Shown one piece after another: positions 1 to 25,683 of a stretch of DNA of 25,683 nt. The stretch's first letter is position 1; every line of letters starts with the position of its first letter. The notes beneath the pieces are model-generated. The model worked only from the letters and a program-made list of their open reading frames with translations. It was not told the DNA's origin and made no database searches. The position numbers were made by a program, and so were the translations under genes. This DNA comes from Syntrophomonadaceae bacterium (GTDB lineage Bacteria > Bacillota > Dethiobacteria > PWVN01), in NCBI GenBank assembly GCA_007136165.1, contig SLHK01000121.1, forward strand, positions 1 through 25,683. The letters are read 5' to 3'.

Positions 1-654
1 CCCCGCCTCCATCATTTTGTCCACCCTCTCTTCGATGCGGCTGTACAGTTCCTCCCGGGGCCGGTTGATGCCGATGACCAGGGACTTGTAATCCGGCTTC
101 TGGGACTTTGTGTCCAGCACCTGCCGGTGGATGGGTTTTCCCGTCAGGTAAAAGACTTCCAGGGCCCGGATGGTCCTCCTGAGGTCGTGGGGGTGGATGT
201 TGGCGGCGCTTTCCGGGTCCAGGTCCTTAAGTTTCCGGTAGAGGGCGCCGGAACCCCCCTCCTTCGCCTCCCGGGCCAGCCGGGCCCGTATGTCCGGGGT
301 TTTCGACCCGGGGCTGAACCGGTAGTTGTAGACCACGGCGTTAAAATAAAGGCCTGTCCCTCCCACCAGCAGCGGCAAATTCCCCTTTTTGGCCACCTCT
401 GCGATGGCCTCCCCGGCCTCCTTCTGGTAGCGGGACACATTGTAGTCCACCGTGGGTTCCACCACATCCACCAGGTGGTGGGGGACCTGCTCCCTTTCCT
501 TCAGGGTGGGCTTGGCCGTCCCGATGTCCAGGTGGCGGTAAACCTGCATGGAGTCGGCGGAGATGATTTCGCCGTGCAGGCGCAGGGCAACTTCTATGGC
601 CAGGGCTGTTTTTCCCACCGCCGTGGGGCCGGCAACGGCCAGTAAGGGTATCAT
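1..654 (-). CDS. miaA: tRNA dimethylallyltransferase (runs off the left edge; missing from the ORF track)
   Basis: Manual translation from ATG at 654: MIPLLAVAGPTAVGKTALAIEVALRLHGEIISADSMQVYRHLDIGTAKP (P-loop and DSMQVY motifs). RBS GAGGTG upstream; follows mutL. Confidence 0.96.
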   Translation of the reverse strand, partial: MIPLLAVAGPTAVGKTALAIEVALRLHGEIISADSMQVYRHLDIGTAKPTLKEREQVPHHLVDVVEPTVDYNVSRYQKEAGEAIAEVAKKGNLPLLVGGTGLYFNAVVYNYRFSPGSKTPDIRARLAREAKEGGSGALYRKLKDLDPESAANIHPHDLRRTIRALEVFYLTGKPIHRQVLDTKSQKPDYKSLVIGINRPREELYSRIEERVDKMMEAG

Positions 655-662
655 AAGGCACC

Positions 663-2426
663 TCAAGATGTACGCAGAAATTTTTTGGCAATTTCACCTT
701 TGGGTATGATCATGACCGCCGGGCGCCCGTGGGGGCAGCTGGAGCTTTGCAGGTGTTGAAACTCATGGACCAGGGTTTCCATCTCCCCCTCCGTCAGCTT
801 TTCCCCGGCCTTCACCGCTGCCTTGCAGGCCATGACCTTGTAAATGGCTTCCTTGAAACCTGCGCGGGATTGGTCTGTCTCGTCTCTCAAGATCTCTTCC
901 ACCATATCCCGGATCAGGTGAAAGGTATAAATCTTATGGATGAAGACGGGTATGGACCGCAGCAGGAAGGTGCCCCGGCCGAACTCCTCAAAGTGAAAGC
1001 CGGCTTCCCGGAAGGAGGGCAGCTGCTCCTTGAAAGACTCCACCAGGTCCCTGTCCACCTCGATTACATTGGGGATGACCTGTTGGACCTGGACCTGCGC
1101 CCTCTCCTCCTCCTTGTACTGTTCGTAAAGGATCCTTTCGTGGGCGGCATGCTGATCCATGAAGGCTACGTTGGCTTCCCCGTCCTCGTAGATGATATAG
1201 CTTTGGCTAAACTGGCCGATGATGCGGACCCCTCCCGGGGAGGGCTTATTCACCGGCATCTGTTTCCCTTCCTTTTCCCCTTCCTGGCCGCTCAAAAAGG
1301 CTATATTCTGTTTGCTTGAAAATATATTATACTCTTTTTTGCTTTCATTTATCTCCTTGAAGGGAAATATCTCGTCTTGAACAACATCTTTGGGTGAGCC
1401 GGGCAAGATATCGGGAAAGGTAAAGCGGTTGACGAGATTACTGTCGGACAGGGTTTTACGGATGGAGTCCTTGAGGAGGGCAAATATTTCGTTTTCCGTC
1501 TGGAAGCGGACCTGCCTCTTGGTGGGGTGGACATTCACATCCACCTTGGCCGGGTCTATATCAATGTTAATTACACATACAGGATAGCGGTCCTTGGGCA
1601 GTATGGTATAGTAGGCCTCTTCCACGGCCCGGTTCAGCAGGTTGTTCTGCACGTAGCGCTGGTTGACAAAAAAAGTCTGGTGATATTTGTTGTTCCGGCA
1701 GAAGACGGGTTTGGCCAGGTACCCCTCGGCCGTGAAAAACTCCCCCCTGTACCGGTACTGGATAAAGCTGTCCATGTGGTTGAGGCCGTAGACCTGGGCC
1801 AGAACCCCCAGGAGGTTGCCGTTCCCGGAGGTGGAGAAGGTTTTGCGGCCCTCCATGGTCAGGGAAAAGGAGATATCAGGGTAGGCCATGGCCAGGCGGT
1901 AGATAAGGTTGCTGACCCGGCCACCCTCCCGGGAGGTGGATTTAATAAACTTCAGCCGTCCCGGAGTGTTGAAGAAAAGGTCATTTACCTTCACCATGGT
2001 CCCCGCAGGGGAACCAATATCCTCAATCTTTTGTATGTCTCCCGCCTCTGCCTGCAGGAGGGTCCCGGAAAGGTCTTCCTCCCGCCGGGAGATCAGGGTA
2101 AGGCGGGATACCGAGGCGATGCTGGCCAGGGCCTCGCCCCGAAAGCCCAGGGTAAAGAGGCGGTTTAAATCCTCGGCCCTTTCAATTTTACTGGTGGCAT
2201 GCCGGGCCAGGGCCAGGGGCAGGTCCTCCGCCGCCATCCCCTCGCCGTTGTCCGTTACGCCGATTTCCTTAAGGCCCCCCTCCCTTACCTTGATATCGAT
2301 GCGGGTACTTTCGGCATCGATGGAGTTTTCCACCAGTTCCTTGATGACGGAGACGGGCCTCTCGATAACTTCGCCGGCGGCAATCTGGTTGCTGGTCAGT
2401 TTGTCCAACACTTTGATTTTAACCAT
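663..2426 (-). CDS. mutL: DNA mismatch repair endonuclease MutL
   Basis: N-terminal NQIAAGEVIERP and GFRGEAL ATPase motifs; C-terminal DQHAAHERILYE, ACK and CPHGRP endonuclease motifs. Confidence 0.98.
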   Translation of the reverse strand: MVKIKVLDKLTSNQIAAGEVIERPVSVIKELVENSIDAESTRIDIKVREGGLKEIGVTDNGEGMAAEDLPLALARHATSKIERAEDLNRLFTLGFRGEALASIASVSRLTLISRREEDLSGTLLQAEAGDIQKIEDIGSPAGTMVKVNDLFFNTPGRLKFIKSTSREGGRVSNLIYRLAMAYPDISFSLTMEGRKTFSTSGNGNLLGVLAQVYGLNHMDSFIQYRYRGEFFTAEGYLAKPVFCRNNKYHQTFFVNQRYVQNNLLNRAVEEAYYTILPKDRYPVCVINIDIDPAKVDVNVHPTKRQVRFQTENEIFALLKDSIRKTLSDSNLVNRFTFPDILPGSPKDVVQDEIFPFKEINESKKEYNIFSSKQNIAFLSGQEGEKEGKQMPVNKPSPGGVRIIGQFSQSYIIYEDGEANVAFMDQHAAHERILYEQYKEEERAQVQVQQVIPNVIEVDRDLVESFKEQLPSFREAGFHFEEFGRGTFLLRSIPVFIHKIYTFHLIRDMVEEILRDETDQSRAGFKEAIYKVMACKAAVKAGEKLTEGEMETLVHEFQHLQSSSCPHGRPAVMIIPKGEIAKKFLRTS

Positions 2427-5061
2427 GTTTCTCTTCCTTCTCTTTCTCTTTCTTTTTCAGTTCCAGCTGGAGTTCATGGACCATCTGCATGACTTCCAGG
2501 GGTGTCAGGGTCATCAAATCCAGGTTCTTGATCTTTTTCTCCACCCGGCTGAGATCCTGCTCCACGGAAAAAAGGTCCAACTGCTTCTCCTGCAGGGCCT
2601 CAAAAGCCCTGACCTTCCCCGTCTTTTTAGGTTTTGGGCCAGGAGATGCCAGTTTTTTGTCTTCCAGGTTTTTAAGCATAACCCGGGCCTCGTTAATAAG
2701 TTCTGCGGGAAGGCCGGCCAGCCTGGCCACCTGAATTCCGTAACTCCTGCTGGCGGCGCCGGGGATGACCTTGCGTAAAAAGACCACGTCTTCCCCCCGC
2801 TCTTTCACCGCAATGTTGTAGTTCTTGACTCCCGGAAGCCTTTGTTCCAGGGCTGTCAGCTCGTGGTAGTGGGTGGCGAAGAGGGTTTTGGCCCCCAAAT
2901 GCCGGTGGATAAAGTTGGTGGTGGCCCAGGCAATGCTGACACCGTCGTAGGTGCTGGTTCCCCGGCCCACTTCGTCCAGGATCACCAGGCTGCGGGCGGT
3001 GGCGTTTTTCAGGATGTTGGCCACCTCGTTCATCTCCACCATGAAGGTGCTCTGCCCCCCTACCAGGTCGTCGGCGGCCCCCACCCGGGTAAAAATCCTG
3101 TCCACGATACCTATCCTGGCCTTCCGGGCGGGGATGAAACAGCCCATCTGGGCCATGAGGACCAGGAGGGCGCTCTGCCGCAGGTAAGTGGACTTCCCTG
3201 CCATGTTGGGCCCCGTCAGCAGGATAATATTCTGACCGCCCCCCAGGGAAAGGTCGTTTTCCACGAAGAACTGGTCCGGCAGCACCTGTTCCACCACCGG
3301 GTGCCGGCCGCCCTCGATGTGAATTTCCTCCCCGTGGTCCAGTTCGGGCTTGATGTACCCGTATTCCTGGGAGACCAGGGCAAAGCTTAAGAGACAGTCC
3401 ACTTCCGCCAGGATTTCACCGGTTTCCTGGATGCTGTCGGTCTCGGCGGCAATATCTTTTCTGAGGTCTTGAAAGAGCCGGTACTCCAGTTCCTGGCTCC
3501 GGTCTTCCGCCCTGAGGATGATGTCCTCTTTTTCCTTTAGGGGCTCTGAGATAAACCGTTCGGCGTTGACCAGGGTTTGCTTGCGGATGTAGTCCGCCGG
3601 GGCCATATCCAGGTTGGCTTTTGTGATCTCGATGTAGTAGCCGAAGACCTTGTTGTAGCGGACCTTTAAGGACTTAATCCCCGTCCTTTCCCGCTCTTTG
3701 GTTTCAAAATCCGCCAGCCAGCGGCGGCTGTCCCGGGAGATGCCCCGCAGTTCGTCCAAATCGGCGTTGTAACCGCTGCGGATGATGCCGCCTTCCTTGA
3801 GGGCCAGGGGAGGGTTGTCCACCACCGCCCGGGACATCTTCTCTATCAGCTCACCCTGCAGGGCGATTCTCTCACCTAAATGCTTCAAGCTGACGCTCTC
3901 AAGGAGGGCTTCCCGGATGGCAGGCAAAAGAAGCAGGGTGTTTTTCAGGGCCACCACATCCCGGGGGCTGCAGGTGCCCATGGCAATGCGGGAAATAAGC
4001 CGCTTAAGGTCGTAGGCTTCCTTGAGGCTGCTGCTGACGACGCTTTTAAGCTTCAAGTTCTCAGAGAATTCCTCCACCGCCGCCTGCCTTAAGAGGATTC
4101 TCTCTTTATTTATCAGGGGCTGTTCCAGCCACCTCTTTAAGAGGCGGCCTCCCATGGAGGTGCTGGTTTTATCCAAAACCCAAAGGAGAGACCCGTAGCG
4201 TTTCCCCTCCCTCAGGCTGCTGGTCAGTTCCAGGTTTTTACGGGATATGGAATCCAGGAGCATGTATTCCTCGGGGCTGTAAAGGCGCACCTTTTTGATA
4301 TGGCTCATGTCTCCCGAGTTTTCCTTAAGGTATGCCAGGAGCGCCCCGGCGGCGCAGGTAACGGCGGGGTAGTCCGAAAGGCCTATGGCTTCCAGGGACA
4401 AACAATTAAAGTGCCGGAGGATGCTCTCTTCCCCCTTTTTTAAGCTGAAGCTTAACCGGGGGCGGTAATTTATCAAAGCTTTGCCTTTAACTTTTAAAAA
4501 GTCAGCTTCTTTCTGCAGCTCTTCCGGCACCAGGGCCTCGGCGGCCCCCATGCGCTGAAGCTCCTCCAGGGCTTTTTCCCGGGCCGCTGCCGGGGCGAAT
4601 TCCGCCGCCATCAGCTCTCCCGTGGAAACGTCCACGGTGGCCAGCCCCCACCTGTCCTGGTAACCGGCCAGGGCCAGGAGAAAGTTATTCTCTTTTTCCC
4701 TCAGCATGGCCTGTTCCACCAGGGTGCCGGGGGTGATTACCCGGACCACCTCCCGTTTCACCAGGCCTTTGGCCGTCCGGGGGTCCTCCACCTGCTCGCA
4801 GATGGCTACCTTGTACCCCTTTTCGATGAGGCGGGAGATATAGTTTTCAGCGGCATGGTAAGGCACGCCCGCCAGGGGCACATGGTTGTCCTTCCCCGTC
4901 TCCCGGGAGGTCAGGGTGATCTCCAGCTCCCGGGCCGCCGTTTTGGCGTCTTCGAAGAACATCTCGTAAAAATCCCCCACGCGAAAGAAGAGGATTTTAT
5001 CCCCGTGGTCTTCCTTTATCTTACGGTACTGCCTGATCATCGGCGTTTCATTTTCCGGCAA
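2419..5061 (-). CDS. mutS: DNA mismatch repair protein MutS
   Basis: TPMIRQY and FFRVGDFYEMF N-terminus, GPNMAGKSTY Walker A, DEVGRGT, C-terminal QLDLF clamp-binding motif. TTG start with GGAGGG RBS. Confidence 0.98.
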   Translation of the reverse strand: MPENETPMIRQYRKIKEDHGDKILFFRVGDFYEMFFEDAKTAARELEITLTSRETGKDNHVPLAGVPYHAAENYISRLIEKGYKVAICEQVEDPRTAKGLVKREVVRVITPGTLVEQAMLREKENNFLLALAGYQDRWGLATVDVSTGELMAAEFAPAAAREKALEELQRMGAAEALVPEELQKEADFLKVKGKALINYRPRLSFSLKKGEESILRHFNCLSLEAIGLSDYPAVTCAAGALLAYLKENSGDMSHIKKVRLYSPEEYMLLDSISRKNLELTSSLREGKRYGSLLWVLDKTSTSMGGRLLKRWLEQPLINKERILLRQAAVEEFSENLKLKSVVSSSLKEAYDLKRLISRIAMGTCSPRDVVALKNTLLLLPAIREALLESVSLKHLGERIALQGELIEKMSRAVVDNPPLALKEGGIIRSGYNADLDELRGISRDSRRWLADFETKERERTGIKSLKVRYNKVFGYYIEITKANLDMAPADYIRKQTLVNAERFISEPLKEKEDIILRAEDRSQELEYRLFQDLRKDIAAETDSIQETGEILAEVDCLLSFALVSQEYGYIKPELDHGEEIHIEGGRHPVVEQVLPDQFFVENDLSLGGGQNIILLTGPNMAGKSTYLRQSALLVLMAQMGCFIPARKARIGIVDRIFTRVGAADDLVGGQSTFMVEMNEVANILKNATARSLVILDEVGRGTSTYDGVSIAWATTNFIHRHLGAKTLFATHYHELTALEQRLPGVKNYNIAVKERGEDVVFLRKVIPGAASRSYGIQVARLAGLPAELINEARVMLKNLEDKKLASPGPKPKKTGKVRAFEALQEKQLDLFSVEQDLSRVEKKIKNLDLMTLTPLEVMQMVHELQLELKKKEKEKEEKHG

Positions 5062-5097
5062 ACTATCCCCTCCGGTATTCCTCTGCTCCCCGTAAAC

Positions 5098-6432
5098 TTA
5101 CAATTGGCCCGTAAGGCTCCAGGTTTGGGCCTCTTTGACCGTCACCTCCACAAATTGGCCAATCAAGTCCCGGCTCCCCTGAAAGTTAACCACCTTGTGG
5201 GTCCGGGTCCTGCCCGTCAGCTCTCCCCCGGCGTTTTTGCTCTCCCCCTCCACCAGCACCTCCATTTTCTGCCCCAAAAGGCCCCGGTTGATTTCCAGGC
5301 TGATGGCATTTTGTTCCTCTATCAAGCGGTAGATCCGCTCCTTCTTCACCTGCTGCTTAACCTGGCCGGGCATATTGGCCGCCGGGGTCCCCCGGCGGGG
5401 GGAGTAGATGAAGGTGAAGGCGGCGTCAAACCGGATTTCCCGGACCAGGTCCAGGGTTTCCTGGAAATCCGCTTCCGTTTCGCCGGGAAAGCCGACGATG
5501 AAGTCGGTGGTGATGGAGGCGCCGGGGATTTCCCGGCGCACTTTGTGCACCAGGTCCCGGTAGTGTTCCCGGGTGTACCCCCGGTTCATCTTCTTTAGGA
5601 TGCCGTTGCTCCCCGCCTGGACGGGCAGGTGGAAGTGCTCGCACACTTTTTCTGCATCCCGGATTATCTCCACCAGATGGGGCGTGAAATCCCGGGGGTG
5701 GGACGTCATGTACCTGAACCTCCCGATGCCTTCCACTTCCTCCAGGGCCAAAAGAAGCCCGGCAAAGGAGGTGCCGTCCTGCAAATCCCTGCCGTAAGAG
5801 TTCACGTTTTGGCCCAGGAGGGTGACTTCGACGAACCCTTTCCCGGCCAGTTCCTCTATTTCCGCCACAATATCTTTAACCTGTCTGCTCCTTTCCCTTC
5901 CCCGCACATAGGGAACGATGCAGTAAGAGCAGAAGTTGTTGCACCCGTAAGTTATGTTGACCCAGGCTTTAAGTTTGCTGCGGCGGTAAAGGGGCAGCCC
6001 CTCCACCACCGGCCCCTCCCCTTCCCAGATATCCAGGACCGTTTCCTTTTCCCCCAGGGCCCTGTCCAAAAGTTCGGGGAACCGGCTCAGGTTGTGGGTG
6101 CCGATGACCATATCCACATAGGGGTAGCGGCTCTTGATTTTTTTCCCCACTTCCTCCTGCTGGGGCATGCAACCCGCCACCACGATGAGCATGTCGGGGT
6201 TGTCCTCTTTGAACTTCTTCAATTTGCCCAGCTTCCCGTACACCTTCTCCTCCGCCTTCTGGCGCACGGCGCAGGTATTCAAGATCATCAAGTCGGCCTT
6301 TTGGGGGTCTCCCGTTTCTTTGTAACCCCGCTCTTCCAGGTAGCCGGCGATAATCTCGGCGTCCCGCTCGTTCATCTGGCAGCCGAATACGGACAGGTGG
6401 TATGTCTTTGCTTTTTCTGGCAGCTTTTCCAA
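5098..6432 (-). CDS. miaB: tRNA-2-methylthio-N6-dimethylallyladenosine synthase (radical SAM methylthiotransferase)
   Basis: GCQMN, NTCAVR and AGCMPQ N-terminal Cys motifs; CNNFCSYC radical SAM motif; C-terminal TRAM-like domain; upstream of mutS. Confidence 0.95.
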   Translation of the reverse strand: MEKLPEKAKTYHLSVFGCQMNERDAEIIAGYLEERGYKETGDPQKADLMILNTCAVRQKAEEKVYGKLGKLKKFKEDNPDMLIVVAGCMPQQEEVGKKIKSRYPYVDMVIGTHNLSRFPELLDRALGEKETVLDIWEGEGPVVEGLPLYRRSKLKAWVNITYGCNNFCSYCIVPYVRGRERSRQVKDIVAEIEELAGKGFVEVTLLGQNVNSYGRDLQDGTSFAGLLLALEEVEGIGRFRYMTSHPRDFTPHLVEIIRDAEKVCEHFHLPVQAGSNGILKKMNRGYTREHYRDLVHKVRREIPGASITTDFIVGFPGETEADFQETLDLVREIRFDAAFTFIYSPRRGTPAANMPGQVKQQVKKERIYRLIEEQNAISLEINRGLLGQKMEVLVEGESKNAGGELTGRTRTHKVVNFQGSRDLIGQFVEVTVKEAQTWSLTGQL

Positions 6433-6512
6433 TCCAGGTTCACTCCAATATTATGTATCGTTACCATTGTAATATAATTTTGCCAAAAAGCAAAGCTCAG
6501 TATCCTGTGACC

Positions 6513-6998
6513 TTATTTCCTGGGAAATAGAATGAGCCGGAAACCCCATAACACCAGGGCTGTGGGGGGCAGGTATGTGATATACAGGGATAGGCCCTCA
6601 GGGAGGAGGCCTATGTTGACGGCGAAAAAGAATAAGGCGACGAGGACGGTAATGGCTCCCGGTGCCAGGGCCCAGCGGTTGTAGGGGGTGAAGATGAGAA
6701 TGAGGAAAAAACCCAGGCCGGGGAGGAGAATAAACAAGGGCCAGTAGATGTCCATATTTAAGCCCATGGTGGTTATGTAGAGGATTAGCCCGGAGGCCAG
6801 CAGGAAGCTGCCGGGGTAAACGGCCCACTCCAGGCGGGTTAAAAGAAAGAGGGCCAGAAAAAGGCCTCCGGTAAAAACCATAAAGAGGTTCCCCGTTTCA
6901 CCGATAAAAAATCCTGCCAGAATGGCATAAAAGTAGGCTCCCAGCAGCAGGAAAAAAAGGCCGCTGCCCAGGGATGACCTTTTCCGCTGTTTTGCCAA
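6513..6998 (-). CDS. Hypothetical multi-pass membrane protein (LiaF-like TM / DUF5668-like)
   Basis: 161 aa, about 6 hydrophobic segments, WPLFILLPGLG motif. TTG start with AAGGAGGT RBS. Confidence 0.75.
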   Translation of the reverse strand: MAKQRKRSSLGSGLFFLLLGAYFYAILAGFFIGETGNLFMVFTGGLFLALFLLTRLEWAVYPGSFLLASGLILYITTMGLNMDIYWPLFILLPGLGFFLILIFTPYNRWALAPGAITVLVALFFFAVNIGLLPEGLSLYITYLPPTALVLWGFRLILFPRK

Positions 6999-7065
6999 GG
7001 GCCTTACCTCCTTTACCCGGGAATATGTTCCGCTTCAGCCGGGAAAAACCTATAAATAATAGACA

Positions 7066-7098
7066 GGAAGGCAGGAGAACCCTGCCCCTCTGCCTTCC
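7066..7098 (-). terminator. Hairpin downstream of the decarboxylase beta gene, possible terminator
   Basis: Perfect 9-bp inverted repeat GGAAGGCAG (7066-7074) / CTGCCTTCC (7090-7098); U-tail weak. Confidence 0.4.
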
Positions 7099-7155
7099 GA
7101 ATTGTAAAGGATGCTTTGTTCTGTTTTTCTAAGGGCTCTGTCTGCCAATACAATT

Positions 7156-8283
7156 TTAGAGTATGGACAACAAGATGCCGGCGGCGATGGCGGAACCGAT
7201 AACCCCCGCCACGTTGGGCCCCATGGCATGCATGAGCAGGAAGTTTTTTGGGTTGGCCTCCCGGCCTACGGTCTGGGATACCCGGGCGGCCATGGGAACG
7301 GCAGAGACCCCTGCCGAGCCTATCAGAGGGTTAACTTTGCCTCCCGAGAGTCTGTACATGATTTTACCCAGGATGACCCCTCCCGCCGTCCCCACGGCAA
7401 AGGCTGCCAGTCCCAGCACGATAATCTGGATGGTGGCCAGGGAAAGGAACATCTCCGCATTGGCTTTGCCTCCCACTGTCAGGCCCAGAAAGATAACTAC
7501 AATGTTATTGAGTTCGTTCTGCGCAGCCTTGCTCAAGCGCTCCGTAACTCCCGTCTCCCGCAGCAGGTTGCCGAACATGAGCATCCCCAGGAGGGGTACG
7601 GCTGCCGGCAAAAAGAGGCCGGTAATGATGATGACGGCGATGGGAAACAAAATTTTCTCCGTCTTGGAGACGGGCCTGAGCTGCTCCATTATTACTTCCC
7701 TTTCCTGCTTGGTGGTCAGGGCCTTCATGATGGGGGGTTGGATAATGGGCACCAGGGCCATATAGGAATAGGCGGCAATGGCTATGGACGGCAGCAGTTC
7801 AGGGGCAAGCCGGGAAGTTAGAAATATGGCCGTTGGGCCGTCGGCGCCGCCGATGATCCCGATGGAGCCGGCTTCTGCCGGAGAAAACCCCAACAGCAGG
7901 GCTCCCAGAAGGGTGGCAAAAATGCCGAACTGGGCTGCCGCCCCCAGCAGGAGAGTTTTGGGATTGGCGATCAGGGGCCCAAAATCCGTCAAAGCTCCCA
8001 CACCCAGGAAAATCAGGGGCGGATATATTCCCAGCTCGATTCCCAGGGCCAGGTAGTAAAAAAGTCCGCCTAGTTCTCCGGGGGTAGGGGGAGCCATAAG
8101 ATTGCCCAGGGGCAAATTGGCCAGTAGCATCCCGAAGCTTATGGGGATAAGCAGCAGGGGCTCATACTTTTTGACGATTCCCAAATACAGAAGAAAGCAG
8201 GCCAGGGCAATCATGATGGCATCCAGGTACGTTAAATTGGCATATCCCGTACTTTGGATAAATAAATGTATCTTATCAATCAC
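7156..8283 (-). CDS. oadB: Na+-translocating decarboxylase beta subunit (OadB/MmdB/GcdB family)
   Basis: [45 protein letters not shown] and [14 protein letters not shown] motifs. Confidence 0.95.
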
Positions 8284-8301
8284 TTGGATCTCTCCCTTAG
8301 G

Positions 8302-8700
8302 CTATTCGATGGTAATTAAAAGATCTTCTGTATTTACGCTGGCCCCTTTGCTTATATGGATATCTTTCACGGTGCCCGTAAAGGGTGAAGATATTTCGTT
8401 TTCCATTTTCATGGCTTCCAGTACCAGGAGGGTTTGCCCTTCACTGACTTTATCCCCTTTGGAAACCTTTATGTCCAGAACGACTCCCGGCATGGGAGCA
8501 GGCACTTTCTTCCCTTCTCCGCCTCCCTGGGCCGGGGCATCCTGGGGCTTTGCCTCCGGGGGAGCCTGGGGTTTAGGCGCCGGGGCAGGCGCAGGATTTT
8601 CCTGTTTAACGGCCGGAGCGGGGCTGGTACTTTCCGACCCCATTTCTTCGACGGTGACATCATAGGATTTGCCGTTGACGGTTACTCTAAAACTTTTCAT
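8302..8700 (-). CDS. Biotin carboxyl carrier subunit of Na+-pumping decarboxylase (MmdC/GcdC-like)
   Basis: EAMKMEN biotinylation motif, Ala/Pro-rich linker, N-terminal FRVTVNGKSYDV segment. Confidence 0.93.
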   Translation of the reverse strand: MKSFRVTVNGKSYDVTVEEMGSESTSPAPAVKQENPAPAPAPKPQAPPEAKPQDAPAQGGGEGKKVPAPMPGVVLDIKVSKGDKVSEGQTLLVLEAMKMENEISSPFTGTVKDIHISKGASVNTEDLLITIE

Positions 8701-9092
8701 ATTCTCTTCTCCCTTCTCTTCGAGCTGACGCTGTTCTTTAAGTCCATGTTTCTGGTTCGGCCATAATAGACCCAGGAGTTTGTATTTCCCACGGGGGTAA
8801 TACTCCTGATGGCCAGGCTGGGACGGGGTTTTTGCAAGTAAACCGAAAGGGCTGCCGTTATTGCCGCCATCAGTTCGTCTCTCTCCCCTTCATCCCCGGA
8901 CGTTTCCGGTTTTTGCGGCGCCGAAGGTTTTATCTCCCCGGCGGCCAGGGGCTGAGGCTTTGCGGGCTTGCTCCTTTTCTTGGAGAAAAAGCGGTCCATC
9001 AACACCAGCAGTACGTACAGGATGGAAAGAGCGACGAAAACACCGGCAAAACCAATCAACATTACTTCGAAGCCAAATGATAAGTCTACCAA
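8697..9092 (-). CDS. OadG/MmdD-family small membrane subunit of Na+-pumping decarboxylase
   Basis: Single N-terminal TM (IGFAGVFVALSILY), Pro-rich linker, ELMAAITAAL and W...GR C-terminal motifs. TTG start with AAGGAGG. Confidence 0.88.
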   Translation of the reverse strand: MVDLSFGFEVMLIGFAGVFVALSILYVLLVLMDRFFSKKRSKPAKPQPLAAGEIKPSAPQKPETSGDEGERDELMAAITAALSVYLQKPRPSLAIRSITPVGNTNSWVYYGRTRNMDLKNSVSSKRREKRI

Positions 9093-9168
9093 GTACTCTG
9101 CACCCTCCTTTGTAGCAAAATCAGCAATTATAAACCTCCTTCACCCATCTCGTGTGATAACACTATTT

Positions 9169-9194
9169 ATTTCTGTATCTAATGGCAAAATCCT
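9169..9194 (-). promoter_or_regulatory. sigH-like promoter upstream of the decarboxylase cluster
   Basis: AGGATTT-N14-GAAAT versus the B. subtilis sigH consensus AGGAWWT-N14/15-GAAT. Confidence 0.45.
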
Positions 9195-9202
9195 TTAATA
9201 AT

Positions 9203-10012
9203 TTATTTTTTTATCCTAATTTCCAAGGCCCTCACCTGCTCCAGGGATACCCCCGCCGCAGCCAAAGAAATAGTGTTGCTCCCCGGGCCGTGAAAGTCGG
9301 ATCCGCCTGTTAGGACCAGGTCGTGTTTTTGCGCCAGGGCTTTGAATTCCTTAACCTGTTTCCCGGTGTGGAGGGGGTAGAAAACTTCCAGGCCCTCCAC
9401 GCCGTGGGATATCATTTCCCCCACCAGCTTCTTCTCCCGCAAAAGGCCGGGGTGGGCCAGGGAAGTTACACCGCCGGCCCCCCGGATTACTTCCATGATC
9501 TCCCGGGGGGAGATGTGGTAGCGCTCCACATACAGGGGGCCTCCCAGCTTTAAATACCTGGAAAAGGCTTCCGCCATGTCCCTGACATACCCTTTTTTCA
9601 CCAGGGCCCTGCCCAGGTGGGCCCTTCCCGGGACACCGTCATATTCTATGTCTTCAGGCTTTAAGCGAAACCCTATTTTTTTTGCTTTGGAAAGCATCCG
9701 CTCCAGCCTGTGGTGGCGGCTTTGCCGCAGCTCTCCCAGCAGTTCCCGAAGGCGCCGGTCCTTTATATCCATAAAGTATCCCAGGATGTGGATTTCCTCG
9801 CCGCTGTAAACGCAGCTGATCTCCACCCCCGGGATGACCTGCAGGCCGGCCTTTACCCCTGCTGCAAGGGCCTCTTCCGTATTATCCACGGAGTCATGGT
9901 CCGTAATGGCAATGGCTTTAAGCTTAAGCCGGCGGGCCGCCGCCAGAATTTCTGCGGGAGTATATTCGCCGTCGGAGGCGGTGGTATGAATGTGGAGGTC
10001 TGCTTCAATCAT
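9203..10012 (-). CDS. PHP-domain phosphoesterase (TrpH/YciV family)
   Basis: DLHIHTTASDG, AITDHD, GVEIS, HILGY, HPG and GGSDFHG metal-binding motifs. Confidence 0.92.
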   Translation of the reverse strand: MIEADLHIHTTASDGEYTPAEILAAARRLKLKAIAITDHDSVDNTEEALAAGVKAGLQVIPGVEISCVYSGEEIHILGYFMDIKDRRLRELLGELRQSRHHRLERMLSKAKKIGFRLKPEDIEYDGVPGRAHLGRALVKKGYVRDMAEAFSRYLKLGGPLYVERYHISPREIMEVIRGAGGVTSLAHPGLLREKKLVGEMISHGVEGLEVFYPLHTGKQVKEFKALAQKHDLVLTGGSDFHGPGSNTISLAAAGVSLEQVRALEIRIKK

Positions 10013-10058
10013 ATAATCTCTCCTTATAATTTTCCGTGTCTAGCCTCCCATTAAGCAT

Positions 10059-10088
10059 AAAAAAAACACCCCCATAATGCAAGGGGTG
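10059..10088 (-). terminator. Intrinsic terminator after spoVS
   Basis: CACCCC/GGGGTG stem followed by 8 T on the minus strand. Confidence 0.7.
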
Positions 10089-10111
10089 GGCAAAATATAT
10101 TTTTCTTTTTC

Positions 10112-10372
10112 CTACCGGGGTTCAACGATGAGCTTAATGGCTGTACGCTCTTCTCCGTCGATGAGTATGTCGGTAAAAGCAGGAATGCAAATCAAATCTA
10201 CCCCACTGGGAGCCACAAAACCCCTGGCAATGGCCACGGCCTTGACGGCCTGATTCAGCGCACCGGCGCCGATGGCCTGCATTTCTGCGCAACCGCGCTC
10301 TCTAAGTACCCCTGCTAAAGCTCCTGCCACTGAATTTGGATTCGACTTAGCTGAAACTTTCAATACGTCCAT
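10112..10372 (-). CDS. spoVS: Stage V sporulation protein S
   Basis: MDVLKVSAKSNPNSVAGALAG...QAIGAGALNQAVKAVAIARGF; AGGAGGT RBS. Confidence 0.97.
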   Translation of the reverse strand: MDVLKVSAKSNPNSVAGALAGVLRERGCAEMQAIGAGALNQAVKAVAIARGFVAPSGVDLICIPAFTDILIDGEERTAIKLIVEPR

Positions 10373-10425
10373 TATAGAGTACCTCCTAGTTAGTGGGTAT
10401 AATGGTATAATTACTTCTTGATTAT

Positions 10426-10451
10426 ATTTCTAGGAATTTAAAAGAATTCCT
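10426..10451 (-). promoter_or_regulatory. sigH-like promoter of spoVS
   Basis: AGGAATT-N14-GAAAT; spoVS is sigH-dependent in B. subtilis. Confidence 0.6.
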
Positions 10452-10514
10452 GCCTTGGGGAGGTGAAAAATGCAAATATACTAAATATTTTTGCTATTTT
10501 AAGTGGAAAGGCCG

Positions 10515-11303
10515 CTATTGGGGAGGGTGCAGGTCGTAGATCCTCTCGATGGAAAGGGCTTTGCCGCCGGCGGGGTCTACTTTTACGACAACACCGTTGA
10601 GCTGATAGGGTTCTTTGTTCTCCACTTCAAAGCGGACAGGCATCTTGGACACGAATTTTTGCAAAACAATCTTCCTCTTAACACCGATGACGCCGTTTAG
10701 CGCTCCCGTCATGCCCGCATCAGTGATATAAGCCGTCCCTTGGGGCAATATCCGCTCGTCGACGGTCTGTACATGGGTGTGGGTGCCCACCAGGGCGGAG
10801 ACCCGGCCGTCAAGAAACCAGCCCATGGCGATTTTTTCCGAAGTGGTTTCTGCATGGAAATCCACCAGCAGCATCCCGGCCTCCCTGGATATCTCCCGGA
10901 GGCATTCTTCCACTGCGGCAAAAGGGCAGTCCAGGTTGGGCATAAATACCGTCCCCGAAAGATTAATCACCCCCAGGGGCCCCATGGGGGTCTGAAAAAC
11001 CCCCATTCCCCGGCCGGGGGTCTTTTTGGGGTAGTTTACAGGCCGGAGCAGGCGGGGCTCGCTGTCTATAAAGTCCAGAACCTCCCGCTTGTCCCAGATG
11101 TGGTTGCCCGATGTCACAATATCAATGCCGTAGGAAAGCAGTTCATCGTAAACTTTCCTGGTCAAACCGTTTCCCCCGGCGGCATTTTCTCCGTTGGCGA
11201 TGACCACCTGGACGTCATAATTTTCCTTGATTTTGGCCAGCATATCCCGGACACAGGCCCGTCCCGGCTTGCCGACAATGTCTCCCAAGAATAAAAGTTT
11301 CAT
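10515..11303 (-). CDS. ymdB: YmdB-family (TIGR00282) metallophosphoesterase
   Basis: MKLLFLGDIVG, NGEN, SGNH, DFHAETTSEK and GTHTHVQT motifs. Start moved to ATG 11303 (GGGGGG RBS). Confidence 0.95.
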   Translation of the reverse strand: MKLLFLGDIVGKPGRACVRDMLAKIKENYDVQVVIANGENAAGGNGLTRKVYDELLSYGIDIVTSGNHIWDKREVLDFIDSEPRLLRPVNYPKKTPGRGMGVFQTPMGPLGVINLSGTVFMPNLDCPFAAVEECLREISREAGMLLVDFHAETTSEKIAMGWFLDGRVSALVGTHTHVQTVDERILPQGTAYITDAGMTGALNGVIGVKRKIVLQKFVSKMPVRFEVENKEPYQLNGVVVKVDPAGGKALSIERIYDLHPPQ

Positions 11304-11377
11304 GGAAAGGGTCCCCCCGCATATGTAAGATACATTCACCGGTATAATATTAGCCCGATAACAGTTTTTAATCCCCT

Positions 11378-11899
11378 TTATTTATCGAAAACGTAGACTT
11401 TTCCCGAATCCCTGAAAAGGATAAGGTTTTCTTTTGTACGGTGGGAGATGCCGGTTCGGGAAAGGTATTCCACTTCCCGTTCCTGGTCCGGGTCTTCCCC
11501 CTCCAGGAGGGTCAGGGCAAATTCCTCGTAATCGCTGACCACATTCTCGCCCAGCTCCACTGCCATGGTGGATGCCAGAAGGTTAATATCCTGAATATTC
11601 AAGGAATCTCCGTCAATAAAAATCTCGATAAAAGTGCACTTGCGAAATTTTCTTTTCTTAAAGGAAAGCTGGATGTCAAACCCGTCGTTTAATTCTTTGT
11701 AGACTTCGAAATAATCCTTGATTTTAACCTTGAGTTCTGCAAAATGGTCTTCCGCCAGGCTGCCCCGGTACATAAAGGTAAAAATATATGATTTAGTGGT
11801 GTTGTTAAACCTGATGGCAAATATTTGGGGGAACCTGACCAGAATTGAAACCAAAAAATCGATACAGGAACTGTCCGACGCTACCGCATCCGTTTTCAT
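11378..11899 (-). CDS. Hypothetical protein between rny and ymdB
   Basis: 173-aa ORF with GGAGG RBS, filling the gap between the rny terminator and ymdB. Confidence 0.8.
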   Translation of the reverse strand: MKTDAVASDSSCIDFLVSILVRFPQIFAIRFNNTTKSYIFTFMYRGSLAEDHFAELKVKIKDYFEVYKELNDGFDIQLSFKKRKFRKCTFIEIFIDGDSLNIQDINLLASTMAVELGENVVSDYEEFALTLLEGEDPDQEREVEYLSRTGISHRTKENLILFRDSGKVYVFDK

Positions 11900-11938
11900 A
11901 GAGCATCCCTTCCTCCATTCTATCGCTATTCAAGCTTA

Positions 11939-11964
11939 ATTCCATATATTTAAGCAAAAATCCT
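11939..11964 (-). promoter_or_regulatory. sigH-like promoter upstream of hypothetical-ymdB
   Basis: AGGATTT-N15-GAAT, directly after the rny terminator. Confidence 0.55.
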
Positions 11965-11972
11965 CCCTGAAT

Positions 11973-12000
11973 AAAAAAAAGGTGTCTTGTAAAAGACACC
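11973..12000 (-). terminator. Intrinsic terminator of rny
   Basis: Perfect 8-bp stem GGTGTCTT/AAGACACC, 4-nt loop, 8 T tail on the minus strand. Confidence 0.85.
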
Positions 12001-12084
12001 TTACTTGGCATAATCTACTGCTGACTCGCGGATTATTGACGCTTACTTGGCATAATCCACGGCGCGAGTCTCGCGGATTACCGT
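12001..12084 (-). repeat. Degenerate tandem duplication of the rny 3' end
   Basis: 12001-12015 is identical to 12043-12057 (TTACTTGGCATAATC), and CTCGCGGATTA is shared. The copy reads ASIIRESAVDYAK* versus [14 protein letters not shown]. Confidence 0.85.
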
Positions 12085-13584
12085 TACTTTAATCTGTCCG
12101 GGATACTCCAGTTCGTGCTCAATTTTACTGACTATTTCCCGGGCAATTTTCGTGGACATGAGGTCGTCCACCCGCTCCGGTTTCACCAGGATGCGGATTT
12201 CCCGTCCGGCCTGGATGGCGTAAGATTTGTCCACCCCGTCGAAAGAGTCCGCAATATTCTCCAGTTTTTCCAGGCGCTTGATATAGTTTTCCAGCGTTTC
12301 CCTTCTGGCTCCCGGCCGGGCGGCGGATATTGCATCGGCCGCCTGGATGAGGGCCGCTTCCAGGGTCAGGGGCTCAAAGTCGCCGTGATGGGCGGCAATG
12401 GCGTTGATGACATTGGGCGATTCCTTGTATTTCTTGGCCAGGTCGGCGCCAATAACCACATGGGGGCCGTCCACCTCGTGGTCCACCGCCTTGCCGATGT
12501 CATGGAGAAGGCCGGCCCTTTTGGCCATATTGACATCCAGGCCCAATTCGGCAGCCATAACCCGGGCCAGGTTTGCCACCTCTATGGAGTGTTTCAGGAC
12601 GTTTTGCCCGTAGCTGGTTCTAAATCTTAACCGGCCCAGGAGTTTTACGATTTCGTTATGCAGGCCGTGAACTCCCACTTCAAAGGTGGCTTGTTCGCCT
12701 TCTTCCCTAATCTGTAACTCCACTTCCTGCTTGGCCTTTTCCACCATTTCTTCGATACGGGCAGGGTGGATGCGGCCGTCGGATACCAGTTTTTCCAGGG
12801 CAATCCGGGCCACCTCCCGGCGGATGGGGTCAAAACCTGACAGGATAACGGCCTCGGGGGTATCGTCAATAATCAAATCGATTCCCGTCAGGGTTTCCAG
12901 GGTACGGATATTCCGTCCCTCGCGGCCGATGATACGGCCTTTCATTTCATCATTGGGTAAGGACACCACAGAAACCGTGGATTCGGACACGTGGTCGGCG
13001 GCGCATTTTTGGATGGCCAGGGTAATGATGTTCCGGGCGCGTTTTTCTCCTTCATCCTTGGCTTGGGTCTCAATATCCTTGATCATAATTGCCATTTCGT
13101 GCTTGATCTCATCCTCGACGCGGCGCAGCAGGATGTCCTTGGCTTCCCCGCTGGTTAGGCCTGAAATGCGTTCCAGTTCCTTCAGCTGTTCGTTGTGCAG
13201 GTTGGTTAAATCTTCTTCCTTATTCTTTAGATCCTGTTCTTTTCTTTTAAGGCTTTCTTCCTTCTTTTCATTCTGGTCCGTCTTTCTGTCCAGGGACTCT
13301 TCTTTTTGAATCAACCGGCGTTCGATTCTTTGAATCTCGTTTCTTCTTTCCCGGTTCTCCCGATCCATTTCACTTCTTTGCCGGTGGGTCTCTTCCTTTG
13401 CTTCCAGGAGAGCCTCTCTTTTGGCAGCAGTGGCTTTCTGCTCGCCTTCCGCAATAATTCTTTTGGCTGCATCCTCGGCGGATGCAATTTTTGCCTCGGC
13501 AATGTATTTACGAATCAAATAGCCTATGGCAAAAGATAATACTGCAGCAGCCAGAACCAAAGCAATTACGGTATTTATTTGCAT
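12043..13584 (-). CDS. rny: Ribonuclease Y
   Basis: N-terminal TM, coiled coil, KH domain ([12 protein letters not shown]), HD domain (LLHDIGK). Start set at ATG 13584, 6 nt after AGGAGGTG. Confidence 0.98.
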
Positions 13585-13610
13585 CGTTTTCACCTCCTAG
13601 GTTCATGCAT

Positions 13611-13643
13611 AAATAAATAAAAGCCGTGTAGGATACACAGCTT
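13611..13643 (-). terminator. Terminator-like hairpin just upstream of the rny RBS
   Basis: AAGCUGUGUA-UCC-UACACGGCUU (10 bp including one U.G) followed by UUAUUUAUUU. Confidence 0.6.
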
Positions 13644-13785
13644 AACAAGATTACATAGACTTATACCGGATTAATTATTAGATTTTATTAAAATTAACAA
13701 AAATCTATATAATATAAATAGTGCTCCCAGCACGGTATAAGCTAATCCCTTAAGCTTTTCGCCTACAGAAAGGTCTTTCTACACC
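13615..13785 (-). ncRNA. Structured ~170-nt RNA in the rny leader (6S-like RNA or attenuator)
   Basis: Nested complementary segments 13627-32/13762-67, 13639-45/13750-56, 13647-53/13743-49, 13660-68/13733-41 and 13679-86/13700-07; sigA promoter upstream; terminator-like hairpin at the 3' end. Confidence 0.5.
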
Positions 13786-13792
13786 AATACTA

Positions 13793-13821
13793 ATTTTAAC
13801 TTTTTTTTGTGCCAGTGTCAA
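13793..13821 (-). promoter_or_regulatory. sigA promoter for the rny leader
   Basis: TTGACA (13821-13816), 17-nt spacer, TAAAAT (13798-13793). Confidence 0.8.
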
Positions 13822-13975
13822 GGTAAAAATAACCTGTAACCCCGATAGGCTCTATATTTATCAAGACTTTCAGCTGCAGCAGCAGGTTGCGGGTAATAAT
13901 CCTGGTGGGGCAGAGAAAGAAATCTTCAGGGAACAGCAAAAACGACCCGTCCTCATTTGTCCTCACGTTAAGGAT

Positions 13976-14108
13976 AATTAAGGGGACACCATACTTAATT
14001 CCACGATGCGAAATTAAGTATGGTGTCCCTGTAATTCCATAATGCGAAATTAAGTATGGTGTCCCTGTAATTCCATAATGCGAAATTAAGTATGGTGTCC
14101 CTGTAATT
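13976..14108. repeat. Palindromic REP-like element with 3 x 36-bp tandem expansion
   Basis: GGGACACCATACTTAATT (13983-14000) is the exact reverse complement of AATTAAGTATGGTGTCCC at 14012, 14048 and 14084. The 36-bp units start at 13996, 14032 and 14068; the first differs at 2 positions. Confidence 0.9.
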
Positions 14109-14140
14109 GTGTGCCTCAACGGCGGGTACAGTTGCACACA

Positions 14141-14169
14141 TTGACAAAAAAGGAGGTCTGGGTTAAAAT
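14141..14169 (+). promoter_or_regulatory. sigA promoter of tRNA-Trp
   Basis: TTGACA, 17-nt spacer, TAAAAT, ending 11 nt upstream of the tRNA. Confidence 0.85.
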
Positions 14170-14180
14170 ATATGAAGCGC

Positions 14181-14256
14181 AGGGGAGTAGCTCAATTGGT
14201 AGAGTGGCGGTCTCCAAAACCGTTGGTTGCGGGTTCGAGTCCTGTCTCCCCTGCCA
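14181..14256 (+). tRNA. tRNA-Trp (anticodon CCA), encoded CCA end
   Basis: Cloverleaf: acceptor AGGGGAG/CTCCCCT, D-arm GCTC/GAGT, anticodon arm GCGGT-CTCCAAA-ACCGT, T-arm GCGGG-TTCGAGT-CCTGT, 3' GCCA. Confidence 0.97.
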
Positions 14257-14267
14257 GTAAAGAAATT

Positions 14268-14302
14268 AGGCTCCACAAGGGATTGTGGGGTTTTTTTCTT
14301 TT
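14268..14302 (+). terminator. Intrinsic terminator after tRNA-Trp
   Basis: CTCCACAA-GGGA-TTGTGGGG stem followed by TTTTTTTCTTTT. Confidence 0.8.
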
Positions 14303-14379
14303 GAAGGCCGCTTTTAATGGGGCAAATTCAGGTCTGCCCTTTCGGGTTGGCACATATGAATTATCAGGAGGTGGCCGCC

Positions 14380-14565
14380 GTGGACCTGGATTTTATAATC
14401 CCCCTATTGTTGATCCTGAAAGCAGGCGCTCTATGTGCCGCTGTAATCGGGATTGGCATTAAGTCCTTCAGAGAAAATACTTTAGAAAAAAGGGTTGGCA
14501 TCATGCTGGCCATGGCAGTGCTGGCCCTGGCCCTCCTGCTGGCTTCCAGGAGCTTCATCCCTTAA
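14380..14565 (+). CDS. Small hypothetical 2-TM membrane protein (61 aa)
   Basis: AGGAGGT RBS before in-frame GTG at 14380; two hydrophobic helices; fills the gap convergent with the Mrp operon. Confidence 0.65.
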   Translation: MDLDFIIPLLLILKAGALCAAVIGIGIKSFRENTLEKRVGIMLAMAVLALALLLASRSFIP

Positions 14566-14567
14566 GC

Positions 14568-16826
14568 CTACCTTACACCCAGAAGCAAAATTACCAGCAA
14601 AACCAACCAAACCACAACCAGGTCGAAATTATAGTTCATGGGGTTAATCATCTGGTAAAAAGGGTCTCCCTTGGTATCGTAATCCGCTTTGATAAAAGCT
14701 ACAAAGGTCCTGCGCATCAGGCGGTGCAGTTTTGCATCATAACAGGAAGCTAAGCGGCACCACCGGGAATATATTTTATCTTGTATTCCCACAGACAAGC
14801 GGGCCGCCGCCTGCCCTGCCCTGGTCAGGGTTACAGCATCAAAGTACGCCAGGCGCCGGGCCAGGGCTTTGAAAGGGATGCCGGATTGCACGTAGATGAC
14901 TTCAAACAGGTGGTCCAGGCCGCTGCCGATGCCGGTATACATTCTGGAGGCCTGCTTGAGAGCCACTTCCGTAAAGAAGCCGGCGGCTTTGCTTTCCCAG
15001 GCTGCCGTTCTGCTAAAAAGGGACGTAAACCAGGGCCCCGGTTTTACATAGGCCTTATCTACCCCTCTTTCCAGGGATGACCCCAGAAGGGTATACACCA
15101 GAACCGTTCCCCTGACAAGAGGTGTATACAGCAGGGACTCAATGCTGAGCCAGCGGGGGGGATGCCGGTAAAAGAGGCCGGTTTTACTAAAGAAAAGGTA
15201 AAAGATAACTCCCAGGGATAAGGCCGTACCAATGGCCAGCAGGTCGGGCCTGGCCCAAAAGTCCAGTTTTTCCAGATAGTTTACCCTGTAGGGGTCGAAT
15301 CCGAAACCTTCCGTTAAAGGAATAATGACACTGGTTAAAAGGAACTTGGGGAAGACTCCTGCAAGAATAACGGCGGCGGCAAAAAGCCCGAACACCAGTT
15401 TTTCCAACAGGGGTTCCGGCCCCACCTGCCCCCGGTCTTCCCTCTCCGGCCCAAAGAAGACGCCCAGGGTCAGTTTCAATATATAGCAGACGGTCAGGGC
15501 ACTGGTTATGACGAATATTTTTTCTGCATAGAGGAAAATCTGGCTGCCCTGATGGGCAGCTTCTTCCACGGCATGATGCAGCAGGGTTTTGCTGGCATAA
15601 CCGTTAAAGCCGGGGACGCCGGCAATCCCGCAGGCCGCCACCGCAAAACACAGGGACGTGACAGGAAACTTTCTCCACAGGCCTCCCAGGTGGTCCAGGT
15701 CCAGTTCATGGGTACGGGCATAGACGGCCCCCGCCATCATGAACATCCCGGCTTTGAAAAAGGCGTGGTTAAAGATGTGAAAGACCGTACCGGTAAATCC
15801 CATGGGCCCTTCCGGGCCCAGGTAGGCAGCACACCCGACCCCCATGAGAATATACCCCATTTGGCTGACACTGCTGTAGGCCAGTATCCTTTTGATGTTT
15901 GTCTGAAAGAGGGCGATGAACGCAGCCATGAACATGGTGGCTATTCCCGTCCACAGGATGACAAAACCCAAATTGCTGCTGGTACTTCCGAGAAAACCTC
16001 CGGTTTCCGGCGCGAAGGCCTGGGCGGCAACCCGCAGGATGCCGTAGGCTCCCGTCTTGATCATGATTCCCGACAGGAGGGCGCTGGCCGGCGAAGGGGC
16101 TACGGGGTGGGCTTTGGGAAGCCAGATGTGGACAGGGGCCATGCCGGCCTTAATGCCAAAGCCTAGAAGGAGGAATCCCGCTGTCAAGTAGCGCATATAT
16201 GCGGGAGCCGTCATGTCCTGAAACAGGGGTGCCAAAGAGACGCTGCCCGTGAAGGAATTGAGGAGCAATATTCCCGTAAGCAGGCTTAAGCCGCCCGCTA
16301 CTCCCAAAAAGAGATATAAGCGGCCGGCTTCCATGGCCTCTTCCGTTTCCGTATGCACCACCAGGGCATAGGATGCCAGGGACATGACTTCGAAGAAAAT
16401 AAAAAGGCTGAAGAGGTCTCCTGCAAGAAAAACCCCCAGGCAGCCCGCCTGGGTCAGGGAAAGAAAGGCGTAGTACCGGGGGCGGGCGTGTTCGTGCCCC
16501 ATGTAGGTTAAGGAGAAGAGGACGGCCAGGAACCATATGAAAGAAGATAAAAGGGTAAAGAAAGCCCCCAGGGGGCCGACGGAAAAATTCAGCCCCCAGC
16601 CCAAAAAACCGGGCAGAGCAAAAAAAGCCGCTTCCTCCCCCGCTTTAAGGTACAAAAGGGCGCTGAGAAAAAAGGTTATACCGGCAAAAAATACCGCCGT
16701 CAGATCCCGGGTGCTCTCTTTTCTCTTCTTTAAAAAGGGTACCAGAAAGGAAAAGGCAAGGGGCAGCAGGATAATAACGGGTGGTATTAGAGAAAATCCC
16801 GTGTCTTTTAGAAAATCCATATCCAC
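14568..16826 (-). CDS. Antiporter-like subunit 5 (MrpA/NuoL/HyfB-like) with extended lateral-helix region and terminal TM
   Basis: FFEVMS (TM5 Glu), GFGIKAG..PVHIWLPKAHP, GIMIKTG, HAFFKA and GYASKT motifs; 204-aa C-terminal tail ending in a hydrophobic helix. Confidence 0.9.
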   Translation of the reverse strand: MDMDFLKDTGFSLIPPVIILLPLAFSFLVPFLKKRKESTRDLTAVFFAGITFFLSALLYLKAGEEAAFFALPGFLGWGLNFSVGPLGAFFTLLSSFIWFLAVLFSLTYMGHEHARPRYYAFLSLTQAGCLGVFLAGDLFSLFIFFEVMSLASYALVVHTETEEAMEAGRLYLFLGVAGGLSLLTGILLLNSFTGSVSLAPLFQDMTAPAYMRYLTAGFLLLGFGIKAGMAPVHIWLPKAHPVAPSPASALLSGIMIKTGAYGILRVAAQAFAPETGGFLGSTSSNLGFVILWTGIATMFMAAFIALFQTNIKRILAYSSVSQMGYILMGVGCAAYLGPEGPMGFTGTVFHIFNHAFFKAGMFMMAGAVYARTHELDLDHLGGLWRKFPVTSLCFAVAACGIAGVPGFNGYASKTLLHHAVEEAAHQGSQIFLYAEKIFVITSALTVCYILKLTLGVFFGPEREDRGQVGPEPLLEKLVFGLFAAAVILAGVFPKFLLTSVIIPLTEGFGFDPYRVNYLEKLDFWARPDLLAIGTALSLGVIFYLFFSKTGLFYRHPPRWLSIESLLYTPLVRGTVLVYTLLGSSLERGVDKAYVKPGPWFTSLFSRTAAWESKAAGFFTEVALKQASRMYTGIGSGLDHLFEVIYVQSGIPFKALARRLAYFDAVTLTRAGQAAARLSVGIQDKIYSRWCRLASCYDAKLHRLMRRTFVAFIKADYDTKGDPFYQMINPMNYNFDLVVVWLVLLVILLLGVR

Positions 16827-16863
16827 CTCTCCTCTCCAAAAGAAATACCCGGCGGGAAGCCCG

Positions 16864-18387
16864 CTAAAAGAAAGCTTTTACTCCCGCTTTAACAATCTCC
16901 AGGGGCCAGTTTACTGCCAGCAGCCCAAAGGCACCGCAGCCTATTGTCAAAATCAGGATGGGCAGGGCTGTCTTCCAGGAACCCGCCTTGAAGTCCCCTT
17001 GCCCCTCTCCTCTCGCCGCGGCAGTTTGCCTGAAGGCTTCCTCCTCCTCCTGTCCGTCCCCGTGGCCGGCAGGTACGCCAAAGAAGGCCTGGATGGCGAT
17101 GGGAAGGTAATAGGCAGCATTTAAAAAGCTGCTCACCAGCAGTACCCCCACCAGGACGGGCATCCCTTCTTCCAGGGCACCGAGACTTAAGTACCACTTG
17201 CTGATGAATACATTAAAGGGCGGCATCCCCACGGCTGTCAGGGCTGCCGCGGAAAAGCACAGCATAACCCCGGGCATTTGGTGCCCCGCTCCCTTCATTT
17301 CGCTGATTTTTCGGGTCCCCATGCCCCTGATAACGGCACCGGCGCAAAGAAACAGGGTCCCCTTCATAAAAGCGTGGGCCATAATATGGTATACAGCCCC
17401 CGCCACGGCCGCCTCCTGGAGCAGGGATATTCCCAGAATAATGTAACCTACCTGGGCAATACCCGAATAAGCCAGGCGGCGAATCAGGTCATCCTGGACC
17501 AGGGCGATGGCAGACCCCAACAATATACTTAAGGAGGCCAGGTAAATCAATGGCTGGGCCCAACCCGCCCCGGCCAGGAAGGAAAAGCCGTATACGTCCC
17601 CAAAGACCCGCAGCATGCCGTAAGCCCCGGTTTTTAACATTATGGCGGAGGAAATGACGGCAGCGGGCAGGGGTGCCCGGGCATAAGCATCGGGCATCCA
17701 GAAGTGCAGGGGAACGAGGGCGGCTTTGGTGCCAAAAGCCACCATGAAGCCGCAAAAAGCCAGCAAAGCCAGGGGGGAGGCCTCCGTAACCAAGCCTCCT
17801 TGACCCAGGGCCAGGCTTCCCGTTTCTCTTAAAATAATGACGGCGGATAAAAAGAGGGCTACCCCGGCCGTAATGGTCATAAAGAGGAACTTTAAGCCCG
17901 CCTTCAGGGAGGCCTCCGTCTGATGGTGAATAACCAGGACGAAAAACATCAGGGACATGAACTCGAAGAAGAGGTAGAAGGTGAAGAAGTCGCCGGCCAG
18001 GGCCACCCCGTAACATCCCCCCAGGGCCAGGAGCATGCAGGCAAAAAAACGGTCGGCTTTCTTGTCACCTTTCATGTACTGCTGGGCATAGATGCTGACC
18101 ACGAAACCGAAGAAGACAAAAAGCAGGAGCATATAGAAACCCAGGATATCCACCCGGTAGGAAAGCCCCAGGGGCGGCAGCAAATCGAAGGTTTTCTGCA
18201 GCTCCTCCCCCCGGCGAAGGGGGCCGTAGAGGAAGGCGGTTATAATCAACGGTATTAGGGTGGAAACTGTAATCAACCTTTCCTTAAGCCCTATGCTGCT
18301 TTTGCGTAATAGATAGAGGGCTCCGCCCCCCAGCAGGGGGGTTAAGACGATAAAAGAGATCAAGATGGTGGTCAGGGTCGGGTGCAT
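16864..18387 (-). CDS. mrpD: Antiporter-like subunit 4 (MrpD family)
   Basis: FFEFMS, GTKAALVPLHFWMPDAY, IMLKTG, HAFMKG and FISKW motifs. Start moved to ATG 18387 (GGAGG RBS, no overlap with the upstream gene). Confidence 0.9.
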   Translation of the reverse strand: MHPTLTTILISFIVLTPLLGGGALYLLRKSSIGLKERLITVSTLIPLIITAFLYGPLRRGEELQKTFDLLPPLGLSYRVDILGFYMLLLFVFFGFVVSIYAQQYMKGDKKADRFFACMLLALGGCYGVALAGDFFTFYLFFEFMSLMFFVLVIHHQTEASLKAGLKFLFMTITAGVALFLSAVIILRETGSLALGQGGLVTEASPLALLAFCGFMVAFGTKAALVPLHFWMPDAYARAPLPAAVISSAIMLKTGAYGMLRVFGDVYGFSFLAGAGWAQPLIYLASLSILLGSAIALVQDDLIRRLAYSGIAQVGYIILGISLLQEAAVAGAVYHIMAHAFMKGTLFLCAGAVIRGMGTRKISEMKGAGHQMPGVMLCFSAAALTAVGMPPFNVFISKWYLSLGALEEGMPVLVGVLLVSSFLNAAYYLPIAIQAFFGVPAGHGDGQEEEEAFRQTAAARGEGQGDFKAGSWKTALPILILTIGCGAFGLLAVNWPLEIVKAGVKAFF

Positions 18388-18406
18388 TATCTTTCCCTCC
18401 GCTTCC

Positions 18407-19879
18407 TCAAAATACGTGGGCAATAACCTTTTCCGCCAGAGGTATGGAAAGCTCATGGGCAAAGAGGCCCAGGGCAAAGCAGCAGGCCGTCAGGATTATG
18501 GTTGGTATGAGCATGGCGGGTGAAGTTTCCCAACCCCCGGGCCTTGTAAAGGTGCCCTGCCGAAAATAAGCATTAACCATAACAGGCAGGTAATAGGCGG
18601 CGTTTAAAAGGGCGCTGGCCAGGATCACAAAGGCAAAGACCGTCTTGCCCCCTCCCAGGCTGCCCTGGATTAAATAATACTTGCTGATAAAAGCGTTTAG
18701 AGGCAGGATGCCGATGAGCCCCAGGCCCGCCAGGCTGAAGCAGGCCATGGTCAGGGGCAGGCGCCGTCCGACTCCGTACAATTCTTCCAAACGGCTTTTC
18801 CCTGTCTCCTTGAGGATTTGCCCGGCGCAGAAGAACAGGGTAATTTTTAAAAAGGCATGGTTGATCAAATGGAGGATTCCTCCCGTCAAACCGGCTGGTG
18901 TTAAGAGAAGCGCCCCCAGAATGATGTATCCCAACTGGCCTATGGTGGAGTAGGCCAACCTTAGTTTTAATACACTTTGTCGCAGGGCCAGAATGGAGCC
19001 CAGGAGGATGGAGAGGGAAACCAGGACGGCCAGAATGTCTTGCAGGCCCAAAGACTCGATGACCGCCGGATTGTAGATGAAATAAAGAACCCGGATTACG
19101 CCGAAGGCCCCGCTTTTGACCACGGCAACGGCGTGCAGCAGGGCGCTGACGGGGGCCGGGGCCACCATGGCGCCGGGAAGCCAGGCATGCAGGGGGATGA
19201 CAGCCGCCTTGACGGCAAAGCCTGCAACCAGCAGGAGGAAGGCTCCCGCCAGCATTGTACGGTTCCCTTCCAGGAAGGGGGCCAGGCTTCCCCCCGGCTC
19301 AAAAGCCGCCCCCGGCACCAGGCTTTGCAGGGCAAAAAAGGCTGCCAGGATGAGGCCGCCCCCGGAAAGGCAGTAGATGATATAGCGGGTCCCCGATTTA
19401 AAGGCTTCGGTACTGCCGGAGTGAATTACCAGGGGATAGGTACACAGGGTCAAATACTCAAAAAAGACGTAAAGGCTGAACAGGTTCCCGGAAAAAGCCA
19501 CTCCCATGGTGGCGCTCATGGACAGGATGTAATAAAAGAAGTATCTTCCCTGACCCCCTTCCCCCTTCATGTATCCCAGGGAGTAAATGATGGCAAAAAT
19601 CCACAGGCTTCCGGCTACCAGGGCGAAGGCCATGCTCAGAGGGTCCGCCCTCAAGGTTAACTCCAGATTGGGTAAAAGGCGAAGGGGCGGTGACTGGGGG
19701 AGCTGCCCCTGCATTACCGGTGGAAGCAGGGATAACACCACGATTAAGTTCAGGCTAACCGTAAGCAGGGCAGCGACAGCCCTTTCCCTGTATTTATCTT
19801 CGGGAAGCACTAAAATGAGGAGGGCCCCCGCCAGGGGAATCAGAACAGCCAGGGCAGGCAAATAAGTATTGACAGCCAT
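18407..19879 (-). CDS. mrpD: Antiporter-like subunit 3 (MrpD family, AMVAP..LLHAVAVVK subtype)
   Basis: FFEYLT, AVKAAVIPLHAWLPGAMVAP, LLHAVAVVKSG, HAFLKI and FISKY motifs. Confidence 0.9.
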   Translation of the reverse strand: MAVNTYLPALAVLIPLAGALLILVLPEDKYRERAVAALLTVSLNLIVVLSLLPPVMQGQLPQSPPLRLLPNLELTLRADPLSMAFALVAGSLWIFAIIYSLGYMKGEGGQGRYFFYYILSMSATMGVAFSGNLFSLYVFFEYLTLCTYPLVIHSGSTEAFKSGTRYIIYCLSGGGLILAAFFALQSLVPGAAFEPGGSLAPFLEGNRTMLAGAFLLLVAGFAVKAAVIPLHAWLPGAMVAPAPVSALLHAVAVVKSGAFGVIRVLYFIYNPAVIESLGLQDILAVLVSLSILLGSILALRQSVLKLRLAYSTIGQLGYIILGALLLTPAGLTGGILHLINHAFLKITLFFCAGQILKETGKSRLEELYGVGRRLPLTMACFSLAGLGLIGILPLNAFISKYYLIQGSLGGGKTVFAFVILASALLNAAYYLPVMVNAYFRQGTFTRPGGWETSPAMLIPTIILTACCFALGLFAHELSIPLAEKVIAHVF

Positions 19880-19901
19880 CCGTTAAAATCCCCCTTCCTG
19901 C

Positions 19902-21380
19902 TTAAAAATGGTTAATCATGGTTCCGGCAATAAGGCGGGCCATCTCCAGGGGCCAGTTTGCGGGAGCCAGGGCAAAAACAAAGGTTCCCGCCGCCAGGAC
20001 TATTATGGGCGCCAGCATAACGGGGGGTGCTTCCAGGCTGTTTCCCCCCGTCTCTCCGGGTGGGGCAAAAAAGGCCGCCACCACAATAGGTAAATAATAA
20101 GCTGCATTCAAAAGACTGCTGATAATCAACAGGAAGACATATGCCGGCGCCCCCGCATCCAGGGCACCCAGGCTCAACAGCAGTTTGCTTAAAAAGCCGT
20201 TAAAGGGAGGAATACCCACCATGCTCAGGGCGGCCAGGGTGAAGCAGGCCATGGTCAGGGGCATCTTTAGGCCTATGCCCCCCAGATGGCTGATACGGCG
20301 CTTGCCCGTCTGCAAGATTATGGCTCCGGCGCAGAGAAAAAGGCAGCCCTTCATCATGGCATGGGCGAATATATGGAAAAGGGCTCCCGTTAAGGCCACC
20401 TCGGTCAGAAGGGACAGCCCCAGGTAAATGTAGCCGACCTGGGCGATGGTGGAGTAGGCCAGGCGCCTTTTTAAGTCATCCTGCCTTAAAGCCAGGGCGG
20501 AGCCCAAAAGGATGGTTATCACCGCCAGGGCCAGGGTTATCCTGTGCCACCCGGCCTGCTGGATCAAACCTATACTGAAGACCTCATAAAAAACCCGGAT
20601 GAGGCCGAAGACCCCGATTTTTACCATGACTCCCGACAGGAGAGCGCTGACGGGAGCCGGGGCTGCCGGGTGGGCATCGGGAAGCCATACATGGAGGGGA
20701 AAGGCCCCGGCCTTGATGCCAAAACCCGTAAGAAAACCCAAAAAGATGGCCAGGGTGAAGGGAGTTGCATCCGTAAGCAGGCCGCTGCTTCCGAAAGCCA
20801 GGTCTCCCGCCTCAAAGTAAAGGAGTATGGTGCTGAAAAAGACGGCAAACCCCGCTGCCATGGCCATATAGATGTATTTGCCCCCCGCAAACATGGCCGG
20901 GGGGTCTTCTTCGTGAATGACTAAAACATAAGAGGTGACGGCCATCAACTCAAAAAAGAGCAGCAGCCCCAGCATATCCCCCGCCATGACTATTCCCAGG
21001 CTAGCTCCCAGGGCTGCCAGCAGGAAGCCATAATAACGGTCAAGGGCGTGGTTATGGGCCATGTATGCCCGGGAGTAGATGACGGCCAGCACCCACAGGA
21101 AAGAAATCAGCAGTGCCATGGAGTAACCCAGATGGTCCACCCTGAAATGAATGGCCAGGGGAAAGGAAAAAAAGGTGTAAGCGGAAACTACCGGCCCTCC
21201 CTCTCTCAGGGCGGGATAAAGGGACAGGATTGTCAAGAAAACCAGTATTGAGGAAACCAGGGCAAACCCCTCTCCCCACCTCCTGTTCCGGCGCACCAGG
21301 AAAAATGCGGCTATGGAAGCAAGGAAGACAAAGGCTAAAATTATTACGGGAGCATCGGCCAGGGCCACCAAACTCAACAC
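19902..21380 (-). CDS. mrpD: Antiporter-like subunit 2 (MrpD family)
   Basis: FFELMA, GIKAGAFPLHVWLPDAHP, VMVKIG, DLKRRLAYST and GFLSKL motifs. Confidence 0.9.
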   Translation of the reverse strand: MLSLVALADAPVIILAFVFLASIAAFFLVRRNRRWGEGFALVSSILVFLTILSLYPALREGGPVVSAYTFFSFPLAIHFRVDHLGYSMALLISFLWVLAVIYSRAYMAHNHALDRYYGFLLAALGASLGIVMAGDMLGLLLFFELMAVTSYVLVIHEEDPPAMFAGGKYIYMAMAAGFAVFFSTILLYFEAGDLAFGSSGLLTDATPFTLAIFLGFLTGFGIKAGAFPLHVWLPDAHPAAPAPVSALLSGVMVKIGVFGLIRVFYEVFSIGLIQQAGWHRITLALAVITILLGSALALRQDDLKRRLAYSTIAQVGYIYLGLSLLTEVALTGALFHIFAHAMMKGCLFLCAGAIILQTGKRRISHLGGIGLKMPLTMACFTLAALSMVGIPPFNGFLSKLLLSLGALDAGAPAYVFLLIISSLLNAAYYLPIVVAAFFAPPGETGGNSLEAPPVMLAPIIVLAAGTFVFALAPANWPLEMARLIAGTMINHF

Positions 21381-21414
21381 CTCGATTCCACCGCCGAAGC
21401 GGCATTCTGTTAGG

Positions 21415-21723
21415 TTAATGAGGAAATTCTTTTTTCCTCAGGGAAGCCAAGGTCAAGGTGACGGCCACAACGGCGGAGAATATAACCGTTGTTTCCAGGA
21501 AGGTATCGAAGGCCCGGTAGTTCAGCAATATGTTGCCCACCAGGTTGTAGCCCCCACTCTCTTCCACCCCTTTCTCCACATACCTCTGGCTGACGTAGTT
21601 GTTGGTGGGGTTCTGGGGGTCACCGTACAGGGGCAGCTCCATAACGGCCAGGAGCAGCAGGTAGTTAACGCTTATTACCAGGATCAGGACGACCAGATAA
21701 AAGGCCGCTTTATTACGCCGCAT
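21415..21723 (-). CDS. MbhE-like subunit (separately encoded MrpA C-terminal segment)
   Basis: NLVGNILLNYRAFDTFLET matches the MrpA/MbhE N.V..IL.D(F/Y)R..DT..E motif. Confidence 0.85.
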   Translation of the reverse strand: MRRNKAAFYLVVLILVISVNYLLLLAVMELPLYGDPQNPTNNYVSQRYVEKGVEESGGYNLVGNILLNYRAFDTFLETTVIFSAVVAVTLTLASLRKKEFPH

Positions 21724-21965
21724 CAGTGGGGCCTCCTTCCCACCCTGCTGACCACTGCCACCATGAGAATGGTGGTGGCTATACCTACCGCCGCTTCCGT
21801 AATGGCAATGTCAGGGGCATTGAGTTTCTGCCATACCAGGGCCATGACAGCGCTGTAAACGCCAAAGATAATGATAATGTAGAGCAAATCCTTAAAAATA
21901 AAGACGGAGAAGGTTACCAGGAGCAGGACCAGGAGCAGCAAAAACAAGACAGGATCCAGCGGCAT
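21723..21965 (-). CDS. DUF4040 / MbhD-like subunit (separately encoded MrpA segment)
   Basis: LNAPDIAITEAAVG motif, 3 TM. ATG 21965 preferred (GGGGTG RBS); GTG 21974 is possible. Confidence 0.87.
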   Translation of the reverse strand: MPLDPVLFLLLLVLLLVTFSVFIFKDLLYIIIIFGVYSAVMALVWQKLNAPDIAITEAAVGIATTILMVAVVSRVGRRPH

Positions 21966-21970
21966 AGGCG

Positions 21971-22306
21971 TCACCCCCGGCCTTTCCTGGAGTAATTGTC
22001 TTCATACCAGGTAGCGGGAGCCACTGCATCTTTCCGGTCATAAGCTGTCTTGGCAATTAAGTGGGTCATAACGGGGTTGATGGTGGCAATCAGGCCGCCG
22101 ATTAACACCACTTTGACGCCACTGGTAAAATCGGGCACGATAAAAAGTATGGCAAAAAGAATCAACCCGGCCCCCAGGGTATCGCATTTACCCATGGCGT
22201 GCATGCGGGTAAAGATATCAGGCAGGCGAAGCATTCCCACAGCTCCCACCATCAGGAAGAAGAATCCCCAGAGAAGGCTTAAGGCAATCACGATATCGGT
22301 GAACAC
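21971..22306 (-). CDS. mrpG: Mrp antiporter subunit G
   Basis: GMLRLPDIFTRMHAMGKCDTLG and NPVMTHLIAK motifs. Confidence 0.93.
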   Translation of the reverse strand: MFTDIVIALSLLWGFFFLMVGAVGMLRLPDIFTRMHAMGKCDTLGAGLILFAILFIVPDFTSGVKVVLIGGLIATINPVMTHLIAKTAYDRKDAVAPATWYEDNYSRKGRG

Positions 22307-22321
22307 GGGAGATCCCCCCTT

Positions 22322-22594
22322 TTACAGTTTTCCTTCTTCCAGGAGACGCAGCACTCCCAGGGTGGCCACAAAGGCCCCCAGGACAAAAACCAGGGCTACA
22401 TCCAGGTAAAGGTTGATCTCTGCATACGGGGCGCTCAGCAAGACCAGCATGACTATCAGGGAGACAGCATAGTTGATAGCCACCACCCGGTCGGCAGCTG
22501 AAGGGCCAATAAATGACCTGATGAGGACCAGGATGAGGATAAAAACCAGTCCATACCGGAGAAAGGTTAACAGAGATTCAATCACTTTTCCCAC
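22322..22594 (-). CDS. mrpF: Mrp antiporter subunit F
   Basis: GPSAADRVVA and YLDVAL motifs; 3 TM. Confidence 0.92.
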   Translation of the reverse strand: MGKVIESLLTFLRYGLVFILILVLIRSFIGPSAADRVVAINYAVSLIVMLVLLSAPYAEINLYLDVALVFVLGAFVATLGVLRLLEEGKL

Positions 22595-23093
22595 TTCCCT
22601 CCAATTTTTTCATCTGGTGATACAAAGGCCAGTGCTGGACCGCCTCGGCATTCTCCCGGGTGAAGCAGTGGACCACCAGGCGGTCTTCTTCACATTCCAC
22701 CGTTATGGTACCGGGGGTCAAGGTAATGGAATTGAGAAACAAAGCCTTGGAAAGGTCTTTTTCCAGGCCCAACCTGTAGGTGACAAAGCCCGGGCTGATG
22801 GGCATACGGGGATGAAGGACCAGGTAGGCCACATAAACGTTGGCTTTAACCACTTCAATCCCCAGGGAGACCAGATATACCAGAAGCCGGAGGGCCTGCC
22901 CCGGGGTAAAACGGGTCCCTCCTTCCCGGATGAAAATAACATCTGCCCAAAAGGTCATCAAGAGGAAGGAAATTACTGTCCCCATGAGAATATGCTGCCA
23001 GTCAAAGCTGGCGGATATCAAGAGCCAAAAAACCAGCAATAGAAAGGATAAAAAGACAAACCCCACCGGATCCTTTTTAATGTGCCTGAACAC
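22578..23093 (-). CDS. mrpE: Mrp antiporter subunit E
   Basis: EVVKANVYVA, PISPGFV, NSITLTPGTIT and VVHC motifs. GTG 23093 preferred (RBS present) over TTG 23126. Confidence 0.92.
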   Translation of the reverse strand: MFRHIKKDPVGFVFLSFLLLVFWLLISASFDWQHILMGTVISFLLMTFWADVIFIREGGTRFTPGQALRLLVYLVSLGIEVVKANVYVAYLVLHPRMPISPGFVTYRLGLEKDLSKALFLNSITLTPGTITVECEEDRLVVHCFTRENAEAVQHWPLYHQMKKLEGSGKSD

Positions 23094-23122
23094 TCCATCA
23101 CCCCCCGGTTTTTTATCTTTTG

Positions 23123-24619
23123 TCAAGGAAAGAAAACGGGTTCCACGGCCCCGCTGATAAGACTAAGGATTGGGGCAGGGAACAAACCCAGGTACAAAAT
23201 CCCGCAAGCCAGGAGAACAACCGGCGCCAACAGGGGCAAGGGTATTCGGTCCATGACCACCTTTTCCTTCTGATTTCCGGTAAAGTAAGCCTGCCATATT
23301 ATGGGTAAGTAATACATGGCGTTTAAGAGGCCGCTTAGGACAATCAGGGCAACCAGGCCCCGGCTGCCTGCCTCGATACTTCCCATGGCCAGGGCATATT
23401 TGGTGATAAAGCCGGCAAAAATGGGAATTCCCACCATCGATAAGGCAGCTACGGTGAAGGAAGCCATGGTGACGGGCATAATTCGCCCTAAACCTGAAAA
23501 CAGGGTAACATTTCTCTTCCCCGTTTGAAAAAGGATATTGCCGGCGGCCATGAAGAGGCAAACCTTCATGAAGGCATGAACTACCACATGCATCAAGGCC
23601 GCCTTTATACCCCAGGGCGTACCCAGGCTTAAGCCCAAAAAGATATACCCCACCTGGGATACGGTGGAATAGGCCAGGCGCCTTTTTAAGTCTTTTTGTG
23701 TAAAAGCAAAAATGGAACCGGCCACAATAGCCATAGCCGACATGCCTGTGATCAGGCCGGCAATATTCATTTCCGCCAGGATGCCGGGGCCAAAAACACC
23801 GTAGAGAATTTTAAAGAAGGCCATGATGTAGATTTTGACCACCAGTCCGGACAGCAGGGCGCTGGAAGGGAAAGGCGCTGAGGAGTGGGCATCGGGGAGC
23901 CAGATGTGGAGAGGGAAAAGGGCTGCCTTGAGGCTGAATCCCACCAGCAAAAAACCCATGGTGGTCCAGATGACAAAAGGAAAGCTGTCCCGAGTACCTT
24001 CCAGTTCAATTGCTATAAAGGGAATGTTGAGGTTTCCTGTTATGGTATATAGGAATCCAATGGCAAACACGATAAAGCCCGATCCTATGGTGGCCAGCAG
24101 AAGGTATTTAAGGGATGCTTCTGTGGCCTCTTTGGTGCCTTTGGCAATGATGAGGGCACAGGAAGCCAGGCCTACAATCTCCAGGAACACATAAAGGTTG
24201 AAAATATCATTTGTAACCACCATTCCCGTCATGCCCGTCATTAACAGGAGGTATGCGGTATAATACCAACCTGCTTTTTGATCCGGGATTTCTCTCTCCA
24301 GGCTGTTCAAACTGTAGATGGCTATTAAAAAACAAAACCCCGTTATCAAGGCTATCATCAGGGCTGCCAGGAGGTTAATGTGGAGCTCTATGCCCCAGGG
24401 AGGCTCAAAGCCGCCCAAATATATGCTGTAACTGCCCCCTCTATGTACGTCGTATAGCAGAAAAAGGGAAAAGAAAAAACTGAACCCTGTAACCACCGCT
24501 ACAATGGGTCCGCACAATGACCTCTTCCACCGGGCGAAGATGGGGAGCAGAAATGCAATTACCAGAGAAAAAATGATGATTACCATGGGAATTCTGTCAG
24601 TAAGCAAGGCTCCTGTCAC
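23123..24619 (-). CDS. mrpD: Antiporter-like subunit 1 (MrpD)
   Basis: DIFNLYVFLEI, LKAALFPLHIWLPDAHS, LVVKI, DLKRRLAYST and GFITKY motifs; GTGA overlap with mrpC. Confidence 0.93.
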   Translation of the reverse strand: MTGALLTDRIPMVIIIFSLVIAFLLPIFARWKRSLCGPIVAVVTGFSFFFSLFLLYDVHRGGSYSIYLGGFEPPWGIELHINLLAALMIALITGFCFLIAIYSLNSLEREIPDQKAGWYYTAYLLLMTGMTGMVVTNDIFNLYVFLEIVGLASCALIIAKGTKEATEASLKYLLLATIGSGFIVFAIGFLYTITGNLNIPFIAIELEGTRDSFPFVIWTTMGFLLVGFSLKAALFPLHIWLPDAHSSAPFPSSALLSGLVVKIYIMAFFKILYGVFGPGILAEMNIAGLITGMSAMAIVAGSIFAFTQKDLKRRLAYSTVSQVGYIFLGLSLGTPWGIKAALMHVVVHAFMKVCLFMAAGNILFQTGKRNVTLFSGLGRIMPVTMASFTVAALSMVGIPIFAGFITKYALAMGSIEAGSRGLVALIVLSGLLNAMYYLPIIWQAYFTGNQKEKVVMDRIPLPLLAPVVLLACGILYLGLFPAPILSLISGAVEPVFFP

Positions 24620-24984
24620 CTCATCTTCATAAGCTCTGAAACATGGACAGTTCCATAGAAGCGATACAGGCTGACAATCATGGCCAGGGCAAAAGCCGTG
24701 ACACTAAAGCTAACCACGATACCGGTGAGAATCAGGGCCTGGGGCAAGGGGTTCACATACAGGACACCGCCTGTAGCAGGGTTGACAATGGGCGGGGCTC
24801 CTCCGGAGATGTTGCCGACGGCAATAAAAAAGAGAAAGATGGCTGTTTCCATGACATTTAAACCTATTACTTTCTTAATCAGGTTTGGTTGGGTCAAGAC
24901 GATTAAGCATCCCATACTGAATAAGAGAATGGAAACAAAGTAAGGGAAATTGGCCAGCAGCATGAACACGTCCAGCTCTCTCAC
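24616..24984 (-). CDS. mrpC: Mrp antiporter subunit C (NuoK-like)
   Basis: NLIKKVIGL and NPLPQALILTGIVV motifs. Confidence 0.94.
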   Translation of the reverse strand: MRELDVFMLLANFPYFVSILLFSMGCLIVLTQPNLIKKVIGLNVMETAIFLFFIAVGNISGGAPPIVNPATGGVLYVNPLPQALILTGIVVSFSVTAFALAMIVSLYRFYGTVHVSELMKMR

Positions 24985-25373
24985 CTTCCATCCTCCTCTA
25001 CCAGCAGATAGTACATGGTAACCAGGGAACTGGCTACCAGGAGCCCGATGGCTAAACTCATAAGGGAAATGAGGCCGACACTGAAAAGCTCCCCCGGCGT
25101 CCCGTAGCCTTCTTTGGGCGGCAAAAAGAATTTAATTCCTTCGACGGCACCGCCTATGCCGATGAAGACAATTGCCAGGTGCTGGGGAAGCCTCTTGGAG
25201 CCCAGGTTAACACCAAATATGAGAATATAAAGCACCATGCCCAACCCCAGCACTATTCCCCCGGCAAAACCTCCCCCCGGGGACAGGTGGCCGTGAAATA
25301 TCACATAAAAGGCATAAACCTGTATGAAGAGAAGCACATACCGAAAAACGATCCTCACGACGAAATCCTTCAT
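24981..25373 (-). CDS. mrpB: Mrp antiporter subunit B (MnhB domain)
   Basis: YVIFHGHLSPGGGFAGG motif; first gene of the operon. Confidence 0.92.
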   Translation of the reverse strand: MKDFVVRIVFRYVLLFIQVYAFYVIFHGHLSPGGGFAGGIVLGLGMVLYILIFGVNLGSKRLPQHLAIVFIGIGGAVEGIKFFLPPKEGYGTPGELFSVGLISLMSLAIGLLVASSLVTMYYLLVEEDGR

Positions 25374-25461
25374 AAAGGTATACCCCGCTTTGCATCGGTT
25401 TCTTAAGTAAAAAAGCCTGATAACACTGTATTCCCCCAGTTCTCTTAAATCTCCTTCCAGC

Positions 25462-25479
25462 TTGTGAAAGTTATAACAT
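25462..25479. promoter_or_regulatory. Rex-like operator overlapping a putative extended -10 (TGtTATAAC, minus strand) of the Mrp operon
   Basis: TTGTGAA-AGTT-ATAACAT has 2 mismatches to TTGT(G/T)AA-N4-TT(A/C)ACAA. Confidence 0.4.
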
Positions 25480-25618
25480 TAAAATTATTCAGAAGTATCT
25501 TGTTATTTTTATCTTATATGGAGCAATCTGAAGGTTTTGGGACTGTTTATATAGAAATAATGAATATACCCTGAGTTTCCATAGATTCAGGCCAATTAAA
25601 ATTTTTAGGAGGATTCTC

Positions 25619-25683
25619 ATGCTAAAATTTTATTGTTTTCCCACGTGAACTACCTGCAGAAAAGCGAAAGCGTGGCTTTCAGA
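25619..25683 (+). CDS. ArsC/Spx-family protein, 5' part only, with in-frame UGA (probable selenocysteine, UxxC)
   Basis: AGGAGG RBS (25607-12), ATG 25619; reads MLKFYCFPT-UGA-TTCRKAKAWLS, matching the family N-terminus Y..P.CxxCRKAKxWL. Confidence 0.8.

Follow-up and report, generated by a model that had tools for sequence, protein, structure and literature searches.

The leader of rny, the RNase Y gene of this Syntrophomonadaceae bacterium, is likely a terminator/antiterminator switch with two exclusive folds, a zipped hairpin and an intrinsic terminator before the gene. Its sequence and predicted folds indicate that it is an uncatalogued zipper-type attenuator, absent from Rfam. In Gram-positive bacteria, most mRNA decay begins with RNase Y, whose dosage is critical; the leader probably sets the amount of this enzyme, the main mRNA-cutting enzyme of the cell. 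The sequence-only reading of this region had offered two options, a 6S-like RNA or an attenuator or autoregulatory leader. The results favored an attenuator leader, with RNase Y as a candidate input; the attenuator is borne out by conservation across the class, covariation between the antiterminator and the terminator loop, and near-equal fold energies. From the sequence, we infer that the terminator works and that the choice between the folds is regulated. Below, the window is the whole 25,683-nt stretch of DNA that was analysed.

Promoter, helices and terminator of the rny leader

We located rny on the minus strand (Table 1), with the Pfam domains RNase_Y_N, KH and HD in its product. The true start is the ATG at 13584 and the stop lies at 12043, giving a 513-aa RNase Y. 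The GTG at 13593 chosen by the ORF finder falls within the Shine-Dalgarno sequence GGAGGTG (13597-13591, minus strand). The consensus scan showed that the hexamers of the leader promoter are separated by a 17-nt spacer and agree with the consensus at 11 of 12 positions (13821-13793, minus strand), in line with the sigA promoter that had been proposed to start transcription about 200 nt before rny. Judged from the promoter spacing, transcription would start at about 13786. The full leader would measure about 202 nt and the terminated RNA about 173 nt, its 3' end being predicted from the sequence. We found no ORF with a ribosome-binding site within the leader that could encode a leader peptide. 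Metatranscriptome X16, from the same soda-lake sediment sample and the one RNA data set containing this organism, consists of contigs only and is silent on start, end and level; one contig matched exactly within rny (12392-12575) and none covered the leader.

The genes 3' of rny are a 173-aa ORF, ymdB and spoVS. The ORF (11378-11899, minus strand) belongs to a conserved family with the motifs NLLVSLLxRFPEI and AFREAGKVxVFDK. It had no Pfam or NCBIfam match and no PDB match at E <= 0.001, and its AlphaFold model (pLDDT 81) showed a double alpha-beta-beta unit. It directly follows rny in 25 of 30 class relatives and is also found after rny in Thermincola, Peptococcaceae, Desulfitobacterium and Negativicutes loci; it was not seen in Clostridium or Tissierella rny loci. 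We rejected it as an operon-encoded regulator, since it showed no tight co-occurrence with leader terminators. On the other side of the leader, a block of 36-nt tandem and inverted repeats (13976-14108) lies between the rny and tRNA promoters. Soda-lake metagenome DNA contigs covered this block at a summed depth of 480-2700, compared with about 42 on its flanks, indicating a multi-copy (REP-like) element in the genome or the community. The miRNA-like Rfam matches at 13976-14108 were rejected as chance hairpin matches. The divergent tRNA gene (14181-14253, plus strand, 66 bits) has a TTGACA-17-TAAAAT promoter at 14141-14169 and a terminator at 14268-14293, both on the plus strand.

Table 1. Position of the rny leader features in the window and the evidence for each.
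Feature	Position	Strand	Evidence
-35 hexamer TTGACA, rny leader promoter	13816..13821	-	consensus scan; same promoter in relatives
-10 hexamer TAAAAT, rny leader promoter	13793..13798	-	consensus scan
5' antiterminator (zipper) strand	13762..13779	-	folds; covariation with terminator loop in relatives
Weak local 5' hairpin, UUCU-G-UAGGC / GCUUA-A-GGGA	13746..13770	-	terminator-forced and growing-transcript folds
P1 outer helix, 5' strand, AGCUUAA + GGGAUUA	13743..13756	-	folds
P1 outer helix, 3' strand, UAAUCUU-G-UUAAGCU	13639..13653	-	folds
Static three-way core (P1 inner, P2, joiner, P3)	13659..13742	-	same in both folds
Helix 1, UGUAGG/CCUACA	13767-62 with 13632-27	-	minimum-free-energy fold
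Helix 2, AGCUUAA/UUAAGCU	13756-50 with 13645-39	-	minimum-free-energy fold
Helix 3, G/GGAUUA with UAAUCU/U	13749-43 with 13653-47	-	minimum-free-energy fold
Helix 4, (G)CUUAUACC with GGUAUAAG(U)	13742-34 with 13667-59	-	minimum-free-energy fold
Helix 5, UAGAUUUU with AAAAUCUA	13707-00 with 13686-79	-	minimum-free-energy fold
Intrinsic terminator hairpin, AAGCUGUGUA-UCC-UACACGGCUU, 10 bp, 3-nt loop	13621..13643	-	terminator scan; folds
Interrupted U tract UUUUAUUUAU(UU), predicted 3' end of the ~173-nt RNA	13611..13620	-	inferred
rny, proposed regulated gene	12043..13597	-	Pfam domains; sequence

The minimum-free-energy fold of the minus strand contained all five nested helices that the sequence-only reading had described, together with the mini-hairpin that it had placed in the internal bubble (GUGCU-GGG-AGCAC, 13733-21). 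Its claim that the G.U pairs work on one strand was also confirmed, with four such pairs found on the rny-sense strand only. The fold additionally contained an AUUAU/AUAAU pairing and an outer extension, GAAAG/CUUUU plus CC/GG, which covers the foot of the terminator 3' arm and continues over the first residues of the U tract. Within the zipper strand, the partner of UGUAGG (13767-62) is the loop of the terminator together with its 3' arm, and the partners of CC and GAAAG are the base of that arm and the U residues at the start of the tract. The core consists of the P1 inner helix (GCUUAUACC/GGUAUAAGU), the P2 hairpin at 13733-21, an AU-rich joiner containing AUAUAGAU, and P3, which reads AUUAU-A-UAGAUUUU ... 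AAAAUCUA-AUAAU (13713-13674).

The 10-bp terminator-like hairpin of the earlier reading was recovered at 13643-13621 with its U tract; the T-rich tail that follows reads UUUUAUUUAUUU, and the terminator lies 27 nt before the rny ribosome-binding site. Bases 13643-39 of the hairpin also belong to helix 2 and bases 13630-27 to helix 1, so that the rod and the terminator exclude each other as had been suggested. The last 5 nt of the P1 outer 3' strand (13643-39) thus double as the base of the terminator 5' arm. Three natural variants from soda-lake metagenomes (13646, 13669 and 13769) all fell on unpaired positions of the rod. The folding energy of the single sequence was unremarkable, with z = -2.4 for the minus strand and -3.4 for the plus strand. 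Since folding energy alone is only modestly unusual, the case against chance rests on conservation and covariation in relatives and not on the window sequence, which could not prove function by itself.

Two predicted folds of the leader

We calculated the energies of the two folds for a 176-nt transcript. The results showed -44.8 kcal/mol for the rod and -44.3 kcal/mol for the best terminator fold, with pair probabilities of 0.49 and 0.50, respectively. The core (13742-13659) was identical in both. The rod pairs 13779-13743 with 13653-13619, and in the terminator state the zipper strand pairs with the P1 5' strand in the weak hairpin 13770-13746. Folds of the growing transcript, which describe equilibrium and not kinetics, showed that this 5' hairpin persists until nt 146, that outer P1 is favored from nt 150 and that the antiterminator is favored from nt 160.

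The same balance was seen in the 29 relatives with an intact upstream flank. Their best non-terminator fold differed from the terminator fold by +0.4 +/- 4.2 kcal/mol on average, compared with +5.5 +/- 3.5 kcal/mol when the upstream part was shuffled. In the non-terminator folds, the terminator loop and 3' arm paired more than 40 nt upstream in 28 of the 29, and 2-10 nt of the terminator 5' arm were paired far upstream; about 55% of the antiterminator nucleotides were locally paired in the terminator-state folds.

We propose that the strong sigma-A promoter would start a structured RNA of about 173 nt with two possible final folds. For read-through (fold A), the static core (P1 inner, P2 and P3) would extend outward like a zipper. 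The P1 outer helix would take the first 5 nt of the terminator 5' arm, strand 13779-13762 would take the terminator loop, the 3' arm and the first U residues, and RNA polymerase, with no terminator formed, would continue into rny. For termination (fold B), the zipper strand would be captured in the weak hairpin 13770-13746, which would tie it to the P1 5' strand and act as an anti-antiterminator; the terminator (13643-13621) would then form, and transcription would end 27 nt before the ribosome-binding site.

Conservation and covariation in relatives

Comparison of the upstream regions of rny in relatives, which had been suggested as a check on the sequence-only reading, showed the leader design in 29 of 29 loci and covariation of its pairings. 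All 41 genomes of the relatives sample encode RNase Y, and 30 rny loci were fetched; one locus (L025) was cut by a contig end and excluded, leaving 29 with an intact upstream flank. All 29, from six families, had a near-consensus promoter, TTGACA(T)-17-GATACAAT/TAAAAT, located 190-330 nt upstream of rny. In each, an intrinsic terminator was also present, 24-68 nt upstream of the rny start (that of L021 was re-placed). These 24-68 nt fit no second promoter, indicating that rny depends on read-through. In one family relative, the syntenic copy is accompanied by another rny-like gene of 64% identity, behind which lies a fragment of the RNase Y N-terminus (G004:C137:1735-3926).

The order of parts was common to the six families: 5' strand, P1, P2, an AUAKAU-type joiner and P3 of variable length. 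In all six, the 5' strand is complementary to the terminator loop and 3' arm, the P1 3' strand continues into the terminator 5' arm (...UUAAGCUGUG or ...UAUAGCUGUG), and an AUAGAU/AUAUAU-type motif follows P2. We constructed a covariance model from one family (f3) alone, which scored 92-167 bits on the f3 leaders and found the window leader at 26.8 bits (E = 6e-5, filters off). Its second-best match (15.6 bits, E 0.03; 11970-12048, minus strand) is the terminator region past the rny stop and looks like a chance similarity between terminators. Searched against 149 genomes of the class, the model gave one match per genome, at rny, and 22 of the 23 belong to f3. BLAST with the window leader gave a single match in the genome that it comes from; the three other genomes of its family (f1) with rny assembled matched at rny with 73% identity. 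In the genomes searched, the element is thus single-copy and always adjoins rny. A metagenome pattern scan for f1-type leaders returned a truncated true relative of the same design (L113) and a chance match (L112).

The leader cores of five families (f1, f2, f3, f4 and f5) differ by more than 100 nt in length and align poorly. A MAFFT alignment of all families misplaced the 5' half and the core, and the f3 covariance model aligned other families mainly through P1 and the terminator. Because all-family alignments were unreliable, formal pair counts were confined to f3 and the cross-family tests were scripted.

The formal counts were made on a model-based alignment of the 22 f3 leaders. The results showed that 92% of the cells were paired, compared with 32-47% when partners were slid by 1-3 columns, and that the covariation score was 0.136 against 0.088 in shuffles, with 0 of 500 as high. 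The antiterminator helix was 88% paired and the terminator 98%. At the variable antiterminator pair (columns 24-183), U.G occurred 8 times, C-G 6 times and U-A 6 times. In P2, three of four pairs were changed on both sides. The lower stem of P3 was nearly invariant (6 of 10 pairs never vary) and the P3 internal loops were almost constant; the P3 tip and the P2 stem were free to vary. The equivalent of the weak 5' hairpin was 69% paired, which is weak conservation.

Across families, the pairing between the 5' strand and the terminator loop was kept while its sequence changed. It reads UGUAGG/CCUACA in the window and L113, UGUAGG/CCUGCA in L002, GUGCAG/CUGCAC in L003 and L004, and GUGUGGG/CCCRCAC in f3. 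The other loci showed GUGCGGAC/GUCCGCAC (L030), GUUCCG/CGGAAC (L028), GUUCAG/CUGGAC (L024, L032 and L035), GCAGGGUC/GAUCCUGC (L017), GUAGGAA/UUCCUGC (L005) and GUAGGAA/UUCCUAC (L012). Within f1 alone, one antiterminator pair goes from U-A through U.G to C-G. We then compared duplexes of each 5' region with its own and with foreign terminators. The test gave -11.8 kcal/mol for own and -9.4 kcal/mol for foreign terminators, and 0 of 10,000 permutations were as good; restricted to 16 distinct lineages and to the loop and inner 3' arm, the values were -10.1 and -7.4, with 0 of 20,000 permutations, although these permutation figures overstate the significance because related genomes are not independent. 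The 6-bp antiterminator core of the window itself did no better with its own terminator than with foreign ones (-7.6 and -7.4). It is not individually distinctive, and the covariation evidence therefore comes from the family and not from the window sequence. Nucleotide 13639 is U in the window, forming A-U in P1 and U.G in the terminator, and its equivalent in L002 is C, forming G-C in P1 and C-G in the terminator. Pairing is thus kept in both folds, indicating that both alternative partners constrain this base.

We also scanned a wider sample of 80 rny loci from diverse Bacillota, of which 76 had a recognisable promoter. This crude scan showed a leader terminator in about 25 of the 76. In 15 of these roughly 25, the loop and 3' arm can pair with transcript nt 1-30, examples being Thermincola, Oscillospiraceae and several MAGs; the zipper strand lies at the very 5' end in several lineages. 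No terminator was seen by the same scan in the Clostridium sensu stricto rny leaders of this sample. Two Clostridium leaders without a terminator (L040 and L050) carry a AAUAGAUA-type motif, resembling the joiner, 30-60 nt before the start. This motif may mark a site that RNase Y recognises or cleaves, or may be an AT-rich chance occurrence.

Related systems, candidate input signal and rival readings

By analogy, the closest mechanistic match to the rny leader is the zipper-type attenuator cATT of plasmid pLS20 and related conjugative plasmids, which lies within a leader of 456 nt that precedes the antitermination gene conAn1 (Gonzalez-Alvarez et al., NAR 2026, PMC13401043). cATT has a weak upstream stem-loop, a long imperfect stem and a terminator before the first gene; upstream complementarity to the terminator lets the stem zip over it, the two states are similar in calculated energy, and the antiterminator is the default (PMC13401043). 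The rny leader resembles it in having an intrinsic terminator just upstream of the first gene (as in 29 of 29 relatives), a long element kept in both states (the core), an upstream strand complementary to the terminator that co-varies in relatives (13779-13743 with 13653-13619), and near-equal energies (-44.8 and -44.3 kcal/mol). A counterpart of the weak stem-loop is predicted in the window at 13770-13746, with the moderate pairing of its f3 equivalent given above. Unlike cATT, the rny leader is chromosomal, about 173 nt long and placed before a housekeeping RNase gene. Its middle element is a three-way junction and not a single long hairpin, and its terminator is split between two strands, outer P1 capturing the base of the 5' arm and a distinct 5' strand the loop and 3' arm. 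The likeness lies in the logic of the parts, and no sequence relationship is claimed. To our knowledge, zipper-type attenuators have so far been reported only on conjugative plasmids.

The rny gene of B. subtilis offers a second comparison. It has a 164-nt 5' UTR transcribed from its own promoter, and RNase Y cuts this UTR, chiefly in the first 50 nt, thereby down-regulating its own mRNA (Korobeinikova et al. 2023, PMC10303841). This autoregulation works through mRNA decay, in which RNase Y cuts and RNase J1 trims, and the word 'terminator' is absent from that paper (PMC10303841). Both leaders belong to the same gene and have their own promoter, a considerable length and an AU-rich 5' part with a stem-loop, whereas the conserved feature here is a terminator/antiterminator switch and not decay. 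In Proteobacteria, the rne leader with its rne-II motif is a structured autoregulatory 5' UTR of the main decay-initiating endoribonuclease, RNase E, and serves homeostasis. The rny leader is likewise the structured leader of a main decay-initiating RNase gene; the RNase E mechanism, however, is post-transcriptional cleavage and not attenuation, and the enzyme is unrelated to RNase Y. Riboswitch expression platforms share the exclusive terminator and antiterminator and a junction-containing core upstream, but the rny leader has no aptamer sequence conserved across families and no Rfam match, and is tied to one gene. The only described control of RNase Y synthesis of which we know is post-transcriptional, in B. 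subtilis. Our literature search found no description of an rny attenuator, and rny is not mentioned in the C. difficile transcriptome paper.

As the input to the switch, we tentatively prefer, by analogy, feedback from RNase Y and/or 5'-end-dependent decay (RNase J1), although this remains well short of an expectation, and a small ligand or a dedicated RNA-binding protein that binds the conserved core has about the same chance. If the exposed AU-rich 5' tail and the zipper strand were cut or degraded, the terminator could form, and rny transcription would fall at high RNase activity. For feedback, the idea comes from the finding that B. subtilis RNase Y acts through the rny leader (PMC10303841), and it is favored by this precedent together with the position of the zipper strand at the very 5' end in several lineages. 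Direct co-transcriptional sensing of RNase Y is disfavored, since RNase Y is membrane-bound and the decision window lasts a few seconds. The full form of the idea, in which the leader is a ribonuclease-activity sensor whose antiterminator is destroyed by an RNase Y cut or by RNase J1 chew-back, leading to termination, is doubtful.

Feedback is one of several ways to account for the conserved parts. The near-invariant lower P3 is not explained by a pure zipper and hints at a binding partner. The conserved core (P1 inner, P2, the AUAKAU joiner and lower P3) might, as an aptamer, recognise a metabolite or a dedicated RNA-binding protein and, once bound, either stabilise the zipper or block it; only the sensor would then differ, and the attenuator reading would stand. 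The three-way-junction layout in six families, the contrast in the 22 f3 leaders between an almost invariant lower P3 with its internal loops and a varying P3 tip and P2 stem, and the motif after P2 in all families are consistent with such an aptamer, and the pLS20 authors likewise propose an RNA-binding protein (PMC13401043). We consider it unlikely, as the core sequence differs between f1-f5 over a length range of more than 100 nt, which is unusual for a metabolite aptamer. Furthermore, no Rfam family matched at E <= 10, the element is single-copy and serves one gene, leaving no regulon to hint at a ligand, and the sole operon-encoded candidate partner, the 173-aa ORF, does not track leader terminators. 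The switch might also not be regulated at all. The terminator would then be a constitutive partial stop on a very strong promoter, and the rod would serve mainly to keep 5'-dependent RNases away from the start of the read-through mRNA. Near-equal fold energies alone would let a constant fraction of transcripts read through, the analysis turned up no sensor, and pairing of the 5' region is known to stabilise mRNAs in Bacillota. A 5' strand that tracks a changing terminator loop in six families would be costly for a fixed leak, however, the energy balance is held about 5 kcal/mol closer than in shuffled controls, and a weaker promoter or terminator would serve equally, which together make a fixed stop quite improbable.

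The remaining reading makes the terminated RNA of about 173 nt a trans-acting small RNA, either 6S-like or an RNase Y decoy or substrate mimic, with its position before rny secondary. It would account for the strong promoter and terminator and for a stable rod with conserved inner parts outside the switch, and terminated riboswitch-derived leaders that act in trans are known. The 6S option of the sequence-only reading failed on inspection. Like 6S RNA (RF00013), the leader is about 170-190 nt long and forms an overall rod with an internal bubble, but its bubble carries a hairpin, giving a three-way junction, and the terminator at its 3' end overlaps the helices that close the rod. The Rfam scan that had been suggested as a check gave tRNA only for the whole window at gathering cut-offs, and a permissive scan of 13400-14300 gave nothing over the leader at E <= 10, 6S included. 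Genomes usually have one 6S gene, or two as in Bacillus; in this genome, a full-length 6S RNA was found on a different contig (G000:C164:2742-2918), scoring 97 bits where the cut-off is 46.4. With no RF00013 match, the genome's 6S elsewhere and the element never found away from rny, we rejected the leader as a 6S RNA. Dependence of rny on read-through, with no room for a second promoter, stands against any trans-acting RNA as well, and we regard this reading as very improbable.

The terminator/antiterminator switch thus remains the reading that we prefer. With a conserved switch before rny, many anaerobic Bacillota would set RNase Y levels by premature termination, and the rny leader would be a chromosomal, housekeeping-gene case of a zipper-type attenuator. 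The switch spans the whole class and is echoed in other lineages. If the leader does sense nuclease activity, the main decay-initiating RNase would be under homeostatic control by nuclease-triggered attenuation, which may extend to the terminator-bearing rny leaders in several Bacillota classes. The rny leader family provides a defined RNA for testing what signal controls RNase Y, including a co-transcriptional readout of nuclease activity.

Follow-up and report, generated by a model that had tools for sequence, protein, structure and literature searches.

In the literature searched, complexes contain one to three antiporter-like subunits (APLS) each, exceptionally four (PMC7419157). Among Mrp antiporters, Group 3 is defined by an irregular gene order and an extra mrpD (PMC5703873, PMC8415708), and systems with duplicated mrpD are known from Aphanothece halophytica (mrpCD1D2EFGAB) and Microbacterium sp. 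TS-1 (mrpFGBCDDAE) (Ito et al. 2017, PMC5703873). Na+/H+ antiport by Ah-Mrp was demonstrated in E. coli (PMC5703873). That Group 3 systems of two MrpD plus MrpA are known, one of them assayed, counts against the interpretation given in the original prediction.

The window analyzed here is a stretch of 25,683 nt on contig SLHK01000121.1 of a Syntrophomonadaceae metagenome-assembled genome (MAG; GCA_007136165.1, 75.6% complete). It carries a 12-gene operon that is an enlarged version of the known Mrp machine, common among the relatives of this bacterium. As in Group 3 Mrp, the gene order is non-canonical and there is more than one MrpD-type gene, which places the operon in that group; every Mrp subunit type A–G is encoded together, with MrpA split, as befits an Mrp/CPA3 system, and redox genes are absent. 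The Group 3 examples have three APLS (D, D, A), whereas the window operon has five and its relatives up to seven, and the operon differs from them further in its split MrpA, a linker of over twice the length, and an Asn at the position of MrpF Asp35. It shares its subunit families with the Group 1 Mrp complexes of Anoxybacillus flavithermus and Bacillus pseudofirmus (6z16, 7qru), but these have two APLS and MrpA as one polypeptide, which is here divided in three (L, MbhD, and MbhE). With the MBH, MBS, and Mrp systems of Pyrococcus furiosus (6cfw, 6u8y; PMC8415708) it has in common the split MrpA C-terminus and a B-C-D order equal to mbhF-G-H. By sequence, C and D1 come closest to subunits of MBS, and L, F, MbhD, and MbhE to those of MBH; MrpG, unlike the other small subunits tested, best matches a Group 1 chain (6z16_G). 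MBH and MBS, however, have one or two APLS and carry a hydrogenase or sulfane reductase module (homologues of MbhM/NuoH and NuoB, C, D, and I), none of which was found here.

APLS are likewise added to an otherwise conserved arm in the '2M' and 'green' forms of complex I, but those enzymes are redox-driven pumps that possess complete Q and N modules along with four APLS, as against five and no redox module in the operon. In '2M' complex I, Chadwick et al. (2018) are said to have found the NuoL lateral helix lengthened to match the extra NuoM. The '2M' form, cited in PMC7419157, is the only earlier instance of four APLS in one complex that the literature search turned up. In the literature searched, no Mrp cluster with at least five APLS and no complex with more than four is described, which is not proof of absence.

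Gene content and borders of the operon

Twelve minus-strand ORFs fill positions 14,568 to 25,373 in the order MrpB-C-D1-E-F-G-MbhD-MbhE-D2-D3-D4-L, with intergenic gaps of -17 to +37 nt (Table 1). Pfam scores far exceed the cut-offs and identify five PF00361 subunits among the twelve, confirming the predicted stand-alone Mrp-like operon with five APLS and a split MrpA; an NCBIfam search assigned no specific family, MrpG alone passing its cut-off (TIGR01300). None of the twelve is a redox gene, and the operon ends, as had also been predicted, at a convergent gene, here an 82-aa ORF, and a tRNA, here tRNA-Trp, which has a terminator-like hairpin on its 3' side (14268–14293). A simple sigma-70 scan of the upstream leader found no strong site; the divergent gene beyond it is ArsC-like and continues on an overlapping contig (C35). 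Within the operon, a sequence scan detected no convincing terminator and no promoter above noise, and D2, D3, and D4 lie at gaps of 19–37 nt, each with its own ribosome-binding site. The listed TTG start of the MrpE-like gene has no ribosome-binding site ahead of it, and for D4 the most likely start is an ATG at 18387 with a ribosome-binding site (GGAGGG), in preference to the TTG of a 537-aa frame, which overlaps D3.

Table 1. Features of the operon and its borders, in order of position within the window.
Feature	Positions	Strand	Length	Basis or remark
tRNA-Trp (CCA), just past downstream border	14181..14256	+		ARAGORN
Convergent small hydrophobic ORF, downstream border	14317..14565	+	82 aa	ORF list; no Pfam match
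L-like subunit, MrpA N-terminal/NuoL equivalent	14568..16826	-	752 aa	PF00361, 215 bits
Lateral-helix linker of L-like subunit	14628..15179	-	residues ~550-733	between TM15 and TM16
D4	16864..18387	-	507 aa from ATG at 18387	PF00361, 198 bits
D3	18407..19879	-	490 aa	PF00361, 178 bits
D2	19902..21380	-	492 aa	PF00361, 216 bits
MbhE-like subunit, MrpA C-terminal TM20-21	21415..21723	-	102 aa	Pfam MbhE
MbhD/DUF4040 subunit, MrpA C-terminal TM17-19	21723..21974	-	83 aa	Pfam MbhD, 54 bits
MrpG/MbhC-like subunit	21971..22306	-	111 aa	Pfam PhaG_MnhG, 85 bits; TIGR01300
MrpF/MbhB-like subunit	22322..22594	-	90 aa	Pfam MrpF_PhaF
MrpE/MbhA-like subunit	22578..23126	-	182 aa as listed, start codon uncertain	Pfam MNHE, 115 bits, residues 28-163
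D1, MrpD/MbhH/MbsH equivalent beside MrpC	23123..24619	-	498 aa	PF00361, 210 bits
MrpC/NuoK/MbhG-like subunit	24616..24984	-	122 aa	Pfam Oxidored_q2, 88.5 bits
MrpB/MbhF-like subunit	24981..25373	-	130 aa	Pfam MnhB, 62 bits; NCBIfam subunit B matches all below cut-offs
Upstream non-coding leader, presumed promoter region	25374..25546	-	~170 nt	without ORF before mrpB; next gene divergent

Proton channels, cation path, and lateral helix

Alignment to E. coli NuoL/M/N bears out the prediction that no APLS has decayed. The TM5 Glu and the Lys of TM7, TM8, TM11, and TM12 are kept in all five: E147, K231, K262, K352, and K407 in D1; E144, K223, K254, K344, and K399 in D2; E141, K224, K255, K345, and K400 in D3; E172, K251, K282, K372, and K427 in D4 (numbering of the longer frame); and E146, K226, K257, K358, and K413 in the L-like subunit. 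A second cluster in this genome also has five PF00361 genes, and each of them keeps the same charged axis intact. The closest solved relative of D1 is MbsH (6u8y_H, E 1.7e-77). In the L-like subunit the TM8 Lys is MrpD-like, E. coli NuoL having instead T260 (with His at 254), and the equivalent of NuoL D400 is absent.

The Na+ path of Mrp includes MrpA E706 and D792/E796, MrpG P86, MrpF D35, and MrpC H37/H40 (PMC7419157). Several of these positions are kept relative to Group 1 Mrp. E60 of the MbhD subunit aligns with MbhD E69, the equivalent of MrpA E706; the MbhE-like motif NYRAFDTFLE retains two acidic residues, Asp and Glu, aligned with DTLLE of MrpA (7qru_A) and taken to be the D792/E796 exit site; and the MrpG-like subunit retains the helix-breaking Pro of MrpG TM3 together with an RxHA motif. 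The MrpC and MrpF positions are not kept. In the MrpC-like subunit, whose closest solved relatives are MbsG (6u8y_G) and MbhG (6cfw_G), N43 and E46 align with MbhG N34 and D37, the positions of His37 and His40 are occupied by T47 and F50, and the coupling site carries a neighboring Glu as in MbsG. Aligned to 6cfw_B and 7qru_F, the MrpF-like subunit keeps D35 (MrpF D29), while the position of MrpF D35 is Asn41, an Asn shared by 64 of the 68 related F subunits that match the motif. With MrpF Asp35, reported to be invariant and essential, replaced by Asn and the MrpC His pair gone, the ion path may differ from that of Mrp.

The L-like subunit has the architecture of a clamp subunit by hydropathy and in its AF2 model: a 14-TM antiporter core, TM15, a long amphipathic lateral helix, and a terminal TM16, the tail being modeled at low confidence (pLDDT 83 overall, mostly above 90 in the core, 44–67 in the tail). 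Its best fold matches in Foldseek are MrpA (9a6h_A, 6z16_A, 7qru_A), then NuoL and NdhF, with 630–820 aligned columns for the top MrpA and NuoL chains. The linker between TM15 and TM16 counts 184–185 residues, against 80 in E. coli NuoL, where it spans two subunits. Within it AF2 places helices at 562–594, 596–648, and 652–715, about 150 helical residues being predicted, and residues 577–612 and 629–664 form a repeat at a 52-aa offset whose score of 48 was reached by none of 200 shuffles (24 ± 3.4). Lateral-helix length tracks the number of APLS braced, according to a review (PMC8165549). Among related clusters, by alignment-anchored counts (a crude hydropathy measure is noisy, since amphipathic stretches split the linker), the linker measures 78–79 aa in all six with three APLS, 131–154 aa in those with at least five, 131 aa being reached in related five- and seven-APLS clusters, and 110–210 aa in many three-APLS clusters of type II. 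We rejected linker length as a strict ruler: it splits three-copy clusters from those of at least five copies in type I, is not linear, and varies widely in type II.

Paralogue ages, relatives, and habitat

The tree of the five paralogues called for by the original prediction places D1, D2, D3, D4, and L in separate, well-supported orthologue clades common to other families; by this phylogeny they are distinct paralogues of ancient origin, each with orthologues throughout the class. D1 belongs to the D1/Da clade, the D3 clade also includes the second D of three-copy clusters, and D2 and D4 each form a clade of their own. An origin of D2–D4 as recent tandem duplicates is rejected by the tree and by an AU test of a D2+D3+D4 clade (delta lnL 532, p 1e-4), a grouping chosen after the first tree had been inspected. 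In the loci of relatives D2, D3, and D4 are always found together. D2 alone as a query retrieved no related loci; an alignment of D2 orthologues was needed.

The rarity implied in the original prediction is mistaken. PF00361 counts per locus, which it had likewise called for, range from one to seven among relatives, and loci with at least five copies occur in 7 of 31 genomes of the class. The second five-copy cluster of the same genome has rnfCDGEAB-moaC on one side and apbE on the other, and at least 12 related loci share this arrangement. The flanks of the window cluster vary between relatives, with no conserved redox neighbor. The block of extra APLS adjoins the core in most loci examined and lies on a different contig in two genomes (G008, G017). 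A seven-copy cluster was seen in a MAG assigned to Dethiobacter sp., a genome other than that of the type strain.

Soda-lake and alkali-sediment metagenomes both contain the operon sequence. Contigs of one soda-lake DNA run, which may be the window's own source sample, tile the operon at near identity, so the operon is not a one-off misassembly. A variant contig in run X5 lacks the whole operon, breaking exactly at 14565 and missing the leader (25374..25546) as well, so a close soda-lake strain or population is without it and the operon is accessory and dispensable. In one metatranscriptome library, seven pieces of 143–370 nt at depth 2–5 fall on the operon; these contigs are 99–100% identical on L, D3, and D1, the sample also contains the DNA, and they could be DNA carry-over. 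An ATP synthase c subunit was not found in the MAG (75.6% complete).

A proposed single long arm and its alternatives

We propose, as somewhat the better bet, that the twelve products form a single stand-alone Mrp (CPA3) complex of the Group 3 type, its arm having five channels and its H+/Na+ ratio being high, as would suit soda-lake pH; here we infer assembly into a single complex, subunit order, stoichiometry, direction, and the ion carried. MrpB, C, E, F, and G with MbhD and MbhE, the equivalent of the MrpA C-terminus, would form a Na+ (or K+) module, and D1 would adjoin it in the place taken by MrpD in Mrp and by MbhH in MBH. D2, D3, and D4 would lengthen the chain and the L-like subunit would cap its distal end, its lateral helix of ~150 residues running back along the four D subunits and its TM16 anchored near MbhD/MbhE, as in unsplit MrpA. 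Since each of the five APLS has a complete proton path, up to ~5 H+ could move inward per cation expelled. An ordinary Mrp is assumed to move ~2 H+ per Na+, and the five-channel form would be a more electrogenic 'gear'. In a soda lake the pH gradient across the membrane is inverted, leaving membrane potential alone to drive H+ uptake; a higher H+/Na+ ratio would then allow, for any one potential, a more acidic cytoplasm and the expulsion of Na+ up a steeper gradient. Electrogenic antiport is needed at high pH (PMC7419157). Linker length, the 52-aa repeat, and the fixed identities of the paralogues lend indirect support to one long arm. The original suggestion of interchangeable D modules, swapped by condition onto a shared Na+ module, fits the data poorly, and we give it very little credence. 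Several paralogues with intact channels and a copy number of one to seven among relatives would suit it, but D2, D3, and D4 belong to ancient, distinct orthologue groups and never occur one without the others, a lateral helix of such length implies that several subunits are braced at the same time, and the close spacing of these three genes in one operon, each with its own ribosome-binding site and with no standout internal promoter or terminator, predicts co-expression and not choice.

Two further arrangements would divide the labor differently. The operon could specify two machines, B-C-D1-E-F-G-MbhD-MbhE as a minimal one-channel Mrp resembling the stand-alone one of P. furiosus and D2-D3-D4-L as a separate all-APLS tetramer active in its own right, for instance as a cation/proton exchanger or leak valve, which we consider rather unlikely. 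Relatives have core-only clusters (L023, L038, L039), and in G008 and G017 a D2-X-D3-D4 block stands apart from a one-APLS core, with its own upstream gap and beside ORFs that are mutS-sized and miaB-sized (by size alone), so sub-assemblies are possible; several MAGs have L-D3-D4-D2-L operons divergent from the core (L046, L048–L050), a one-APLS stand-alone Mrp of P. furiosus is functional in vivo (PMC8415708), and lone MrpA-like proteins are reported to show antiport (PMC5703873). Yet the 12 window genes are contiguous, with gaps of at most 37 nt and no convincing internal terminator, most loci examined keep the extra block beside the core, and a 184-aa linker exceeds the need of three subunits at ~40 aa each. 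TM16 of unsplit MrpA, moreover, runs covalently into the MbhD/MbhE-equivalent helices, which argues for a position of the homologous L TM16 at the Na+ module. Alternatively, the arm could be the ion half of a larger converter whose input is encoded elsewhere (Rnf, a hydrogenase, formate/CO dehydrogenase, or an unknown protein). Mrp modules do occur in MBH, MBS, and related respiratory complexes, the closest sequence matches are MBS and MBH subunits, the sister cluster sits in an rnf-apbE operon, and the MAG is just 75.6% complete. We nevertheless find this improbable, as the window cluster lacks a conserved redox neighbor and PF00146 (NuoH/MbhM) and PF00346 (NuoD/[NiFe] large subunit) have no match in the whole MAG and none over cut-off in four relatives that are 98–99% complete and carry five- to seven-APLS clusters (G012, G015, G018, G024); a 19-bit PF00146 match in the X-type subunit of G024 is below cut-off and was judged noise. 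The sole PF01058 (NuoB-family) match in the MAG lies on contig C25 and is linked to neither Mrp cluster; it belongs to a small/large/cytochrome b operon, as the small subunit of an uptake [NiFe] hydrogenase of periplasmic type, and no energy-converting hydrogenase is reported in Dethiobacter alkaliphilus (PMC10376724). A complex-I/MBH-type redox partner for the operon is, on these profile searches, unlikely.

Returning to the single long arm, we tentatively put forward a broader view in which five APLS, and seven in some relatives, in one antiporter would make the longest complex-I-type arm known, with a double-length, repeat-built lateral helix, and in which channel number would set the H+/Na+ ratio across a 'geared' 1/3/5/7 family adapted to inverted pH gradients. 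If true, such an antiporter, standing alone with its five to seven APLS, would extend the range of one to four and offer a natural series of homologous complexes with one, three, five, and seven channels. Such a series would test whether a single proton passes through each channel in every cycle, and it would test long-range coupling along the arm in the absence of a redox module, and with it the reach of the electrostatic coupling wave that has been proposed for complex I. Dethiobacter alkaliphilus, a cultured member of the class, may make the system experimentally reachable. For these low-energy anaerobes, our analysis suggests that a higher H+/Na+ ratio is a concrete adaptation to soda-lake pH.

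Gene content and borders of the operon

The window is one entire contig of a metagenome-assembled genome (MAG) that comprises 1.24 Mb in 231 contigs and is 75.6% complete. Its ends share 121-nt overlaps with contigs C67 and C35, which allows the neighbourhood to be followed further in both directions. Twelve open reading frames (ORFs), separated by −17 to +37 nt, give the Pfam order MnhB, MrpC/NuoK, Proton_antipo_M (D1), MNHE, MrpF, MnhG, MbhD/DUF4040, MbhE, D2, D3, D4 and L. The last four are also Proton_antipo_M (PF00361) antiporter-like subunits (APLS), L being a 752-aa protein. The gene content given in the original prediction is correct. For D4, the most likely start yields a 507-aa product, and a 537-aa overlapping frame was set aside in its favour. 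Upstream of the operon, about 250 nt of non-coding sequence lead to a divergent ArsC-like gene. If its TGA is read as selenocysteine, one unbroken 115-aa ORF (MLKFYCFPT-U-TTC...) runs over the contig join, with the putative U at the first Cys position of a CxxC motif; the Pfam ArsC match covers the C-terminal part by itself.

Features of the operon, its surroundings and related Mrp clusters (window positions unless a contig is named; d and e, MbhD and MbhE)
Feature	Location or occurrence	Remarks
Mrp operon, twelve genes	25373 down to 14568, minus strand	
D4 start	18387	ATG behind a GGAGGG site
Convergent 82-aa ORF	end at 14565	downstream border of operon
tRNA-Trp	beyond the 82-aa ORF	downstream border of operon
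ArsC/Spx-family gene	25619-25683, continuing on C35 (L004:57-404)	
TGA in ArsC/Spx-family gene	25646-25648	putative selenocysteine
MrpF Asn41 codon	22472-22474	
OAD_beta, biotin-carrier and OAD_gamma genes	7156-9092, minus strand	Na+-translocating decarboxylase, 5 kb from operon
Second Mrp cluster, 12 genes	C165 (L127:1345-8775), C212 (L006), C22 (L007:1-6090)	E-F-G-MbhD-MbhE-B-C-Da-Db-X1-X2-L
Hydrogenase operon	C25 (L008:200-3423)	small subunit, large subunit, cytochrome b; periplasmic-type
Type I, one APLS		B-C-D1-E-F-G-d-e alone
Type I, three APLS		B-C-D1-E-F-G-d-e + D and L
Type I, five APLS	window, G105, G012, G015	core + D-D-D-L
Type I, seven APLS	G018, G024, G042	

Alignment with NuoL, NuoM and NuoN of E. 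coli K-12 confirmed that all five large subunits are intact, as had been claimed: the TM5 Glu and the TM7, TM8, TM11 and TM12 Lys are present in D1, D2, D3, D4 and L (5/5). At TM8, L carries an MrpD-like Lys, unlike E. coli NuoL, and it lacks the equivalent of NuoL D400. An AlphaFold2 (AF2) model of L (pLDDT 83; core mostly >90, tail 44-67) best matches the MrpA chains 9a6h_A, 6z16_A and 7qru_A, followed by NuoL and NdhF. Together, L, MbhD and MbhE supply every part of a split MrpA.

One complex or several

We predict a single complex with one long arm, at slightly better than even odds, based on clamp length, paralogue identity and operon structure. A review observes that the length of the lateral helix corresponds to how many APLS it braces (PMC8165549). 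E. coli NuoL braces two subunits and has 80 residues between TM15 and TM16; in type I clusters (those with the window's layout) with three APLS this linker measures 78-79 residues in six of six. Where a cluster has at least five APLS it rises to 131-154 residues, and to 184 in the L of the window, where about 150 residues, lying in the low-confidence tail of the AF2 model, are predicted to form three nearly continuous helices that would span ~230 Å if extended. The linker also contains a significant 52-residue internal repeat. As a ruler it is imperfect, however, since some five- and seven-copy clusters stand at 131 residues and type II clusters (the layout of the genome's second cluster) with three APLS range from 110 to 210.

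The paralogues themselves bear on whether the D subunits are interchangeable modules, the other option raised by the original prediction. D1, D2, D3, D4 and L form separate, well-supported clades in the tree, each of which includes orthologues from other families. Grouping D2, D3 and D4 as one clade was rejected by an AU test, and these three co-occur constantly among the loci examined. By analogy, this pattern resembles the fixed positions of NuoL, NuoM and NuoN, unlike that of swappable isoforms. Tight gene spacing and the lack of a convincing internal terminator in the operon predict co-expression. Given old, separate clades, constant co-occurrence and predicted co-expression, interchangeable modules are unlikely. 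The operon products could instead form two assemblies, as split loci elsewhere suggest: genomes G008 and G017 carry a D2-X-D3-D4 block on another contig than the one-APLS core (the one-APLS gene set with the Na+ module), and some MAGs encode L-D3-D4-D2-L divergently from it. Clamp length, fixed paralogue identity and operon structure favour the single long arm over this arrangement, to which we assign roughly one chance in four; the split loci and the imperfect ruler temper our preference.

Distribution, relatives and the second cluster

The genome holds ten PF00361 genes, five in the operon and five in a second cluster, which lies between rnfCDGEAB-moaC and apbE on the same strand. Of its three contigs, C212 and C22 are joined by an end overlap, and the order of C165 and C212 follows from gene content. 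Its X1, X2 and L each end in a long linker and a terminal TM (224, 108 and 121 aa, respectively). Related type II loci that include the cluster start number 42, and 12 of them carry RnfD 5' of the cluster; further type II loci have partial rnf or apbE neighbours; this neighbourhood suggests an Rnf-Mrp functional unit.

Five copies are less rare than had been implied, given the second five-copy cluster in the same genome and the wider class. Among 31 genomes sampled from this class, PF00361 genes occur in 28, and seven have loci with at least five (two of them with seven; counted by hand from gene coordinates). Three- and four-APLS clusters of type II are widespread in both Bacillota and Actinomycetota and occur in some archaeal MAGs, and close D4 orthologues were found in this class and one other family only (301-genome phylum sample). 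Cluster relatives include soda-lake 'Syntrophomonadaceae' MAGs, serpentinite (CROMO) MAGs and Dethiobacter sp., and the window sequence itself turns up in metagenomes of soda lakes and alkali sediments from several studies. The divergent APLS-only operons (loci L046, L048, L049 and L050; Bacillota / 'Syntrophomonadaceae' MAGs) are bracketed by two clamp subunits with linkers of 132 and 154 aa. In four-APLS type II clusters of Actinomycetota MAGs (L095, L096, L101, L105, L106, L109 and L117), the clamp subunits measure 850-975 aa and their linkers 240-360 residues by raw hydropathy and 184 by anchored count (L101, the one locus included); in three-APLS relatives the linker is ~110.

Mrp clusters of Group 3 that carry two MrpD and an MrpA have been described, and one was assayed (PMC5703873). 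Complexes contain one to three APLS, exceptionally four (PMC7419157), and the only mrp locus cited in the Dethiobacter genome paper has 11 genes (PMC5609068). Our literature search found no description of an Mrp with five or more APLS. The operon is not a new machine type: it is a Group 3 Mrp with five channels and a doubled clamp, which make it of interest for research on the mechanisms of complex I and Mrp.

Ion path, partners and proposed function

In sequence comparisons, MBS subunits are the best match for C and D1, MBH subunits for L, F, MbhD and MbhE, and bacterial Mrp for MrpG. Among the residues proposed for the Na+ path (PMC7419157), MbhD E60 (the MrpA E706 position) and the helix-breaking Pro of MrpG are kept, as is an MbhE Asp/Glu pair that aligns with the MrpA DTLLE motif and that we take as D792/E796. 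MrpC His37/His40 are replaced by Thr/Phe, with a Glu one position before, as in MbsG. In MrpF, Asp35, reported invariant and essential (A. flavithermus numbering), is replaced by Asn41, and the upstream Asp (D29) is kept. Asn occupies this position in 64 of 68 related F subunits (those matching the motif, from loci L021-L120) and Ser in four, across both cluster types, so the ion path of the whole family may differ in detail from that of bacterial Group 1 Mrp.

The MAG, at its 75.6% completeness, has no match to PF00146 (NuoH/MbhM) or PF00346 (NuoD), and its sole PF01058 (NuoB-family) match lies on another contig, in an operon that encodes an uptake-type [NiFe] hydrogenase and cytochrome b. 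Because the MAG is incomplete, the search was repeated in relatives with five- to seven-copy clusters; G012, G015, G018 and G024 (98-99% complete) likewise had no PF00146 or PF00346 match over the cut-off. An energy-converting hydrogenase is also reported absent from Dethiobacter alkaliphilus (PMC10376724). These negatives make a partner of the complex-I/MBH style unlikely, and an unconventional one is conceivable. The stand-alone reading of the original prediction is thus plausible, as is the long arm.

High external pH inverts the pH gradient, and membrane potential is then usable only by an electrogenic antiporter that moves more H+ in than Na+ out (PMC7419157). If −150 mV, an inversion of 1.5 pH units and a tenfold Na+ gradient are assumed for illustration, each added H+ per cycle would contribute about −60 mV more driving force, such that exchange would run uphill at 2:1 and downhill at 4:1 or 5:1. 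The Na+-decarboxylase beta subunit and the two Rnf sets encoded by the organism are consistent with energetics built on sodium, where Mrp complexes would set cytoplasmic pH.

In X5, a metagenome run from another soda-lake study, a 1.2-kb contig links position 14565 directly to 25547 through 158 other bases, omitting exactly the operon and its leader. Its flanks differ from the window at 1 of 227 and 2 of 137 bases, and its depth is 9.4, with operon-bearing pieces of the same run at ~0-8. This contig indicates a close strain without the whole operon, which is thus polymorphic for presence or absence among near-identical strains. Such a distribution agrees with the operon being an optional 'extra gear' in addition to the Rnf-linked cluster.

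Follow-up and report, generated by a model that had tools for sequence, protein, structure and literature searches.

Sequence comparisons confirm that the C-terminal tail of the last antiporter-like subunit encoded in the window (the whole 25,683-nucleotide stretch of DNA analysed here) has been lengthened by internal duplication of a 52-residue unit. The lateral helix (HL) of complex I and Mrp complexes is usually regarded as a brace of fixed length, a length taken to scale with how many pump modules there are, each accounting for about 26 aa. An HL brace, and the lengthening of this strap in multi-pump complexes, are known already; the variant found here is a strap built from repeats, the number of which is decoupled from the number of modules encoded in cis.

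The subunit is the last product of a 12-gene operon on the minus strand, which runs from 25373 to 14568 in the order MrpB, MrpC, D1, MrpE, MrpF, MrpG, MbhD-like, MbhE-like, D2, D3, D4 and last subunit, and which ends at a convergent tRNA-Trp gene. All five large proteins of the operon match PF00361. From its start to its end, the operon comprises:

24616..25373, minus strand: MrpC (NuoK-like) and MrpB homologues, operon start (NCBIfam antiporter subunit C, 8.4e-32, and subunit B, 7.3e-19)
23123..24619, minus strand: D1, first MrpD-like module (PF00361, 5.9e-62)
21971..23126, minus strand: MrpG, MrpF and MrpE homologues (PF03334, PF04066, PF01899)
21415..21974, minus strand: MbhE-like and MbhD-like small subunits (PF20501 and PF13244)
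19902-21380, minus strand: D2, MrpD-like antiporter module (PF00361)
18407-19879, minus strand: D3, MrpD-like antiporter module (PF00361)
16864-18477, minus strand, probable start near 18387: D4, MrpD-like antiporter module (PF00361)
14568..16826, minus strand: last antiporter-like subunit gene, a 752-aa ORF from GTG (PF00361, 1.7e-63)

The D4/D3/D2 block (16864..21380, minus strand) lies directly upstream of the last subunit gene and matches PF00361 at 1.8e-58, 4e-52 and 8.1e-64. Since the database cluster representative of the last subunit (P0002) is 750 aa long, the true start of this gene is probably the ATG at 16820. The core of the subunit is by sequence closest to MbhH/MrpD, and the MrpA profile PRK12645 aligns to its residues 17-564. 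The MbhD- and MbhE-like proteins align to positions of about 600-800, the C-terminal part, of MrpA profiles. Thus, MrpA is split at this locus.

As predicted from its genes, the operon fits a stand-alone Mrp-type complex with an irregular gene order and five antiporter-like modules. Group 3 Mrp (CPA3) clusters likewise combine mrpD in more than one copy with an irregular order of genes (PMC5703873). The window resembles them in encoding all Mrp subunit types in irregular order with mrpD multiplied: B, C, four D, E, F and G, together with an A-like N-domain (the last subunit) and the A C-domain in the form of MbhD/MbhE. Where those clusters have two or three large subunits, the window encodes five, and its NuoL-like subunit bears a repeat-built strap and is encoded apart from its C-terminal domain. 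The fused C-terminal domain (TM17-21, MrpB-like) of canonical MrpA (groups 1 and 2) is absent from the last subunit, which stops after its last TM. The same genome has, on other contigs, a second Mrp cluster that includes several long-tailed subunits.

The C-terminal region of the last subunit is made up of the following parts, of which the two copies of the repeated unit overlap the helices:

15180..15251, minus strand: TM15, residues 526-549 (AlphaFold helix with pLDDT above 90 and a hydropathy peak)
15045..15143, minus strand: first tail helix, residues 562-594, where the NuoL/MrpA lateral helix starts (pLDDT 77-88)
14943..15098, minus strand: copy A of the 52-aa unit, residues 577-628, with a helix break at K595/P596 (DSSP 595)
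14787..14942, minus strand: copy B of the 52-aa unit, residues 629-680, with a helix break at 646-650 (VQSGI, then P651; DSSP)
14691..14786, minus strand: remaining amphipathic basic helix (the "third echo"), residues 681-712, mean hydrophobic moment 0.48, net charge +5
14622..14690, minus strand: near-invariant anchor motif, IKADYDTKGDPFYQxINPxNYNFD, residues 713-735, just before the last TM
14571..14621, minus strand: terminal TM helix (TM16 equivalent), residues 736-752 (AlphaFold helix 734-751 and a hydropathy peak)

Both hydropathy and the AlphaFold model bear out the preliminary description of this region as TM15 followed by a long linker and one terminal TM, with about 186 mostly helical residues between TM15 (526-549) and the terminal TM (734-751). 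The amphipathic character that had been ascribed to the linker is also present, to a moderate degree: the mean helical hydrophobic moment is 0.34, compared with 0.225 +/- 0.028 in shuffles (about 4 sd). The linker has a net charge of +10 and 15% aromatic residues. Amphipathic, basic and aromatic, it suits a cytoplasmic membrane-surface helix.

An AlphaFold2 monomer model of the last subunit, generated from a 76-sequence alignment, has a mean pLDDT of 87.3. The modelled tail consists of helices at residues 562-594, 596-645 and 651-716, a short helix at 722-727 and the TM at 734-751, and the breaks between the helices coincide with the conserved G-x-P of each copy. Along the tail, pLDDT is 77-88 at residues 561-600, 39-59 at 610-660 and 62-82 at 660-710. 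In rigid structural alignment, residues 12-594 of the model match E. coli NuoL 1-569 and MrpA 1-591 at 2.5-3.0 Å with Z scores of 46-47 (2.5 Å and Z 47.5 in the comparison with MrpA 1-591), and other ND5/Nqo12 chains superpose likewise, the whole set falling at 2.5-3 Å and Z 44-47. Thus, in the superposed model the first tail helix sits where NuoL and MrpA have their lateral helix. The rigid match to NuoL ends at the kink at residue 595 and so covers the first of the three tail helices; it is for this helix that the description of the tail as a lateral-helix region holds. The subunit otherwise has the hallmarks of the NuoL/MrpA type, with a Proton_antipo_M (PF00361) core of 14 TM and a long amphipathic helix with an anchoring TM.

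In the solved Mrp complex, HL extends from TMH15 to TMH16, serving as a brace for the complex and connecting the TMH7s (PMC7419157). The HL region of MrpA (PDB 7qru_A, 6z16_A, 7d3u_A; PMC7419157) and the last subunit share the same succession of 14-TM core, TM15, cytoplasmic amphipathic helix and anchoring TM, and the operon around the latter contains homologues of MrpB, C, D, E, F and G. Unlike MrpA, the last subunit has its C-terminal domain encoded as separate MbhD-/MbhE-like genes, four MrpD-like partners rather than one, and a linker of about 186 aa with a duplicated 52-aa unit; in the unit-free three-module relatives within its own family, the linker is about 74 aa.

The duplication was first noticed as two similar 35-residue segments, and their coordinates, identity and spacing proved exact: residues 577-611 (nt 15098-14994) and 629-663 (nt 14942-14838) align without gaps at an offset of 52 aa, with 12/35 identical residues and a BLOSUM62 score of 47. 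This similarity exceeds that in both shuffled and profile controls. When residues 549-735 are aligned locally to themselves, the best off-diagonal match scores 54, a value reached by 0/300 shuffles (25.7 +/- 4.1, maximum 43). Comparison by hhalign of the family profile for copy A (about 570-627) with that for copy B (about 622-679) yields an in-register alignment of 49 columns with a probability of 97.3%, an E value of 2.2e-11 and a score of 50.3 (column-shuffled controls, 6.9 +/- 1.3). An HMM of the 52-aa unit finds two copies in the tail, at about 561-626 and 623-678; the copy limits given by the profile comparison and by this HMM are approximate. Chance similarity is ruled out by the shuffles, the profile comparison and the series of copies that the HMM detects among relatives. 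That the two segments are merely amphipathic helices made alike by shared composition and helical periodicity, with no true duplication, is barely credible: the identity is just 34% over 35 residues and residue shuffling does not preserve helical periodicity, but the profiles match at 2e-11 in exact register, a neighbouring amphipathic segment (segment C) scores at the null level, and orthologues differ by whole units (1, 1.5, 2 and 3 copies), a series by which this explanation is already refuted.

Segment C corresponds to the weaker third echo of the preliminary description. Its hhalign score against copy A is 14.2, above the null maximum of 11.8, and against copy B it is 8.8, which is the null level. 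The similarity is at best marginal, and a full third copy is unsupported. At the DNA level, no 156-nt direct repeat is left in the window's tail; a recent DNA duplication is ruled out, and the duplication is therefore old. Searches of the tail for a known domain in Pfam and among PDB sequences returned nothing significant, and a language-model atlas search with the tail returned only unnamed short proteins.

Relatives of the tail are rare in public protein libraries, with 8 found by a word-seeded search and 74 when 1.84 billion representatives were searched exhaustively with a profile. Within one Bacillota class the tail is common, with a match in 106 of 149 genomes. The named tail-bearing records are Syntrophomonadaceae and Dethiobacter MAGs, and isolate labels of relatives such as CSSed and T1Sed presumably denote soda-lake sediment samples. 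Counted from the residue aligned to residue 520, tail lengths fall into classes of 121, 133-140, 162-172, 180-187, 200-213, 225-241, 246-252, 259-278, 286-287 and 300-303 aa, and periodicity over all lengths gives one broad peak at 22-25 aa. By the unit HMM, tails of 180-185 aa contain 1 copy, those of 204-211 aa about 1.5, those of 229-235 aa 2 and those of 287 aa 3, and the tail alignments of orthologues have clean, unit-sized indel edges.

In the core-domain tree, the clade of the window carries 2 copies, and forms with tails of 210-211 aa are nested within it and therefore represent a secondary loss. In the sister clade, 182-aa and 287-aa forms are close relatives. Mean pairwise identity is 67% in the core, 25-28% in the copies and 87% in the anchor motif (2-copy orthologues). 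The anchor motif is invariant across an 8-sequence alignment, and distant lineages retain its N..N.FD core; the last TM is strongly conserved as well. The long retention of both copies could mean that the second has a function of its own.

The preliminary description had proposed that the brace grew along with the number of modules and that its length is independent support for a single long multi-module complex. Operons were parsed in about 90 related loci, with modules counted from genes in cis; 3-copy P0011, P0040 and P0069 (contigs too short) and ten contigs of the class that end at or in the gene fall outside the comparison. In the amphipathic lineage, three-module operons (B-C-D-E-F-G-MbhD-MbhE-D-L) have 121-aa tails with 0 units. 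One and the same five-module operon, B-C-D-E-F-G-MbhD-MbhE-D-D-D-L, has 1 copy in L048 and L069 (184-185 aa; also in L068, which is cut at its start), 1.5 copies in L001/L005 (210 aa) and 2 copies in the window, L093 and L097 (233-235 aa); the complete five-module operons number just three with 2 copies and three with 1 copy, and they are related to each other. In the seven-module operons L044 and L046, the terminal subunit has 1 copy and a tail of 185 aa. Two further settings of the D-D-D-L cassette were found: in one it follows a second long-tailed subunit and is divergent from B-C-D-E-F-G-MbhD-MbhE, with tails of 184 and 204 aa, and in the other it is convergent with a complete three-module operon. 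In a sister lineage, 16 three-module operons (E-F-G-MbhD-MbhE-B-C-D-D-L) have tails of 200-303 aa, which consist of crisp hydrophilic 25-aa repeats, many of the lengths being at 200, 225, 250, 275 and 300 aa; one example, P0052, adjoins Rnf genes.

Tail length and the number of modules in cis have a Spearman correlation of -0.44 across all 28 complete operons. The correlation is -0.40 in the hydrophilic lineage and +0.69 in the amphipathic lineage (n=9 related operons), where it stems entirely from the step between three and five modules. The p-values mean little because the loci are related to each other. One part of the proposal stands: tails with 1 copy (184-185 aa) are about 60 aa longer than tails with 0 copies (121 aa), close to 2 x 26 aa, and go with two more modules. 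The second copy, by contrast, sits on an unchanged five-module operon. Given the varied copy number on this same operon and the equally long tails in loci with only three modules, an observation that the preliminary description had itself named as refuting, tail length is not independent evidence for one five-module complex, and the claim falls. The second copy is not tied to module number in cis; modules encoded in trans could still join the complex.

Precedents for strap lengthening come from complex I. In the passages of PMC9040806 that cite Chadwick et al. 2018, complex I variants have a 26-aa HL insertion per added pump, and a 26-aa strap insertion is described in the Nitrospira 2M complex I (Chadwick et al. 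2018) and in the Manganitrophaceae Complex_I_3. The strap in the window, like that of 2M-type complex I, is lengthened in a module-sized step, of 52 aa in the window and 26 aa in complex I, in a system with more than three antiporter-like subunits, and tails of 180-185, 204-211, 229-235 and 287 aa are classes of the size that such insertions would give. The insertion in 2M-type complex I accompanies an added NuoM, whereas the duplication in the window varies on the same five-module operon; an insertion coincides with extra antiporter-like subunits only at the step from 0 to 1 copy. The window also differs in encoding a stand-alone Mrp-type complex without a redox module.

These comparisons bear on the possibility that the strap was lengthened to match the modules, a duplication of 52 aa (2 x 26 aa) allowing one strap to span five of them and being evidence for a single long complex. 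The unit is twice the insertion reported per extra pump (PMC9040806), tails with 0 copies accompany three modules and those with at least 1 copy five or more in the amphipathic lineage, and the three tail helices total about 149 residues, or by arithmetic roughly 220 Å if collinear, which is of the order of five modules. Against these points stand (i) the occurrence of 1, 1.5 and 2 copies with the same five-module operon, (ii) the 1-copy terminal subunits of seven-module operons, and (iii) the 200-303-aa tails of three-module operons together with the negative overall correlation. We therefore regard this explanation as improbable, and by the parsed loci it is largely refuted.

The long tails of the sister lineage, which are also found on contigs C212 and C22 of this genome, occupy the same site between TM15 and the last TM and share the opening motif P-x-W-L-S-[IV]-E and the closing N..N.FD. 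They are unlike the tail in the window in that their repeats are crisp and hydrophilic and are present in 6-10 copies alongside three modules; the unit in the window is 52 aa long, amphipathic and much diverged. An HMM of the 25-aa unit, made from the crisp repeats of the sister lineage, does not detect the copies in the window, and in hhalign the 25-aa unit matches only the first half of the window's unit (P 0.0016, probability 16%). A 26-aa sub-period within the window's tail is therefore suggested, and no more than that.

The explanation that we favour, and hold to be rather probable, is a modular TM15-strap-TM16 brace in which the number of repeats changes easily and the anchor is the constrained part. 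The last ~200 residues would form the TM15/lateral helix/TM16 brace of a NuoL/MrpA-type subunit. Most relatives carry its unit, a 52-residue helix-kink-helix with a conserved G-x-P break, once; in the window's clade it was duplicated once, in the common ancestor, and the tail is predicted to hold three amphipathic helices of 33, 50 and 66 residues as a result. The strap may follow the four MrpD-like subunits along the cytoplasmic surface of the membrane, with the conserved motif and the last TM docking at the MrpC/MbhD/MbhE end. The linker of a 1-copy tail, at about 138 aa or 5.3 x 26 aa, would already be enough for five modules, so that the second copy would add about 75 Å of slack or extra reach rather than matching modules. 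Repeat number would then drift under weak constraint, and the anchor would be held under strong constraint.

An unlikely alternative is that the extra unit, or most of the tail, folds back on the cytoplasmic face as an antiparallel helical hairpin or bundle instead of lying along neighbouring subunits. The span would then stay the same, and the folded part could make the strap stiffer, provide a binding site for a partner or connect one complex with another. An insertion of 52 aa with a helix-kink-helix form can begin and finish at one point, the G-x-P break is conserved at the same place in each copy, and the conserved anchor motif implies one docking site at any copy number. The repeats of the sister lineage are also hydrophilic, with a mean hydropathy of -0.5 to -0.8 and about 30% charged residues; they far exceed the need of three modules, and they come in 25-aa steps. 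The copies in the window, however, are amphipathic and fairly hydrophobic, as in canonical straps and unlike the hydrophilic lineage, and AlphaFold gives continuous helices of 50 and 66 residues, not short hairpins.

It is also conceivable, but very unlikely, that the strap is a true molecular ruler made of units one module wide (25-26 aa, two of them making up the 52 here), and that copy number looks decoupled from gene counts only through combinatorial assembly, with modules or whole D-D-D-L cassettes joining in trans or the surplus reaching over a neighbouring complex to form higher-order antiporter arrays. If so, a 2-copy strap would mark a seven-module or linked assembly.

On the modular reading, the brace in this family is built from repeat units that vary among close relatives with the pump genes unchanged, and strap length alone therefore cannot give subunit stoichiometry. 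To judge from its conservation, the anchor motif before the last TM is probably the functionally critical part. The natural series of 1, 1.5, 2 and 3 copies could be used to test whether the strap serves mechanical coupling, assembly or only tethering.

The strap of the last subunit (L) ends in a motif that is nearly invariant and lies directly N-terminal to the last TM helix:

14622-14690, minus strand: anchor motif IKADYDTKGDPFYQxINPxNYNFD (residues 713-735)

Identity is 87% in this motif vs 25-36% elsewhere in the tail, and its N..N.FD core is kept in distant lineages, e.g., as NIKNLNFD. Residues 713-735 are probably where the strap docks.

Two further features concern the limits of genes in and beside the operon, namely the start of the fourth MrpD-like gene and a tRNA gene convergent with the operon end:

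16864-18477, minus strand: fourth MrpD-like gene, longest ORF, overlapping the end of the third at 18407-18477
14181-14293, plus strand: tRNA-Trp (CCA) gene
14141-14169: its near-consensus promoter
14268-14293: terminator-like hairpin at the same gene

The true start of the fourth MrpD-like gene is probably an internal ATG near 18387, which gives a protein of about 507 aa.

Tails of a different kind close the three-module operons (E-F-G-MbhD-MbhE-B-C-D-D-L) in genomes of the same class (loci L047-L061, L064, L065, L070 and L071). Their lengths increase in 25-aa steps (200, 225, 250, 275, 300), and their repeats are hydrophilic with ~30% charged residues, which distinguishes them from the canonical lateral helix. 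Crisp 25-aa repeats (FDxxIDxxYxxSG...) are also present in a second Mrp-type cluster of the genome under study, in the truncated subunit of the first of two contigs:

L042 (contig C212), 107-5274: C-D-D and a long-tailed subunit truncated by the contig end
L041 (contig C22), 3-4835: 150-aa open fragment, then two further long-tailed subunits (617 and 706 aa)

These probably represent a single operon of the C-D-D-L-L-L type divided between the contigs.

In a search of the class, a tail of the type seen in the window (E about 1e-100) was found in none of the four other genomes of the window's own family, and three other families were represented among the genomes that have it (G011, G018, G079, G086). 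The five-module operon is patchily distributed; gene transfer could account for this, as could MAGs that are incomplete. The D-D-D-L cassette itself occurs in four contexts (loci L011, L013, L015-L019, L023, L024, L027, L032, L034, L066, L067; L014/L081, L009; L044, L046):

Context 1: behind B-C-D-E-F-G-MbhD-MbhE and fused to it, as in the present operon
Context 2: with another long-tailed subunit ahead of it, in divergent orientation to a B-C-D-E-F-G-MbhD-MbhE operon
Context 3: convergent with a complete three-module operon
Context 4: added onto a three-module operon, giving seven modules and two straps

D-D-D-L is a block of four modules that behaves as movable.

Follow-up and report, generated by a model that had tools for sequence, protein, structure and literature searches.

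A predicted selenocysteine-containing sister of Spx encoded across an in-frame UGA in anaerobic Bacillota

The 3′ end of the DNA analyzed here (the window; 25,683 nucleotides of the forward strand) carries the beginning of a gene that reads through an in-frame UGA. We put the probability at about 0.75 that this is a genuine selenoprotein gene for a 115-residue thioredoxin-fold redoxin of the ArsC/Spx/MgsR family, with a U10-x-x-C13 motif and an additional Cys6. Judged from the comparisons described below, selenocysteine (Sec) is very probably inserted at the UGA, and it is likely that the product acts as a redoxin rather than as a regulator. A hidden ArsC/Spx-family selenoprotein gene with a UxxC motif and a hairpin after the UGA had been proposed from the window alone (the original prediction). 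This proposal is borne out by the open frame, by the UGA-containing selD and the end of selB in the same genome, by Cys-containing homologues, and by the presence of the TGA in independent assemblies. Selenoproteins of this kind are already catalogued, and the gene adds a member to them.

The gene spans two contigs and its TGA is independently confirmed

The gene opens with the strong ribosome-binding site (RBS) and ATG of the original prediction, followed by nine codons and a TGA at 25646-48; all of these are present in the sequence. The start codon ATG occupies positions 25619-25621, and the codons ahead of the TGA read M-L-K-F-Y-C-F-P-T. Beyond the TGA, the frame remains open as T-T-C-R-K-A-K-A-W-L-S up to the end of the window. 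The features of the gene are as follows.

25607..25612, + strand: RBS AGGAGG, read directly, with a 6-nt spacer to the ATG
25619..25683, + strand: 5′ part of the predicted selenoprotein gene, 21 codons and 2 bases; the remainder lies on contig C35 (L002:122-401)
25634..25636, + strand: codon of Cys6, a clade-specific Cys (Thr in Spx)
25646..25648, + strand: in-frame UGA, predicted Sec (U10), aligned with the first Cys of the Spx CxxC
25655..25657, + strand: codon of Cys13, the likely resolving Cys of U10-x-x-C13, invariant in all groups compared
L002:402-407, contig C35: end of the gene, stop pair TGA-TAA

The window is the entire contig C170 of a 1.24-Mb metagenome-assembled genome (MAG) of 231 contigs and 75.6% completeness. 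Contig C35 of the same MAG begins with the last 121 bases of the window, and the frame runs on there to a total of 115 codons. A frame of ~115-135 amino acids had been anticipated upon extension of the contig, and the 115 residues obtained via C35 agree with this. No further stop occurs across the 115 codons, so the downstream stops or frameshifts expected of a pseudogene are absent. Single contigs of 5.8 and 56.8 kb in other assemblies hold the Mrp genes, the predicted selenoprotein gene and the C35 genes (EVE-domain and MerR-like) together. The join between C170 and C35 is therefore real, because independent assemblies carry both of its sides on one contig.

The letters of the start codon, the TGA and the hairpin are identical in four other assemblies (two NCBI MAGs, one Logan assembly and one JGI assembly of soda-lake sediment), and AGGAGG or GGGAGG with the spacer was likewise found in four other assemblies. 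Contigs of three further DNA runs cover the whole stretch and differ only at L002:32, 242 and 300. A TGC or TGT misread as TGA had been considered at the outset; the independent assemblies and contigs show TGA. A sequencing or assembly error behind the TGA is ruled out by the identical TGA in seven other assemblies of the organism. The sole RNA evidence is one RNA-library contig over the 3′ part of the gene, which could be DNA-derived; in situ transcription of the gene is thus suggested. A promoter scan of the region upstream of the gene gave nothing.

The UGA takes the place of the first active-site cysteine of Spx

The read-through product matches the Pfam family ArsC (PF03960; 1.3e-16, 61.2 bits against a cut-off of 24) and the NCBIfam model TIGR01617 of the Spx/MgsR subfamily (82.9 bits against a cut-off of 75.05). 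Of the solved structures, Spx proteins match it best (E ~1e-17), and it shares 37% identity with the Spx of Peribacillus. With HMMER, residues 1-114 align to residues 1-114 of Bacillus subtilis Spx. This alignment is gap-free, and therefore the UGA sits exactly on Cys10 of C10-x-x-C13. An AlphaFold2 model built from 17 orthologues (pLDDT 93.7) has the thioredoxin-like beta-alpha layout. The column of the UGA holds Cys in 51 Spx proteins, in 11 short homologues and in one orthologue. The placement of the UGA on the first Cys of the Spx CxxC, which had been read from the window, is upheld by these Cys homologues. The product did not reach the cut-off of TIGR00014, the glutaredoxin-dependent arsenate reductase ArsC (39.4 bits against 106.05), and no ars genes were present among the neighboring genes of the locus that were examined.

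The Sec clade differs from Spx at the RNA polymerase interface

The closeness to Spx, a regulator and the nearest characterized relative in sequence, raises the alternative that the gene encodes a Sec-containing Spx-type regulator. In that case U10-x-x-C13 would sense oxidants, and the oxidized form would bind the RNA polymerase alpha subunit at its C-terminal domain (alpha CTD), redirect transcription and stand in for a missing Spx. The structure matches, the gap-free alignment and the TIGR01617 score given above all favor this alternative, and U10-T-T-C13 occupies the position of the CXXC redox switch of Spx, with Sec for Cys10. A canonical Spx was not found in 41 relatives. The alpha CTD of this genome keeps V-R-S-Y-N-C-L-K, including the equivalent of Tyr263 that is contacted by Spx. 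The protein itself retains R92-P93 and the basic residues at positions 62 and 65. In addition, the prxU and PerR-like genes found near some orthologues would suit a role in oxidative stress.

The more specific features point the other way. All three Spx models were below their cut-offs (NF002459, 89.4 against 123; NF009885, 69.8 against 152; NF009210, 59.5 against 159). The conserved features of the Spx family are the CXXC, Gly52 and the RPI motif, and Gly52 is essential for the contact of Spx with the alpha CTD of RNA polymerase (PMC8501982). To compare these positions, we aligned 46 Sec-clade rows with 51 Spx proteins and 11 short Cys homologues. Gly52 is present in 51/51 Spx proteins and 11/11 short homologues, whereas it occurs in 0/46 members of the Sec clade. 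The protein of the window has Glu52, and 41/46 clade members have T, S, E, K or D at this position. The interface residues L46, L76, L79 and Y80 of Spx are not retained and are mostly A, E/D, A and A, respectively, in the Sec clade. R92-P93 is invariant, and position 94 is Leu in 41/46 clade members, compared to the RPI of Spx. However, the R-P pair is non-discriminating, as it is also aligned in the non-regulatory short homologues L129, P0021, P0022 and P0028. Of the Spx hallmarks that had been singled out for inspection, the RPI motif is thus kept in its R-P part and Gly52 is lost. The signature of the Sec clade consists of Cys6, Ala46 (44/46), Asn58 and a basic residue at position 65.

The length of the proteins adds to these differences. 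The product has 115 residues, and the 17 orthologues from named MAGs have 109-119 (two of them read from after the start). In contrast, Spx proteins have 123-143 residues and end in ...FLPRKVR..., and this tail of ~16 residues is absent from the Sec clade (115 vs 131 residues). The C-terminal extension of Spx serves its control by YjbH and ClpXP. A maximum-likelihood tree built from 98 sequences sets the Sec clade (support 98/88) apart from Spx (100/100). The main split, with a support of 96/98, separates Spx and the short Cys group from the Sec clade and the YusI-like group. A transcription factor among bacterial selenoproteins is not known to us, which also counts against an Spx-type regulator.

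Taken as a whole, these comparisons suggest that the clade is a sister subfamily of Spx and not an Spx-type regulator of RNA polymerase. The idea of a true Spx regulator bearing Sec, raised in the original prediction, is not supported: Gly52 is replaced in 46/46 clade members, the C-terminal tail is lacking and the scores stay under the Spx cut-offs. We regard such a regulator as unlikely. Less likely still is a variant in which a selenocysteine switch would be the Spx equivalent of Spx-less anaerobic Bacillota, would use a different RNA polymerase interface and would control peroxide-stress genes such as prxU. If this variant were true, the protein would be the first selenoprotein transcription factor.

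Protein-level conservation extends across the UGA

When 149 genomes from the class of this organism were searched in six frames (E <= 1e-20), 48 of them yielded an orthologue. One TGA lies inside the match in 46 of these 48 orthologues and Cys takes its place in one (genome G032), while the remaining match starts past the site. A scan of a collection of species-representative genomes added 17 named carriers, all of them with U (17/17). These include Syntrophomonadaceae MAGs from soda-lake sediment, Pelotomaculum, Desulfitobacteriia, Peptococcaceae and other unclassified Bacillota. Carriers outside Bacillota were MAGs labelled Atribacteria (Atribacterota) and Sumerlaeota.

The residues F4, Y5, C6, F7, P8, U10, T12, C13, K15-K17, W19 and L20 are invariant in the alignment of the 17 sequences. 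Cys6 is present in 45/46 clade rows, and the 46th row begins after this position. The codons ahead of the UGA vary at their third positions only, with F4-Y5-C6-F7-P8 fixed. This pattern indicates that the same frame is selected as protein both before and after the UGA. In the maximum-likelihood tree, the one orthologue with Cys falls within the Sec clade, which implies a reversion from Sec to Cys. In these sequences, Sec is the near-universal state of the clade, with a single reversion to Cys in which the hairpin was also lost.

This conservation bears on the alternative that the UGA is a real stop, with the gene being either a pseudogene or a leader peptide of 9 codons ahead of a 73-residue fragment that is translated on its own. 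Public gene calls do start at Met43 (P0003), and neither tRNA-Sec nor selA was recovered from the MAG. Nevertheless, >60 genomes conserve, as protein and with synonymous variation, both the nine codons ahead of the UGA and the 32 that lead from it to Met43. The fragment from Met43 would be devoid of the active-site strand and helix. Furthermore, no RBS precedes Met43, whereas a strong one precedes the ATG at 25619, and a UGA-specific hairpin follows the codon. A real stop is therefore very improbable, and translation through the UGA remains the preferred reading.

A hairpin tied to the UGA follows the codon

The hairpin has the following parts.

25666..25680, + strand: candidate SECIS apical hairpin, with 5′ arm GAAAGC (25666-71), loop GUG (25672-74) and 3′ arm GCUUUC (25675-80)
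25653..25657, + strand: 5′ half CCUGC of an optional lower stem, whose partner GCAGG lies past the end of the window (L002:122-126)

The stem of 6-7 bp begins 17 nt after the UGA, and the G of the loop lies 23 nt after it. This fits the bSECISearch rule of a distance of 16-37 nt after the UGA, and a G lies in the apical loop. The search of the gene against Rfam gave no match to a SECIS family. RNAalifold, applied to 31 orthologues, returned one consensus helix, GAAAGC/GCUUUC, around the invariant GUG loop. Each of the six core pairs can form in 94-100% of the sequences, and sliding the 3′ arm by 1-3 columns lowers every measure of pairing. The outer pair is the only covarying one, with a double change from G-C to A-U in 3 related sequences. 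The G-to-A side of this change is synonymous (GCG to GCA), and the C-to-U side turns Ser21 into Leu21. Ala18 is encoded by GCG and Leu20 by CTT in 31/31 orthologues. The signal of the hairpin consists mostly of conservation at synonymous sites, with little covariation.

The Cys-containing homologues provide the most informative comparison. All six pairs (6/6) can be formed in 40/42 distinct Sec genes, in contrast to 0/37 distinct Spx genes and 0/12 short Cys homologues, and no Spx gene of the 37 exceeds 4/6 pairs. Over the hairpin stretch, the Spx genes of Bacilli code for exactly the same peptide, K-A-K-A-W-L. Because the same peptide is encoded with no hairpin in the Cys homologues, the RNA structure is tied to the UGA and not to the peptide. 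These Spx genes are an unusually clean control for a UGA-linked RNA structure. In the Cys orthologue (L018), three positions of the arms are changed and the helix is gone. The selD gene of the same genome has a similar design after its Sec codon, namely an 8-bp hairpin with a 3-nt GUU loop. The lower stem (CCUGY over the x-x-C codons paired with RCAGG downstream) was found in the minimum-energy fold of the gene of the window and in those of many, not all, orthologues.

A hairpin after the UGA had been predicted, and it is present 17 nt downstream of the codon. However, it had been drawn as a 2-bp GC-GAAA-GC hairpin, which is wrong: the drawing uses the same GC twice and is incompatible with the outer AAAGC/GCTTT pairing proposed together with it. 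That outer pairing corresponds to another register, in which AAAGC (25661-65) pairs with GCUUU (25675-79) around a 9-nt loop that starts at G25666. This register is pairable in all orthologues, and its fold energy in the sequence of the window is -14.7 kcal/mol, compared to -13.5 kcal/mol for the GUG-loop register (a difference of 1.2). Double changes are absent from it, and its loop starts with A or C instead of G in 5/31 orthologues. We prefer the GUG-loop register since the other one is without covariation and its first loop base is not always G. With an equally good fit of pairing, the 9-nt-loop register would nonetheless remain an alternative.

Sec machinery in this genome and in relatives

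Contig C27 of the MAG opens within selB, of which it encodes the final 141 residues; selD comes next and has its own in-frame TGA in the motif S-S-A-G-U-G-A-K. Neither selA nor tRNA-Sec was recovered from the 75.6%-complete MAG (tRNA search with ARAGORN and RF01852). Of the Sec machinery that had been expected in the genome, selD(U) and the end of selB were recovered. The genus-mate G001 has complete selA and selB. Its tRNA-Sec was not found by ARAGORN or RF01852. In both genomes, these searches gave only tRNA-Trp, tRNA-Ser and similar matches; the RF01852 match of G001 was a tRNA-Ser, and the region upstream of its selA is free of tRNA genes. Both selA and selB scored above cut-off in G003, G007, G022 and G032, the last of which is the genome with the Cys orthologue. 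G022 carries a tRNA-SeC (anticodon tca) together with selA and selB 2.3 kb downstream of the orthologue, all on one contig. A Sec-containing formate dehydrogenase was sought in the MAG and none was found; the formate dehydrogenase-like genes present are without TGA. Besides selD and the ArsC/Spx-like gene, no second selenoprotein gene was found in the MAG.

TGA terminates 196/800 long open reading frames of the genome and is therefore an ordinary stop elsewhere, which rules out a changed genetic code. That the UGA is read as Trp, Cys or Gly, through a changed code or near-cognate suppression and without Sec, is hardly credible: the W shown at position 10 in several database entries (P0004, P0006-P0009) stems from calling with TGA as Trp, and against it stand the 196/800 count, the position of the codon at the nucleophilic Cys of a CxxC (a classic place of Sec), the UGA at a known Sec site of selD, the selA and selB of the carriers and the tRNA-SeC of G022.

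Gene neighborhood suggests a redoxin of the oxidative-stress response

An EVE-domain gene starts 19 nt after the predicted selenoprotein gene in this genome, and past it a stem-loop with a T-run (L002 ~838-866) is probably a terminator. An EVE neighbor was found at 5 other loci. On the other side, the Mrp operon is divergent from the gene in this strain, and a control region shared with this operon had been raised as a possibility in the original prediction. No Mrp genes adjoin the gene at any other orthologous locus. Two relatives with flanks that are 96-99% identical jump from window position ~14565 to ~25529, which means that the whole 11-kb Mrp operon is absent from them. The adjacency is strain-specific; a conserved Mrp link is rejected, and the shared control is not supported.

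The most frequent neighbor is a peroxiredoxin gene that lies directly upstream in the same orientation (14/34 loci by clustering, three families). A U-containing peroxiredoxin frame was read through in 10 of these 14 loci. Sec takes the position of the peroxidatic Cys in this peroxiredoxin (...DFTFVUPTE...), which matches the PrxU equivalog NF040737 with 364 bits against a cut-off of 270. At locus L049, the gap between prxU and the gene is ~20 nt and holds the gene's own RBS. Upstream genes also include a PerR-like member of the Fur family at one locus and an Rrf2 regulator at another. No thioredoxin-reductase-like gene was present beside the prxU operons within ~900 nt upstream at the eight loci checked.

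The recurrence of prxU directly upstream is the basis for reading the protein as a redoxin, and it suggests a peroxide-detoxifying pair of two selenoproteins. As prxU was not found in this genome, in the genus-mate G001, in G015 or in G022, PrxU cannot be the whole function. On the strength of gene order, we consider the protein a probable redoxin of the oxidative-stress response and, in prxU-linked genomes, the probable reductant of PrxU.

The proposed mechanism would start during translation, when SelB carrying Sec-tRNA(Sec) would bind the small hairpin 17 nt past the UGA. The hairpin-bound SelB would then lead to the insertion of selenocysteine in place of termination. The mature protein would work as a selenol/thiol-disulfide oxidoreductase: Sec10 would attack an oxidized substrate, Cys13 would resolve the selenenylsulfide, and a cellular reductant would recycle the protein. 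In many relatives the likely substrate would be PrxU, encoded immediately upstream in the same operon, whereas in this genome the gene is presumably co-transcribed with the EVE-domain gene and not with prxU.

Comparison with known systems

Sec-containing proteins of the ArsC family had been expected to have precedents, and they do. ArsC-like selenoproteins were already listed in 2006 (PMC1794560), and a 2022 review (PMC9312934) includes an "Arsenate reductase-like protein, COG1393, UxxC" in its predicted families. The closest description is "Arsenate reductase 2" of the 2008 GOS marine selenoproteome (Zhang & Gladyshev, PMC2398784), a UxxC family that counted 42 Sec sequences next to 238 Cys homologues and was assigned to cd03032, the model of the ArsC_Spx subfamily (PMC8755942). 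Both that family and the clade described here have the ArsC thioredoxin fold nearest to Spx, Sec as the first residue of UxxC, Cys homologues, and computational prediction as their only basis. The GOS family, compared here through its published listing, derives from marine metagenome reads and may coincide with the clade. In contrast to it, the clade comes from anaerobic Bacillota and from a small number of other phyla, carries Sec in every member except one, and features the extra invariant Cys6 and the frequent prxU operon.

The Spx proteins of Bacilli (PDB 1Z3E, 3GFK and 7F75) share with the Sec protein the fold, the length up to residue 114, C/U10-x-x-C13, the KAKAWL helix and R92-P93. The Sec protein differs from them by the absence of Gly52 and of the tail for degradation and adaptor binding, by an altered alpha-CTD interface and by Sec for Cys. 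A bacterial link between Spx and selenocysteine was not found in our literature search. The YusI/YfgD-like "arsenate reductase family proteins" (e.g., PDB 3GKX, 2M46 and 3FZ4; P0022 and P0028) belong to the same subfamily, are of the same short CxxC/UxxC type, have no Spx tail and fall on the same side of the tree. They have 113-120 residues, Cys and not Sec, a middle region that is 3 residues longer, and 30-40% identity.

For the members linked to prxU, the Cp9/Cp20 pair of Clostridium pasteurianum serves as a working model. Work of Reynolds, Meyer and Poole from 2002 reportedly showed by biochemistry that Cp9, a glutaredoxin-like CxxC redoxin, is the direct reductant of Cp20, the AhpC-type peroxiredoxin encoded beside it. 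Cp9 belongs to another redoxin family and has no selenium, and the parallel with the genes described here is one of gene adjacency alone.

The model NF041106 (ArsC_rel_Se_1), which NCBI uses to annotate ArsC family (seleno)proteins, also represents ArsC-family selenoproteins, albeit of a different branch. The read-through product reached 24.1 bits against its cut-off of 85. The protein therefore belongs to a separate branch without a dedicated model, and as a result its database products are truncated. Public databases show the gene as fragments of 67-94 residues or with W at position 10. This annotation makes the redox centre and the selenium dependence invisible across a class of anaerobic Bacillota, and the repair of the annotation is the main value of the finding.

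Selenoprotein sequence and gene end

Besides Sec10 and Cys13, the ArsC/Spx-like selenoprotein contains a third cysteine, Cys6. The gene continues from the window onto contig C35, where the sequence carrying its remainder is designated L002. The features of the gene and its 3′ side are as follows.

Window 25634-25636: Cys6 codon, four residues ahead of Sec10
Window 25665-25681, minus strand: "terminator-like" call from a pattern scan, comprising the SECIS candidate hairpin and the T-rich run after it
L002:402-407: stop TGA with an in-frame TAA directly after it, end of the selenoprotein gene
L002:424-837: EVE-domain gene, starting 19 nt past the selenoprotein gene

Cys6 was present in 45 of the 46 Sec-clade sequences aligned with Spx, where this residue is Thr; the remaining sequence begins past that position. 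Most orthologues stop at TAA or TAG, in contrast to the TGA-TAA found here. Five public metagenome proteins (P0004, P0006-P0009) are full-length versions with Trp at position 10, because they come from short contigs called with TGA as Trp. Other database versions are shortened to 67-94 residues.

A stem-loop with a T-run 3′ of the EVE-domain gene (L002, about 838-866) is a probable terminator. The minus-strand "terminator-like" call within the window is probably incidental, because the 1.6 kb of downstream C35 sequence that was read showed no converging minus-strand gene.

Variable genomic neighborhood

Window 14566-25528: entire Mrp-like antiporter operon, missing in two near-identical relatives
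L049:884-1477: PrxU-equivalog selenocysteine peroxiredoxin (FVUPTE) of an orthologous locus

The Mrp-like operon is a strain-variable 11-kb block, since L063 (GCA_003563315.1) and L065 (JGI 3300000365) both lack it entirely, while it is present in other assemblies. The flanks of these two loci are 96-99% identical to the window and jump from ~14565 to ~25529, with ~140 unmatched bases in the gap. The EVE-domain neighbor of the selenoprotein gene also occurs at five other orthologous loci, from other families. In L049, and at the matching place in L043, L047, L050, L052-L056, and L060, a PrxU-equivalog gene lies directly 5′ of the ArsC/Spx-like gene, forming a two-selenoprotein operon. Upstream of it, L052 has a PerR-like gene and L043 an Rrf2 regulator.

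Selenocysteine machinery

L007:2-427 and 439-1479 (contig C27 of this MAG, G000): end of selB, followed by selD
Contig C95 of the relative G022 (L014, L066, L071): orthologue, 556-897; tRNA-SeC(tca), 3161-3252; selA, 3348-4715; selB, 4771 onward

The selD gene of G000 has an in-frame TGA within the motif S-S-A-G-U-G-A-K, followed at a distance of 33 nt by a hairpin that has an 8-bp stem and a GUU loop. In G022, tRNA-SeC(tca), selA, and selB are on the orthologue's own contig, with the orthologue 2.3 kb ahead of tRNA-SeC.

Comparison with Spx

A search of 41 genomes from the group yielded no canonical Spx, even though the RNA polymerase surface it would contact is kept in G000: the C-terminal domain of rpoA (contig C173) retains V-R-S-Y-N-C-L-K, which corresponds to the alpha subunit surface contacted by Spx in Bacilli.
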